NCBI GenBank assembly: GCA_034226945.1
Contig: CP120459.1
Span: 186,001-250,000 of the forward strand
Direction of reading: 5' to 3'
DNA: 64,000 nt
Origin: Picochlorum sp. SENEW3
Lineage: Eukaryota
The notes beneath the pieces were generated by a model, which worked only from the letters and a program-made list of their open reading frames with translations, was not told where the DNA came from and ran no database searches. Of this stretch, positions 1 through 64,000 are shown piece by piece (the stretch's first letter is position 1; each line of letters opens with the position of its first letter). The position numbers and the translations under genes were made by a program.

Positions 1-1997
1 GAACCAGCGGATGACAATGCATCCAACCGGCCTTGGTGGGAGCAGCACAGGAGGCCACCATGATGAAGCAAATGGCAAGGTGCATCGACACACGATCCTA
101 TATCTCGACTCCAAAGCATGCAATCCTCTATTTTCCATGAATCCTTCAGTAAACTATCGTGTGCCACTTTGGGTCTTTTTCGATCACGGCGGGCGAGGGC
201 TCTGGCAGAATGGTGATGATAGAAAACCTCATCAACAGGCAGATGGAGCTGGTTTGCAATTGCAACGACTGAAGACGAGGTTGCTCCCAAATCAAATATA
301 GAATCCGTCGGCTCAAAAGAGTTCATCGGAATGTCCAAACATTCTGCCAGAGCTTCCATCACACGCTGCTCGCTGGACTCGTTTCTACCGGCAGTGGAGT
401 GATGTTTACACTGATTTACTTGCAGTTGCAATTTGTTCACATCAACCTTGCCAGATAAATTCATTGGAATGTCAACATTGCCATCCATAATGATAACAGC
501 ACTTCCAGGACCTATAATATCCCGACACTTTCTCCTCACATCTGCAAATCCCACATCTTCCCTCCTCCAAAACACAAAGCATACAATCTGCGATGACTCT
601 GCAACTGGCACAAACATAACATCCAGCACCCCATCAACCTGCGCCTTGATATTCTGTATCATTTCATCCACATCGATGAATTCGCCCTTTACTTTTTGCA
701 AACCCCCAGACCGGCCTGTGATCACCAAGTTGCCTTGACTGTCAAAGAATCCTAAATCCCCTGGATACTCGGTCTTCATGCTTCCATGGAAATCGCCAGA
801 AATACAAACACCCCGATCATTATCCACAGTTATTGTAAATCTAGGCAATGCTCTCCCGACAGGGACAGGTTTAGTCTTTTCACGCTCTGTATCAAAGTGT
901 GTGCAGTCAAAATATGTGCAGTCACCCCCAGTTCCAGTGGTCCCATACAAATTACAAATCCTCCTTTCTTGAGAACGGAACACATCTTGCATCATCTTCA
1001 ACAAATCACTATATAAGACCTCCCCTGAAGAGATGGCCACTCGAACGCTCTTCACAAGCTCCTCAATACGATTGACAGAAGCCAGAAGCAGTCTCCACAG
1101 AGTAGGGGGCAGGATGACATGTGTACAGGAATGCTCTTGCCACAAAGACACGAGCTTATACGGGTCCAAATATACTTCAACACTCACACAAAGTATAGAA
1201 ACATGTTTTTCTGTCAACAAAGGGCCAAAGATCTGACACACATGATCAACAAAGCATGTTGGTGTATGAAATGACACAACATCCCCTTGCTCCCTCCATG
1301 GTATCTCGCATGCCTGCCATTCCAATCTATTCATCAATACAGAAATAGATCCATACACAGGCTTTTGGGAATCTCCACTAGTGGTACCACTCGTATATAA
1401 TATGTACAAGGTATCATCAGTGATGATGTCGCATGCCTTGTCCTTCTCTTCCATTTCTTTGGTCTTGTCATCACCATGCCGTTTCCCACAACGTCGAAAC
1501 TCAAATCCTGTCGAATCCATTGTACGGGAGGCTCTAGAAACACGCAGTACAGCGCAGCTGTCAACATCAAAGGATACACCCAAGCCACCAGGGACATCTC
1601 GATCCCCCACCACCACAACACTAGGTTGAAGCTCTGCCACCATCAATGCCAATCGACTCTTAGAATGTCGAGCATGAAGAGGTACAAAAGCGCAATCCAC
1701 CGCCAAGCAGGCCACCGCACTCGCCACGTACAAAACACTATTGTCCAGGTAAATCCCAACAAGAGGCCTTGTTATTGTCACCTGCTGCAGCTCAGAAATG
1801 CACTGTTCCACTAGGCTGAAAAACTCCTCCGTCGTCCAGAAAATCTTTTCATCATCTTTCTCCCCATGATCAAAGCATCCCTCAATGCATAGAGCACGCC
1901 CTTGTCCATTACATGTCCGTGTCTCTCCTCTCCTGCCTTGTCCGTAGAGCCGAATAGCCTGGTACAACTCGACCCGAGACGACGGTACTACTCTCAT
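1..1997 (-). CDS. AASDH/AAE19-like acyl-activating enzyme (adenylation + carrier + PQQ beta-propeller), 3' end outside window
   Basis: Not in the ORF track. Manual minus-strand translation from ATG 1997 gives LYILYTSGTTSG (A3), NLYGTTGTGGDCTYFDC, GDLGFFDSQGNLVITGR (A7/A8), SGKVD (A10), carrier motif IFDLGATSS, and WSRDIGSCVDAP at the start of the PQQ region. Confidence 0.8.
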   Translation of the reverse strand, partial: MRVVPSSRVELYQAIRLYGQGRRGETRTCNGQGRALCIEGCFDHGEKDDEKIFWTTEEFFSLVEQCISELQQVTITRPLVGIYLDNSVLYVASAVACLAVDCAFVPLHARHSKSRLALMVAELQPSVVVVGDRDVPGGLGVSFDVDSCAVLRVSRASRTMDSTGFEFRRCGKRHGDDKTKEMEEKDKACDIITDDTLYILYTSGTTSGDSQKPVYGSISVLMNRLEWQACEIPWREQGDVVSFHTPTCFVDHVCQIFGPLLTEKHVSILCVSVEVYLDPYKLVSLWQEHSCTHVILPPTLWRLLLASVNRIEELVKSVRVAISSGEVLYSDLLKMMQDVFRSQERRICNLYGTTGTGGDCTYFDCTHFDTEREKTKPVPVGRALPRFTITVDNDRGVCISGDFHGSMKTEYPGDLGFFDSQGNLVITGRSGGLQKVKGEFIDVDEMIQNIKAQVDGVLDVMFVPVAESSQIVCFVFWRREDVGFADVRRKCRDIIGPGSAVIIMDGNVDIPMNLSGKVDVNKLQLQVNQCKHHSTAGRNESSEQRVMEALAECLDIPMNSFEPTDSIFDLGATSSSVVAIANQLHLPVDEVFYHHHSARALARRDRKRPKVAHDSLLKDSWKIEDCMLWSRDIGSCVDAPCHLLHHGGLLCCSHQGRLDALSSAG

Positions 1998-2344
1998 AGT
2001 GACTGATAGTCCCCCATAATGGTCCTATATTTCTTTATTATATATCAAGATACCATGCCTGTCTTTTCCGCTGAAAAATCGCATGCAACCAACGCAGAAC
2101 AGCCCTTGCAACCTACTTGCAAACCCGTTCAAACGTTTCTACTCCATTCTCGAACCATCTACGGTCTTCCGAGCGACAGACTACTTTACATTCAACATTA
2201 TAGTGATACATTACTCACAATACCGGTATATCTGGCGGTATATGTGTTCACATTCATATGTTCCTGTGCCTGGAGGCATCTTTTTTTCTTTGAAAAGAAA
2301 AACATGTTCTTGTTTGTATCCATGCGTCGAAAGACTGCCACGTG

Positions 2345-3812
2345 TTAGAGCAAGGATTCGTAATACTCACGCATCTCTGGGTCAAGCATCATCAGAGCTG
2401 TCTCATCATCCAGGACTGTATGTGCAGCCTCAGCCAAGAGATTTGCCAGCTTTGCAAATCTTCCCAGAGCTGCAATCTTGCAGGCGGTGTTCCCACTCTC
2501 ATCCTTGATCTTCAGATCAACCTCAACAGTATCAACGAGGTATTTCACAACATCAATATGGCCATCAAGGCAAGCAAGCATGAGCCCCGTCCTTCCTTCA
2601 CAATCTGTCTGATTCATGTCAATCTCAACAGTTTCAACAAGGCATTTCACAACCTCAAGACGGCCACGAAGGCACGCAAGCATAAACCCTGTTTTTCCTA
2701 CAAGATTTTTTTTATGCACATTACACTGTTGTGTATCAAGGAGATATTTCACCACGTCGAGATGTCCCTCACGGCAGGCATACATGAAGGGTGTTGTACC
2801 ATCATCATCCCAGTCTTCAATATTCACTGTACACTGCTCCAACACAAGTACCTTACTACATCCACATGCCCACCATAACATGCATGCATCAACGCCTTGC
2901 GCCCATAATCATCTTCATAATAATTCAATTCAGCTTCGCCAAGATCGACAAAGAACCTCACCACATCCATATAACCACCAAAGCATGCATGCATGAAGGG
3001 TGTTTTGCCAAACTCATCCGGCGCGTGTATCGCCACCCTATCGCTGTCCATCAGATATTTCATAATATCTATATGAGAATTGCAACACGCATACATGAAG
3101 GGCGTATTCCAGTCATCATCCCGGTCCTCTGGATCAATTGTGCTCTTCTCCAACAAGAATGTGACAGTCTCCAGGTGACCATTCGCCGCCGCCTTATGCA
3201 GTGGATGCTTGTCACAGGGCCACTGATATTCATGAAGAATTCTATCGATAATCTCCACATCCAAGCCAGCCTTACAGGCGCCAGCCAGAAGATCCACATC
3301 ATATTTGGACCTCATCTCTTCTATATGGCGTGCACATGCGTCAGCTCCCACGATCGACCCATCCTCTGCAGAGATCCGCTTGGAAAATTCCACCAACTAC
3401 TTTTGAGCACTAATACCAGTTCGAACAATATTATACACACGCCACGGAACGTACGTAAAATACTTGAAATGGCTCAACACCTCCTCACTTGTAGTGAGTG
3501 TGTCCAGCAGCGTCCATACATGTGTGTCCAGCTTATGCAGGGCACACTTTATCCCATTCTTCGCATGATCAACAGGCGTTTTGACGATACCTTCCTCCTC
3601 CTCTTCGAAAACAGGATGCAAGTACCTGGCGTTTTTCCTACAAAAATGCTTTTTCAAGTCTTGAGAAACCCCAAAGCATGCAAACTCACCCAGGCCTGGA
3701 CCTCCTTCAAAGAGTATGCATTACTCAAATGATGCAAGATGGTCTCCTGAATCAAACCTGGACCAAGCACTTGCTGCCAGACATCCGCCGAAAGCTTTCG
3801 CTTACGCGACAT
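2345..3812 (-). pseudogene. Ankyrin-repeat protein, disrupted (two frameshifts + in-frame TAG)
   Basis: Repeats such as HPLHKAAANGHLETVTFLL, TPFMYACREGHLDVVKYLL, GRTGLMLACLDGHIDVVKYLV are split across ORFs 2345-2881, 2824-3396 and 3397-3657. Likely ATG 3812 (MSRKRKLSADVWQQ). Lesions: frameshift near 3670, TAG 3397-3399, extra TG 2843-2844. Confidence 0.75.
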
Positions 3813-4011
3813 GTCACAACCAGATCTGGTTCAAGAGTCCATTTATTATACCAACCAGATCGGCAGAGCTTTTTTTACAGCAACAACAAGAAGTATTGAA
3901 TAATTGGGTGGAGATTGATGCTGATTTCTTTTCTTCATGGTTTCCATGATTTCCGGTGCTGTCATCTGGGGTTTGCTGTTGTTTTCAAAAAAAGAAAAAA
4001 GTATTTGAATC

Positions 4012-4071
4012 CCAGGCGCCTGGACTCCGCGGCCGGCCGGCCGGAGTCCTGGATCCAGGAATTCCGGGAAT
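4012..4071. repeat. GC-rich chain of overlapping palindromes
   Basis: CCAGGCGCCTGG 4012-4023; GGACTCCG/CGGAGTCC 4022-4049 enclosing GGCCGGCCGGCC; TCCTGGATCCAGGA 4047-4060; GGAATTCC 4058-4065; ATTCC-g-GGAAT 4061-4071. Confidence 0.9.
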
Positions 4072-4189
4072 GATGATGATCACAAGCCATGACCGGACAT
4101 ATCCTTCAAGAATTATCCATATTTGTATTCAAAGGAAAAGGAAATTTCAGACGCAGTGACAGAGAGAGAAAGAAAAAAGGCTGGCAAGC

Positions 4190-6700
4190 ATGGCTCGAGT
4201 GACATGTCAAGGCCGTGACATGTTCCAGTCCTTGTTTCCGAAATCAGGGGCTACAAACCACCCCTTAGTAGTACCCAGATTTGGTATGAAAAGAAGAACA
4301 AGTATTATTATTCCCTTTGAGACGCATCGGAGGCGGATACGGTCTCTGAAAGGACGTGGGATTGTGAAAACGAGCGCATTTCTTCTAGGTGGTATCAGTC
4401 AAAAGGGAGAACCGTTGACGATTCCATTAAACTTTTATGAGTTATTACATGTGAGTCGAGGGGCGAGTAAAGACGCAATCTATCGTTCCTATGAGCGACT
4501 GATTTCGAATCCGCCAGATGTTGGGTTTAGCGAATGGTCTCTCCAGGCCAGGAAGTCGGTTCTTGAAGGGGCTATAGAGACGTTGGGGACTCCAACGATT
4601 CGACGAGAGTATGATGAGAGGTTAGCGTTGGGGGCGATTGAGGAGACTGTTCCAGCTCGATATGTGAGTGGGGTGCTTATTTTGTTGCATGAGGCTGGCA
4701 AGTATGATGCGGTGATATCGACGGGGACGGCATGGTTGTCGTCGTTTCCGCGACATAAAGGGGCAAAGGATGTGGCGACGGTTGTGAGTTGTTCTTATGT
4801 GACGTCTGCGCGGGAGATGATTGAGGCGAGGGAGAGTCTTACAGAGGCCACGGCCTTTTTGGAGCGTGCCAAGGAGCTTTTGGTGAGGTATCATGGGTCT
4901 CTTCAGATTTTGGATATTGTGGAGAAGACGCTGAGTGATTTGGGTCCTCGATTGGCGATGGAAATGATTTCATCGACGGATACAGGGACTCGGCATGAGG
5001 GTATTCTGTTGTTGCCCATGGCATTGGAGGGGTTGAAGAAGGAGTCTCCTCGTGATAGGAGGTCGCACCAAGCTTGGATATCGTACTTGGATAGAGTTCG
5101 GCAGTTGTTATCTGCGGATGAGCTGATCGAGTTGTTCAATGTTTCTGAGCACCTGTTTACAGATGCGAGAGAATTGTATTATGTTGCTGTGGCTCATATT
5201 GCTGCTGGGGTGAGACAGGAGGAGCCGAAATTGATTCGTACTGCAAAGGAATTGCTGATTAAGGCGGATTCGATTGCGAAGAAACAGCAGACAGATTCAG
5301 ATGAGGTTACCATGGCAGGGATTCGGTCAAGAAAGGTTGTGGAAGAGCAGCAGCGGCGTACCATGGCACGTTGCTGCACCGAGCTGTTGCTTGGTGATAG
5401 TGGAGCTGCTGCAGATGTGCTTGGATTGAGGAATGATCCAGTGACGTGTGATAGGCAAATGTATTTGTTCATTAAGAATAATTCCAGAGGTGCTGAGACA
5501 TTGCTGCCTGGGTTGTGTGTGTTGGTGGAGAGGTGGACGAATGAGGTTGCTTTGGCATCGTTTTATAAGAATCGTGTTCCATTTAGTTTGAATGATTGGT
5601 TTGAAAGTGCCAAGGTGGTGTCGTTTATCGAAAATATGGAGGAGAGTAGAGTGGGTGGGGTGGTGCAGGGTATTGCATCATGGTTTGTATCTCCAGTGAT
5701 CAACTTTTTCACGAATAGAGAAAAAGCACCTCAGCATGGTGGAAGCGTAGAGAATGCCATGAAGATTGATGAGGAGGCATTGGTGTTGGATGAGGAAGAG
5801 CGCCATGCAGAAGAAGAAGATTATGTGACGTACATGCAGCAGCATCAGGAGGAGGTGGAAGTGGAAGTGGAAGAGAGGCAACGTCCAGTGGTGGCTGAAG
5901 ACTCAAGGCCCGACTATGAAACCTTCCATGAAGAAAGCACCGTTGTTGAAGAGGCTGTCCAGCCGCTCTCATTCCAAGAGACTTCGTCTTTTCAGGAGAG
6001 GAATCAACTGCTGGAGGAAGAGAAGGATGGACTGGAAAAGAATGAGAATGAATACATGAGAGGTATGGAAAATGTCAGGCTGTTTGATGATGACGATCTT
6101 CCTCACGCGATTGATGCGTCATCTATTGCACCGATTGGGGGTGAAGATTCATGGATGAAGAGCGCGTACGAGGCACGCCGTGTACGTTGGGGACGCGTGA
6201 CTGCAACTGGTCTCCTGCTTCTTGCCGGGCTCTCTGCTCCGTTGGGCAGGCTTGGTGGCCATAGTATTATCAGTAAATACATTCCCGTAGCTAGAATAGG
6301 ATATAATACTTCATCCAATGTATTGAGTAGGGGGCAGGCGTATGCAATCATTAACAAATGGCAAAAGATCAAGTCGGATGCCCTTGGGAAAAGTCACAAG
6401 ACAGCAAGCCTCCCACAGATTCTTGGCGAACCTATGTCGCAGGAGTGGAATGCACGAGCAGTAGACTTGAAGAAAAAAGGTATTCACTATGTTCATACGA
6501 AACACGAATGCAAAATCAAGCGGGTTCGCCGGATTTCATCAGACAGCCATGAGGTGACTGCCGAGATTCGGGAAGACATTGCTGTGTACAAGGCTGATGG
6601 TTCGAGCCCTCAATCCATCCCATCTTCTTACAGAGTCAAGTACGATATCTCTTACATCGGAAACAGCTGGAAACTAATGAAAGCTACCATCCAAGGATAG
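4190..6700 (+). CDS. ARC6: Plastid division protein ARC6/Ftn2-like
   Basis: Transit-like N-terminus, J-like domain (IPLNFYELLHVSRGAS...PPDVGFSEWSLQARK), LLPGLCVLVERW motif, TM segment, C-terminal IMS domain (WQKIKSDALGKSH...YRVKY...WKL). Confidence 0.9.
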   Translation: MARVTCQGRDMFQSLFPKSGATNHPLVVPRFGMKRRTSIIIPFETHRRRIRSLKGRGIVKTSAFLLGGISQKGEPLTIPLNFYELLHVSRGASKDAIYRSYERLISNPPDVGFSEWSLQARKSVLEGAIETLGTPTIRREYDERLALGAIEETVPARYVSGVLILLHEAGKYDAVISTGTAWLSSFPRHKGAKDVATVVSCSYVTSAREMIEARESLTEATAFLERAKELLVRYHGSLQILDIVEKTLSDLGPRLAMEMISSTDTGTRHEGILLLPMALEGLKKESPRDRRSHQAWISYLDRVRQLLSADELIELFNVSEHLFTDARELYYVAVAHIAAGVRQEEPKLIRTAKELLIKADSIAKKQQTDSDEVTMAGIRSRKVVEEQQRRTMARCCTELLLGDSGAAADVLGLRNDPVTCDRQMYLFIKNNSRGAETLLPGLCVLVERWTNEVALASFYKNRVPFSLNDWFESAKVVSFIENMEESRVGGVVQGIASWFVSPVINFFTNREKAPQHGGSVENAMKIDEEALVLDEEERHAEEEDYVTYMQQHQEEVEVEVEERQRPVVAEDSRPDYETFHEESTVVEEAVQPLSFQETSSFQERNQLLEEEKDGLEKNENEYMRGMENVRLFDDDDLPHAIDASSIAPIGGEDSWMKSAYEARRVRWGRVTATGLLLLAGLSAPLGRLGGHSIISKYIPVARIGYNTSSNVLSRGQAYAIINKWQKIKSDALGKSHKTASLPQILGEPMSQEWNARAVDLKKKGIHYVHTKHECKIKRVRRISSDSHEVTAEIREDIAVYKADGSSPQSIPSSYRVKYDISYIGNSWKLMKATIQG

Positions 6701-6718
6701 AAGAATGTAATCAAGTCA

Positions 6719-8768
6719 TCATCGCCTTTTTGGTTTTCTAGCACCTTTTTGATTCCTCTTCTTATCAGGAGCCATGCGTGGTACAAACGTGATCTCTTTA
6801 TTATTGCTACCACCGACTCTCTTTCGAACACCTGTTTGTACCGAACGCATACCAAGCGGCATTTCTCTTTCTTTCTGCAGTGATTTGCCCTTGGTGTATG
6901 CTCTTGCAGACTTTTCATCTTTTGCCACATACATCTTGGGTGCACGCCGATGCCCTGCTGGCACCTCGACCTCATCATCTTCGTCACTACTACTTTGATC
7001 ACCATCGTGATATTCTTCGTCGTGTGATGGCTCTGGAGAAGATTCTTCTTCCAACTGCTCAAAGTGCTCGGCCAACAATTTCTTGTCCTTTGCAGGATCA
7101 GTGTTTGGATGGAGCTGTTTGAATTCCTCACTATTTACGTCAATAGTGAATTCTGGATCCTCAAACATGGCAGCAAATCGAGGATCATGGAGCACATTAG
7201 TCTCTGGCTTCTTCTTCTTGCTCTTTGATTGTTCCTCCAAAATCAAGCGTGCAGCTGTTGTAGCATTCACCTTTGGAAGCTTCTTGCCAGCTGAAATCCT
7301 ACTCTTTCTCTCTTCCTCCATTTTTTCTTCAATCTTCTTCTTCTTATACGTCTCATACGCAAATGGATCAGCTATAGACTTGGCTTTATTGTAAAGCCTA
7401 TTGTCAATAAAGTACCCATGCATGTATGCCCTCAACATGGGCGTGCCAATCAAATGTGTCAAACTCAACTTCTCCAAGTCGCCCTTTGTCACAAATCTAT
7501 AATCATCATACATGCCTGTAGCATGATTTTCTTCCATTTCTTCCGTCAAATTCTCCAAAAACGAACACCACGGTGGAGCAGGCCCCAAGGATGGAATAAA
7601 GTATGCCTGGATCCTTGAACTATCACAGCCAGCCATAATCAACCCACTATCCTTCCACAACGCGACATCATTAATCTCAGATCCATCACCTGGTTCAATA
7701 TTTGTATGCGCTTCTCCCGTATCAGCATCCCATATCTTGATGATGTGCTTATCCGAGGAGACCACATGCCTTGTCCCAGATCCAAATGGATCAGTCTGAA
7801 ACTTCAAATCAATAATCGGAGAATCATACATATGATCCTTTGTGATCATCGGTTTGGATGATCGAAGGTCAAAAATCGATACAATACCTCCGCTCGTCCC
7901 AACAGCTACATTCAAACCTCCCTGATCAAACCTCACAGCTGTCAACTGTTGCCCATCGGCTCCAGATGCAGCTGCAGCATTCATCCAACCCAACGATTCT
8001 CGCTGCCTCACATCAAAGCACTCCAAGCCACCATCCTCTCCCGCACACGCAAACAAACCATGCGATGGTGATATACCACATGCATTAATAGCAGAAGACC
8101 GAGTCTGCAATGGAGACAGAAACCTCCCTTCAGACAGATTCAAGCGATACACCTCTGGAGCAGATCCAGTTACCAAGAGTTCAGCTGAAGACGCTGAATA
8201 CGCTAAATCTCTACCGAATCGAGGAACTCGCACTCGATAATACGCCCCAAACTTGGCATGAAAATGCAATGATCGATCAGCACAGAGAAACACTGCTTTT
8301 GAATAATCCTCTGACAATATCTGAAAATCCACAATCTCAGAATCCAGATACCGCTCAAACTTCATAGACAGCTGCGATAAATCATACACTCGAACTCGAG
8401 GCGGATGATACCCAGTCGCAAATATATATTGGCCATCTGGCGTAGCTTTAATACGTTGGCATGCAGCAGGAAATTCAAAATCCTGTATCAACTCAATCCT
8501 CTTCCTATATTCTTCATCCTTCCTCAGCGATTTCTTCTTCGCATCTGACACCCAAGATGGAATACTCTTACCCCCCGCCACGGAGTACACCTGCAGAGTA
8601 ATAATAATTAAAATAATACTAAGGACATGCCAAGCACAAGTCACTCCCAACCAAGAATCGCTCAGAGCCTATTCATTCATACAATACATCCTCTATGCTT
8701 ATCATTAAAATATGAGTAGAACATACCTTGACTCCGTCAGAAGACGAAACTTTCAGAGTACTTGCCAT
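6719..8768 (-). CDS. NOL10: Nucleolar protein 10 / Enp2 (WD40, 18S rRNA biogenesis)
   Basis: RIELIQDFEFP, YFIPSLGPAPPWCSFLENLTEEMEE, LRAYMHGYFID, NUC153-like DPRFAAMFEDPEFTID. Exon 1 8768-8727 (MASTLKVSSSDGVK), intron 8726-8591. Confidence 0.93.
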
Positions 8769-8862
8769 GCCCACTTGCGCCCATGCATTCCCTTTTTTAA
8801 TTTCCTACTCGTCGTCTTACTCACCCAGTGAGACTACTATATCGTTAAATATTAAATAACAC

Positions 8863-10444
8863 TTATTGAGTCATGCCAGAAATAATTGGCCACGCAGATG
8901 CCTGCCATTCGTCATCCCACCGTCCATAGGGGTGCCTCTCAAGGTACTCCATCATCCCGGCCACCTTGCCTTGCGTCTCAAACAGTTCCTGCAGATTCTC
9001 AACGAGCTCTGAGGATGTCGTAAACAGCATTCCATTCTCACCTTCTCGCACCATCTCATCTGCCAAACACGGATACGACAGTGCACAGACAGGGAGATGA
9101 CTGCCAAACATGTCAACAATCTTCATGGGAAGATCTACACCACTACTGGACGCGTGGAGTGATATTCCGACATCCGCAGACCCTAACAATACAGGATAAT
9201 CTTCAGGTTCCAACCATACTGTTCTAATAGCAACCTTGTGCAGGTCCAGAGACTGCATTCGTTGGACATACATGGCCTTTTGTGGACCTCTCCCCGTCAC
9301 AAAAAGAACAAGCGTCGGTAGATGCGAGGATGTCTGCGCAACTGCATCATACTGCACCATGGCGTCCAAAAGAATACCAAAATCTTCATCCGGTGTCCAA
9401 CTAGTACTCGTCACGAGGACTCGATGACCTCTCGCATCATTGTCTTCTGTAGCAGACTGAAACAAGTCATCGCCACTGCACAGCACTCCAGACTCCACCA
9501 TGGATGCAAGGCAATCATGAATATGCATTGGTTCTCTCAAACACGGACGCAGTGTTTCAAACAAGTCCCACTTTTCTTTCGAGCTCCGTCGTCCTCGAAA
9601 CAATCCAGGTGGTTTGTCATAAAACACAGTTGCGTGGGTGTGCCGATATTCATGTTTCAAGACCTCTGCCATGGCACGCGTCACGCACACATGACCATCA
9701 GCATATGGGGCAAAGAGTTTCTCATACACTTTTGCAATACGTGATAACACTCCACCTCCCATGAGTGTATGAGCAAAATTGTGCCAATCAAATACCAACC
9801 TGGCACCTCGCACCCGAGATGCTAGGATACACAAGGCCATGGTTGGTATCGCTGGCGGTATCTGCAACAGAATAACATCAGGCCGAGGAAGCTGAATGCA
9901 TAACATTTTGAACAGAACGATTGCTTGGAATAATGCTTTGAATACTTTCCTCGCCATGGACACGAGTGTCCCACCACTGGCTTGTCCCGCCATCCATGCA
10001 GGCCTGCATGCCAATCACACACAACAAGACCAATGATTCATCTCATCTCATAGAGATAGATAACGCATGTGTTGTTTCTACAATATATACAAATAAATAT
10101 CGTACGTTGTAGGAATATACGAGGTCACCAACGTTCCAGCAGAACATGCCTCTTCCAGCTCAGGAATCAGCCGTGCCCCCTGGTACCCAACCATATGAAC
10201 ATGCTCATACGTGCCCTGTACTCCAGCAACAAGCGTCACAACTACACGTATACAATGATACATCATAAAAAGATCAACACACCGTTTGACACAGAGACAG
10301 TGCATGGTATTGCATCCGAGGACTCCTCCCAGCATCCCCAAGCACAACCACCCAAGCTCGTCTGTGTGTGCCTGTTGTACTCTCCTTCTTCCCATGAGGC
10401 TGCTCATGCTTTGATGCTGCTGCCTTCTTCTTCTTCTTCACCAT
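8863..10444 (-). CDS. ALG1: Chitobiosyldiphosphodolichol beta-mannosyltransferase
   Basis: Exon 1 from ATG 10444 contains VVVLGDAGRSPRMQYHALSL; later DWHNFAHT, STSWTPDEDFGILL, LHASSSGVDLPMKIVDMFG. Contains 5' introns. Confidence 0.92.
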
Positions 10445-11055
10445 TTTTATTTATTGTAAGGTAATACTATTATCAATTGCATGAATGATCTCTATCATGA
10501 GAGATTTCTGCCGTTGAACACACACCATTGAGGTTTTTATATATTTATATACGGAGACTCTCTATGCAAATCGAAGACTGAATCGGTCCATGATTCGGTT
10601 GATGGGACCACATACTGATTCAATGCCTGCGCCTTACTCATCGACGGCATCTTCCGACAGTGTGTGCCCCCACAAGCGTAGAATTATATGACTGTACCAA
10701 GTATACGGATATAAAAGTCGTTGGAAGAATAAAATCAACACCAGGGGGGTGTACAGTACCGGTCATTGACGGAATTAATTAATTGGAACAGACCGACGAC
10801 GACGACGAGAACAATGCGTTGCGTGAGGGCAATCGATACGTCCTTTTCCTTACGGATATCATCTCATGTGTATTCTCGAATACGAGAATTGGAGATGAGT
10901 ATGCGAATACGACCGTGAGGCTGGAATTCATACTTGACGAATTATTACCTACTAGGTCACAGGAAACGCTAGTCTAGTGTAGTGCTCGCTGTTTGGGTAT
11001 TACTCGATAGAGATACAAACATACATTTAGAATTTGACGTCGCATTTTGGTTGGG

Positions 11056-12063
11056 ATGATGTTTGAGAATGTGACGACGGGGTGTCGTGTTCACGAACAC
11101 TTTGTTGTGGGTGACGGGCAGACTCGGGGTGAGGGTGGTGTTGAAGAGGATGTGGGAGCAACGTTGTTCGAGTCCATGTCACGGAGGTTTAAGAAGAGGT
11201 TGATGGATGTGAATGCCAGGAAAGGGCGGGATCGGAAGAGGAGCAGGGCTTCTCCCTTGGAGGAAGGGGAGGGATTGAGGCCTGATTGGTGTGGTCATCG
11301 CGGGGCGGTCGAGGGGGACTTCAAGAAGGCGAACGGGAGCCACACCACGAAGAAGACGGAGGAGGTGAAGAGGAAAAGAAAGGAGAAGAATGGCAGTACC
11401 CGCCATTATGAGTATCTGGGCGGGGGGTCGAGTTCTTCTCTGCGGCCAAGGTCATGGTGTGGCATGGCTGTGTGGAATGATGATACGGCATCGCAGAAAA
11501 AACATGATAGCACTGATGATGAAGGCATGTTGGAGGAATCGAGGAATGAGCCTGATGGTGGTCCTCAGATGGCGTCTCATGTCAATGTGAAGAGTGCGTG
11601 GTTGAATGCTGCCATGGCATGGAGACAGAAAAATATGCCCTCTCCCATGGAGTTGAAAAAGAGAAAGGCTGAAATGTCGCGGAGGATGTCGGAAGCTGCT
11701 CGAAAGCGGCATGCGAAATCACATCCGTGTGCATTCCGACCAGGGGAAGATGCTGCGGGGTTCAATGTTCCAGAAAAGCCTGCTGATGATGCATGCGAGG
11801 CTGATTGGAAGGTGTACTTTAGGCTCCATCATTCTGCCAGGATTGCTCGCGCGACATCGTTTGTTCAAGTCTTACGGACGTTTGATGTGCCATGTGTTGA
11901 CCCGAAGAAGATTAAGTTTGCATACATGCAAGCTGTGAGGATGTACCATCCAGATTCCAACAGCAAGTCTCGATGCTGGTCAACAGCCAGAGAAAAAGTA
12001 GAGGCTGAAGAGATTATGAAGTTGATCAATCAGCGAAAACCCGATGATTTTTCTCTGGAATAA
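11056..12063 (+). CDS. Hypothetical basic protein with C-terminal J-domain
   Basis: 338-aa ORF; C-terminal KIKFAYMQAVRMYHPDSN...AEEIMKLIN with HPD motif; K/R-rich NLS-like N-terminal half. Start uncertain. Confidence 0.65.
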   Translation: MMFENVTTGCRVHEHFVVGDGQTRGEGGVEEDVGATLFESMSRRFKKRLMDVNARKGRDRKRSRASPLEEGEGLRPDWCGHRGAVEGDFKKANGSHTTKKTEEVKRKRKEKNGSTRHYEYLGGGSSSSLRPRSWCGMAVWNDDTASQKKHDSTDDEGMLEESRNEPDGGPQMASHVNVKSAWLNAAMAWRQKNMPSPMELKKRKAEMSRRMSEAARKRHAKSHPCAFRPGEDAAGFNVPEKPADDACEADWKVYFRLHHSARIARATSFVQVLRTFDVPCVDPKKIKFAYMQAVRMYHPDSNSKSRCWSTAREKVEAEEIMKLINQRKPDDFSLE

Positions 12064-12182
12064 CCATGTAATATTCAGCGCGTTGACTGAAAAATGCGAG
12101 TTGTTGGAGACAGAGTTTGCTGTCATTTGTTTGACTGCATCATACCCTAATCACAAAATACATGTTACAACAGTAAGGGAAA

Positions 12183-13607
12183 TCATTTGTTGACCTGTTC
12201 GTTCCGTTCAAATGCTATTCTGTCTGTGCATACATTGTTTATAGTATCGTTATCACTCTCTCCGAAAGACTCACTCACAGATTGTGGAGTATTATAGGCA
12301 GAGACTCCTTCCGATGCAATCATTGTTTGTAAAATTTCCAACGCCTGTCTTGGCGTAGGTCTGTCCGTGGGATCATCAGATAGACACAAGCGCAAGAAAG
12401 CACCCAGCTTCCTGTCAATAGACTCAGGCACCACGACGCGCTTCCCCTTGCTCATGGAGTACACTATCTGAACAGGGAGCACACCATTCCAGGCTTTCTT
12501 CCCAGTCCACATCTCAGCTCCCAAGATTCCCAACGCATATATATCAGTCTTCACACTCAAGTCACCCGAAAGAAGCATCTCTGGGGGCATGAAGTTTGCA
12601 GTCCCCAAAGAATCCGTCTTCATCTTCTCAGACAAGTACACGCGTGATCGACCAAAATCACCCACCTTGGCACGCATGCCCAATGAGGGGGATGTCTCGT
12701 CGCGAACCAACAGGACATTGTTTCCCGATAAATCACCATGGAGAATACCATGGTCGTGAAGATACACAAGCGCCTGAGCAACATCCCGCAGTATCAGAGC
12801 AATACAGCCTGTTTTGGAAATGGCTGTTCCCTCAAACAGTGTCTGTGACTATCCAATATAGGCTTCCAGCGATCCACACTCACAATATTCTTGAATCATT
12901 TGTATATAAAAATATTCATCATCATCGTATTGTCTTCTCGCATCCATCAACGCTCGTTCCAATGCCGATGACTCATTGTTCAATTGGCGCTCCATATTTG
13001 ACACAATATAGCCACACGTCTTGACAATATTCGGATGATGTATGGAACAACCCATCTCCGCTTCCGAGATGAGAGTACTAAAATCCTCCCATCTCGCTCG
13101 AATAGACTTGACAGCCTTCTCATAGCCATCAACACGTGCACAATACACCTTGCCAAACGACCCTTGACCAATCAACCGAGATATCGTCACATGATGATGC
13201 CTCCCATCATCATCATCACTGTGCGACACATAACCATCATCCTCTAACCACGTTTCACAAAACCCATCCCGTCGATAGTACTCCCAGCCTTGCGATGTTA
13301 ACTTTGATAGATTCTGAATATCCTGCACAAGGTCCTCAAGATGGTTGTTGAAGTCTTCCCGGAAATTATGCACACACGGCATGGGCTTTTGGTTCATTGT
13401 CGATGACGACGACCTTCCGTCCTCATCATCAGAACACAGAGCTTTCGACACCTCCGTCTCACCTACGAGAGGCTCCTCCTCCTCCTCCTCCTCCTCCTCC
13501 AGGGTTGGACAAGAAGCTAGGTCACGTTCTGCATATCCCTTTCCACCCGTATAACCATCCATATATATCATATTGTTATCTTTGAATATCTGCATCAATG
13601 AATTCAC
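12183..13607 (-). pseudogene. TKL/MAP3K-like protein kinase with in-frame TAG at 12849-12851
   Basis: IGQGSFGKVY, AVK, HPNIV in 12849-13607 continue in the same frame across TAG (EAYIG*SQTLFEG...DVAQALVYLH) into HGDLSGNNVLL, KVGDFG, GTANFMPPE, DIYALG. Confidence 0.7.
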
Positions 13608-14122
13608 AGGTATTTGTAAGGGATGGATACCACAATGCGTGACGTATCAGCATATGGCCGTTGTCACTGCAACTGCAGTTGCAGTCTCTCTGCAGTTCTA
13701 TCACACCCAGGACGTACTCATAGTCAATAATATCATGGTATGAATCAAGCATTAGTTTTTTATCTTCCGAATATCGCATTTTACAATAGTATCATACCGA
13801 AGACACCATCCGTGTCATGATGGTACTTTTTTTCCGTCTTGGTCACGTGACCCTTGATTACGGCGCCATGTCCACGTGGACTCGGCTGGTCTACGACCCG
13901 CAAAGCGTCTCATCCTGGTAGACAGCTCTCGCTTTGCGCCAATTGGCGAAGACCCGCCTCGGCCTAGTAGTAGACAGTACTTTCAGATACTGTCTCTCTA
14001 TAAATTAGAACACAAGATTTCTTCTGTATTATTATGATTTGTCTTACAAGAATGAACAACAACAATCCCAAGTAGGGTAGCACCTTGGGTGACCTCAACA
14101 AGGGAGATATGGATAGATATCA

Positions 14123-14980
14123 TCAGCCTTGAAACTTTCCCAGCGCATCGTCAGAAATACCCTGCACATCTGCTCCCCTCACGATAGCACTGGACGGATC
14201 CAGAGCAGATCGCAGCTCCTCTGCCTCTCGGTATGCCCCACTCTGTGGCAGAAACTCTGATGCATATTCATCCACCACTGTACACACATCCTCTGCCATT
14301 TCAGGAATAGCCGCCTTCTCATCCTTGCTCAGCTTTCTCACAAACTTGGCAGGACGACCTGCCCACACCTGCCCTGATGGCACCAATCTCCCGGGGGGAA
14401 GCACAGATCCTGGCTCCAGCACACTCTGCGATTCCATCCTTGACCCCTCCAGCAATATCGACCGATCCCCCACCACACACGCATCCCCAATCGTCGCAGA
14501 CCGTATCAAACACCCCTGACCTATTGACACCCGCTGCCCAATCACCGTCGCCGCAGGCAACCCAGTGGGGGCCGTGCTGGCAGCATGAATCACCGTCCGG
14601 TCCTGGATGTTTGAGAATGCTCCAATCCGAATCGAGTTCAGATCCCCTCGCACAACACAATTATGCCATATAGATACATTTTCATACACATCCACGTCCC
14701 CAACGACCACAGCAGACGGTGCAATCCAAGAACTCGGTATCGTTTTGACAACCCTGTTGCCCAGATTGAGTATATTTCTCTGCCTATTGTATACTTCGTC
14801 TTCTATATGGATTGTTTTCACCGGTGGTTGGTCACTGCTAGTTTTGGTTTGCTCTTCCTCTGCCAGGAGCGCAGAGGAGTGAACGAAACCTTGCTGCTGA
14901 GAGAGAGACAGGACGGACAGGCCGTGCCGAATCTTCCCAGTCTCCTGCAGCAATTGCGATGCAATCCTACGACCCAACAT
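14123..14980 (-). CDS. Mitochondrial gamma-carbonic anhydrase-like complex I subunit
   Basis: Presequence MLGRRIASQLL (ATG 14980), hexapeptide repeats (WIAPSAVVVGDV, VVRGDLNSIRIG, NIQDRTVIHA), WAGRPAKFVRKL. Confidence 0.88.
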   Translation of the reverse strand: MLGRRIASQLLQETGKIRHGLSVLSLSQQQGFVHSSALLAEEEQTKTSSDQPPVKTIHIEDEVYNRQRNILNLGNRVVKTIPSSWIAPSAVVVGDVDVYENVSIWHNCVVRGDLNSIRIGAFSNIQDRTVIHAASTAPTGLPAATVIGQRVSIGQGCLIRSATIGDACVVGDRSILLEGSRMESQSVLEPGSVLPPGRLVPSGQVWAGRPAKFVRKLSKDEKAAIPEMAEDVCTVVDEYASEFLPQSGAYREAEELRSALDPSSAIVRGADVQGISDDALGKFQG

Positions 14981-15238
14981 TATTATGTATATGCGCCTGG
15001 AAAGGAATAGACAGATCTCTCCAGCAACCACTGGTGATGAGATGCATCAAGAATTCCTTACTTGAACTATTAGAAAAAAACAATCCATATGGATGGAACA
15101 AACATGCATGTTTGTTTTTAATGTACCAAATATGCTCAAGAAAACAGTTCTGTTTTCTCTCTCGTGCCAGGATCAGCAAGACTATTTGAATTCCACTGTG
15201 CAGTTGTCTGGTTGTATTTTACATAAAGAATAGCCAAA

Positions 15239-15874
15239 ATGAGTCAGCATGACGCATCCTCGAGTCGATTGGTCTTTGTATCCATCAAGGGGGAAAAGTC
15301 CAAAAGAAAGGTCGCTGTGCCTATTCATGATGGCATGGCATGGCAGGGGTTTATAGATATAGTTAGGTTGAAGTTAAAATTATCAGGGGTGGGTGATATG
15401 TATCTGGCATCGACTGGTGAGGCTGTTGGTTCGTTAGATCAATTACAGGACATTGATGAAATTCACGTCGTCGAAGGGGATCAGCGGGAGCAGTTTATGG
15501 AGGATGGGGATACTCGAGTACGTTCTGATGAGTATAACGGGGCTGGGCCGAGTGGGGTGGATGTGGATTCGTCGTATGAGAGCAAGTATGTGAAGAAACA
15601 GTCTGATATGGCAAGGACAATGAAGAGAATGATGCCGGCGTTGTTTGGGAGGACAGAGCAGACGTTGCCTCTGACGCGGAAGGATCAGGTGGCTTTGAGT
15701 CCTATAGAGCAGGTGAAGCGTCGGATGAAGAAGAGGAATAAGCGGTCGATAGTGGACCCTAGGACAGTGTTGGCAGTGTTTGCATTGTTATCGTGTGCAG
15801 CGACTCTTGTATTTGTGTATCTTCGGGCGACAAAGAATTTGTCAGACCTTCATCATGGTAGTATTGCAATGTAA
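15239..15874 (+). CDS. Hypothetical tail-anchored protein with N-terminal ubiquitin-like (KHA/PB1-like) region
   Basis: 211-aa ORF; beta-grasp-like pattern at N-terminus, basic stretch then TM segment VLAVFALLSCAATLVFVYL. Confidence 0.65.
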   Translation: MSQHDASSSRLVFVSIKGEKSKRKVAVPIHDGMAWQGFIDIVRLKLKLSGVGDMYLASTGEAVGSLDQLQDIDEIHVVEGDQREQFMEDGDTRVRSDEYNGAGPSGVDVDSSYESKYVKKQSDMARTMKRMMPALFGRTEQTLPLTRKDQVALSPIEQVKRRMKKRNKRSIVDPRTVLAVFALLSCAATLVFVYLRATKNLSDLHHGSIAM

Positions 15875-15881
15875 TTGTATA

Positions 15882-16832
15882 TTATATAGCGTCTCGGATG
15901 CTTTTTGCGAGGGTCTTGAGTGCATCAAGGCCTTCTTGTGGAGATGATGCTTCTCCCAGTGCTTTGACGAGAGCGCTTCCAACAATCACACCGTCTGCTC
16001 CCCAGTCTTTGATTTGTTTGGCTTGATCTGGACCAGAGACACCAAATCCGACGGCGATACTCTTGTCTGTGGTTTCTCTCAGCTGTTCAATGAGGCCTTC
16101 CACACGTGATTCTGTTGTGCCTCTCATTCCTGTGACACCGGTGAGTGATACTAGGTACACGAATCCCATACTCTTTTCTGCAATCAGCTTCATACGTGGT
16201 GTTGGAGTGGTTGGGGTTGCCAACATGACGAGATCAAGGCCATGAGATGATGCTACCTGTCGAATCTCTGTTGTCTCCTCTAATGGAATGTCAGGGACCA
16301 AAAGCCCCGATGCACCAGCACTCTTGATCTGCTCACAGAACGTGTCCAATCCTCTCGCCATGATGGGGTTGAAATATGTGAACATGACGATGGGGGCAGA
16401 GATGTGAGGAGTCACCTGCCGGACCACATCAATAACCTTGTCCAGGATGACACCCTGCTGAAGGGCTCGCGTTGCAGCCGCCTGAATCGTGGGTCCATCT
16501 GCAAGTGGATCAGAGTATGGAACACCTAACTCAATCACATCAGCTCCAATCGCATCCAACGCTTTGATAGCCTCAACAGTACTCTCCAAATTTGGATCAC
16601 CAGCAACCAAAAAGGGAATGAATGCCGTCCTCTTTGTCTCCTTACATTCTGCCATTCTCTGTGCAACACCGTGCTGTTGAGCCATCACGATACCTGATGA
16701 TCGCTGTGTATGTCGCTGTCTCACGACGACGCACGCTGAGCTGGTCCTCACAGGAGCAGGTGCAGACAATACAGAAACTCTCGGTGGGCAGCGCACCAAG
16801 GATGCTGAACGACTTGAACAGAAACTCTTCAT
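15882..16832 (-). CDS. TSA1: Tryptophan synthase alpha chain, plastid
   Basis: AFIPFLVAGDP, IELGVPYSDPLADGPTIQ, GFVYLVSLTGVTG, VGFGVS, DGVIVGSALV; transit peptide from ATG 16832. Confidence 0.96.
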   Translation of the reverse strand: MKSFCSSRSASLVRCPPRVSVLSAPAPVRTSSACVVVRQRHTQRSSGIVMAQQHGVAQRMAECKETKRTAFIPFLVAGDPNLESTVEAIKALDAIGADVIELGVPYSDPLADGPTIQAAATRALQQGVILDKVIDVVRQVTPHISAPIVMFTYFNPIMARGLDTFCEQIKSAGASGLLVPDIPLEETTEIRQVASSHGLDLVMLATPTTPTPRMKLIAEKSMGFVYLVSLTGVTGMRGTTESRVEGLIEQLRETTDKSIAVGFGVSGPDQAKQIKDWGADGVIVGSALVKALGEASSPQEGLDALKTLAKSIRDAI

Positions 16833-17057
16833 ATATCTAATATACGCACTGAATGCAATGTCCAATCACCTCTTGTGTGCTACCTCGCTGATATTTGACG
16901 GCACCAGGTGTGTGTGTGGAATGTGTTGCTGGGAACACTCGATCTTCACAAAGATGACCGATACGGAATATCCGATGTACACTTAATGCTATACTTTTGT
17001 TAAATTGTGAGACATCGTGGTCTCTAGTCATCATAAACGTGATCACAGCATTCAGCA

Positions 17058-17077
17058 TGCCCACTAGCTAGTGGGCA
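17058..17077. repeat. Perfect 20-bp palindrome in divergent promoter
   Basis: TGCCCACTAG|CTAGTGGGCA between TrpA (minus) and the gene starting at 17269 (plus). Confidence 0.9.
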
Positions 17078-17268
17078 ATCCCAGGATCAGATGCCTGAAG
17101 GATTCTTTCTGTGGATTGCATTGTCGAAGGGCCGAGGGCATTTCCAAAAGATATTTAAAATATTCAAGACGACGTTTTGAACGCGGAAACAATAGACTGG
17201 AGTAGTGCTGTATGGCAGTGACGTGCGTTCTTTTCTTCACCTCCGCCTTGTAGTTTGTCATAGACGGT

Positions 17269-20200
17269 ATGGGGAAGAAGGGACGGCATGGAGGGGCCAT
17301 TAAGTCAACTGAAACGTCTAATTCTAGTTCGATGACGACGACTGCCATGGTGGAGAGTGGTCAGAAGAACGGGAAGGACGGAGAGCGAGCCGTGCCACTG
17401 GATCGAGGCACGCTTGCGCAGTGTCTTAATGCGACTTCTCAAATTGCTGCAGAATGTAATAGCATATTAAGAGATTTGTTACGAGGACGGTACGTGGGGT
17501 CGACGTATTGAGTTGGCTGGAGGTCGGAGATTGGTGGACGAATCAAATAGCGAGCGAATAATTGGCGGGATGGTTGTCTCATGTGTCACTTTGGTTTATG
17601 TATTGTAGATCTCCGCAACATCAGGACTTGCAGAGATTGGCGGGACAGGTGCTTATGGGACAGACGGTCAATTTACAAGAGTTGCAGAAGAAGATGGAGT
17701 CTCAGCAGGCGACGTTGGCGGAATTGCTGCGTGTGCTCCGTCCGAAGCAACATTCGAGTGGTGGGGGATCGGAGATGAGTCTGCCGCCTGGCAGCTTGTC
17801 TGGACCAAATGGACCATACTCCATGGTAGAGTCAAGTCTGTCTGTGCTCAAAGGGTGGGATGCTCCACGGGAACAGGTCAGTGGGATACGATCAAAGAGG
17901 CGTACAGGAAAGAATTTTGGGAAATCGCAACATCAGATGACCAAATGGGAAAGATATAAAGGAGTTGAAAGTTTCTGGAAATCGTTGAAGAGAGAAGAGA
18001 GGGTGTCATTCTTGTCTGTGTCTGTCAAGAAGATTGTACAAGTTGCAAAATCCATGGAAGAGGTGGGTGCTCAGGTTGGAACTGAACATGATGTTATGGA
18101 TGCGTTGAGTATATTGAAAAGGAATAATTCTCAGCATGCGTGCTTCTGGAGATGCCCGTGTTGTGCAATCCGTGTGTATGATGCGCAAGGATTCTTGGAT
18201 CACTTGGCAACTCATCATGAGACTGTTCAATATGCGTGTGAGGATACGCCTCTTTTGTGTACAACTTGTGCTCAAGAGATTGTAGGTGCGTTTTATTATG
18301 CTGGAGAGGTTTCCGAGCCTACTGCAATTCGCTGCATCAGGTGTGCCTGGGAATCATCTCCTCCTGCAGCACCAACCAAGATTCCACAGGGTTGGGCATT
18401 GCATGTGCCTAGAGAATTCATGATGGACCCGAATTCTTGGTCTGATAGTTTGGGAATCATGGATGATTCTGATGCTGATTTCTCTAGCGAGTCCGAGTAT
18501 GAGTCCAGCCAGGATGAGGATGGTCCTCTTTGCTCTTCCGAAGAAGATGATCTAGAAGAAATTTGCACGTGTCATCACAATCATCAAGAAATTGATGCTT
18601 TAGAGTCTCGCATTAGAAATAGTGAGGATGGGCTTTTGGCAGCGGTTGCTCTCAGGATTGACTCCCTTGCAGTTGATGGTGATATTGTACAGTTTGAAGC
18701 GGCCGTGACGTGTGTGGTTCAGCAAACACAACGAATGATGCATGGTGCTCTGACGTCGCTTGTATCAGCAGGCGAGAGTGGGGATAAAGTTGCAATTGAG
18801 GGTGGCAACTCTGCCGAAAGGGCAGAGGCAGTTGAGCATTTACAGAATGAGGAAGAATATCCAGATCAAGCGACAGAAGTGAAAAACGCACTCGAGTTGT
18901 TGAATCCATCAGAACTCCAAGATCTGTTAGCGCTGATGGCAAGAAAATACTCACCCCAGAGTCAGAAGCGACGATATGCCAGTCGCATATCTGGAATGGA
19001 TGGGAATTATTCTAGTGATATGTCATCCAAATGCTCTTCTGGAAGCATCGATTCGCATTATGAGCCCATGTGTGTGTCTGTAGTCAAGATTGATTCCAAG
19101 TCAAATGGTACCCAAGATCCAATTATTGAAGAACCAGGTGATGTGTATGATGATCTTGATGGTTTGCCAAGTGTTCATGAAAATGAGATGGTGGCTGTGC
19201 ATGGCTGGTGGGTTGAGCATCTGCTTCGAAAAAATACTATGATGATTCCGAGTCAGAATATAGAGTGTGTGGATTCTGAGTTTAGCATGTACTTGCTTCA
19301 ATGGATATTTGGCAATGTTGCGCATGGTAACACAAATGAATTTCTGGAGCGACAGAGGATGGCGTGCGGGGGTAAATCTATTGAAAGGACTATTATGGAT
19401 GCGTATGCTGAAATAGCAGAAACATGGAGACATTTAGCCGCAACAATGGATAGAAAGCGCCATATCAGCACTCTGCGTGAGGCTGTAGCTGAAGACCTTA
19501 AAGCAGTGTCTGATTTTGATCCAGACATGATCCAAGGCTTGACCAAGCTGTCGGAAGATTTTCATCAGCACGTCATGAGCGACCCAATATTGAATGCTGT
19601 GGCGGATGAAGAAGCTCCAATGGACGGCAAGTGGTCCCAGAAAGCTTTGCAAAGCCTGCAAGTGTTCCACGAACTCAAGGATGAGGCATCAATTCGATAT
19701 GCACAAGCATTAATTGATCGCGAAATAGCAGTGTTGGAGCTTGCAGATGTTATGGATCAACATGAGTGCGATGTGGCTGAAAGAGAGCTCCAAACAGTTG
19801 ATGCAGCCCTAGCAGCAGCCCGGCAGGATCTTGTGGATGCAGAAACAGAATATATGAGGGCCCAGGCAGATGGCCCAGCCCTGCATAGAAAGCGGGATAT
19901 TTTGGATCGTGTGAACAAAGAAGCTGAATATAGGGAGAGGTTACAGGAATTGCAGCAACACATAACTGCTTGCAAGGAGCGAATTGTTAGTGAAGAGGCA
20001 TACGGATCTGCTGCACAAAAGAAGAGGGAATCAGCAGTACAAGATCTTTCAGAGGTACGAGTCTATTCTAGAAGCCATTATATTTTATTAGTACGATATA
20101 TATTGTATTCTCATGGTATATTGTGATATTGTATGCAGGGCCGCGCAGAATTACAGGAGTATTTGGAAAAGAGGCAAAGGTTGGACCGTGCTTGTCATGC

Positions 20201-22247
20201 AGTTCTGCAGGCTCAAGAGAGAGACAAAGGCCAGGAGCTGACCGATGCATTTGTGGATGCACGTATTAAAGCAGTTTGGCAAGTGGTTGCGGGAGTTGCA
20301 GATGCAATTAGATCTCTCTACCCCCGATATGCACCTGGATCCAAGTCTAAAGAGACATTACGCCACGTTCGATGCACAGCATTGGCAAAGACTCTGTCGC
20401 TCGAACTTGAGGACCGCGTGCGTGTATGGTGGGAAGATCTTTCCAAGCTCCGTAGGCGAGCAGCTGATTTGGCTTGTGTAGATATGGGCACAATCCTGGA
20501 AAATGCCTTCTTGGAGGTCATACGACAGACACTTGAAGAGAAGGCAGCGGATGCCAGAGAGGCTGCAACGCTCGATTTGCTCGAAGAACTTGAGAGAGAA
20601 GAGCAAGCTAAAAAGGCTGCTGAGACGAAAAAAGCAAAGAAAAAAGCTGGCAAGGCTAAGAAGGCAAACAAGGCAGAGGAGGCAGCGAAACAGGCTGCTG
20701 CTGCAGCAGCTGCTCCCTCAGCCGCTGCAGATGAGTCTGCTAAGCAGGATGATAAGGAGAAAAAGGAAGATGAGCTTACACCTGAACAGCTCCTGGAACT
20801 CGAGTACGAAAAGGCATTGGAGATGAGAAGAAAAGAACTTGAGAAGCAGGAGGCTGAACTTTTGAAGCTCGCCCAGGAAGCATCCCTTACCGACGATGCA
20901 GGAGAGGAAGATGCTAGAGACTTCCATGCGAATGAAAATGATGGTTTCCAGACTTTGAAACCAAAGGGGTTGACTGCCAAGCATCACACACAACATCCAT
21001 CCTTGCCTACAGTGCCCCCACCGCCACCTCCTCCACCACCACCTCCTCCTCCACCTCCTCCTCCAGGGAAGCCTACGAGTCATTTGACTATAAAGACAAC
21101 TGAAGAGGAGGTGGAGATGAGAATTATCACGTATTTTGGAGACTGGAACTGCTATTGTGGAAAGGTCAATCGCCTCTGGGATACGTGTGCATGTGGGCAG
21201 ATTCCTCCTTGTAGAGATTGGGTCAGAGGACGTTGCACCTATAAGGACCGCTGCAGGTTTGGGCATCCTCCATTTGAGCTTCCAGATTCCCTTCCTCGCC
21301 CAAAATCTCCAATTGCAAAGCCAGGAAGTGATGCTATAGTGTACAAGACTGCCAGGAATCCCGAGGCATCTGCAGCTGCAACAGCAAAACATATGTCTCA
21401 TGCGCAGCACTCTACTATGGATATTCATTCAGCGCCACCACCACCACCGGCTCCGCCAGCACCTCCAAGTGGATCAGCAAAACAGGTAGGCGGTGGACCG
21501 CCACCACCATTGAAACCTGCTCCATGGGCTAGTATGAATCCAGGAGCCCAGCAGCCAGTGGCAGCATCTCCAGTTCATTCTCAGCCAACCTCTCCTTCAG
21601 ATCAGCATAGAATTCCGCCACCCCCTCCTCCTCCAAAGCCAATGCAACAAAAGGCGCCGGAAGAGCAAACCAGTCCACTTCGTATGGCTGAGCAGCAACC
21701 ACCTCCTCCAATGGGTGGCTTCGACCTTTTCGGATCCAATCCCCTCGTTGCTGCTCTTGAAGGCAACTCGGGTGTGCAGGATGACCAAAGGATGAGTGCT
21801 ACATTCGCAGGATTGCATCTTGGTGGGCCAATGCCAAATGAACAGCCTGCCCCTCCACCACCAGGATTCTTTGTGGATCAGAGTACATTCTTGGATATGC
21901 AAGTCAATGAAGCACCTGGTCAATTTCCATATCACTCAACTGCTATGGGAGGTATTGATACGCCTGCATTCCAGCCTGCCACAAGCGTAGGCCTTTCCAT
22001 GGGTCCTCCTGGACCACAGTATCCAGGAAGGACAGCGGGCATGATGAATCCCCAGGCTCCAGCCTTTGGAATGCAGCAGCCCATGCAGGACCAAGCAGAT
22101 GATTGGGGTGATTTGCAGCTACAACTCCCCAGCGATTTGGGTGAAATTCTGGGCACTGATACGTATCCTGACAGGCAACAGCACATGCAGGAGAGCCAGC
22201 CCACGGGCTTTTCAACAGACGCACCAACTTGGGGTGCTCCATTTTAA
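17269..22247 (+). CDS. Large DUF629-like C2H2 / coiled-coil / CCCH zinc-finger, Pro-rich protein
   Basis: Exons 17269-17489, 17609-20054 and 20139-22247 join in frame at GT-AG sites. FWKSLKREERVSFLSVSV, FWRCPCC...FLDHLATHH, LAC-DMG-IL motif, DWNCYCGKVN, CRDWVRGRCTYKDRCRFGH. Confidence 0.75.
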
Positions 22248-22293
22248 TAACATAAAAATATAGTTGCAAGTTTAAAAAAATATACATGTGTAT

Positions 22294-23367
22294 CTATGAC
22301 TTTGCCTTCTTACCCACATTTGTATCATTCTCATCAGATTGTGATACGAATGGTCTTTTCCCAAACATACCTAGGATTGTCTTTTGATTTGTATTCAACA
22401 GCTTCTTCCTCAACATCCTCCACTCTTGCACAGGTTTTCTCTCTTCACAATCTGGAACTATATCAATATCAAGGAACAGTGCACAATGATCACTCAATTT
22501 GGCAGGGACTGTTGTACCAGGGACAATAGAGCACTGTTTCACCAGGGGCACCAGACCTGCCGTCACAAACACAAAATCTATTCGAACACCTCTATTATAC
22601 GCCCGAGCATTCGTTCGTTCATCAAAGCACGTATACGACGTATGCGCCATAGGGTGACGCCTGCGAAACACATCAGTAAACAATCCATCCTTTGTAAAGG
22701 CATGCAATGCCTGAATTTCACATTCTAAAAACGCCTTCTCCAACCCAATCGCTGGATGAACGTCTCGTGCATCAAAACATGCATTAAAATCACCCACAAG
22801 TATGACCTCTTTCTTCTCCTCCTCTACCAACTGCCGACAATGCTCCAACAACTGTTTCAAAAATTCCAACTTGTACCTCACCCGTTCCCCCTCCGTACAC
22901 TGCTCTGAACCATCACCGACGTTTGACTTTGACTTTTTACCCAACCCAGAATTCGGCACATATACATTTATCACGACACATGGACCTATATCCACAGACA
23001 GAAATCGCCCTTCCCCATCAACGGTTTCTGAAAGAGTATCCAACTGTACACAATGGGGACGAAACATCGGAGAGTCGAGAATCGTCGCCACCCCAGAATA
23101 TCCCCTTCTCTTACGACAGCATGCCCAATACGACTCGAAACCCTCATCGTCCATCACACAATTCTCCTTGGTCAACTTGTCCTCTGTCAACTTGACTTCT
23201 TGCAGACACAAAACAACTCCATCATCACTGTTTCCTTCACCCTGCCCCTTCGACGACGACAATTCGCTCACTATATGGTCTAAAAACCCTCTCACAGAGG
23301 TAAATCGCTCCTTTACCTTTTCACACGTGGGATTCCAACCATTGACATTCCAGCAGACAAGCTTCAT
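22294..23367 (-). CDS. APE2: AP endonuclease 2 (ExoIII/Xth family)
   Basis: WNVNG, LCLQEVK, GYSGVA, NVYVPN, GDFN, GVRIDF, SDHC; C-terminal PIP-box-like QKTILGMF. Confidence 0.85.
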   Translation of the reverse strand: MKLVCWNVNGWNPTCEKVKERFTSVRGFLDHIVSELSSSKGQGEGNSDDGVVLCLQEVKLTEDKLTKENCVMDDEGFESYWACCRKRRGYSGVATILDSPMFRPHCVQLDTLSETVDGEGRFLSVDIGPCVVINVYVPNSGLGKKSKSNVGDGSEQCTEGERVRYKLEFLKQLLEHCRQLVEEEKKEVILVGDFNACFDARDVHPAIGLEKAFLECEIQALHAFTKDGLFTDVFRRRHPMAHTSYTCFDERTNARAYNRGVRIDFVFVTAGLVPLVKQCSIVPGTTVPAKLSDHCALFLDIDIVPDCEERKPVQEWRMLRKKLLNTNQKTILGMFGKRPFVSQSDENDTNVGKKAKS

Positions 23368-23638
23368 ATCATGAATTCACGGGGTATTCGTCGTTGTAAT
23401 GCATAAATTACAAATATTTAACAATAGTGACATCCAAGAAGGAGGCATATACCAATATCCTAATCAAACAGCTGCGTCCAACCTCGTAGCAGTGTTTGAC
23501 ATTTTGAAATTGTTTTTAATTCCGATTTCGGTATAATAGAAATTCCGACCAGCTGCAATCGACATGCTCATATCCCGTGTACATGGCCTTGCTCTCAGCA
23601 GTATATCAAATTAAAAGTATTCTAGGATACTATAACGA

Positions 23639-24043
23639 ATGGTTCAGCAGAAAAGAGGACGTGGAGGCCGAGGGCGTGGTCGCGGAAGGTCTTCCGCATC
23701 AGGGGGTGGAGGACAAGCGAAATATGTCATTGTGAAGAAAGTAGGGGCTGGCGGAGGCCGTACACCGAATAAACGTGGTAGAGGAGGAGGGGTGAGCAAG
23801 GCAAAGACTCCGGTGAAGGGTGGAGCGAGGGGACGAGGGGGAAGGCGAGGTGGCCCCAAGCGGGGAGGACGTGGGGGCAGAGGGGGACAGCGCCAAAAGC
23901 CTAAAACTGCCGAGCAATTGGATGCTGAGATGGACGATTACTTTATGAAGGATGAGAAGACGGCTGCGCAGAAGCTTAATACGGATTTGGATGATTACTG
24001 GAAGAACAAGCCAGCCGAAGAAGAGCAACCCATGGCAGAGTAA
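23639..24043 (+). CDS. RGG-rich protein with FoP/CHTOP C-terminal duplication (mRNA export adaptor-like)
   Basis: RGG repeats followed by KTAEQLDAEMDDYF...KLNTDLDDYW. Confidence 0.8.
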   Translation: MVQQKRGRGGRGRGRGRSSASGGGGQAKYVIVKKVGAGGGRTPNKRGRGGGVSKAKTPVKGGARGRGGRRGGPKRGGRGGRGGQRQKPKTAEQLDAEMDDYFMKDEKTAAQKLNTDLDDYWKNKPAEEEQPMAE

Positions 24044-24163
24044 AAAATGACAAGGTCACTATCTTTCTTTTGTATTCATGCGATCGCGCACAGATGGATG
24101 TGGGCGTCGTTCTCTTGATTGTAAACAGAAATTCATTAATTCAAGTAAAGAAAAGAGGATTCA

Positions 24164-27100
24164 TCAGGAGGTGGCAGCGGGTTTCTTTTGGGCAGCAACT
24201 TGTTGTTGTTGCTCTGCTGGATTCCGTGGTTCAAACTGAGTCACATAGCAATTGTAGATGCAGTTTCTCCTGATTTGTGCCATGAGCTCAAGGAAGAGCT
24301 GGTACGCTTCAAGTTTGTATTCCACCAGAGGGTCTCTTTGAGCGTAGCCTCGAAGTGATACAGCTTGTTGGAGGAATTTGATTGCCTGGAGGTGCTCCTT
24401 CCAGAGATTGTCTGTTTGTGCCAAGACAAAGAATCTGCACGCCTTGGCCATCAAACCGGCTTCAAGGGCATCCACCTCCTCCTTCTTTTGATAATATGCA
24501 TCTACGCTGCGTTTCTTGAGATACTCTCTGAGTTTCTCGTAATCTCCATTGCTTACTTGAGTGAGGGACTCGGCAGTGAGATCATCCATCATTGGACAGT
24601 ACTGCTTCATTTTGGATGCAAGAGCTTCCAAAGGCCATTCCTCCGGTGGAATATTGTCTGGAACATTGGCTTCCAGGATATCATCCACTGTCAGCTCTGC
24701 ATAATCCACCATGAGAGGGCTCAAATCTTCTGCTTCAAGGGCGGCACGCCTGTCGGCATACACTCTATCCCTTTGTGTGTTGAGCACCTGGTCGTATTCA
24801 AACAATTGTTTCCTGATATCATAAAAGTAGGATTCGACCTTGCGTTGAGCCTCGTCGAGTGCATTTGTCAGCATGTTTGACTCGATTGGTAAATCGTCGA
24901 TTTGGAATGCAGCCATCATGCCTTGAATCTTGTCACCGCCAAAGATTCTGAACAAGTTGTCCTCAAGGGACAAGAAATATCGTGTTGACCCTGGATCTCC
25001 CTGTCGTCCACTTCTTCCTCGAAGCTGCATTCATATGTATATTGATGAGTATTGGTTCACAATATGCACGAGTGAATATAATGCATGTAGGCTGGTACTA
25101 TTGGTCAGGTGCAATATGTTTGTAATCACAGTTGGGAGACGAGTCTCCCTCAGGGATTGTTCACCACTGGCACAGACATCATTCCAATTCTCCATACATA
25201 AAATGAGATGAAAATACTAAAACTCACCTGGTTGTCGATACGTCTTGATTCGTGCCTTTCTGTTCCAACAACATGCAGACCACCCAGATTCTGGACTTCT
25301 GCCTTCTCCTCATCTGTCACCTTTTTAAAGTCAGCTTCAATCGCCAAAAATGCCTCTCTGATCTTCTGAACCACTGGGTCGGAGGTTGGAGCTTTCTCGC
25401 AGGCAAAGGCAAGGCGTTCCTCGGCATCCAACTCGGCCAACTGACCGGCTCCCCAGGTCTCTACAGCCAAATCAACAGCTGCTTTGGCACATGCCAAACT
25501 TTCCTTGCTCACATCGCATGGGAAAATTTTTGGATTCACGTTCCACGAGTTCACAGTCAGTGGCTTCAGTCGACGAGTTTCTTCTTGGTCTACCAAATTC
25601 ACCACCTTTGGCAGGAGCATTTCCCGCAGCTTGAGCCTGGCCATGAATTCTGGATTTCCACCCAAGAGGATATCAGTACCACGTCCAGCCATATTCGTTG
25701 CAATGGTTACTGCTCCCTTACGCCCACTCTGAGCTACGATTTCACTCTCCCTTTCAACATTTTCTGGCTTTGCATTCAATACTTCGAAAGGAATGCCCGC
25801 GTCTTGAAGCAACGAGCACACGATTTCACTCTTCTCCACACTCGTTGTACCTACCAGAACAGGACGTCCTGTCTTGTGCATTCTCGTAATCTCCTGCACC
25901 ACCGCATTCCATTTCCCAGTTTCGCTTTTGAAGACCACATCTGGGTTATCCACGCGAGATACTGTTCTATTCGTTGGGACCACAGCAACAGGCAGGTTGT
26001 AAATATTGGCAAACTCTGCAGACTCTGTCGATGCAGTCCCCGTCATACCTCCAAGCTTTGGGTACGTTCTGAACAGATTCTGATACGAAATAGAAGCCAA
26101 TGTAATACTCTCATTCTGAATTTGAAGCCCCTCTTTTGCTTCGATGGCTTGATGCAATCCGTCGCTCCAGCGTCTTCCAGGCATGGTTCTGCCAGTAAAC
26201 TCATCCACAATCACCACTTCTCCTCCCTTTGTAATATACGACACATCCTTGAGGAACAACTCCTTTGCTTTAATAGCATTGATCAAGAAGGAAGCCCACT
26301 GCTCCCTTGGGTCGTACAAATCCACCACTTGCAACACATCTTCTGCTGCCTCATACCCATCCTCTGTCAAGAGCACATTTCTCTGCTTCTCATCCACAGT
26401 ATAATGCACGTCCTTCACCAACACGGACGCAATCTTATCCGCTTTCATGTATTTTTCAGAAGGCTTCTCCGCCGATCCAGAAATAATGAGGGGCGTCCTC
26501 GCTTCATCAATAAGAATACTGTCCACCTCATCAATCACACAGAAATTAAATCCAGTTGACCGCAGCACCAACTCCTCTGGCTCCTGAGCCAAATTATCCC
26601 TCAAATAATCAAATCCAAGCTCTGAGTTTGTCACATACGTAATATCAGCCGCATATGCAGCCCGACGCTGCTTCTCATTCAACCCTTGCTGGACCAGGCC
26701 AACATCCAAGCCCAAAAACCTGTGCACCTGCCCAACCCACTCACTGTCTCTCCTTGCAAGGTAGTCATTCACAGTCACCACATGAACCCCCTTTCCAGAC
26801 AAGGCATTTAAATAAGAAGGCAACGTTGCCACCAAGGTCTTTCCTTCACCAGTTCTCATCTCTGCAATCTGCCCCTCGTGCAAAATCATCCCTCCAATCA
26901 GCTGAACGTCAAAAGGACGAAGACCAAGCACTCGCTTCGATGCTTCCCTCACCACAGCAAATGTCTCATTCAGAAGACTATCCAGAGCCTCGCCATTCTG
27001 GACACGCTTCTTAAACTCTACAGTCTTCTCACGCAGTTCCTCATCGCTCAAAGCCTGGATATCCTTCTCCAAGGCGTTGATAGCGTCCACTCGTTCTTGA

Positions 27101-27384
27101 TACTTCCCTCTCGTCTTTTCCGCTGGATCCTGTGAGAATATATCAGTAAGACCTTTGAATACCTTGGTAACTGTGGCCGTAGATTGCAAATTCCTTCCAG
27201 TCTGGTGACGCATTCTTCCCACATGTCCACCGAGTGCCATGGCACTGCCGCCAGCATCACGGCCTAGTACCCCACGATTGGACTCTCGAGACAAGGATTG
27301 TCTTCTATTTTGGCTATTTGATTGACAGTATCGGGCAACACACACAGCATTGGCTGTTCCGTGGAGGTGCTGCTGTCCAAGCAT
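24164..27384 (-). CDS. SECA1: Chloroplast preprotein translocase SecA
   Basis: [71 protein letters not shown] across intron 25227-25025; probable ATG 27384. Confidence 0.96.
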
Positions 27385-27904
27385 TTTGGTCTGTATTATT
27401 CTTATCTGTCGTATTTGAATAGTCCCAAACAATACTGTTATGAAAAAGATATCAATTGAAAATGGATTTTGGGGATTAACTGCTGCTACTTAATGCCACA
27501 TTATGGCTCTCCAGCAGGAATCGTCATCCCTTCCTGCTGCTGTACTCCACACACATCTGTGGATCCAGTTGCCAACCTACCAATGTGGCTGAGATATATA
27601 TCTATACAAAGGGTACAAGGTCTGATCTCCGACCAGGGAATTCATATCACACGATTCTTTACAGATGTGCATAGAGGGAGAGGCTCATTCATCGAGTCTA
27701 TGAGAACTTGTTCAGACCATGTTGACTATTGCCACAGTACACACCAGCAATGTGTGTCAGGGCAACGGATTCAAGCAACGATCAAGTTCAAGCGCGTAAT
27801 ATGTGTACCAAAAAATGTAAAATACAGATATTGTGAAGAACATATTCGAGATAATGCGACGTAGACTCTTTCAAACAGACACAGCGACTGCCATTCTGGG
27901 CAGT

Positions 27905-28660
27905 TCAGCGTAAGGCCCAGGTACACAACAACAGGGTACCCAGAGTAACCATCCCATACGTGGCGTGGCTGCCCCTCGAGCTTCTCAGTGAGCCTTCCGA
28001 CAACTGGGGATCGAATTCTTCGCGTAGAATAACGCCATCTCCGTTTGAATCTATACCCTCCACTGACACATTCAGGCTCTGCAGAGCCTTCATGGCTTCA
28101 TCCCCAGAGCCCAGAACACCATCACCAGTGGATTCGAGGCAGTCAAAATAAGCCCCTATCTGTGCAGGAGAGGTCAGGCTGGAGGTATTGTATCGCTTCA
28201 CCATGGCTTGCTGGCACTTCCCAATGGCATTGAGGTCACTGTCCTCCGATAAGGCACGCCTGAGGTTTTGAACCTTTGCATTCCGTGGAACACATGTCCT
28301 GCCTGTCCCAGGTTTATAGCACTCACAGTCGGGGGAATTCTGTCTTCCCTCTTCGGCAGCAGGAATGTCCGAGTACCATTTTGGTCCAAATGATTCACAC
28401 GTGACGGCGTCACCCAGGGATCCAATGCACCCACCGTCACAGTCACAGCCAAACACGTTGCAGGAACCTTGGCTGCAATACGACCCGACCCTACTTTGTC
28501 CATTTCGGCAGACAGATACCCTCCAAAGGCTACAATCATCGCGAATATTATAACAAGTTAGAAGGTATCCATCGCTGTCCCAGCAGCAAGCTGCTCGAGA
28601 TACCGCAAGCACCGCGAGCAAGGATAACAGCGAGTACCAGGCCATAAGACTGGTGTGCAT
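27905..28660 (-). CDS. Secreted Cys-rich Diedel-like domain + EF-hand protein with hydrophobic C-terminus
   Basis: Signal peptide, CC...VCRNGQSRVGSYCSQGSCNVFGCDCDGGC, EF loop DSNGDGVILREE, C-terminal MVTLGTLLLCTWAL; intronless. Confidence 0.75.
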   Translation of the reverse strand: MHTSLMAWYSLLSLLAVLAVSRAACCWDSDGYLLTCYNIRDDCSLWRVSVCRNGQSRVGSYCSQGSCNVFGCDCDGGCIGSLGDAVTCESFGPKWYSDIPAAEEGRQNSPDCECYKPGTGRTCVPRNAKVQNLRRALSEDSDLNAIGKCQQAMVKRYNTSSLTSPAQIGAYFDCLESTGDGVLGSGDEAMKALQSLNVSVEGIDSNGDGVILREEFDPQLSEGSLRSSRGSHATYGMVTLGTLLLCTWALR

Positions 28661-28784
28661 CTCCTCCACGAAGGTCAATATCGAATCTTTCTTGTATGAT
28701 ATATCAGATGAGTAGGGGATGTGTGAAACCCTTGTGACATTGCCCGTACTGGCTCCAATTACTCATGTGTAGTAGTTAACGTTT

Positions 28785-28985
28785 CCACGTAACCTTACGT
28801 GGGGCCCTATCGATGGGATATCCCGACCGGGATGAACGCGGTCTCCCCGTATGGGGATCGTTTGTGGCGTGCCCAGAACCATGTGGGCATCCCACAAAGG
28901 TTCGACGGAACAATGGTCGACCAGCGATGGCATCCTTGCTGTGTCTTAAAGATATCTGAATGACTTTCAGAACGCAGTTATTGCG
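28785..28985. repeat. Dense chain of overlapping inverted repeats in bidirectional promoter
   Basis: CCACGTAA-cc-TTACGTGG, GGGCCC, GGGATATCCC, ATCCCG-ac-CGGGAT, TCCCC-gtat-GGGGA, TTTGTGG..TGCCCA/TGGGCA..CCACAAA, TGGTCGACCA, TCTGAA/TTCAGA. Confidence 0.88.
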
Positions 28986-29249
28986 ATCTGGTATAAAATG
29001 GTGATTTGCGCATGATATTTTTTGCCATGTGCATGTTCCGTTGAGACAGGGCGGGTCTTGCCTATTCGTGACTCGATTTCTATCAAGACGTCTGCATACA
29101 TCGATTGCACACAAAACAAGTATAGTATAGGGATTTATTTTCTAAAATTTTATATATATACGACAGAGAAGACGAGAGTCGCTTGTCTGGGACAGTGACC
29201 GACATTTACAGAGAAGGACTCTCTCTGCCTTCCAAGCACAGCAAGCAAT

Positions 29250-31691
29250 ATGCTGGAGGAGAGCAGGTGTGGCGTTGGTGCATGGGCTTCACGTATCGCG
29301 TTACTCTTCTATCTCTTGATTCTTCTATCAATCTCTGGAGTATGTGTCGGGCACACCGCGGCAGAGTTGGATGATGGCCATGGTGCTATGGAAGATGTAC
29401 ACGTGTACAGCAGGAGGAGGTTGGAACAGCGTTCTGGTTCCATCAAGAAGGACACGTGTAAATTTGATGTAGCGTACACTATTTCATCTATAACCAGATC
29501 AAAATTTGATGCGACAATAATTGTGGAGAATAACAGAGAGGTAGCTAGCCCATTACAGCTGGTGTATCGGTATCCTGATGCAGACAGGGTGGATTTGGAG
29601 TTTGTCACAGGCGGGGTGCTTGTGTCAAAGAGCAATGGTACTCTGGTTCCTATACGGATTAAGACGCTCGATTCAGTGTCATCGAATCAAGATGTGGACA
29701 TTGGCTCATCTGTGAAATTTATCAACTTGAATGGAGGGAATGGACCCTCGCCCTACACGAGTCTTGCGATTCAGGATTTGAATGTGAATGGTGTTCAGTG
29801 TGAGGCTTTGAGAGGAAAAACGCTGGCGTATAGCAAATGTTATGATGCTATATCATTCTTTCAATCGTTCAATGGAAGGCCTCCGCCGACGAATGCTGGT
29901 ATTGAGGAATGCTCCATGAGCTTTTGCTGTGGCATGGTGAGTATGCCAGAGATGAATGTAGTAGAGGCGGTGCCCGTGCCCGAGCCTGCTGTGGAGAATA
30001 CCACTGCATCCACAGGAGATACTGGGAAGGTTGTGTCTGATGATACTGGGGAGCAGCAGGACGCTGCTGCAGGGGCCGAGGAAGAACAGAAAGTGTCTGA
30101 GGAGGACAAGAAGCCCAACCAGAAGGAAGACAAGGAGCAGCAAGCAAGCGATATTCCTCCTGCGGAGCCTGCATCGACATTAAACGAACAGCAAGATACA
30201 ACAGGAATTCAAGAGAGCTCCGACGGGGGATCAGGTAATTCGACTGCTCTCATTGGTGCTGCTGTTGGAATTGCTGTGGCCCTAGCAGCTATTGTGGTCA
30301 TCTCATTCTTTGTTATCCGAGCAAGAAGAAATAGAAGAGTTCAGGATCAAAATCAACCAAGTACAGATGGAAGTGGATCAAGAAGACCCCAAGAGTCGAG
30401 GCACCAATTGTCATTAAAGTCCACCAATACAACTGTGCGGAGTGGATCCAGCATGTTTAGTAGGGGAGCCTCAATTCCACTCACTGGCGGAAGATCTGTT
30501 CGCATCCCATCCGTGGCACAGAAATCAGCTGCAACAACAACGACAAATGTACGTGTATATAGTGATGATGTAGTCACGCAGGCCTAACTGTCTAACGTGT
30601 CTTTTATATATATTCCTCTTCTGCAGGGATGCTCAACATGCACAACCTCAACCCCCAACGAGATTGATGAGGACCAGATACTCACACCCATCGATACTTT
30701 ACCGGACGATCTTCCTGAGGATGTTATTCTTCACGAACAGCTTGGTGCAGGTGCATTTGGAACAGTGTTCAAGGGTGAGTGGGGTGGACACACTGTTGCC
30801 GTCAAAGTGTTGCAGACAGCATACACATCAAATAGCAGAGAACTGGATTCATTCAGGCAAGAAATAGCAGTACTGTCTGGTTTACGGCATCCTAATATAA
30901 TAGCATTCTTAGCAGCATGCACAATCCCTCCAGATATTTGCATCATTGAAGAGTTGGCCGAAAATGGATCATTACACGGGAGGCTCCATGGACCATCAGG
31001 ATCCTCCAATAGATGCCGCCCAATGCCAATCAGGGAGGTCATTCAGGTCGCGATAGATGTAGCACAAGCAATGGTTTACTTACATCCTAACATTGTTCAT
31101 AGAGATTTGAAATCGCAGAATGTGCTGCTCGATGCCGATGGTAGGGCAAAAGTATGTGACTTTGGCATTGCCAAGTTCAAAGACAGGACCTTTGTCAGCA
31201 CAGTGAATGGACAGGCTGGCACACCTGCGTACATGGCTCCTGAGTTGTTTGATGGAGTCAACGCCACGGAAAAGGTGGACGTGTATTCCTTTGCCATCCT
31301 GTTATGGGAGTGTTTGACAGGCAAAGTTCCTTGGGGACACGTACCTAGCCCAATGCAAATCATTTACTATGTCGGCGTTCTTAATCAGAGACCGAAAATG
31401 CCTTCTGCTGTACCTGAAGATATCAAATCGCTCATACAAGAATGCTGGACGAGTAACCCGAAGGATAGACCAAGTTTTGAGGATATTTTGGCCAGGCTCT
31501 TGCCAATGAAATGTGCCATGTCAAGCGATGACACAGTGATGACACTGCCGTGCAAAGACGAGGAACTCTCTCAATCGAGTGCGTCCTCCAGGAAATCGTC
31601 TGAACAACTCAGTGACAGTGTAGTCGCAGAGGCCAAGAAAATTCGCACGCATCCTCTGCCAGCATCACCATCCAATGATAACACATTTTGA
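29250..31691 (+). CDS. Single-pass receptor-like TKL kinase with CBM2-like ectodomain
   Basis: Signal/anchor, Cys-bracketed beta-rich ectodomain, acidic stalk, TM ALIGAAVGIAVALAAIVVISFFVI, intron 30549-30626 (phase 0), kinase LGAGAFGTVF, AVK, HRDLKSQN, DFG, GTPAYMAPE. Confidence 0.85.
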
Positions 31692-31792
31692 ATTTGATCG
31701 GTTCTCATGTATATATAGCAGTACTCTTTCATCACACTGTAACAATTTTATATATTGTGTATATAAAGGGTGTAGAGATCATTAAGGGAGCA

Positions 31793-33294
31793 ATGCATCA
31801 GAATAGCCTTCAATCGATACCAAGTGGCATGTGCATGGGCTTTCCCTGTCATCGAGCACGTACCCACATGGCATATAACAGGGAAACCCGGCTGTACGCA
31901 TTACTAGGTATTGATTTAGGGACTACAAATTCATCTGTAGCGATAATAGGACAGAGTGGGCCCCGGGTGATACCTGATATGGAAGGGCGAACGTCTGTGC
32001 CTTCAGAAGTGCTGGTTGAAACCCACGTACGTGAATGGTATCTGGCAAATTTAACCATGTTTTCAAGTCTTCATAGGTTACTTGCTTCTTGTAGACCCAT
32101 ATTAGTGATACGCAACCTCGGATGCGCGTGAAAGGCAGTCATGCTGAGAGCCATACCAACAGTGCCACCCACCAGACCACCATCTTGTATTCATTCAAGC
32201 GGATCATTGGGTTGAGGTATGATGAGATTCTAAAAGCGGTGAGAGATCAGTTGGACTATACTATTGTTTCAGATCCTGAGGAGGACTTTTGTCTGGTTTC
32301 CTGCTCTTCGAGCGAATGTCTCATTTCCCCGATCACATTATCTGCTGTGGTTGTGGAGCATCTCATCACATCCTCCAGACTCCACCTTGACCCGGGAGAG
32401 TCTATTGATGGTGCTGTCGTTGCAGTGCCTGCTCACTTCTCTGCATCACAAAAAGAAGCCACCATTCGGGCTACAGAGGCTGCTGGAGTTGACAAAGTAC
32501 ATTTACTTCAAGAACCTGTGGCAGCTGCTCTAGCGTACGGTATCGATGGAGGGACGGATGGAGAGACTGTGCTCGTGTTTGATTGGGGCGGTGGCACTTT
32601 TGATGTATCAGTACTCCAGGCGTTTGAAGGTATCATGGAGATTCTGGGTACTGATGGAAATCAATTCCTTGGTGGAGATGACATGGATGAGCTCCTTGTG
32701 AGACATGTTGCTTCTCAGTGTCCTGATACCATCCAATCCGATCATTTTGATCTGTACCGACGATGTCGAGCTGCGAAAGAACAACTCGCCATACATTCAA
32801 CAGCAGAGATTATTTTAGATGCAAATAATCGCATAGAATTATCAAGGGACACGCTTGAAACAATATGCAGACCACTTTTTGAAAAACTGGCGCATGTGTT
32901 ACAGAGGATTGGAAAAGATTTATTTATTGAATGGGAGACTGATCCGTTTTTGGCGATTGATTCGGATACCTCAGCAGAAGACCCTTGTACTTCTGAAGGA
33001 AAACAGAATGGGAATCCTCATGATGATGACCCATGGGCAGCGCCACCCAGGAAGATTAGCAAAGTTGTTCTTGTGGGCCAGATCACTCGCCTGAAAATGG
33101 TCTCAGACTACATCCGACGAATCACAGGTGTCGAACCATGTTCTTCTGTTGATCCAGGTGAAGCAGTTGCCCTCGGCGCGGCTACACAGGCTGGCATTCT
33201 TGAAGGATCTGTTGGCGGTGTTGAACTCATGGATGGCTCGTATTCAATTGATTTACATGATAGAACAACTGGGTTTTCCAACTGGCAGCCATAA
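31793..33294 (+). CDS. Atypical Hsp70 (nucleotide-binding domain only)
   Basis: GIDLGTTNS, VVAVPAHF, LLQEPVAAALAYG, VFDWGGGTFDVSVL, LGGDDMD, DPGEAVALGAA. Intron from 32027 (acceptor 32076 or 32094). Ends before any substrate-binding domain. Confidence 0.82.
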
Positions 33295-33312
33295 ATACAC
33301 ATCTATATATTT

Positions 33313-34437
33313 TTAATATCGCCTATCATACTGGTGATTAGACTGTCTTGGAGATCGACTCCTATCTCGTCGTCTGTCATCATGCCGTCTCCTATCATCA
33401 TACCGCCTGTCATCACCTCTATCATGCCTCCGTGACCGATCACCACCACCACCACCTCCTCCCCCACCAGGTTTAGGAGCACCACAGCGATTGCATACAT
33501 CTCGCCATCCAAAGCAATTGTTACCACACGCACACATCCAGTCACCTTCTCTTCGCCCTCCACCACCTCGCCCACCACCACGGCCACCTCCACGGCCACC
33601 ATATCCCCCCGAGGATGAATCCCCACCATACCCCCTCGGCTTTGGAGTCCCGCACCTATTACATGAGTCTTTACGTGCAAAGCAATTATTTCCACACTTT
33701 GGACACGCCCAATCCCCAGGACGCCCTCGTCCACCACCTCCTCCTCCTCCTCGATACTCATCTCGTCCACCATATCCACCTCGCCCTCTTCCATGATGAT
33801 CATGATACCCACCCTGATCACCACGCTCCTGCATCTTCTTCTCATATGCCGCAGCAGCCTCAGCTTTACGATTCGACATGCTCACTTTCAAAACCGCCCC
33901 TACAAACCAGAGAAAAAAGATGAGACTAGACACATGGCAACGGCACACACACGCTCATGGACAACCCACCTTTAAACTCCTTCCCATCAAACCATTTCGG
34001 AGCAGACATGGCAGCAAACGCATCCTCATACGTCACCGTCGCATCCCCATTAAACTCCCCCGTTTCTTTATTCTTATACAGCCACACTTTTGGCATCCCA
34101 CGCCTCTTTTTATCCTGTGGTTGCACAACAACAACAAATATAACCAGTCAACACCAGGATCTCATTTCAATCACATCATATCGTTGATAGAAACCCAAAA
34201 GTGTGACGATAGTACCGAAATAGCGCAAGAATTCTCGCGTCGTCCGAAAACCATGGCCTTCTCAAACCCCGTAAGGCTCTATGCTTCAGACATACGAATA
34301 CCATGTACCTGTTTAATAATCCCAATTTGTCCGAAATAGTCAGCAATATCCTGTTCGGTCGTATCCGTTGGTAGGCCTGAGATGAATACTTCGTCATTCT
34401 CGGGGTCCAACTGCGCCCCGACATCGCTTAGATCCAT
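33313..34437 (-). CDS. TAF15: FET-family (TAF15/FUS/EWS-like) RNA-binding protein: RRM + two RanBP2 zinc fingers + RGG
   Basis: VFISGLP...FGQIGIIKQ | [74 protein letters not shown]. Multi-exon. Confidence 0.85.
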
Positions 34438-34508
34438 GATTACACGACCTTGTACTCTGAACAAAAATACTAGTATAATTATGGAGTGTACAGCAGACAG
34501 GGGCGCTA

Positions 34509-36530
34509 TTATTCCATGCCCAGAGCATGCTTGGCATCTGGCAGTCGTGTCGATGGGCCCACCCATGCAACATGTCCATCTGGTCGGAGGAGAAGACCGA
34601 CATCTTCTGTATCAAATGCCTTGGTGAGGGGACGTATCAATGATGTCCATACAGAATGGCCAGAAGCATCGGCAAAGAGACGGCTTTTTGGCTCTGCAGA
34701 CTGCTGTTGAGATGAAGAAGGGGCCATCCTGACCATGGCCATGTCATCATGAGCATGCTGCTCCCACGCATCTGAGGATGCGTCATGGGGAATCATGAGA
34801 AGGAATCGCGACCCTGCTTCTCGTGGGAGATCTATGGATGACATTGTATGACTGTCGATGGCGGTGATGGGGAAATGGGGGAAGCGACATCCCGGAAGGC
34901 ACCTGGGGACGTATGGGGCATCCCTGGGGCTGGGTTGCAGTGCCTGTGTCATCAAGGGACGTATCTCGGGCTCCACCTTGACATACGCATTGGTTCCAGC
35001 GTAGATGAAACCCACATCTTCTTTTGGGTATTGTAATCTCAATGTTTGTCCCGATTCGAAAATTCGATCGAGCTCTCGTCGGCGTGCTGTCACGAGAGCT
35101 TGGCCCAACAACAGACCGGATGACACGGCAGCATCCAGCACCTGCCTTCTTACCGCGGCGGGGGCCCAGGCAGACCATGGCCCGTTTAGTAATGAATTCA
35201 TGGATTGCGCTGTTTCAAAATCCAAGCCTATTACTTTGGCGACGCGCAGTGCTTCATGGAAATTATCGACGCTGAGGTTCATATTGGCAAGAGCAATGGG
35301 TTTGCGCTCTGCCCCATAGGTATCCAACAAGGAATCTGGTGCCTTGTTCTGGACGACACGCGCCAGTTTCCATGCGAGATTGTGTGCATCTTGGATACCA
35401 GTATTCATACCAAATGCACCGGCAGGGGGTACAATGTGAGCAGCGTCACCAGCCAACAGAATTCGACCATGCCTATATCTGGTGGCCACTGCAGCACCCA
35501 TGGCCCAAGGTTTGGCATTATGAACAGTTAGATCCAGGGACGCATCTCCCGAGATTTGCCGAATAATATCCCTACAATGCTCTGCACTGAAATCTGTAGA
35601 GCTCTGAAGCGGAGGAAAGTAGGGAACTTGTGCCACGAATTCTCCCTTGCGTAGGTTGTGTGCCACCAAGACGACAATATTCCTTGTTCCAAATACAAAA
35701 TACAACATGCCCATTCTCTTGGCATCCATCAATCTCGACCCGAGCTCTGGAGAGGTAAAATATATATTAATCAAGTGTTGGAGCGTTCCGGGCCCATCCA
35801 TATCAATACCGAGCTGCTTGCGAATGTGGCTATGTGCCCCATCAGCAGCAACAAGGTATGATGCATGCTCCATCGTCACCTCACCAGTCTCTGTATTTCG
35901 AACCTCCACATCGACACCCATATTGCTCGTATCAGTACTTTTATTGCATGATACAACGTCACATCCCATGCGAAAATCGATCAAATCATGCTTCCACGCC
36001 CTCTCTGCCAACATGGGCACCACCTCATGTTGTGGAAGATGGGCCACAGGCTCTGCCGCAATACCCCCATAATCCCATCCCTCAACCGTCTCTCCAGGCG
36101 CACATTGATCCTTGAAATGATCAACGACGCCCAAGAGAGACGAACGCGCTCCACCCAACAACGACGTGCAATACACAAACGACCTCCACTGATCCATGGG
36201 TGGCATGGCATGACACACCTCCTCTGCCATACCAGACATGCCTCTAAATATCTCCATCGTCCTATGATTAATACAGTGCGCCTTTGGATGCTGAGGTAAT
36301 TCTTTTTGCCTCTCTAATACAACAGAGCGCACACCATACTCTGCCAACAGCAAGGCCGTCGACAAGCCCGTCGGACCACCACCACACACCATCACCGGGG
36401 CATGGTCCGTATTACTCCCACTGTAGGTCCTCCTGGCACACCATACCATATCTACCAGCATATCATTATGTTTTTTCACAACATATTTCATCATATATTG
36501 CTGCCGACGGCAGGCACGCATCATCATCAT
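34509..36530 (-). CDS. FAD-dependent aromatic monooxygenase (PheA/TfdB, FAD_binding_3 family)
   Basis: GGGPTGL, AADGAHS, LAGDAAHIVPPAGAFGMNTGIQDAHNLAWKL, LLRPDGHVAW; intronless. Confidence 0.9.
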   Translation of the reverse strand: MMMMRACRRQQYMMKYVVKKHNDMLVDMVWCARRTYSGSNTDHAPVMVCGGGPTGLSTALLLAEYGVRSVVLERQKELPQHPKAHCINHRTMEIFRGMSGMAEEVCHAMPPMDQWRSFVYCTSLLGGARSSLLGVVDHFKDQCAPGETVEGWDYGGIAAEPVAHLPQHEVVPMLAERAWKHDLIDFRMGCDVVSCNKSTDTSNMGVDVEVRNTETGEVTMEHASYLVAADGAHSHIRKQLGIDMDGPGTLQHLINIYFTSPELGSRLMDAKRMGMLYFVFGTRNIVVLVAHNLRKGEFVAQVPYFPPLQSSTDFSAEHCRDIIRQISGDASLDLTVHNAKPWAMGAAVATRYRHGRILLAGDAAHIVPPAGAFGMNTGIQDAHNLAWKLARVVQNKAPDSLLDTYGAERKPIALANMNLSVDNFHEALRVAKVIGLDFETAQSMNSLLNGPWSAWAPAAVRRQVLDAAVSSGLLLGQALVTARRRELDRIFESGQTLRLQYPKEDVGFIYAGTNAYVKVEPEIRPLMTQALQPSPRDAPYVPRCLPGCRFPHFPITAIDSHTMSSIDLPREAGSRFLLMIPHDASSDAWEQHAHDDMAMVRMAPSSSQQQSAEPKSRLFADASGHSVWTSLIRPLTKAFDTEDVGLLLRPDGHVAWVGPSTRLPDAKHALGME

Positions 36531-36600
36531 TATTATCTTCTTCTATGTCTTCTTCGTTCTCGTCACACACAAGAGAGAGACACACAAGAGAAAGATGCAA

Positions 36601-36996
36601 TCAATTTAGAGACAGCATGGTCAACAGCGTGGACAATTCCTCTTCATTCTGAGACCCTCCATGCTCAATCCTCGCCTCTAACAACTCCTTCACTTTGTTC
36701 AAAACCTGAAGCTTGTGCCTCGCATACGCAGAACTCTTGGGCAACACCCGCACCCGCTCAATCTGCTTGACCACCTCGTTCAAACGTTCCCTGTCCGTCA
36801 ATCCCTCGTCAATCACCCGACGCAATCCACTCTTTTCCTCCTCTTTCACACAATTTCTATTTAAATTCTTCGAGTATTCAAACTTTAAAGGGCTCTTCCG
36901 TGCCACAGACTTTTTTGATACCCGTCGAGTCGCTCGTCGAATAAATGCTTTCGTTTTGGAATTCTCAGTGGTACATGGCAATGGACTCTCCTCCAT
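36601..36996 (-). CDS. Hypothetical small basic protein
   Basis: 131-aa ORF with helical C-terminus (VLPKSSAYARHKLQVLNKVKELL); fills the space upstream of the monooxygenase. Confidence 0.6.
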   Translation of the reverse strand: MEESPLPCTTENSKTKAFIRRATRRVSKKSVARKSPLKFEYSKNLNRNCVKEEEKSGLRRVIDEGLTDRERLNEVVKQIERVRVLPKSSAYARHKLQVLNKVKELLEARIEHGGSQNEEELSTLLTMLSLN

Positions 36997-37371
36997 TCGC
37001 CTTCCTTCGTTGCTTATCTGGTATTTCTAATGATTCTGATTATCGCATTATCGTATGAGGAGTGTTTTTTTTTTCACCACCACCAACAATCTTGTAGCAT
37101 GCGTGACCAGGTGTCATCCAAGTCCTTGATTAGAAATTAGAAATGCCAATATTGAGTGAGTGATGATCCCCTCGAGGCAAAATCTGGGCATGCTGAGAGA
37201 TACATAGATCTGCCGTCGTACAGCACGAATCGATACAAACTATATTTAAGATTTAATAGACCCATCCGATTGGCTGTATAGATAGATTGATCGATTGATA
37301 TACCAGATAAGCGGGTGTAACTGTTTTCTTTGTTTGCAACGTTTTTCAAGTACCTGTATTGTTATACCAGT

Positions 37372-39531
37372 ATGGCTGCTGGAGTTGATAAGAAACAGCA
37401 GCAATTGCTTAAAGCAGTTATGGCTATTCAGAAGGATGCGTCTTTGACCGAGGATGAGAAGGCAAAGATGCGGCAAGATTTGTTGGCGGGGAAGTGGTCC
37501 TGCAAGGATAATGATGCGACAAAGACGGGTACGGATATTGTATTTCATTTTTCTATGCATTAATATGTATCTGAATGCGAATGCTGATCTGGGAATGCAG
37601 GGACGAGGACACGACGAGGGAAGGGTCAAGGAGGTGCTGCACCTGACGGTGCGGGACAAGGAGAGGGGGTGACGACAAGGAGGAGACGGGAGAGTATGGG
37701 GGAGAAGAAGAATCAGAAGGATGGGCAGCATACGAGCAGCAGTAGTGGAGGGAAGGATGTGACGAGTGGTGGGAACTCTTCCTCTGCGGTGGAAGAGGGG
37801 CTTACGTGTGCTATTTGCTATGATTTGTGTGTCAAGCCTGTGACGGCGCCGTGTCAGCATAATTTCTGTTTAAAATGTTTTTCGGATATGAATATGAGGT
37901 CGAACAAGCATACGTGTCCATCTTGTCGGCAGGTGTTTGGGAGAAAGTTTGCAGAGAATCCACGGATTAATACTGCATTGACTATTGCTATTCGAGCGTT
38001 GAGGGCCGGGAAGCCAAAGTCATCCGTTGCTCCCGGTCAAATAGCTCAAATAATGAGGAATGATGATAGGCCTGATGAAGCGTTTACGACAGAGAGGGCA
38101 CAGAGGACTGGTAGAGCAAATGCAGCAAGTGGGCGCATCATGGTGCAGGTGCCGAATGATCACTTTGGTCCTATTCCTCCAGAAGCAGATCCGCGTGGCA
38201 CAGGTGTGCAGGTGGGAGAGTGGTGGAAAGATCGATTAGATTGTAGGCAATGGGGGGCGCATTTTCCCCATGTAGCTGGGATTGCTGGCCAGTCTGGGGT
38301 GGGAGCACAGTCTGTTGTCTTGTCTGGTGGGTATGAAGATGATATGGATGAGGGCGATTGGTTTGTGTATACTGGAAGTGGAGGTAGAGATTTGTCAGGA
38401 AATAAGCGAACGAGTAAGGTTCAGTCCTTTGACCAAACATTTGATTCTATGAACCTTGCATTGAAATTGAGCTGCGAGAAGGGCCTTCCTGTGAGGGTGG
38501 TGAGGTCTCACAAGGAGAAGAGGTCGGCGTATGCTCCCCCAAGTGAGACTCCAGTGCGATATGATGGTATCTATCGCATCGCCAAGTGCTGGAGGAAGGA
38601 AGGAAATCAAGGGTTTTTAATGTGTAGATACTTGTTTGTGAGATGTGATAATGCCCCTGCACCATGGTCGTCAGATGAGTCTGGCGATGGGCCATGGACG
38701 TTGGAATCTCTGTCAAGTAAAGCTTCCCAAAAGGCGTTGGCAGAGATTAAAAAGGCAAAGGGAAAAGTGTTTGAGATGAGCGCAGAGCCATATTGGGACT
38801 GGGATGATGAATCTGAGGAATGGAGATGGGCGAAAACGCCACCAGAGAGCCTTAAATTGAAGGGAGGTTCTGGTACGATGAGTGCTAAAAAGCGAGCGAG
38901 CGAGCATGAGCGGGCGCTGAGAGAAATGGTGTGTGGGCTGTGTAAACAAGTCATGGTGCAACCAGTGACCACTCCATGCGATCATTCATTCTGCAAGCCG
39001 TGTTTGAACAAGCAGTTTGGACATCAGGCGTTTGAAGTAGATCCAAAAAAGACATCTGGGAGGTCGCTCCGAATCAGAACGACCATCATGGAGTGTCCCT
39101 CAAGGCATTGCACGTATAATATTGCAGAGTTTTTACGCAACGCTCGGGTGAATAGAGATATGGAAGCCCTGATTGAGCATCTAAAGAAGGAGGTTTCTGA
39201 AGCAAAACAGCAAAAAGAGAATGATACCGAATGTGTCAATAGAGACGATGAATGCAGTGCGCCAGGCCATCTTCCAGAGGCATGGGAACTCTCTTTGAAT
39301 GCTCAAAAGCAGAGGGAAAAGCAAGAGATTGATGATTTGTTCACCGAGTTTGAAGAATTTGATAATGACCTGATTCAACAATTGCTGGATCAAGAAGAAA
39401 ATGATGTGAAAGCTGTGCGAACTGGTCTTCAAAAAATGCGTGATAATTCAAAGACAAGGAAGAAGCAAAAGGGGGAGACTGTGCCTGCCCCTTCGCAGAG
39501 GCGAAGCAAGAGAGCAAAATCAACCGCGTGA
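37372..39531 (+). CDS. VIM1: ORTHRUS/VIM (UHRF1-like) RING-SRA-RING E3 ligase
   Basis: Exon 1 37372-37528, intron 37529-37600. RING CAICYDLCVKPVTAPCQHNFCLKC, SRA (GAHFPHVAGIAGQ, SVVLSGGYEDD, YTGSGGRDLSGNKR, RYDGIY), second RING CGLCKQ...PCDHSFCKPC. Confidence 0.9.
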
Positions 39532-39554
39532 TACATTACATCATTATGGATTTG

Positions 39555-40330
39555 TTATTTTTTATTATCATTCGTTCGACGAGCAGCTTCCTCCCGCCCT
39601 TCTCGTCGCAACGCCTGTAACAGCCCATCCTGACTAATTCGCTGCAGCCACGGAGCAATCTGCTTATACTGCTCTGGGTCGAAATTCATCACCGACGGCT
39701 TCGCACCAGCTTTCCCATGCAATTCACTCCAAAGTATCATTTTATCATACGCACGTGCCGCTGATTCCTCGCTATCAAAACAGCCCAACGACGTTGGTTT
39801 GCCATTCTTCCGAAACTGAGCCTCCCATCTCTTTGTAGACACAGTTCTATGGACTCCTCGAAATCGAGACGTAAACGGCCTCTTGCTCGTCGATTTCGTC
39901 TTCCCAAGCCGTGGGCTCTCCAACCCTGGCTCCACCTTCCGAGGACTGAGGGATTCAATCGGACGCAGTTTTGCAAATACCGAGTGTGCCGTGACACTCT
40001 CACGACGAGACTTTTCGCTCTCCCACGTATCCCATGAAGGAACCTCATGCCGATGCTCTTGTATCCTATTTTGAACGTCTTGAATTTTCATTTGACTGAC
40101 TAATGGGTTCTCAGAGCGAACATACGCGAGTGGAAGTGCAAAAATGTCCTTTTCCAGACATTTTTGCAACCTATCCTCTAAGAAATTCTGCATCATCTCA
40201 ATCAAGGACGTGATTTTTATAAAACAATGAAAACAACAATATCAAGCAAACGTACGTGGATATCTACTGTTGGGTGCTGGTTTTCTTCGGCTTTTGACGA
40301 TACTGACAGGTTCGAGCCTGCCACGTCCAT
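39555..40330 (-). CDS. AP2/ERF-domain transcription factor
   Basis: SRFRGVHR...RWEAQF...LGCFDSEESAARAYD...NF; probable short first exon from ATG 40330 (MDVAGSNLS...). Confidence 0.85.
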
Positions 40331-40425
40331 CTGGACTAAATATGCGAGAAATCTATGTATAACAAATATATGGATACCATCAACGAATATAAAAATCAAC
40401 ACGAACGGGTTTGTTATCAACGAGC

Positions 40426-41376
40426 TCACACAGATGAAGCCACGGCATTCCTGGCTGCATCACGCTTGACATCCCCAGCTGAATGTCCTGCTCCTCTGAA
40501 TGCCCAGTATACCTTTTTCAATGTCCAGAACGACCAGAGGAATTCAGCACTCCACAAACCACCCCCAATGTAATACAGAACTGCAAGGGCAGAACTTTCC
40601 TGGGACACTTCTTGAGCTCCAACCCAGAATCCAACATGGCTCCACGAGTTGATAATGGGAGGAGCAATGGCACTCCATGCTGTGAAAATCAGGTGTGCTG
40701 AAGTGAAAAAGAGGAAGAATAAACCGTATCCAAACGCAGAATCCTTCATCATGGCTCTATACAGCCTTCCATACCACAAGAACCATGCTCCTGGAACACC
40801 TCCAACAACATACAGGCTTCCCCACAAAAATGCTGCGATACTTCCGTCTGTAATCCAAGCTCCACAGCACCCAATAAAGTTCCACACCAAGCACACAAGA
40901 AGTCCCAAGTACGCAAAATATGCTGTCCGCATTGTCCATTGCAGGTTCTCAGGGATATCCTCCTTGATGTTATGGTGCACAATAGAGCACCATATCGGCC
41001 AATTCTTTCTCCTTGCCGCACCCGGATTATTTCTCAACTCTGTTTCAAGTCTCTTGAGTTCTGCCTCTTTGCGATTCAACGCAGCCTCTCTCTTGTCCAA
41101 ATCCTTCTCTCTTGCACTGCTACTTGATGCCTTGTTGTTCATGGAGGATGATCCAATCACGCCCATGGACGTCGGTATTGTTGTTGGAGCTACCATTGGG
41201 GTATCTTCAGCGGCAACAGCATTGTTGTATGTCGTCTGTGGAGGAGAAGAGCCCCAGGCTCCAGACGAGTTCCCTGCTCCTGCCCAACCTCCACCAGTTG
41301 GTCTAGACGTGTCCTCGGTGACAGAGCTACCCACAGCAAAAGGATTATCATTGAATGGATTATCTGATGATGCCAT
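40426..41376 (-). CDS. SCAMP: Secretory carrier-associated membrane protein
   Basis: N-terminal NPF motifs, coiled coil, KNWP, four TM segments, E-peptide-like WYGRLYRAMMKDS. Confidence 0.92.
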   Translation of the reverse strand: MASSDNPFNDNPFAVGSSVTEDTSRPTGGGWAGAGNSSGAWGSSPPQTTYNNAVAAEDTPMVAPTTIPTSMGVIGSSSMNNKASSSSAREKDLDKREAALNRKEAELKRLETELRNNPGAARRKNWPIWCSIVHHNIKEDIPENLQWTMRTAYFAYLGLLVCLVWNFIGCCGAWITDGSIAAFLWGSLYVVGGVPGAWFLWYGRLYRAMMKDSAFGYGLFFLFFTSAHLIFTAWSAIAPPIINSWSHVGFWVGAQEVSQESSALAVLYYIGGGLWSAEFLWSFWTLKKVYWAFRGAGHSAGDVKRDAARNAVASSV

Positions 41377-41940
41377 TGTGAAATCGAATAGGGTCGACCT
41401 ATGTGGCGAGGTTGATCTGACGATGCGTCGTTGGTTCAGAGACAGACGCCTATTCCAATACTATCCACCTACGTCTTCCTTTGTCCTTATTAATGGGAAA
41501 TAAGGAAGAAAATAGCGATTCTTAATGCCAAGCATGGGCCTTGGTGTGATTAGTTTTCCAGACACGCGGAGTATCTTAAAGTATCAAAGTAAGGAGAGTC
41601 GAGTCAGATAATCTGCTCATCTTGTCGTTGAATTTGGCCATCATACCTCACACATAACTCTGAATTTCATTGAAATTGCTTTCCGTGTTGATTCGTGTGT
41701 TCAATTCGCGGTCATAGTGGTCATTGACAGGAGCGTTGACCGGAGCCACATTTTTCAGGTTGATGTCTTCCTTGCAACCCTGATTCACGACGCTTGTGGT
41801 GCGCACATGTCCCGTAATCCTGTAATATTCCTCAACAGATACACTTCATGGGGTTTTTATACATTCTGTAGGGGATATTTGAGCGTGAGGACGGCAACAT
41901 CTCTCGCCCGTTGTTGGTTTGAAAAGCAGGGCGTGCTCTT

Positions 41941-44448
41941 GTGCTTGCGGCGATCGTCTTATTTGGTTATATGGTTGATTATTTATTACAGCATAATTTA
42001 GAAATGGTTTCCTATGGGTGCGAAGACGCATCGTGGTGTGATAAATACCGTCTGTCGTTGGGTGGTTGTGGCAGCGAGGAGGGGGGGCTGACAGTGTTTG
42101 ACTTTTCTGAGATTGAGAATGTACCAGAAGAGGATTGGATCCACGCGCAGCATAGTGAGAGGCAAGAGATTAGCGAGCGAGATGACCATCTCATCAAAGC
42201 TGAACGTGCGGGGTACGAGAAGGGGCATGAGGTTCATAGGAGGATGCCAGTGATCAGGCTGCAGAGTGGATATGATATGCCAAAGATAGGTCTGGGCACG
42301 TGGAAGGCAGAGCGAGGTGAGGTTCGAAATGCAGTTCATAGTGCATTGAAATGCGGGTATAGGCATATAGATTGTGCGAGCGTGTATCAGAATGAGGATG
42401 AAGTGGGTGATGCCATCCACTATGTCACCTCTCGCATGTTGGTGGACAGGAAAGACCTCTTCATCTGCTCCAAGGTATGGAACACGGATCACTCCGCCAA
42501 GAGGGTGCGTGAGGCGTGCATGGCATCCCTGCGAGCACTCAAGGTGGACTACCTGGATCTCTACCTCATCCACTGGCCTGTGACGGGCAATGTGGGTGAC
42601 ACGGTGCAGCCACCCATCAGGGAGACGTGGGAAGCGATGGAGTCGCTGGTGAGGGATGGGCTTGTTCGTTCAATCGGCGTATCGAATTTCTCGTCCAAAA
42701 AGCTCCATGACATTCTGTCGTACTGCACCGTGAAGCCGTCAGTGTGCCAGGTGGAGGTGCACCCATACCACAGGAATGATGAGCTGCTTTCGTGGTGTCG
42801 CGATCACGGCATCCACGTGACGGCCTTCTCGCCTTTGGGATCTCCCGACAGCGAGTCCATCTTCCCTCGCAAGGTGCCTGCGGTGTTGATGCAGGACCCA
42901 CGCGTGAAGCGAGTTGCAGAGCACACTAGCAAGAATGTGGGGCAGGTGTTGATCCGTTGGGCCTTGCAGCACGGCACCTCGGTGATCCCCAAGTCGACCA
43001 ATCCGTCTCGTATCTCGGGAAATCTGGACGTATTGGACTGGGAGCTCCCTCCGTGGGAGTACAACCTGTTGTCTGGCATGGCATTCCAGATGCGCATGGT
43101 GAATGGGGGCATGTGGTTGAACCCCAAGGGACCATATAGAACCATGAAGGACTTGTGGGACGAGGAGGAGTCTAAAGAAGAAGAAGACGTACTTGCAGGA
43201 TTCTCTTCTGAAGATTTGTATTTCCCATCCACTGACACAAAGTCTGACTTTAAAGTGGTCAATGTGCCTTGTACAAAACTCTCAAGTGGTTACGAAATAC
43301 CTCTAGTTGGTATAGGAACGTGGAAAGCTGAAAAAGGTGAGGTGAGAGACGCTGTATATAGTGCATTGAAATGCGGGTATAGGCATATAGATTGTGCGAG
43401 CGTGTATCAGAATGAGGATGAAGTGGGTGATGCCATCCACTATGTCACCTCTCGCATGTTGGTGGACAGGAAAGACCTCTTCATCTGCTCCAAGGTATGG
43501 AACACGGATCACTCCGCCAAGAGGGTGCGTGAGGCGTGCATGGCATCCCTGCGAGCACTCAAGGTGGACTACCTGGATCTCTACCTCATCCACTGGCCTG
43601 TGACGGGCAATGTGGGTGACACGGTGCAGCCACCCATCAGGGAGACGTGGGAAGCGATGGAGTCGCTGGTGAGGGATGGGCTTGTTCGTTCAATCGGCGT
43701 ATCGAATTTCTCGTCCAAAAAGCTCCATGACATTCTGTCGTACTGCACCGTGAAGCCGTCAGTGTGCCAGGTGGAGGTGCACCCATACCACAGGAATGAT
43801 GAGCTGCTTTCGTGGTGTCGCGATCACGGCATCCACGTGACGGCCTTCTCGCCTTTGGGATCTCCCGACAGCGAGTCCATCTTCCCTCGCAAGGTGCCTG
43901 CGGTGTTGATGCAGGACCCACGCGTGAAGCGAGTTGCAGAGCACACTAGCAAGAATGTGGGGCAGGTGTTGATCCGTTGGGCCTTGCAGCACGGCACCTC
44001 GGTGATCCCCAAGTCGACCAATCCGTCTCGTATCTCGGGAAATCTGGACGTATTGGACTGGGAGCTCCCTCCGTGGGAGTACAACCTGTTGTCTGGCATG
44101 GCATTCCAGATGCGCATGGTGAATGGGGGCATGTGGTTGAACCCCAAGGGACCATATAGAACCATGAAGGACTTGTGGGACCAGGAAGACGCATACATCA
44201 TGACAGAAGAAGAATATCAACAAGATTTAGAGAACGCATTACAGGAACAAAAAATCAGCCATCCCATCCCACTAGAGTCATCAGAGAGCAGTGAAAGCTC
44301 CATGCAGGACAGCGACGAAGATTACCAGAGTGCAAAAGGAAGCGCTCCAAACTCGGCAACTAGCTCTCCAATGCCATCTAAATCTCAGAGTGTTGGAAGA
44401 GACATAAACTGGGGCGCCAAGCTTGGAAACTGGTTCTCTAAAAAGTAA
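41941..44448 (+). CDS. Aldo-keto reductase with two tandem AKR domains (5' end uncertain, probably upstream exons)
   Basis: Twice: G(L/I)GTWKA, GYRHIDCASVY, SKVWN, YLDLYLIHWP, IGVSNFS, QVEVHPY, VIPKS; catalytic D/Y/K/H present in both. Confidence 0.9.
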   Translation: MLAAIVLFGYMVDYLLQHNLEMVSYGCEDASWCDKYRLSLGGCGSEEGGLTVFDFSEIENVPEEDWIHAQHSERQEISERDDHLIKAERAGYEKGHEVHRRMPVIRLQSGYDMPKIGLGTWKAERGEVRNAVHSALKCGYRHIDCASVYQNEDEVGDAIHYVTSRMLVDRKDLFICSKVWNTDHSAKRVREACMASLRALKVDYLDLYLIHWPVTGNVGDTVQPPIRETWEAMESLVRDGLVRSIGVSNFSSKKLHDILSYCTVKPSVCQVEVHPYHRNDELLSWCRDHGIHVTAFSPLGSPDSESIFPRKVPAVLMQDPRVKRVAEHTSKNVGQVLIRWALQHGTSVIPKSTNPSRISGNLDVLDWELPPWEYNLLSGMAFQMRMVNGGMWLNPKGPYRTMKDLWDEEESKEEEDVLAGFSSEDLYFPSTDTKSDFKVVNVPCTKLSSGYEIPLVGIGTWKAEKGEVRDAVYSALKCGYRHIDCASVYQNEDEVGDAIHYVTSRMLVDRKDLFICSKVWNTDHSAKRVREACMASLRALKVDYLDLYLIHWPVTGNVGDTVQPPIRETWEAMESLVRDGLVRSIGVSNFSSKKLHDILSYCTVKPSVCQVEVHPYHRNDELLSWCRDHGIHVTAFSPLGSPDSESIFPRKVPAVLMQDPRVKRVAEHTSKNVGQVLIRWALQHGTSVIPKSTNPSRISGNLDVLDWELPPWEYNLLSGMAFQMRMVNGGMWLNPKGPYRTMKDLWDQEDAYIMTEEEYQQDLENALQEQKISHPIPLESSESSESSMQDSDEDYQSAKGSAPNSATSSPMPSKSQSVGRDINWGAKLGNWFSKK
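42338..44181 (+). repeat. 824-bp exact direct repeat (42338-43161 = 43358-44181), period 1020 bp
   Basis: Line-by-line comparison shows identity; shadow ORFs in the track recur identically 1020 bp apart. Confidence 0.95.
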
Positions 44449-44452
44449 ACAC

Positions 44453-45869
44453 TTATGACGCATGCAATGTCATCTCATCGTCTTTATTCCACTGTGACAC
44501 AAGTGCCGAATCAATCACTGCCTGAATAATGTGAGAAAATATACACGGGAGAACGGCGTACGCCATCGCCGATCCCAGCCCTCCCAGCTGACTCATCACA
44601 GCCACAGCCACTGGCAGAGTCTTTTCACTCGTGCACAAGATAACAGCTCTTTTTATTGCCCTATTCTCCTTGGGATCCTTATTAAACACAAACGTCCGCG
44701 TCACCAACATATTAAATATTAGAAAAACCATATGCACACCAATACCGAGGGCTACACCGGTCAAAATCATAACTGGCCCGATGGCCAACTGTGCCGCAGA
44801 TGCAATACTCAGCTGCATCCATGGCGTCAAGCACAAAAACAACGTGGACATTCTAGATAATAATTTCTTATTGGCATCCTTCCATCTAGAAACATCTACA
44901 TGAGAAAATTCATAGAAAGACCGCGTCTCAATACACACGTATGTAAAAAAAGCAACACCAAGAAGAAAAAGTTGCATACCTGGAATCCGCTGCAGCACAC
45001 TCCCAATCATCAAGGGCACCAGTACTGACATAACAAGCGATCGCAACATATCATTTTGATTAAAGGATCCTGATATTGCAGAAGAACCAAGAGCATGGGC
45101 CAGCATGGGTGGAATTGTAAAGACACCTAATGTATTGGTCAGGACAGCAAGCATGAGAGCAATGGCAGCATTGCCATTGCATGCATTTGTCAAAGCCACG
45201 CATGCCGACAACGTCGTCGGAACACAACAGAACACAGTCATTCCTATCTTAAATTCAAACGGTTGGATCGGCAGAGACATCAAGCCCACTCCAAGAAACG
45301 GAGTCACCAGCAAAATCGACACAGTGCCATACAAGACTGGGAAAGGAGACTTGATTGCTGCCACTACTTGACTCGCGCGCAAAACCAGCCCGGAGATGAT
45401 AAACTGACCTATAATTGCTAACTTTTGCAGTTTATACGACACAGCAATCTCTCCTGGCTTTGGGAACACCCAACTGCAACACACTCACTGTATCATTGTA
45501 TTGAAAATAGAAAGGATAGCACATCATCACATACCCCAACATCGCAGCGCACAACAATGCAATTGGAATATAATTTTTATCCACAAACTCTCTCAACGCC
45601 GCAACCCCCGTCTGCCCATCACCCTCATTTTCAAAAGAAGAAGAAGAAGAAGAAGACAGGGCATGGAAACCAGCATGACATAAAACCCTTTTCCCTTCTC
45701 TCCTGACCCTCGATCCTACAATCACGCAATGGTTTACTTGACATCTATGTTTCCTCTCCACCAGCCACCGAGTACCCGTCCATCTCGTCGTAGCATCAAA
45801 AACCGCAACTCCACCCTGTGGTCTCGGCGTTGTCAAGGACACCGCCGAACGGTGCCAGCAGCCAGGCAT
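44453..45869 (-). CDS. BASS4: Plastid sodium/bile-acid (metabolite) symporter, BASS4-like
   Basis: FVDKNYIPIALL, FIISGLVL, FCCVPTTLS, GNAAIAL, SEKTLPVAVAV, HIIQAVIDS; multi-exon; transit-like N-terminus. Confidence 0.82.
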
Positions 45870-46161
45870 CAATCTATCTCTATCTCTCTCCTACAATAGT
45901 ATCGACAACAATGTCCAAATACATCCGATCGGCTACAAAGATGAATGAAAATGGATTCCATCCAACGCCGTTGCTTGGCAGAAAAAGACTCGCAAAAAGG
46001 TGCCAAACGCAAGCCCCTGCATCACTTTCCATCTATTCCCATCAATCTTTCCTTTTGATGGGATGCTAGTTTCACAATCCGGATAAGACCACCAATGTAC
46101 ACAGCCATACCTCCTTCCACCCCACATTCCCATTAAATCTTTCGGAAATATTAGAGTAAAA

Positions 46162-47221
46162 ATGCAGAAATCCATGGCCAACACCCTTCGCACAACTGTG
46201 CCACGCTCAAGCAGAGCTGCAGTGTCCCGTCGCTGCTCTTCTGTCAAGGTGTATGCCACAAGCAGAGTGGACAAGTGCTCCAAGGACGACGTTATCGTAC
46301 GTACATTATTACATCTATACTATGGGTGGTACATTGTGCATAATTGTGACCAATCGCCATGACCTGTGTAGGTTGCCCCATCTATTTTGTCTGCCAATTT
46401 CTCCAGACTCGGTGAACAGGTACGTCTGCATGCAATTATTATGTCATTCGCATCTAATTTATGACACGAATGTGTGGGCATATATGTGAAATGGACGGCA
46501 AGGCCGTCGATGAAGTGTGTGCCTACCTACCACACCCTTGTGTGTGTGTGTGTGTGTATGTCGAGAGAAACAGCTGTGATTTCCTTTCATCATCTGATTG
46601 TAGGTTGAAGCTATTGACAAGGCCGGATGCGACTGGGTTCACGTTGATGTGATGGATGGACGCTTTGTGCCAAACATTACCATTGGTCCACTTGTTGTGG
46701 ATGCCCTCCGCCCAGTGACTGACAAGCCATTGGACTGCCATCTCATGATTGTCGAGCCAGAGCAGCGTATTCCAGACTTTGCCAAGGCTGGTGCTGATAT
46801 TATCTCTGTTCACGCCGAGCAGTCTTCCACCATTCACTTGCACCGTGTGGTCTACCAGATCAAGGACCTTGGCTGCAAGGCTGGTGTTGTGCTCAACCCA
46901 GCTACCCCTCTTTCCACCATTGAGCACGTCTTGGAAGATGTGGATCTTGTTCTTCTCATGTCTGTGAACCCAGGATTCGGTGGACAGAAGTTCATCGAGT
47001 CCCAGGTTGCCAAGACCAGAGCACTCAAGGCCATGTGCAATGAGAAGGGTGTCAACCCTTGGATTGAGATTGATGGAGGTGTGACCCCAGACAATGCATG
47101 GAAGGTGATTGAGGCTGGAGCGAATGCCATCGTCTCTGGAAGCGGTGTCTTTGGAGCCAAGGATTATGCTGAGGCCATCAAGGGTATCAAGACATCTAGC
47201 AGATCTCCAGTCATGGCTTGA
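46162..47221 (+). CDS. RPE1: Ribulose-phosphate 3-epimerase, chloroplast
   Basis: Transit peptide + [22 protein letters not shown] exon, [36 protein letters not shown]; two introns. Confidence 0.96.
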
Positions 47222-47279
47222 GCTGATTCTATTTTTATTGATTGATTGAGAAATATTTTGTAATAAAATTAATTCGCAG

Positions 47280-47942
47280 ATGATTGCGTTGAAAGAATGG
47301 TATCCTGTGGTCCGGGCCATGGGCCAAAGTCAAACCAAAGCCACATGTTTGTTCCGTAAAGGCGGTATATTGGACTCGGGGCCGTTTCTAGAGAGGAAAC
47401 GATTAGACGAAAATCTCATGGTGTTCTTTCCGACGTCATTTCATGCGTCTGCGGACCTGTTGAAGGAAGAGTATGCTGGGTTTGTGACAGACGACGTGGA
47501 CTTTAAAAAGGACCTGGATGTGATACCGATTGAATATGCGTTCAGGATAACGGGTGCATGGCATGTGTATGATACAGAAGATGGTATTGGGGATGCATTG
47601 GATGATTTTCATGTGTACCGTCCTGAGTTTTTTGCAACCAGGCTTCCTTGGAAGCCAGAGGTGCCGTTGAGTGTTGTCGAAGTTCAGACGTTTCAGTTGC
47701 AGTCACCGTTGATGATTGCGAATGAGGATAGATTGTGGGGTTGTTTTTCATGGCTGGATCTTCCAGAGGGGTATTATAGTATTATAGAGGAAGACGATGA
47801 CGTGTTGCTGAGTCCTGCTATCCCACCTGATGCTTTGATGGAGAAGCAACGAGCGCTGCGGGAGATTTTGGGGGCGTATGGTGATAGAAGTAGTATTCGA
47901 ACCGTGATTGATCGATTTGATGCAGAGATAGGTGCGTCATGA
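47280..47942 (+). CDS. DUF1802-family protein
   Basis: ALKEW..V..M....LFRKGGI, FFPTSFH, WGCFSWLDL match the bacterial DUF1802 pattern as I recall it; intronless. Confidence 0.75.
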   Translation: MIALKEWYPVVRAMGQSQTKATCLFRKGGILDSGPFLERKRLDENLMVFFPTSFHASADLLKEEYAGFVTDDVDFKKDLDVIPIEYAFRITGAWHVYDTEDGIGDALDDFHVYRPEFFATRLPWKPEVPLSVVEVQTFQLQSPLMIANEDRLWGCFSWLDLPEGYYSIIEEDDDVLLSPAIPPDALMEKQRALREILGAYGDRSSIRTVIDRFDAEIGAS

Positions 47943-48203
47943 TCTGAATCATCATGCAGATATATATAAGTAAGTACCCAGTACTGGGTGGAGAATTCTC
48001 ACTCCATCCAAGAAGAATGTTGCCTTGTCCCGGATTGGTTTCCATTGCGTCTCGGAAGCAGCGTTGTGTTATTGCGATACAGAATCATACCTGATATAAA
48101 CTTTCAGGTTTTGGTCTGTTTTTGCGTCGGTTGGGGTTTATATTGTGAGATTGCAGGTACTGGATAGGCGTCCTAGCTATTGCTGTATCGGGAGTGTGCA
48201 CAT

Positions 48204-49214
48204 ATGAAGGGTTTGGCTGGAGGATTATTGCTTCTCGTTGTTTTGGCGAGTGTAGGTGTTGATGATATCAAGGAAAATCGCGTGATGGGCGTGGCAGCTC
48301 AGGATATTCCAGGGCCTGCTCCTGCTCCAGAGCCGAGTCCAGAACCTTTGCCCAGTCCAGAGCCATTGCCAAGTCCAAGTCCAGAACCTTTGCCAACTCC
48401 AGAGCCATTGCCATCTCCGAGTCCAGAGCCATTGCCATCTCCAAGTCCAGAGCCATCGCCATCGCCATCGCCATCGCCATCGCCATCGCCATCGCCATCG
48501 CCATCACCATCACCATCACCATCGCCAACCCCTTCGCCATCGCCAACCCCTTCGCCTTCCCCAGATTGTACGCAGGCAGTAGACGAAGCCGTCAATGCCG
48601 CAAATGATTTTGGATGCTCTTCTCTGCGCTACAGGCAAGCTCGGGATAATGCTGAACAGATTTGTGGAACTGCTGCATTCATCATCTTGGCACAACAAGT
48701 ACAGTTGTGCGAATTTGCTACATCTCCGAGCCCCTCACCACCTGTACCTGTAAGCTGCCAAGAAGCTCTCAACAGCGCTATATCAGCTGCTGAGCAATTT
48801 GGATGCAACTCTGCAGAATACATTACTGCAAGGAATTCAGGTCAGGAAATATGCGGTGAAGCAGCATTTGCATCACTTGCCACCCAGAGCCAGCTTTGTG
48901 AGTTCACGCCTTCTCCATCACCATCGCCTTCTACTTCTCCATCGCCATCCCCAACACCATCTCCATCTCCAGTGCAACCCTCACAGAGTTGCTCAGAAGC
49001 TATTACGAACGCTGTGCGACAGTCACAGGCCAATGGATGCGACTCTGAAGAATATAGAAATGCTCGAGATGAAGCTGAGCAAACCTGTGGGCAAGAAGCA
49101 TTCTTGCTACTCGCTCAAGAAGCCATGTTGTGTGAGTTTGCCACCTCCATTGACCATGCAAGCAAGGTGGCCCCCATCGTGGCATCGTTAATCGCTCTTG
49201 TATACATCCTATGA
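48204..49214 (+). CDS. Ser-Pro-rich (HRGP-like) cell-surface protein with three Cys modules, putative GPI anchor
   Basis: Signal peptide [16 protein letters not shown], (SP)n and PEPLPS repeats, three C-x15-GC-x15-CG-x14-CEF-like modules, hydrophobic C-terminus. Confidence 0.82.
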
Positions 49215-49470
49215 TATCAATAACGTATGAAAGTAAGCATCTCATGTTCATATACACCAAGTTTCCTTCATGCTAAATGGAAGCATCTCCATGCTGCCTT
49301 ATCATCAGGGGCGCCCAATTTTCTCCAACGCGTCAAAGAATCTAGAACCTGATCGGCATTGGGGAGATCGAACCATGAAAAACGGTTACAAGTCGGCACC
49401 ATTTCCTAGCTGATCAGAAATAATACGTTGATTTTATGAAACTCATTTTCCATAGATATTAAGACTTGCA

Positions 49471-50123
49471 ATGATGCGTTCTGTTACTTCTGTGTTGCTT
49501 TGCGTGGCCCTCTTTGGAGGTTTTGCGCTGGGTCAAGATGAACCCATTGTCGGCTCAACCTGTATTTCCACAGGACCAGACAATTGTACGTGGATTAGTA
49601 TGCTATTCTATGCCATCCGTCGCGTGTATGTGTGCGATGCGTCGATTGGACACGTCGTGTGGTGGTTGTAGTAGTGGGTGGTCGTCCTTGGTCGGGGGGC
49701 GAATCTTACTTACTTGCTTGCTATTTGTGTGTAGGCGTCGCATGCTGTGCTGAGAAGTTTTCTAATGGAGTCATGAACTCTGATCCAAGTTGCGCTACCG
49801 AGCAGTGCTCTCCATTCTTGAACCAGGCAACACCAGCTGCTCCAACAGCTGATGCACCAGCCACTGAGGCCGCACCAGCTACTGAGGCTGCACCAACCAC
49901 TGAGGCTGCACCAACCACTGAGGCTGCGCCAGCCACTGAGGCTGCACCAGCTACTGAGGCTGCACCAACCACTGAGGCTGCACCAGTACCATCGCCAGAT
50001 GCTGTGATTGAGACACCAGTGGATCCAAACCTTCCAGTGGAAGAGGCACTTGAGGATGCCGCAATCAGCCCTCAGATTCTCTTGAGCACTGCTGCTGCCA
50101 TCATCCTTGCTGTTGTTGCCTAA
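49471..50123 (+). CDS. Small AGP-like secreted protein with TEAAP(A/T) repeats, putative GPI anchor
   Basis: Signal peptide, exon 1 49471-49585, intron to 49734, Cys-rich head, 18-nt tandem repeats 49860-49985, hydrophobic tail. Confidence 0.8.
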
Positions 50124-50162
50124 ATAATACACAAGAAGGCCTACAAGGTGCCATTTGAACCA

Positions 50163-51485
50163 TTACAGTTGTCTATAGAATTGTTGCGCCATAAATTGAG
50201 CTTTACTCAACACTCTATGTTCATGTAAGAGAACTGCTCCAATACGTTGCCGTCGTGTGTCCAACCCATCTTTGCCAACAAGGCGCTTGGCATCCTCCAT
50301 AGAAGTGGCCATATCATGCTGCCTCTGCTTCATCCGCCCCATCAGCCATTTCAGAGCCCTCTTCCGAGTCTCCTTTGATACATCTCCATCCGAACCATCA
50401 AGGATATTGTTATCTTGTTTTATCACATACCCACCTGATTGTTGCTCCTGGATGGAAGCAACGGCAGCATACTTGAGGATGCCTTCAGGCAATCCCTGCA
50501 AAGACAGCGGAAACACCTTCTCCCCCATGCCATCTGACACTACATCATCACCATCTTCTAGTACTATATCAATGGGGAATAAGCACGCATCGTATGTTTT
50601 TTCTGATGCGGGAGGAAGAAAGCCATACTGAAGAAGAAACTCTCCACGCGTCTTTTGATTTCCATATGAAATCATCACCTGATCCCCAGGCATGTACAGC
50701 CTATCCGCCTTCACATACACTCTATTATTCTCATCAAGCAAGATGAATGATTCTGACGAGCAATCATGATTGAAGAAATCAAGCCCAGGACACAGAGCCT
50801 GCAGATCCTGCCCAAGTCGAACAACTCGAGTCAGAAGTATTGACAAGGCCCAGACAAGCATCTTTCTATCTTTATACACCTCAGGACATGGAAGTGCTTC
50901 CACATCAGCCATGGTAGACTCTGCAGCATGGCGAATCTCGCTTGCAATTGTATGCAGATGGCTCCCTCGTAAAAGCTCTACGTCATCATCAGACCATTCC
51001 AACACGCATCCAGTCTCCTGTGGCAGCACATGAGAATACGCTGAGTAAAGAGAACTATTCGTCCTCTGCTGCATCACATCCACCAAATACAAGGCTAAAA
51101 TAGTCCAATCTGGTAGCTCTGCCACGATATGTTCATCCAATGCTTGCAAGCCATCTGACATTTGGACAGCCCTTGCAGGAGTCATCACAATGCAGTCCAT
51201 GGGCACCCTGCACACGTCCTGCCCAGGCAATAGAATCCCATCCGACACCACACCTCGCCCTTGTCCAGACACAAGAGCACTGGATACGCGACATGATGAT
51301 TCTCCAGCAATCTCACGAATCTTCTGAAGAAGATGATTCCCTTCTGGATCAGCATCCATCTGAACAGAGACGTTTTGTTTTCCCCTTCCAAGAAATGAAA
51401 ACACACGGGGAGACAATCGCCTATCCCTGCCATCTCTAACTCTTGCATCGATGGACCAGGAACCCATACGGGTCGAACAGGACAT
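50163..51485 (-). CDS. SET-domain lysine methyltransferase (Rubisco LSMT/SETD3-like)
   Basis: GQGRGVV, ALCPGLDFFNHD, GDQVMISYG, LLQYGF; transit-like N-terminus. Confidence 0.85.
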   Translation of the reverse strand: MSCSTRMGSWSIDARVRDGRDRRLSPRVFSFLGRGKQNVSVQMDADPEGNHLLQKIREIAGESSCRVSSALVSGQGRGVVSDGILLPGQDVCRVPMDCIVMTPARAVQMSDGLQALDEHIVAELPDWTILALYLVDVMQQRTNSSLYSAYSHVLPQETGCVLEWSDDDVELLRGSHLHTIASEIRHAAESTMADVEALPCPEVYKDRKMLVWALSILLTRVVRLGQDLQALCPGLDFFNHDCSSESFILLDENNRVYVKADRLYMPGDQVMISYGNQKTRGEFLLQYGFLPPASEKTYDACLFPIDIVLEDGDDVVSDGMGEKVFPLSLQGLPEGILKYAAVASIQEQQSGGYVIKQDNNILDGSDGDVSKETRKRALKWLMGRMKQRQHDMATSMEDAKRLVGKDGLDTRRQRIGAVLLHEHRVLSKAQFMAQQFYRQL

Positions 51486-51928
51486 TTCAGATCACGGTGG
51501 AGTATTCTTTACTTTACAAGTTCTCCTGCAACAACAGTCCCCCACTAGTACTGCTACCCTGTATCCCATCAATCAAGCACTGCACAGGGCAATATTGCAC
51601 ATCTGAAATTTGCCGAGCATGGAATCAATCACTACTATAACTGTATTCAATTCAGTAAGACACACACAGCCCCAGAAATCTCCACAAACAACCCATGCCC
51701 ACCGTGCTTTGAAGATGAGATGCACGTATTCGGTCAACCCATCTATTCCACCGAACAGTCATCCCCAATGCCACTCGACGGCCCATCGACGGCCATCCCA
51801 GTATACACCAAGCACATTCCACGTCTCACCATCTAGAAGAAATACATACAAAAAAACCTTGCCATCAGTGCGACTAAAATACCACCGAGCCAATAGATTG
51901 TAGTTGTTTAGCATCCCTTATTCCCTCA

Positions 51929-52626
51929 ATGCAGCGTTCAGCATCAACAACACGGCAGATTGCGGCGCCTTCATTGCAGCCCAAGCCCATCAAACAACAT
52001 GGATATCACAATGCAAGATATATGCATGTGTCACGACACCGTCAGCAGACGAGACTGGTCACTATGAAATCTCAGGCAGCAGAGGGGACATTGATCAGTC
52101 AGGTGGAGATTCCAGCCTTTATTCCACGTGCCGATATCAGTGATCAGTTGATGCGATGGGCATTGATTGAGATCCAGGAAGGAGGGGTTGCAAATGTAGG
52201 ATGCCCCTGCAAAGTGACTGCCTTCAAGAATGATGATGGGGTGTTGATGGGGTTCACTGTGAGTTTTATGAAGGATGGAGAGTCTGCGACAGATGTTCGA
52301 GTAGCATTTGATAAGGACACGACATTGAAGCATGAATGGGTTGGAAGGGGAGCAGGTCTGTTGCCGAATGAGATGATCATTTATACGCGTGCTGTTGTTG
52401 TTCTAGTTGTAACCGTGTCTTGTATTCTCATGGTGCAGATGGATTCCCAGTGTTGGAAGGCAATACAGAGGAGGTCGAGGGTAAATACTTTGAAATTCGC
52501 AAGCTAGGAGATGCACCAGTGTCTGATATGGGCAAGGCCTCGATCAAAGAGTTTTGTCAAATGTTGGTAGGAGCCATCAACAAGTACTATGCATTTGGAT
52601 CCTGTTTTGTCGATGATGCCACATAA
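51929..52626 (+). CDS. Conserved hypothetical plastid-targeted protein
   Basis: Transit-like N-terminus, exon 1 to about 52355, GT-AG intron to 52438, exon 2 DGFPVLEG...YYAFGSCFVDDAT. Confidence 0.7.
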
Positions 52627-52639
52627 GTAGATTTTTCAT

Positions 52640-53583
52640 TTACAACTGTGATTGCGCTCGAACGAGATTTTTAAACGCCTCATCATCAGGCTCCAACACA
52701 TTGTCAATAATCCCGTACTCTACAGCTTCATATGGATTGAAATACCGCGGCCTCAAAATGTCCTTTGAAATCTTCTCCACTGGATGTCCAATATGCTTTG
52801 ACAGCAGGTTGACGACATTTGTGTTGGTTTTACGAATCTCATTTCGGTAAATGTCAATATCAGATGCTTGCATCTGTGTAAATCGCTGCATTGGCTGACG
52901 AAGCATGATGGAAGCGGATGGAAGCGCCGCTCTATTGCCCTCTTTCCCCGCTGCAAGCAGCATGGCAGCCTCACCAAACGCATTCCCCACGCAAATCGTA
53001 TACACTGGAGGCTTAATATACCGCATTGTATCGTAAATAGCAAACGCCTCTGCTTCATATCCCAGTTTATCTCCGCCCCTCTGCACAATACCCAGTTTGT
53101 TGTGTTATAAAGAGAAAGACCCAGTATATTGTGTATATATCAACGTACCCCCACGCCTGTACTATTGATGTACATGTATATCGGTTTGTTAGGATTATCA
53201 TACTGCAAATAGAGCAATTCAGCAAGCATCAGCTCCGTCACAGCAGGCACAAGGGACATTCCCATGTAAACAATTCTCTCCTTGAACAAATACGATGGCA
53301 GATCTGGTGGCGTCTGTTCCGTTGCATCCCCAGCTAAAGACGGAATCACCTGTAAAGAGTGATATATAGAAAGAGAAAGCGTCAGACAGTCGCGAGAGAG
53401 CAGAATTCAGAGATAATCCTCGAATTAATCAATTCGTACCGCTTGGACATCCAATCTCGATGCTACGGCCTTCCTTCTATGCGTATAAACTTTTTCTGTA
53501 GTTATGTGATGCTTCAGAGCACGCTGGGACTGAAACATGGTAGAAACATGTCTCCCCGGTGGTGTGCAGCGCAGAGCAGACAT
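52640..53583 (-). CDS. CLPR4: Chloroplast Clp protease non-catalytic subunit ClpR (ClpR4-like)
   Basis: PPDLPSYLFKERIVYMGMSL, YMYINSTG, EAFAIYDTMRY, GNAFGEAAMLLAAG (catalytic Ser absent); three exons from ATG 53583. Confidence 0.88.
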
Positions 53584-53632
53584 TCTTCTCCTAGGATAAT
53601 TCGACTCTGATCTGTCCTACTATTACAAATAC

Positions 53633-55321
53633 TTACGTTGATAATTTTGTTTCATTTGCATCGAGGAGATCCCGTAACTCTTTGGATGCCATGGATGGAA
53701 TCGAGTGAGTTTCCAGGATCTCTGTGGTTGCCTGGAGAGCAGTTTCTGTTTCCAAGACCAGGACCTCATTGTACTCGAGTTCAAATGTCATGAATGTCTC
53801 TGTGCAGGATAGAATCATGGTGAGGAGGTGTCTGAGATTACGGACTGGAGTGCCATTGAAGGATTTGACCTGCGCATTATACCCATCTTCATACCCTAGT
53901 GTAGCTTCGCATGCAAGGATTTGGCTGACGAGGACGACTTGTTCGTCCGATGTCTTCTTTGTATGATGCAATAGTCTATCTAAGAGTTTCACAGGGGCCT
54001 CTCTGTGGTACTCTGCTCCGTACTCTGATAGCAGGTATGGTTCTGTGCATACAGTGAAAACCACACCAGCCAAGACAATGTAGGATGGGTCTCCTCCTGA
54101 TAAATGGTGGGGGACCAATCCGGTGTACGCAGCGAGTGTTGTTGTGACATGAACTTCTTTTCCTTCGCGGAGGAGGACAAGATTGCATTCGTCTCCACTA
54201 AATTTTTGGGATGTGAGGTATGAAAAGGCAATACGCTCACCACTGCGGAATGGCACTGTTCCATCGTTTGCCACTTGAATACCGTCAAAGGACATGATAA
54301 TATCGCCCACGTGTATTTTACCATACGCATGGCTTGTGGGGAGGACATTCCGAACCATGACTCCCTTTTGTTCCGGGAGCATGTGTGCTGAATGTCTCAA
54401 GGCATTACTCTCCATGCGCTGCCATTGGATGCCAATGGATGGAAATCCTGTGAAGGTTCCATTCCTCTTGTAATCGACTAAGAAATGCTCAATGACTGGT
54501 GTTGGTATGACATAGCCAATGTTTTCTGCGTCTGATCCCGCATAGGATTGAAACGCAATACCCATGCATTCGCCATGTTCAGAGAACACAGGGCCTCCAC
54601 TGTTGCCACTGTTGATGGCTGCATCTATTTGCACCGCCAACAGTTCGGATGCGCCGTGCGCATAGGATGTAACTTCTATTCGCGAGACTACACCAGAGGT
54701 TACTGAGATTGTGTCACCACCTATCGGATAGCCAACAACATACACGCTGTCTTGGAGTGCTGGGAGCTCTCCAAATGATATTGGCTCTGTATCCTCCCAG
54801 AATGACTCATCATCGACTGCAAGCAGAGCAATGTCACATTCCTCTCCTGCAGATAATACTCGAGCTATAAACTTCCTATCATCCCCTCGCTTTTTTACTT
54901 TGACCTGAGAATGGTATTCCACAGAGTGTGCATTTGTCAACAACCACATTTCTCCTCGTGGGCCTCTCACCATGAATCCAGATGATGTGGAAGAATACTG
55001 ACGCTTCCGCTGCCACGGAAGGGAATAATTTGGTTGTGTATGTACACAAAATACTTTAACAACCGCATCCATGACGTTGTAGGTGATGTCTAGGTGTCCA
55101 TTTGCATCTGCTGCCTCAACCATGGCAGCCGTGTCATTGTCAACAGACTTTAAGAGCAGCCGTGTCATTCTTGATCGTCTCTCGTGATACCAGTCTTCTT
55201 GTTTGGATAACAAATGATGCTTTTGTCTTAAAGTATGGCGATGATGACATGGTGCGACACGAGAAGAATACCTCTCGTAAGGAACAATGTTCCTGTGTGC
55301 AACTTCTATGTGGCTTGTCAT
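53633..55321 (-). CDS. Deg/HtrA serine protease (Deg9/Deg2-like)
   Basis: DAVVKVFCVHTQPNYSLPWQ, LTNAHSV, ECDIALL, DAAINSGNSGGP, two PDZ regions; intronless. Confidence 0.92.
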   Translation of the reverse strand: MTSHIEVAHRNIVPYERYSSRVAPCHHRHTLRQKHHLLSKQEDWYHERRSRMTRLLLKSVDNDTAAMVEAADANGHLDITYNVMDAVVKVFCVHTQPNYSLPWQRKRQYSSTSSGFMVRGPRGEMWLLTNAHSVEYHSQVKVKKRGDDRKFIARVLSAGEECDIALLAVDDESFWEDTEPISFGELPALQDSVYVVGYPIGGDTISVTSGVVSRIEVTSYAHGASELLAVQIDAAINSGNSGGPVFSEHGECMGIAFQSYAGSDAENIGYVIPTPVIEHFLVDYKRNGTFTGFPSIGIQWQRMESNALRHSAHMLPEQKGVMVRNVLPTSHAYGKIHVGDIIMSFDGIQVANDGTVPFRSGERIAFSYLTSQKFSGDECNLVLLREGKEVHVTTTLAAYTGLVPHHLSGGDPSYIVLAGVVFTVCTEPYLLSEYGAEYHREAPVKLLDRLLHHTKKTSDEQVVLVSQILACEATLGYEDGYNAQVKSFNGTPVRNLRHLLTMILSCTETFMTFELEYNEVLVLETETALQATTEILETHSIPSMASKELRDLLDANETKLST

Positions 55322-55639
55322 GTATACTATTGGATTCGCCTCTTGCTCTTCTAGTATGCCCGGTGCTGAAGTATTACTGTATCTATAGATATGGCCGACA
55401 ACAATGGAAGAAGAAGCCGCGGATCGCCTTTCCGAAAAGAAGAAGTCGTGTCAAACGAACTACAAAAAAACTACAGAGTGAATGCACCCTCGAATTGAGT
55501 CTCTACGCGTGATGATGCTATCAAGATCAGCCAAAATTGTACATCTATTGCTCTCTATGCATAATTAAATTTTATTCTATAGTGCTGGTGCGATGTATCG
55601 TCGCATCAAGACGAGGCATTTTAGTTTCGACAATCGAGG

Positions 55640-55742
55640 TGGTGGCCACCATGAATGGGTTGGTCCGACCGGTAATACCGTCGGCTGAGGGCGCCTCAGC
55701 GCTCTGGTGATTTTATGGCCGTCCGTGTTGGGTACGTACCCA
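55640..55742. repeat. Chain of palindromes in divergent promoter
   Basis: TGGTGGCCACCA 55640-55651; CCGAC-CGGTA-a-TACCG-TCGG 55665-55684; GCTGAGG-gcg-CCTCAGC 55684-55700; TGGGTACGTACCCA 55729-55742. Confidence 0.88.
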
Positions 55743-56013
55743 CGTCAGTGGTTGGCTTCATGTCCAAGAGAGCTCATATATGGATATGGATATGCATCAT
55801 CATCATCATAGAGAATTCAATGCATTGATTGATATATGGTGGAATCTGATTGTCTCGTAGAAACCCTATTTCGGTAGAAGAAACTGGAAAAGTGTGTGCG
55901 TATTGGTTGTTCAAGGACACAACAATTTTGACATGTGAAGACGTTCGAAAGCCCAGGTTTGATGACGTATCGTCCCGGTAGATCATACGAATCTTTACTG
56001 TTAAATTATTTGT

Positions 56014-57021
56014 ATGGATAGATCGATTGAAAAAGGTGTTGCAATGAGCGATGCTCATTGTCACCTTCAGGTATGCTGGCACGGTTTTTTCCTTGCTATT
56101 CTTCTCCGTAATCTTCCTCAATAAAACGTGGGCATGTCTATACAGGATCCAAGGTATCATGATGTAAGAGAATCGATATTGAGTTCATGCGTCACAGAAC
56201 TGGGCATGGGCAGTATCGTGGCGAATGGAACTCATCCAGGTGACTGGCCCCACGTGCTTGCTCTTCAAAGGGAATACCCTGATAGTATACTGCCACAACT
56301 AGGACTACATCCATGGTGGATAGAAACCTCCCAGTCTTCTTCTTCTTCTTCTTCTTCTTCGTCTCCTTCATCTGATGACTGGCTTGATGAGTTGAGAAGG
56401 CTATTGGTTGAGAACCCACATGCAGGACTCGGAGAATGTGGATTGGACAAGAGCGGGTCTCGAAAGCACACGTTTCAACAACAGTGTGTAGCATTTGAGA
56501 AACAGATTCACCTTGCTTTAGAGCTCAATCGTCCACTATCCGTCCACTGTGTGCGAGCTTACGGTGCCATGTATGACCATGTCAAGGATATTGGTGGTCG
56601 AATTCCAGTCATGCTGCATGGATGGGCAGGGTCCCCAGAAATGACCCGCATGTTTGCACAACTTGACAATGTCTTCTTCTCGTTGAATCTCACCATCGTA
56701 AAAATGGATCCGAACACGTGTATACGCATGGTGCGCTCCATACCCAGCGATGCACGTCTCCTGGAGAGCGACGGACCAGATGGTGGGTTGGATGACATTC
56801 CAGAAGCAGCCTTGAACGCATGGTATGACGTTTTTCCATCGTTCAAAGATGATGTGGAGCGATACAAAACGTCGTCCGCAGTGATGCGTGGCATCAATAC
56901 ACCAGCATGTGTGTCCCTGGTAGGCAGACTGATTGCCCTCATCACAGGCACCTCGTACGATTCTATTCAGGCACGGGCTACTAGCCTTGTACACCATATA
57001 TTTGCTCATTATTTACAATAG
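56014..57021 (+). CDS. TatD-family deoxyribonuclease
   Basis: Exon 1 56014-56070 (SDAHCHLQ), intron 56071-56145; LGLHPW, LGECGLD, SVHCVRA, LHGW, LLESDGP. Confidence 0.9.
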
Positions 57022-57202
57022 CATGAAAGGAAGGAAAATGAGGGAAAAAAGTAGCATATGTGTTGAGTACCACAACAACAGTAAAACTTCTTCAGCTTTG
57101 CAAAACAAGAATTCTGCAGACATGTGCTGTCCATGAAACTACATCTACCTGAGCACCAAACTTTTCAGTTCTCTAGTATACTACAGGGATTACTACAGAA
57201 TT

Positions 57203-58664
57203 CTAAAACTCCATTGGGGCTCCAAGAGGAGGTGGTCCACTGTTTGCCACATTATGGAACTTTTCCAGAGAAAACTTCTTGTACACGGCAGTCAATGAAC
57301 CTTCTGGCGCCTTGTTATACAGCGTATGAAGCATTTCAATGCACTCTCTCAAATCATGATGGGAATGCGTGCTATGCTTCTGGAGCTCCCCATGCACAGT
57401 GGCATGTCCAAATTTGGCCAGGGTTGCATACACGGAAGCAGACGCAATCTGGGAATATTTGAAACGCAACATGGAGTAATCTGGGAGTGCCAACTCGACC
57501 AAATATGTTGCATAATTGACAGCTTCGGCATCTTCAGCCAAGCCTGCCACCTTGAGGAATCTGTGCAAAAAGTGATAGTGGGTTGGGATTGTCAAGTTGA
57601 ATTTGAGAGAATTCAACATGATCTTTTCCATGTTCAGAATCTGATCACGATTGTACGCGCGATCAGAAATATAGACAAAATCTCTGACCTCTGGTGCCCA
57701 AATCTCCTCATACTTTGATGCAACCAACATTGCAGTCACACCAACAAGCTGCAAATGTTTTCTAGAGACAGATTTGACCATCAAAAATCGATCGATCAAA
57801 TTCATTGTAAGATAGAGCGTCTCTGGAACAAGCTTGAACTTGAGATGCACATCAACCAGCCAATCAATGAGAATTGATCTCATCTTCTCATTGATATCTT
57901 GTTGCCTCGACATGTAGGTTGAGCTAATCGTCATATTCTGTTCCAGCGATCTATACGACTTGAAAATATACTTTACAAAATCAGCAGCTGCCAATGGGTT
58001 CTTCGCATCTGCCACATCCACATCATCCATTCTCCTCTGCTTCACAGCAGATCTCATCTCCTCATCACCATCTCCAAACCTAGAACGGCCAACAACTGGA
58101 ATCTGCTCATCACGTGGTCGAAGCCCTCCGCGCGGCCTTCCTCCCCAACTATCCCGTCCCTGTGCATTGCCATTCTCGGCAGCCTGCAACTGCGCAGCAG
58201 CTCGACGAGTCAGGACCCCAGCCCTCTTGGCTCCTCCTCCAACGCCAGCTCCAATATTGTTCCCAATATCCCCCAGCGCACTGCAACAAATACTCAACAT
58301 AAGAACTATCATACACCACAACGTATGTACGGCGTCAATCGACCATCCCAGACACCAACCTAGGGACTGCGCATCTCAACGGTCACCGCATCTGAGTTGC
58401 TCCGACCACCCCATGCTCACCCGCACAGCACCCATGATGCCTCAAATACACGATACAAGTACATATAATTGTTTGTATACAACCCCCGTCCTCAAACCAT
58501 GAGGAATAACCCCTTCCTTGTCCCGCAACAATTGGCCTCGGTCGACGATTCAACAATGCCATACACACGCACCGTCGTTGCCCAGCTTGCCCATTGCAAG
58601 CAGCACCAAGCCCATCTATGTTTTCTTGGTCATGCATTCGCATACCATACTGAGAATGCTGCAT
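57203..58664 (-). CDS. CYCB1: B-type mitotic cyclin
   Basis: QENI N-terminus, D-box-like (R)SALGDIGN, cyclin box MRSILIDWLVDVHLKF, LQLVGVTAMLVASKYEEIWAP; 5' exons approximate. Confidence 0.9.
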
Positions 58665-59064
58665 GATTGGTACCCGTGGATCTCGTTCTCGGGAATGAAA
58701 ATAGTGACCGTTTGCTGCACCACTACCGAATGATCTACTACCTATATATCAATAGGAAATAGTTGAATCATACGTTGGAGATTTGGAAACTATGAATGTG
58801 TTTTACGACTGTATGGGTCCGAGGCACGGTTGCCTCTGAAGACTCGGTAACAACCGATTGCCTTCGAGCGCGCCTTTTTAATGTTTTATAGAAGGAAAAC
58901 AGAGACCCCACACACAGATGGGGATATTATTATTCATCTATACGCTTCAATTCCCATTTTATATCTATCTGAATTAAACAAAAATAACACCTAAATCTTG
59001 TCTCTTCCTCGCTGATTCTGTCAAGGTCAAAATCGACAAGAAGAACAGGAGCGAGGCACATGGA

Positions 59065-59733
59065 ATGCAGGAGCATATACCCTTGCTGATTGCGTTTGAT
59101 TTGGATGGGACATTGTGGTACGTGTGCATCAAAAGTGTTTGAGATGCTTTCTGGGCTAGTAGTAGTAGTACATCATCTTGTTGTAGGTACCCAGAGGTGG
59201 ATACCTTGTCGGACGCTCACACCCTGCGTCCAGTCGATGGTGTGTGCGAACGAACTGGCATGACCCGATGTATGGGGGTTTTGGACGAGTATGGATCGTG
59301 TTTGCGTCTGATGGGGGACTCGGAGGAGATACTGTCCGAGTTGATGGATGGGGAGATGTGGGATAATACCCTGGTGGCCTATGTGTCGAGAACGACAGAG
59401 ATTGAGTCTGCCCACTTATGTTTGCGGCATGTAACCGTCGCGAGCAGTGGTACAACAATGGAGGATATTGGGCACCATAGTGAAATTTTTCCTGGGTGCA
59501 AGGTACATCATTTTCGCAATTTGAGTCAAGCTACTGGTATAGCTTTTGAGGATATGCTCTTTTTTGACAATGAGAGGAGAAATACCGCGGATGTGTCAAA
59601 GGGATTGGGGGTGACCAGCGTATACACGCCGTATGGAATGACGAGATCGGCCTGGGAGATTGGATTGCGTGCGTTTGCAGAGGCCAAGCAGGGTGGAGGA
59701 CGTGGACATGTGTTGGATCAAAGGGACTGTTGA
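59065..59733 (+). CDS. MDP1: Magnesium-dependent phosphatase 1 (HAD, MDP-1 family)
   Basis: Exon 1 59065-59117 AFDLDGTLW, intron 59118-59186, VSRT, EIFPGCKVHHF, MLFFDNERRN. Confidence 0.88.
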
Positions 59734-59874
59734 CTGACCGAGATGGATGCAGACATGCTCTACACGTGTATTTTTCAATAATGGGATGCAATTCATGCGA
59801 CAATGCAATTTAATTTATTAGGACTGTTTTATTTGCTGCATGCTATCGATGCGAACATTGGGAAGGGAACAGAA

Positions 59875-60505
59875 TTAGTGCCCTGTTCTTCCAGCCAAGG
59901 TCACTCTGCCATTCCTGACAAAAGCCTTGTAAAAGAGGTCAGAGTATCTGTCAGTTTTGTACCCGTTGGGGTTCACGCGAATCACCATATCAGTCTTATT
60001 GAGGTTATATTTTCTTCTGCCAGCCTTTGTTGGGACGCAGACTCTTACAAATGGTCGCCTCATGGTGAATTTCTTTGTCATTTTGAAGCCGCTCTTCTCC
60101 AAAGAGTCAATCACCGATTCCTTGACATCATTAATCCATGGCTCATTTTTGGTCAGTTTTCTCCACGAATCATGATATTTGGCTTTGCTGGGATTATTCC
60201 ACATGTCTGGCTGTCGTCTTGCGTACAAAAGCTGCCAGTATTTGTTATCGTCTTTGTCTCCTGGAGCTGCATAGAACAACACAGATTGTTACGTCCCCTC
60301 TCTCGACCGCCCTACCGCGTACAGTTCTCAAGCCTACCACGATACTGAATATTGCGGTCTCAAAAACGCAAGAATAAATCTTTTTTATATTTTACATGCA
60401 AGTTCACGTACTTCCAAATCCTGTTCGGCATTTTCCCGCCAATGTGCCTACAAGTTGTAGACTTACGAGGACGAGGGCAAGGAATACTCTTCTCAAGTAG
60501 TACAT
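59875..60505 (-). CDS. Hypothetical secreted basic protein (exon structure uncertain)
   Basis: ATG 60505 MYYLRRVFLALVLVSLQLVGTLAG (signal-peptide-like) ending at a GTACGT donor; last exon in ORF 59875-60282 after TATGCAG acceptor. Confidence 0.5.
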
Positions 60506-60752
60506 GGATACTGCGGTTCAAATGAATACAAATGTGCTGTACAGTGCTTTAATATTAGAAAGAATTTATAAACATGAGTTTTCTTTGTGCATTTGGACGA
60601 CTTGTATGAGCACCAGTGCACCATGATGGAGGCGCTGTCAGCCTAACGATCTGTGTGACAGCGTCGCTCAAGTCGCTCGACGCGCGGACTGGACACGTGG
60701 CAAATTCATGGCAGTCTCAGAAAGATTACACGACTCGACCGATATGTATATA

Positions 60753-63290
60753 CTAATGAGTGTATGATTCTTTTAGTGTCACAGTCCTGTTGAGAACAAT
60801 AGAGCTTCCGTTTTGAGAGTCTGGGTCGACACAGAAGTAGCCCAAGCGCTCCAATTGGAATCTCTGGCCAACCTTGGCAGAGGCAAGTCTGTCTGTACAG
60901 AAGCATCCATTCAGCTTGACCAGACTCTCTGGGTTGAGGTCACCCAACCAGTCGTCGGTGATGTTTGCAGATTTGAACAGAGTGCTGTATAGACGGGCTT
61001 CAAAGGTTGGTGGCTGCTTTCCTGGTGCAGGCTGGCCGACCCAGTTGAGGACCCCTTTGGGAGGCTTTTTGCCAGCATACTCTGGATCATATGTGGCACG
61101 AACCTCCACAACATCTCCAGATGTAGGATCTACAGTATAATCAGTGCACGTGATTGGGTACGCATAGCGCAGCATGATTGTTTTTCCAGGTGCCAGGCCA
61201 TAGTAATCCTTGCTATCCTTCTCCCTGAAATCCGTTGATTCTATATACACCGTCTTCGTGAAAGGAACCTTGTACACCTCTTCAGAACGTCCAGGGAAGA
61301 CTTTTGCCTCAACCTGTTCGATGTGATCATCCGAAAGATTGTCAATCACCACCTTCAGAGGGCGGAGCACTGCAAGAACTCGCTCTGATGTCGCATCCAA
61401 ATCTGTCCTGATGTGATACTCCAGCTTGTGTGGATGAACCTCCGACTCAGATCGAGTGATTCCTAGTTCTCTGCAGAACATATTGATCGATTCCGGGGTG
61501 ACACCTCTGCGCCTCAGACCAGCAAGAGTCATCAATCTAGGATCATCCCACCCAGAGACATACTTGTCAGTGACCAATTTGTTCAATTTCCTCTTTGACA
61601 GTACAGTATGCGTGATATTCAGTCTCGAATACTCCCATACAAGAGGTTTGTACATATCCAGAACTTCCAAGAGCCAGTAATAGCTCGCTCTGCGAGACTC
61701 AAATTCCAAGGTGCATAGAGAATGTGTGATATTCTCCAAGGAATCCACAACACAGTGTGTGAAATCATACGAGGGATAAATGCACCATTCATCCCCAGCT
61801 TTTGGATGTTCAGTAAATTTGATCCTATATGCGATCAAATCAAACATATTCACATTCTCGTTCTTATGGTCCATTCTCATACGGAGTGTCGCTGTTCCCT
61901 CATCAAACAACCCTTTCCTCATATCATCAAACAGCTTCAAGGACTCTTCAATCGGTCGATCACGCCAAGGAGATGGCTCCTTCTTCTCACGCGATTCTTT
62001 AATTTCATCACCATTCTGATGGCAGACATATGCGTGCCCTGACTTGATCAGCTGTACAGCCAAGGCATGCAGCTCATGAAAGTAATCTGACGAGTATGTA
62101 ATCTTGAATGGCTCCCACCCAAGCCAGTGAATAATATCTTGAATATGATCTATGTATTCTTGTTTTTCAGCCTCCGGATTGGTATCATCGTATCTCAAGT
62201 AGCAATTTCCCTCATACTGCTTTGCCATGCCAAAATCAACAAACATGGCCTTGGCATGTCCAATATGGAGATATCCATTTGGCTCTGGAGGAAACCTCGT
62301 CATCACCTTACCACCTGTTTCCTTCAAATGCTGCTGAAGTTTGGCATTCGTGTTTGAAATATTCATGGTGGATCCATCAGACATGTATACTGTTGTATGG
62401 ACAGTATTGTTCTCCTCTGGCTTTGGGAAGAATGCATACGGATCAGCAGTCTTCCACGACTCATCCACCACATTTTCAACCTTTGGTTTCTTTTCCTTCT
62501 TTTCCTTCTTCTTCTTCTCCTTCTTTGGAGGTGGCTTCATATCCTCCTCCGTTTTTGGTCCCAGCAGAGCAACAACCTGCGCATCTAGTTCCTCCCTGAC
62601 AAGGGCCACATCCGCCCACTTCAATGCCTTCAACACTTTGCCAAACATGGGATTCGTATTCATATGATATCTCATTTCTTTCAACTTTGCCTCATTTTCG
62701 TGAATAACCTCCTTCACTTCTGCCTGTATTTCTTCCTGACTGACCTCCATGCCCACACCAGATGCCTCCTCCAAAGCAGACACATCACCCAAGTCTTCAC
62801 CCCCTACCTGCTTCAAAAACTTCATACCACCCTCCAATTGAGCAGAAGTCTTCACTTTATCTTGCATGATCAGAGACAAGAACACCTTTCTATGCTTCAG
62901 GGCATTTTGAGGGAAGACAGTTGCCACAGAATACAAGTGGGCTCCTGTAGCTTTATCACACCCAGACTCCAGAGCCCCTGCCTCCTCCACGACTGCCAAC
63001 AGCTCCTGCGTCACTTTTTTGTTCTTCAGCGTATTCCTACAAGAGCAAGACAGATGAAACGCGGTCAGAACACGACTATGCGCAAAGCCCCTGTCTAGGC
63101 AACCACTCCAGCGGCAGCAACCTCCACCACACCGTCAGATACCAGATTGCACACGATGATATGGGTTGTGTCCAAATATAACAGGGTATTGCATATCCAT
63201 GCCCCTACAGGGTCAGTCAACGTACTCGATCGTCTTCGGCGCCATGCCAATTTTGGCAAATGCCTCTGCGATATCTTCATCCGACGCCAT
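60753..63290 (-). CDS. QARS: Glutaminyl-tRNA synthetase, cytosolic
   Basis: RFPPEPNGYLHIGHAKA, CTLEFE, LSKRK, FQLERLGYF; short exon 1 from ATG 63290 (MASDEDIAEAFAKIG). Confidence 0.96.
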
Positions 63291-63500
63291 TGTCAAGTAA
63301 TACTGTGATTTTTTTTATCAACGTAACAGGATTGCAACGCCATCATGCGTGCTGTGAATACAAATTCATCCGCATTCTCTCTTTATTTGAAAACATTTGA
63401 AATGCTCGATCGGAGTTTTGAATCGTTCAAATCCTCACCTGGCAGCAGTTGTCTTTAGATACATTATAAATCCTTCTCAGAATACTTGAGTGAGGCTACT

Positions 63501-64000
63501 ATGAAGATTGTCGTGAAAAATAGGGGAGGAGCGAACGTGCTTCCTGATGGAATTCTTCTCAGTGACTCTGTACGTGACTGTGAGCCACATCGATGCATTT
63601 GCTTGATCATTTTTGGTATAGATATACGCATCTATGCATCCAAATGACATCATTACCAGGCAGAGTTCACGGTGATTGAAATTCTGACTGAATAAGGGAA
63701 ACGTCTGCAGGCAACTGTCAAGGACCTGAAGGAGCAGTTTCATGTGTTGAAGCCAAAAACATATCCTTCGAGGCAACGATGGACCATTCCAGTCAAGACT
63801 GAGGGGTCCACTGGGACACATCAAAAGCCAACTGTGCTCAACAAGGATGATCAGAAGCTGAGCGACTATGGCATTGTGGATGGGTCAACACTCATCTTCA
63901 AAGATCTTGGGCCACAGATTGGTTATTCTACTGTCTTCTTTTGGGAATATTTTGGACCTCTGGTGATATATTTCCTCATGTATCTTTTGCCTACAAAACT
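63501..64000 (+). CDS. ECR: Very-long-chain trans-2-enoyl-CoA reductase (TECR/CER10), 3' end outside window
   Basis: Not in the ORF track. Exon 1 from ATG 63501, intron to 63710, then ATVKDLK...YPSRQRW...FKDLGPQIGYSTVFFWEYFGPL. Confidence 0.9.

Follow-up and report, generated by a model that had tools for sequence, protein, structure and literature searches.

A Diedel-type cysteine knot joined to an EF-hand pair in a probably membrane-tethered protein of the green alga Picochlorum sp. SENEW3

Diedel is usually treated in print as an insect immune and ageing cytokine that has been borrowed by insect viruses. What, then, is a Diedel-like cysteine domain doing in a green alga, on a protein that also carries an EF-hand pair and a hydrophobic C-terminus? 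We addressed this question for one gene in a 64,000-nucleotide stretch of Picochlorum sp. SENEW3 (contig CP120459.1, positions 186,001 to 250,000; the whole stretch analysed is referred to here as the window). Our analysis indicates that the gene probably encodes a secreted, membrane-tethered protein that joins a Diedel knot to a calcium-binding module.

The open reading frame at 27905-28660 on the minus strand is unbroken, begins at the earliest in-frame ATG and encodes 251 amino acids. An earlier note, made from the sequence alone, had described this gene as free of introns, and the single uninterrupted frame agrees with that description. The signal peptide, cysteine pattern, four-cysteine segment, RRAL site, EF loops and hydrophobic C-terminus listed in the note are all present where it placed them, and the cysteine stretch that it put at about 28588-28427 runs from C25 to C78. 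The features are as follows, with the basis for each in brackets where one applies.

27905..28660, minus strand: complete coding sequence of 251 codons, with the stop at 27905-27907; no intron is necessary and all domains share one frame.
28592..28660, minus strand: signal peptide MHTSLMAWYSLLSLLAVLAVSRA, residues 1-23, ending SRA (hydropathy peak at residues 10-21).
Before A24-C25-C26, minus strand: predicted signal cut (small residues at -3/-1, judged by eye; relatives and insect and viral Diedels start the mature chain with xCC).
28421..28591, minus strand: Diedel-like module, residues 24-80 (ten cysteines: 25, 26, 36, 43, 51, 62, 67, 72, 74 and 78).
28418..28522, minus strand: SD2 knot core, residues 47-81, with an exposed conserved N-V-F loop (Pfam PF13164 match; pLDDT 86-88 at residues 61-80).
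28292..28399, minus strand: extra four-cysteine segment (C88, C112, C114, C123), within the family specific to the window protein.
28250..28261, minus strand: RRAL, residues 134-137, candidate subtilase processing site (family linker motif).
27995..28228, minus strand: EF-hand pair domain, residues 145-222, with conserved C149 and C174 and an NTS sequon at 158 (family profile, model).
28100..28135, minus strand: EF loop 1 ESTGDGVLGSGD, residues 176-187, degenerate, with E at position 1 and D at position 12 (loop pattern).
28016..28051, minus strand: EF loop 2 DSNGDGVILREE, residues 204-215, canonical (aligned to calbindin and calmodulin loops).
27953..27994, minus strand: polar spacer rich in Ser and Gly, residues 223-236; a candidate region for GPI attachment, for instance at S230-R-G (by eye).
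27908..27952, minus strand: C-terminal hydrophobic tail MVTLGTLLLCTWALR, residues 237-251 (hydropathy; similar tail in 27/33 family sequences).

The cysteines of the Diedel-like module are arranged as CC(25,26)-x9-C36-x6-C43, followed by C51 and then by VCRNGQSRVGSYCSQGSCNVFGCDCDGGC up to C78. Without the tail the protein has 16 cysteines, an even number. Only residues 10-21 and 240-245 exceed the threshold in the hydropathy profile, giving one segment at each terminus, and relatives match the protein from end to end in the alignment. Near-identical environmental DNA (~99%) was found in two low-depth runs from one study; it differs from the coding sequence at three positions, two of them synonymous, while the third (C>A at 28259) replaces R134 with serine and abolishes the dibasic pair. 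No transcript ends or joints show in the four runs compared with the gene, all of them DNA contigs. This is the single Diedel knot within the whole 64-kb window. The window has a G+C content of about 47% and densely packed long ORFs, and the downstream neighbour of the knot gene is a nuclear two-exon gene for SecA. These features are in keeping with the compact nuclear genome of a green alga; SecA is not known as a nuclear gene outside the green lineage.

The Diedel-like domain proposed in the earlier note was confirmed by the Pfam profile PF13164, which scored 39.4 bits against the window protein (gathering score 21.3, E 8.5e-10), and by the PDB, where 3ZZO is the best match. In a phmmer search of all PDB chains, Diedel 3zzo_A (CG11501) was returned at E 7.6e-9, with no other match below E 0.9. 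BLASTP against a Drosophila Diedel-like protein gave 18 identities in 33 positions (55%, E 4e-13). When the window sequence was replaced by a profile built from 32 of its relatives, 3zzo_A was found at E 1.1e-12, in an alignment that starts at the N-terminal CC and reaches residue 75 of the 95 in the chain. A profile-profile comparison (hhalign) of the EF-fused family with 23 Diedel-only proteins gave a probability of 99.2% and E 1.8e-19, over 35 columns only. The single-sequence Pfam match is likewise confined to profile positions 31-65 of 76, which correspond to the SD2 loop; SD1 lies outside it.

Individual positions tell the same story for SD2. Eight cysteines of the window protein (C25, C26, C51, C62, C67, C72, C74 and C78) align with invariant cysteines of insect and viral Diedels. 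In Diedel, SD2 consists of the first four mature residues and the loop 60-89, with four disulphides holding it together and two of these fastening the N-terminus; the Ile-Phe of an N-I-F motif forms an exposed hydrophobic tip that was proposed as an interaction site (PMC3307722). The window protein has N-V-F where Diedel has N-I-F. Its additional cysteine pair sits where SD1 has its disulphide, bringing the total to ten, as in Diedel. Judged from these alignments, the domain is homologous to Diedel, with a resemblance well beyond chance, and we regard its SD2 knot as established at the level of sequence. Homology to Diedel and an extracellular topology, taken jointly, are highly likely.

We also built an AlphaFold2 model, using 65 aligned sequences (mean pLDDT 74.7, whole-chain pTM 0.69); with an alignment of 6 sequences the pLDDT was 45, too low for a usable model of the knot. 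Per-residue pLDDT is 86-97 in the EF domain, 86-88 at residues 61-80, 61-74 at residues 31-60 and mostly below 50 at residues 104-136. The SD1 region is modelled as strands 34-39 and 45-50 with a short helix at 93-98, at pLDDT 61-74. When the PDB was searched with Foldseek, the Diedel entries 3zzr and 3zzo ranked first and third (E 0.031 and 0.059, TM 0.33-0.34), the latter superposing with an rmsd of 3.6 Å over 52 columns (TM 0.34). The top match in BFVD was a viral Diedel, ORF106 of Xestia c-nigrum granulovirus (XecnGV; E 0.013), with 41% of 64 columns identical. No match at E 0.001 or better was obtained with the model in either PDB or BFVD. EF-hand pairs occupied all of the best 50 VIA-align rows, with modest Z scores (4.0-5.6) and rmsd 2.2-3.7 Å over 53-78 residues, and 3zzo was not among these 50. 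The structural comparison with Diedel that the earlier note had called for is mixed: Diedels rank at the top of both databases, but with E-values of 0.013-0.059 and, in the PDB, TM scores of 0.33-0.34. The model thus gives weak support to the Diedel part. Because the sequence evidence is strong and the fold evidence weaker, we rate the SD2 knot as firm and the SD1 half as not firm.

The second module is an EF-hand pair. Matching the single window sequence to Pfam gave a sub-threshold hit to EF-hand_7 (E 0.17), and one of five close relatives (P0004) passed a Pfam EF-hand cut-off (EF-hand_5, 27.6 vs 25.9). Searched against the PDB, the family profile found calmodulin chains from E 4e-11 and 318 distinct PDB sequences at E <= 0.01. 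A protein-cluster similarity lookup with the window protein returned only EF-hand clusters, with scores of 0.79-0.80. The earlier note had described a degenerate and a canonical EF loop fused to the Diedel domain; these are the loops at residues 176-187 and 204-215, and the family profile supports them. We conclude from the profile and the model that an EF-hand pair with the four-helix EF-pair fold is present, and calcium binding is predicted. C149 and C174, which are kept in at least 90% of family alignment rows, probably form a disulphide within the EF domain, and the NxT sequon represented by NTS at 158 is also conserved in the family.

The same architecture recurs in many other proteins. 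Five proteins of 301-325 amino acids came out of a word-based search; they are 29-36% identical to the window protein over 70-87% of the query, and all five have PF13164; the best full-length relative has an E-value of 5.7e-24. A profile search of all 1.84 billion cluster representatives returned 443 proteins at E <= 0.001, 18 of them at E <= 1e-30. Among the matches listed, 26 further relatives were taken because they span both the knot and the EF region, and the 33 sequences scanned below bring these 26 together with the first matches and one cluster member. The full architecture is common to at least 31 clusters at 50% identity. By pattern scan, at least one EF loop occurs in all 33 sequences and two occur in 19, and 27 have a hydrophobic tail, defined by a mean hydropathy above 1 over the final 15 residues. 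Family members come mostly from metagenomic or run assemblies. A homologue search with the 32-row family alignment gave 5 matches, and one with the knot region against shorter proteins gave no candidates. One relative, on contig L006, has neighbouring genes that differ from those in the window.

The order of elements is conserved. The signal peptide is followed by xCC(W/F)D and by a Cys-rich insert that varies; next come the knot and a basic-Leu motif. After a C-Q..M..Y-N-T..L segment, the EF pair closes with D-P-x-E-F-D-x-x-L and leads through a Ser-rich spacer into the tail. The window protein departs from this order in lacking the large Cys-rich insert that precedes the knot in most relatives and having a four-cysteine insert behind the knot instead. 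One cluster member is a protein of the same strain, GenBank WPT18231.1, labelled 'Protein Diedel [Picochlorum sp. SENEW3]', a name that apparently stems from automatic annotation. WPT18231.1 and the metagenomic family (P0002-P0062) have the same signal, xCC, knot, basic-Leu motif, EF pair, spacer and tail as the window protein, but are only 22-42% identical to it over aligned columns. The earlier note knew of no characterised green-algal member; apart from the automatic name of WPT18231.1, our literature search found no description of an algal Diedel, either under Diedel or under its Pfam/InterPro identifiers. Judged by titles and abstracts, papers that join Diedel with EF-hand concern insect venom, setae or saliva. 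The protein is an architecture variant of a known domain family, present in databases and hitherto undescribed.

Taking these elements together, we propose the following mechanism. The protein would enter the secretory pathway and lose its signal peptide, leaving a mature N-terminus A-C-C; eight disulphides would form, and N-glycosylation would take place at NTS 158. The disulphides would tie the N-terminus into an SD2-type knot with the hydrophobic N-V-F loop as its likely binding tip, and a flexible cysteine-containing linker would connect the knot to the disulphide-braced EF-hand pair. Outside the cell the EF pair would be constitutively loaded with calcium, serving as a rigid stalk or as a calcium-dependent module. 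The C-terminal signal would be exchanged for a GPI anchor, so that the protein is held on the outer face of the plasma membrane, and a secretory subtilase of the S1P/kexin kind may cut at RRAL, giving a shed knot or a two-chain form. To this mechanism as a whole, a surface-tethered, calcium-loaded stalk presenting a Diedel-type knot that is possibly shed by proteolysis, we assign a probability of roughly 0.45. The topology, GPI anchoring, cleavage and binding role of the protein are what we infer from its parts.

For the possible cleavage site, the linkers of 31 family representatives were compared. In 26 of them a dibasic pair is followed by Leu or Met within one residue, compared to 2.7 expected from composition-preserving shuffles of each linker, a statistic that ignores shared ancestry. 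(The 31 linkers are those of the 33 scanned sequences minus the bacterial P0057 and the near-duplicate P0158.) The variants are RRLL, RKLL, RRKL, RRLM and RKLM, with RRAL in the window protein, and the linker between knot and EF domain is otherwise unconserved. The wider S1P cleavage consensus covers RRxL-type sites. Three of the family tetrapeptides, RKLL, RRKL and RRLL, are processing motifs of plant pro-pectin-methylesterases, and the RALF23 precursor is processed by SBT6.1/S1P (bioRxiv 10.1101/2022.07.28.501549). The earlier note had suggested that cleavage at an RRxL site could release the knot. This proposal gains support because the motif is kept in so many more linkers than expected, and the motif is of the plant type; however, RRAL lies 55 residues beyond the knot, compared to about 5-10 in most relatives, the motif is missing from 5 of the 31, and caution is required because R134S in the near-identical DNA breaks the dibasic pair. 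We give cleavage at the basic-Leu site about an even chance.

The main rival to this explanation is the same surface protein never cleaved, in which the basic-Leu motif would serve a structural purpose or contact a ligand (as a basic patch where a helix begins, for example) and the knot and EF pair would form one calcium-dependent adhesion or recognition unit. The model places RRAL in a short helix (131-137), and the whole-chain pTM of 0.69 suggests that the parts may pack together; the helix itself, however, has pLDDT below 50. The R134S variant shows that the dibasic pair is dispensable here, and in L019, a minimal bacterial form, the segment that joins the knot to the EF pair lacks the motif. 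Against these points, the motif is kept in a linker that otherwise varies and equals plant processing motifs. We regard the uncleaved protein as less likely, though it is the alternative to be taken most seriously.

As to how the protein is held at the membrane, the layout is of the GPI type: an N-terminal signal peptide, a short C-terminal hydrophobic signal and no cytoplasmic tail. The hydrophobic stretch is about 14 residues long (237-250) and finishes one residue short of the stop. A terminal stretch of some 14 residues after a Ser/Gly spacer has the usual shape of a GPI signal and is short for a stable helix. Judged by eye, the candidate omega site at S229/S230-R-G232 has suitable small residues. 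We lean towards a GPI signal rather than a transmembrane helix. Of the earlier note's membrane or GPI tail serving as a calcium-binding surface anchor, the hydrophobic tail stands and is shared with 27 of the 33 sequences, while GPI anchoring itself would be the probable consequence of this layout.

A different topology would make the protein a luminal calcium-binding resident of the secretory pathway or of a vacuole-like compartment, with the C-terminal stretch as a transmembrane anchor. The presence of luminal EF-hand pair proteins such as MCFD2 among the VIA-align fold matches (Z 4.0-4.3) is in keeping with such a role. The hydrophobic stretch, however, is GPI-like in its length, its end one residue before the stop and the Ser/Gly spacer that precedes it, and no retention motif was seen at the C-terminus. 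We consider a luminal resident quite improbable.

Where the module came from is a separate question. The 2012 paper on the Diedel structure reports Diedel only from drosophilids, an aphid, and baculoviruses and ascoviruses (PMC3307722). Our searches gave a wider range. The Branchiostoma protein XP_078609212.1 (P0136) has a signal peptide, xCC, SD2 knot and EF-hand pair. A scan of genome contigs gave three matches: L020, a 456-kb contig of an alphaproteobacterial MAG that encodes the knot and EF-hand protein P0057; L019, a 4.6-kb contig of a Thermoanaerobaculia MAG with a knot and EF-hand protein at ORF 2287-2862; and L021, which was dropped as a knot carrier, having no Diedel-like ORF of 80 amino acids or more. 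The bacterial origin is less sure for L019 (4.6 kb) than for L020 (456 kb). Compared with the algal family by hhalign, L019 and P0136 aligned over 127 and 169 columns, with probabilities of 99.1-99.3%. Among fungi, a PF13164 protein with a signal peptide is described from Tricholoma matsutake (Trima_09940, 158 amino acids; PMC6980582). By sequence, then, bacteria, fungi, algae and animals as well as insect viruses have the Diedel knot, its pairing with EF-hands recurs across kingdoms, and the knot reaches well beyond insect immunity and would be much older. Its wide distribution may reflect either age or mobility. The earlier note's frame of insects and their viruses was too narrow, since algae, fungi, Branchiostoma and bacterial MAGs carry the knot as well.

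We also used a tree of the knot to examine the relationships of these proteins (65 rows, 50 columns, 30 of 61 inner branches open). EF-fused sequences, a set that took in the bacterial P0057, required 9 changes on the tree compared to 22.1 in shuffles, showing clustering above chance, and formed one clade in 0% of 200 bootstrap trees. On this weak tree the window protein groups with the EF-fused P0023 and P0016 (support 84/86). Because a 50-column knot tree is too poorly supported, no direction of transfer can be read from it.

A recent acquisition of the module by the alga from an insect or insect virus would fit the high core identity to insect and granulovirus Diedels (55% over 33 residues) and the patchy distribution of the family. 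It is contradicted by at least 31 relatives (50% clustering) with an identical multi-domain layout, one of them a Picochlorum protein, by the knot and EF-hand forms in bacteria and amphioxus, and by the grouping of the window protein with P0023 and P0016. In addition, a scan of 2.9 million viral contigs gave three granulovirus-type loci with stand-alone Diedels, and no algal-virus carrier of Diedel was found among these contigs; at viral loci L001 and L003 the protein starts with KCC after the signal peptide. Given the same-architecture relatives and the bacterial and amphioxus forms, transfer from insect to alga is unlikely, and a recent one we hold to be very improbable. The earlier note had offered a horizontally acquired or an ancient patchy module: a lone acquisition does not stand, as a family exists, and the patchy spread is indeed seen. 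Finally, that the ORF is no real gene and its cysteine pattern a product of chance is a negligible prospect, given E-values of 1e-9 to 1e-19, full-length relatives to E 5.7e-24 and the two synonymous changes among three in near-identical DNA.

A broader scenario would make the knot with its EF-hand pair an old extracellular cassette of bacteria, green algae and chordates, from which the insect and viral Diedels derived by loss of the EF-hands; in picoalgae the knot would be shed by a subtilase from a GPI-anchored, calcium-loaded stalk as a diffusible cell-to-cell or anti-viral/anti-grazer signal, produced as RALF peptides are in plants. We present this as speculation and think it improbable in its entirety. 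With or without it, the EF-fused algal family moves the Diedel knot beyond insect immunity and gives the Diedel field an outgroup. What is conserved in Diedel is the SD2 knot with its hydrophobic tip, which in marine green algae would be a cell-surface module. The protein is also a candidate surface or shed ligand for picoalgae, whose molecules for cell-cell and virus-host recognition are mostly unknown, and, with a conserved processing motif of the plant type, the shedding hypothesis can be put to a direct test.

Among known systems, the closest for the knot is Drosophila Diedel (CG11501; 3ZZO/3ZZR; PF13164), which shares with the window protein a signal peptide, xCC and ten cysteines in the same order. 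The SD2 loop is near-identical in the two, following C-x-[DN]G...G-x-YC-x-G-x-CN-[IV]-FGC-x-CDGGC. However, Diedel is a free protein of 115 amino acids with a full ferredoxin-like SD1 (four strands and a helix), whereas the 251-residue window protein has a shortened SD1-like hairpin in the model and continues into a linker, EF-hand pair and membrane tail. Fly Diedel is an integrin ligand through an RGD directly after the knot (PMC9116668). A comparison of 39 family sequences found no RGD, and at the corresponding position the window protein reads LGD, which suggests that it does not share the integrin-ligand role of fly Diedel. Because RGD is absent, the label 'cytokine' is not transferable, and the binding partner of the knot may be of a more general kind than a receptor of insects. 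The cytokine-like role put forward in the earlier note thus finds no support in a protein that, moreover, is not a small free secreted one.

The Diedels of granuloviruses, ascoviruses and entomopoxviruses have the same knot as the window protein but are stand-alone proteins of 90-122 amino acids from insect viruses. For the fungal Trima_09940, no EF-hand or anchor, such as the window protein has, is reported where that protein is described (PMC6980582). The minimal proteins of Branchiostoma and the bacterial MAGs are like the window protein in having a signal peptide, xCC and the knot, followed by an EF pair whose end reads I-[ED]-P-x-E-[FY]-D-x-x-L; they differ in being 184-199 amino acids long, in lacking a hydrophobic tail and a conserved CQ helix, and in belonging to other kingdoms. 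For the linker, the comparison is with plant pro-PMEs and RALF23, in which, as here, two modules of a secreted protein are separated by an unstructured linker that contains the same types of tetrapeptide. This is an analogy only: RALF and PME are released from the portion of the precursor beyond the site, whereas in the window protein the knot precedes it.

The Diedel-like gene of the window lies between the following two genes.

Window 24164-27384, minus strand: SecA gene, two exons, with the break between ~25030 and ~25150
Window 29250-30587, plus strand: gene for a 445-aa protein, divergent to the Diedel-like gene and ~590 bp away from it

The first, which is nuclear, encodes a plastid-type SecA with an N-terminal extension. 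By eye, the 445-aa protein carries a signal peptide, a region rich in Ser, Glu and Lys, a single membrane helix and a tail rich in Ser. No Pfam family scored above threshold for this protein (DUF4690, 20.3 bits versus a cut-off of 30.7).

The RRAL site in the linker of the Diedel-like protein varies in environmental DNA. Near-identical DNA from two runs of one study differs at window position 28259, changing RRAL to SRAL (R134S), at a depth of ~3 and with one contig per run.

Proteins combining the SD2 disulphide knot of insect Diedel with an EF-hand pair were encoded on the following metagenomic contigs.

L006:1278-2225, plus strand: intronless family member with a tail, on a 4.6-kb metagenome contig
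L019:2287-2862, plus strand: knot and EF-hand protein, on a 4.6-kb Thermoanaerobaculia MAG contig
L020:2698-3396, plus strand: knot and EF-hand protein, on a 456-kb Alphaproteobacteria MAG contig

The L006 locus shows no synteny with the window. The next gene on L006 encodes a trypsin-like serine protease (IIGG...GDSGGP).

In Aphis gossypii (P0090 / P0180, 225 aa), the knot is fused to a region that UniRef names as an LRAT domain, which is a further fusion partner.

Both MAG proteins have a signal peptide, xCC and the SD2 knot, followed by an EF-hand pair ending in IEP.EFD..L. The same minimal layout of knot and EF-hand pair is found in a 184-aa Branchiostoma protein (XP_078609212.1, P0136), which groups with P0096, another protein retrieved by homology, at 99/88 on the knot tree (65 rows, 50 columns; 30 of its 61 inner branches are open). 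The domain has been described from insects and insect viruses; the two MAG proteins seem to represent it in prokaryotes, with bacterial origin less sure for L019 than for L020.
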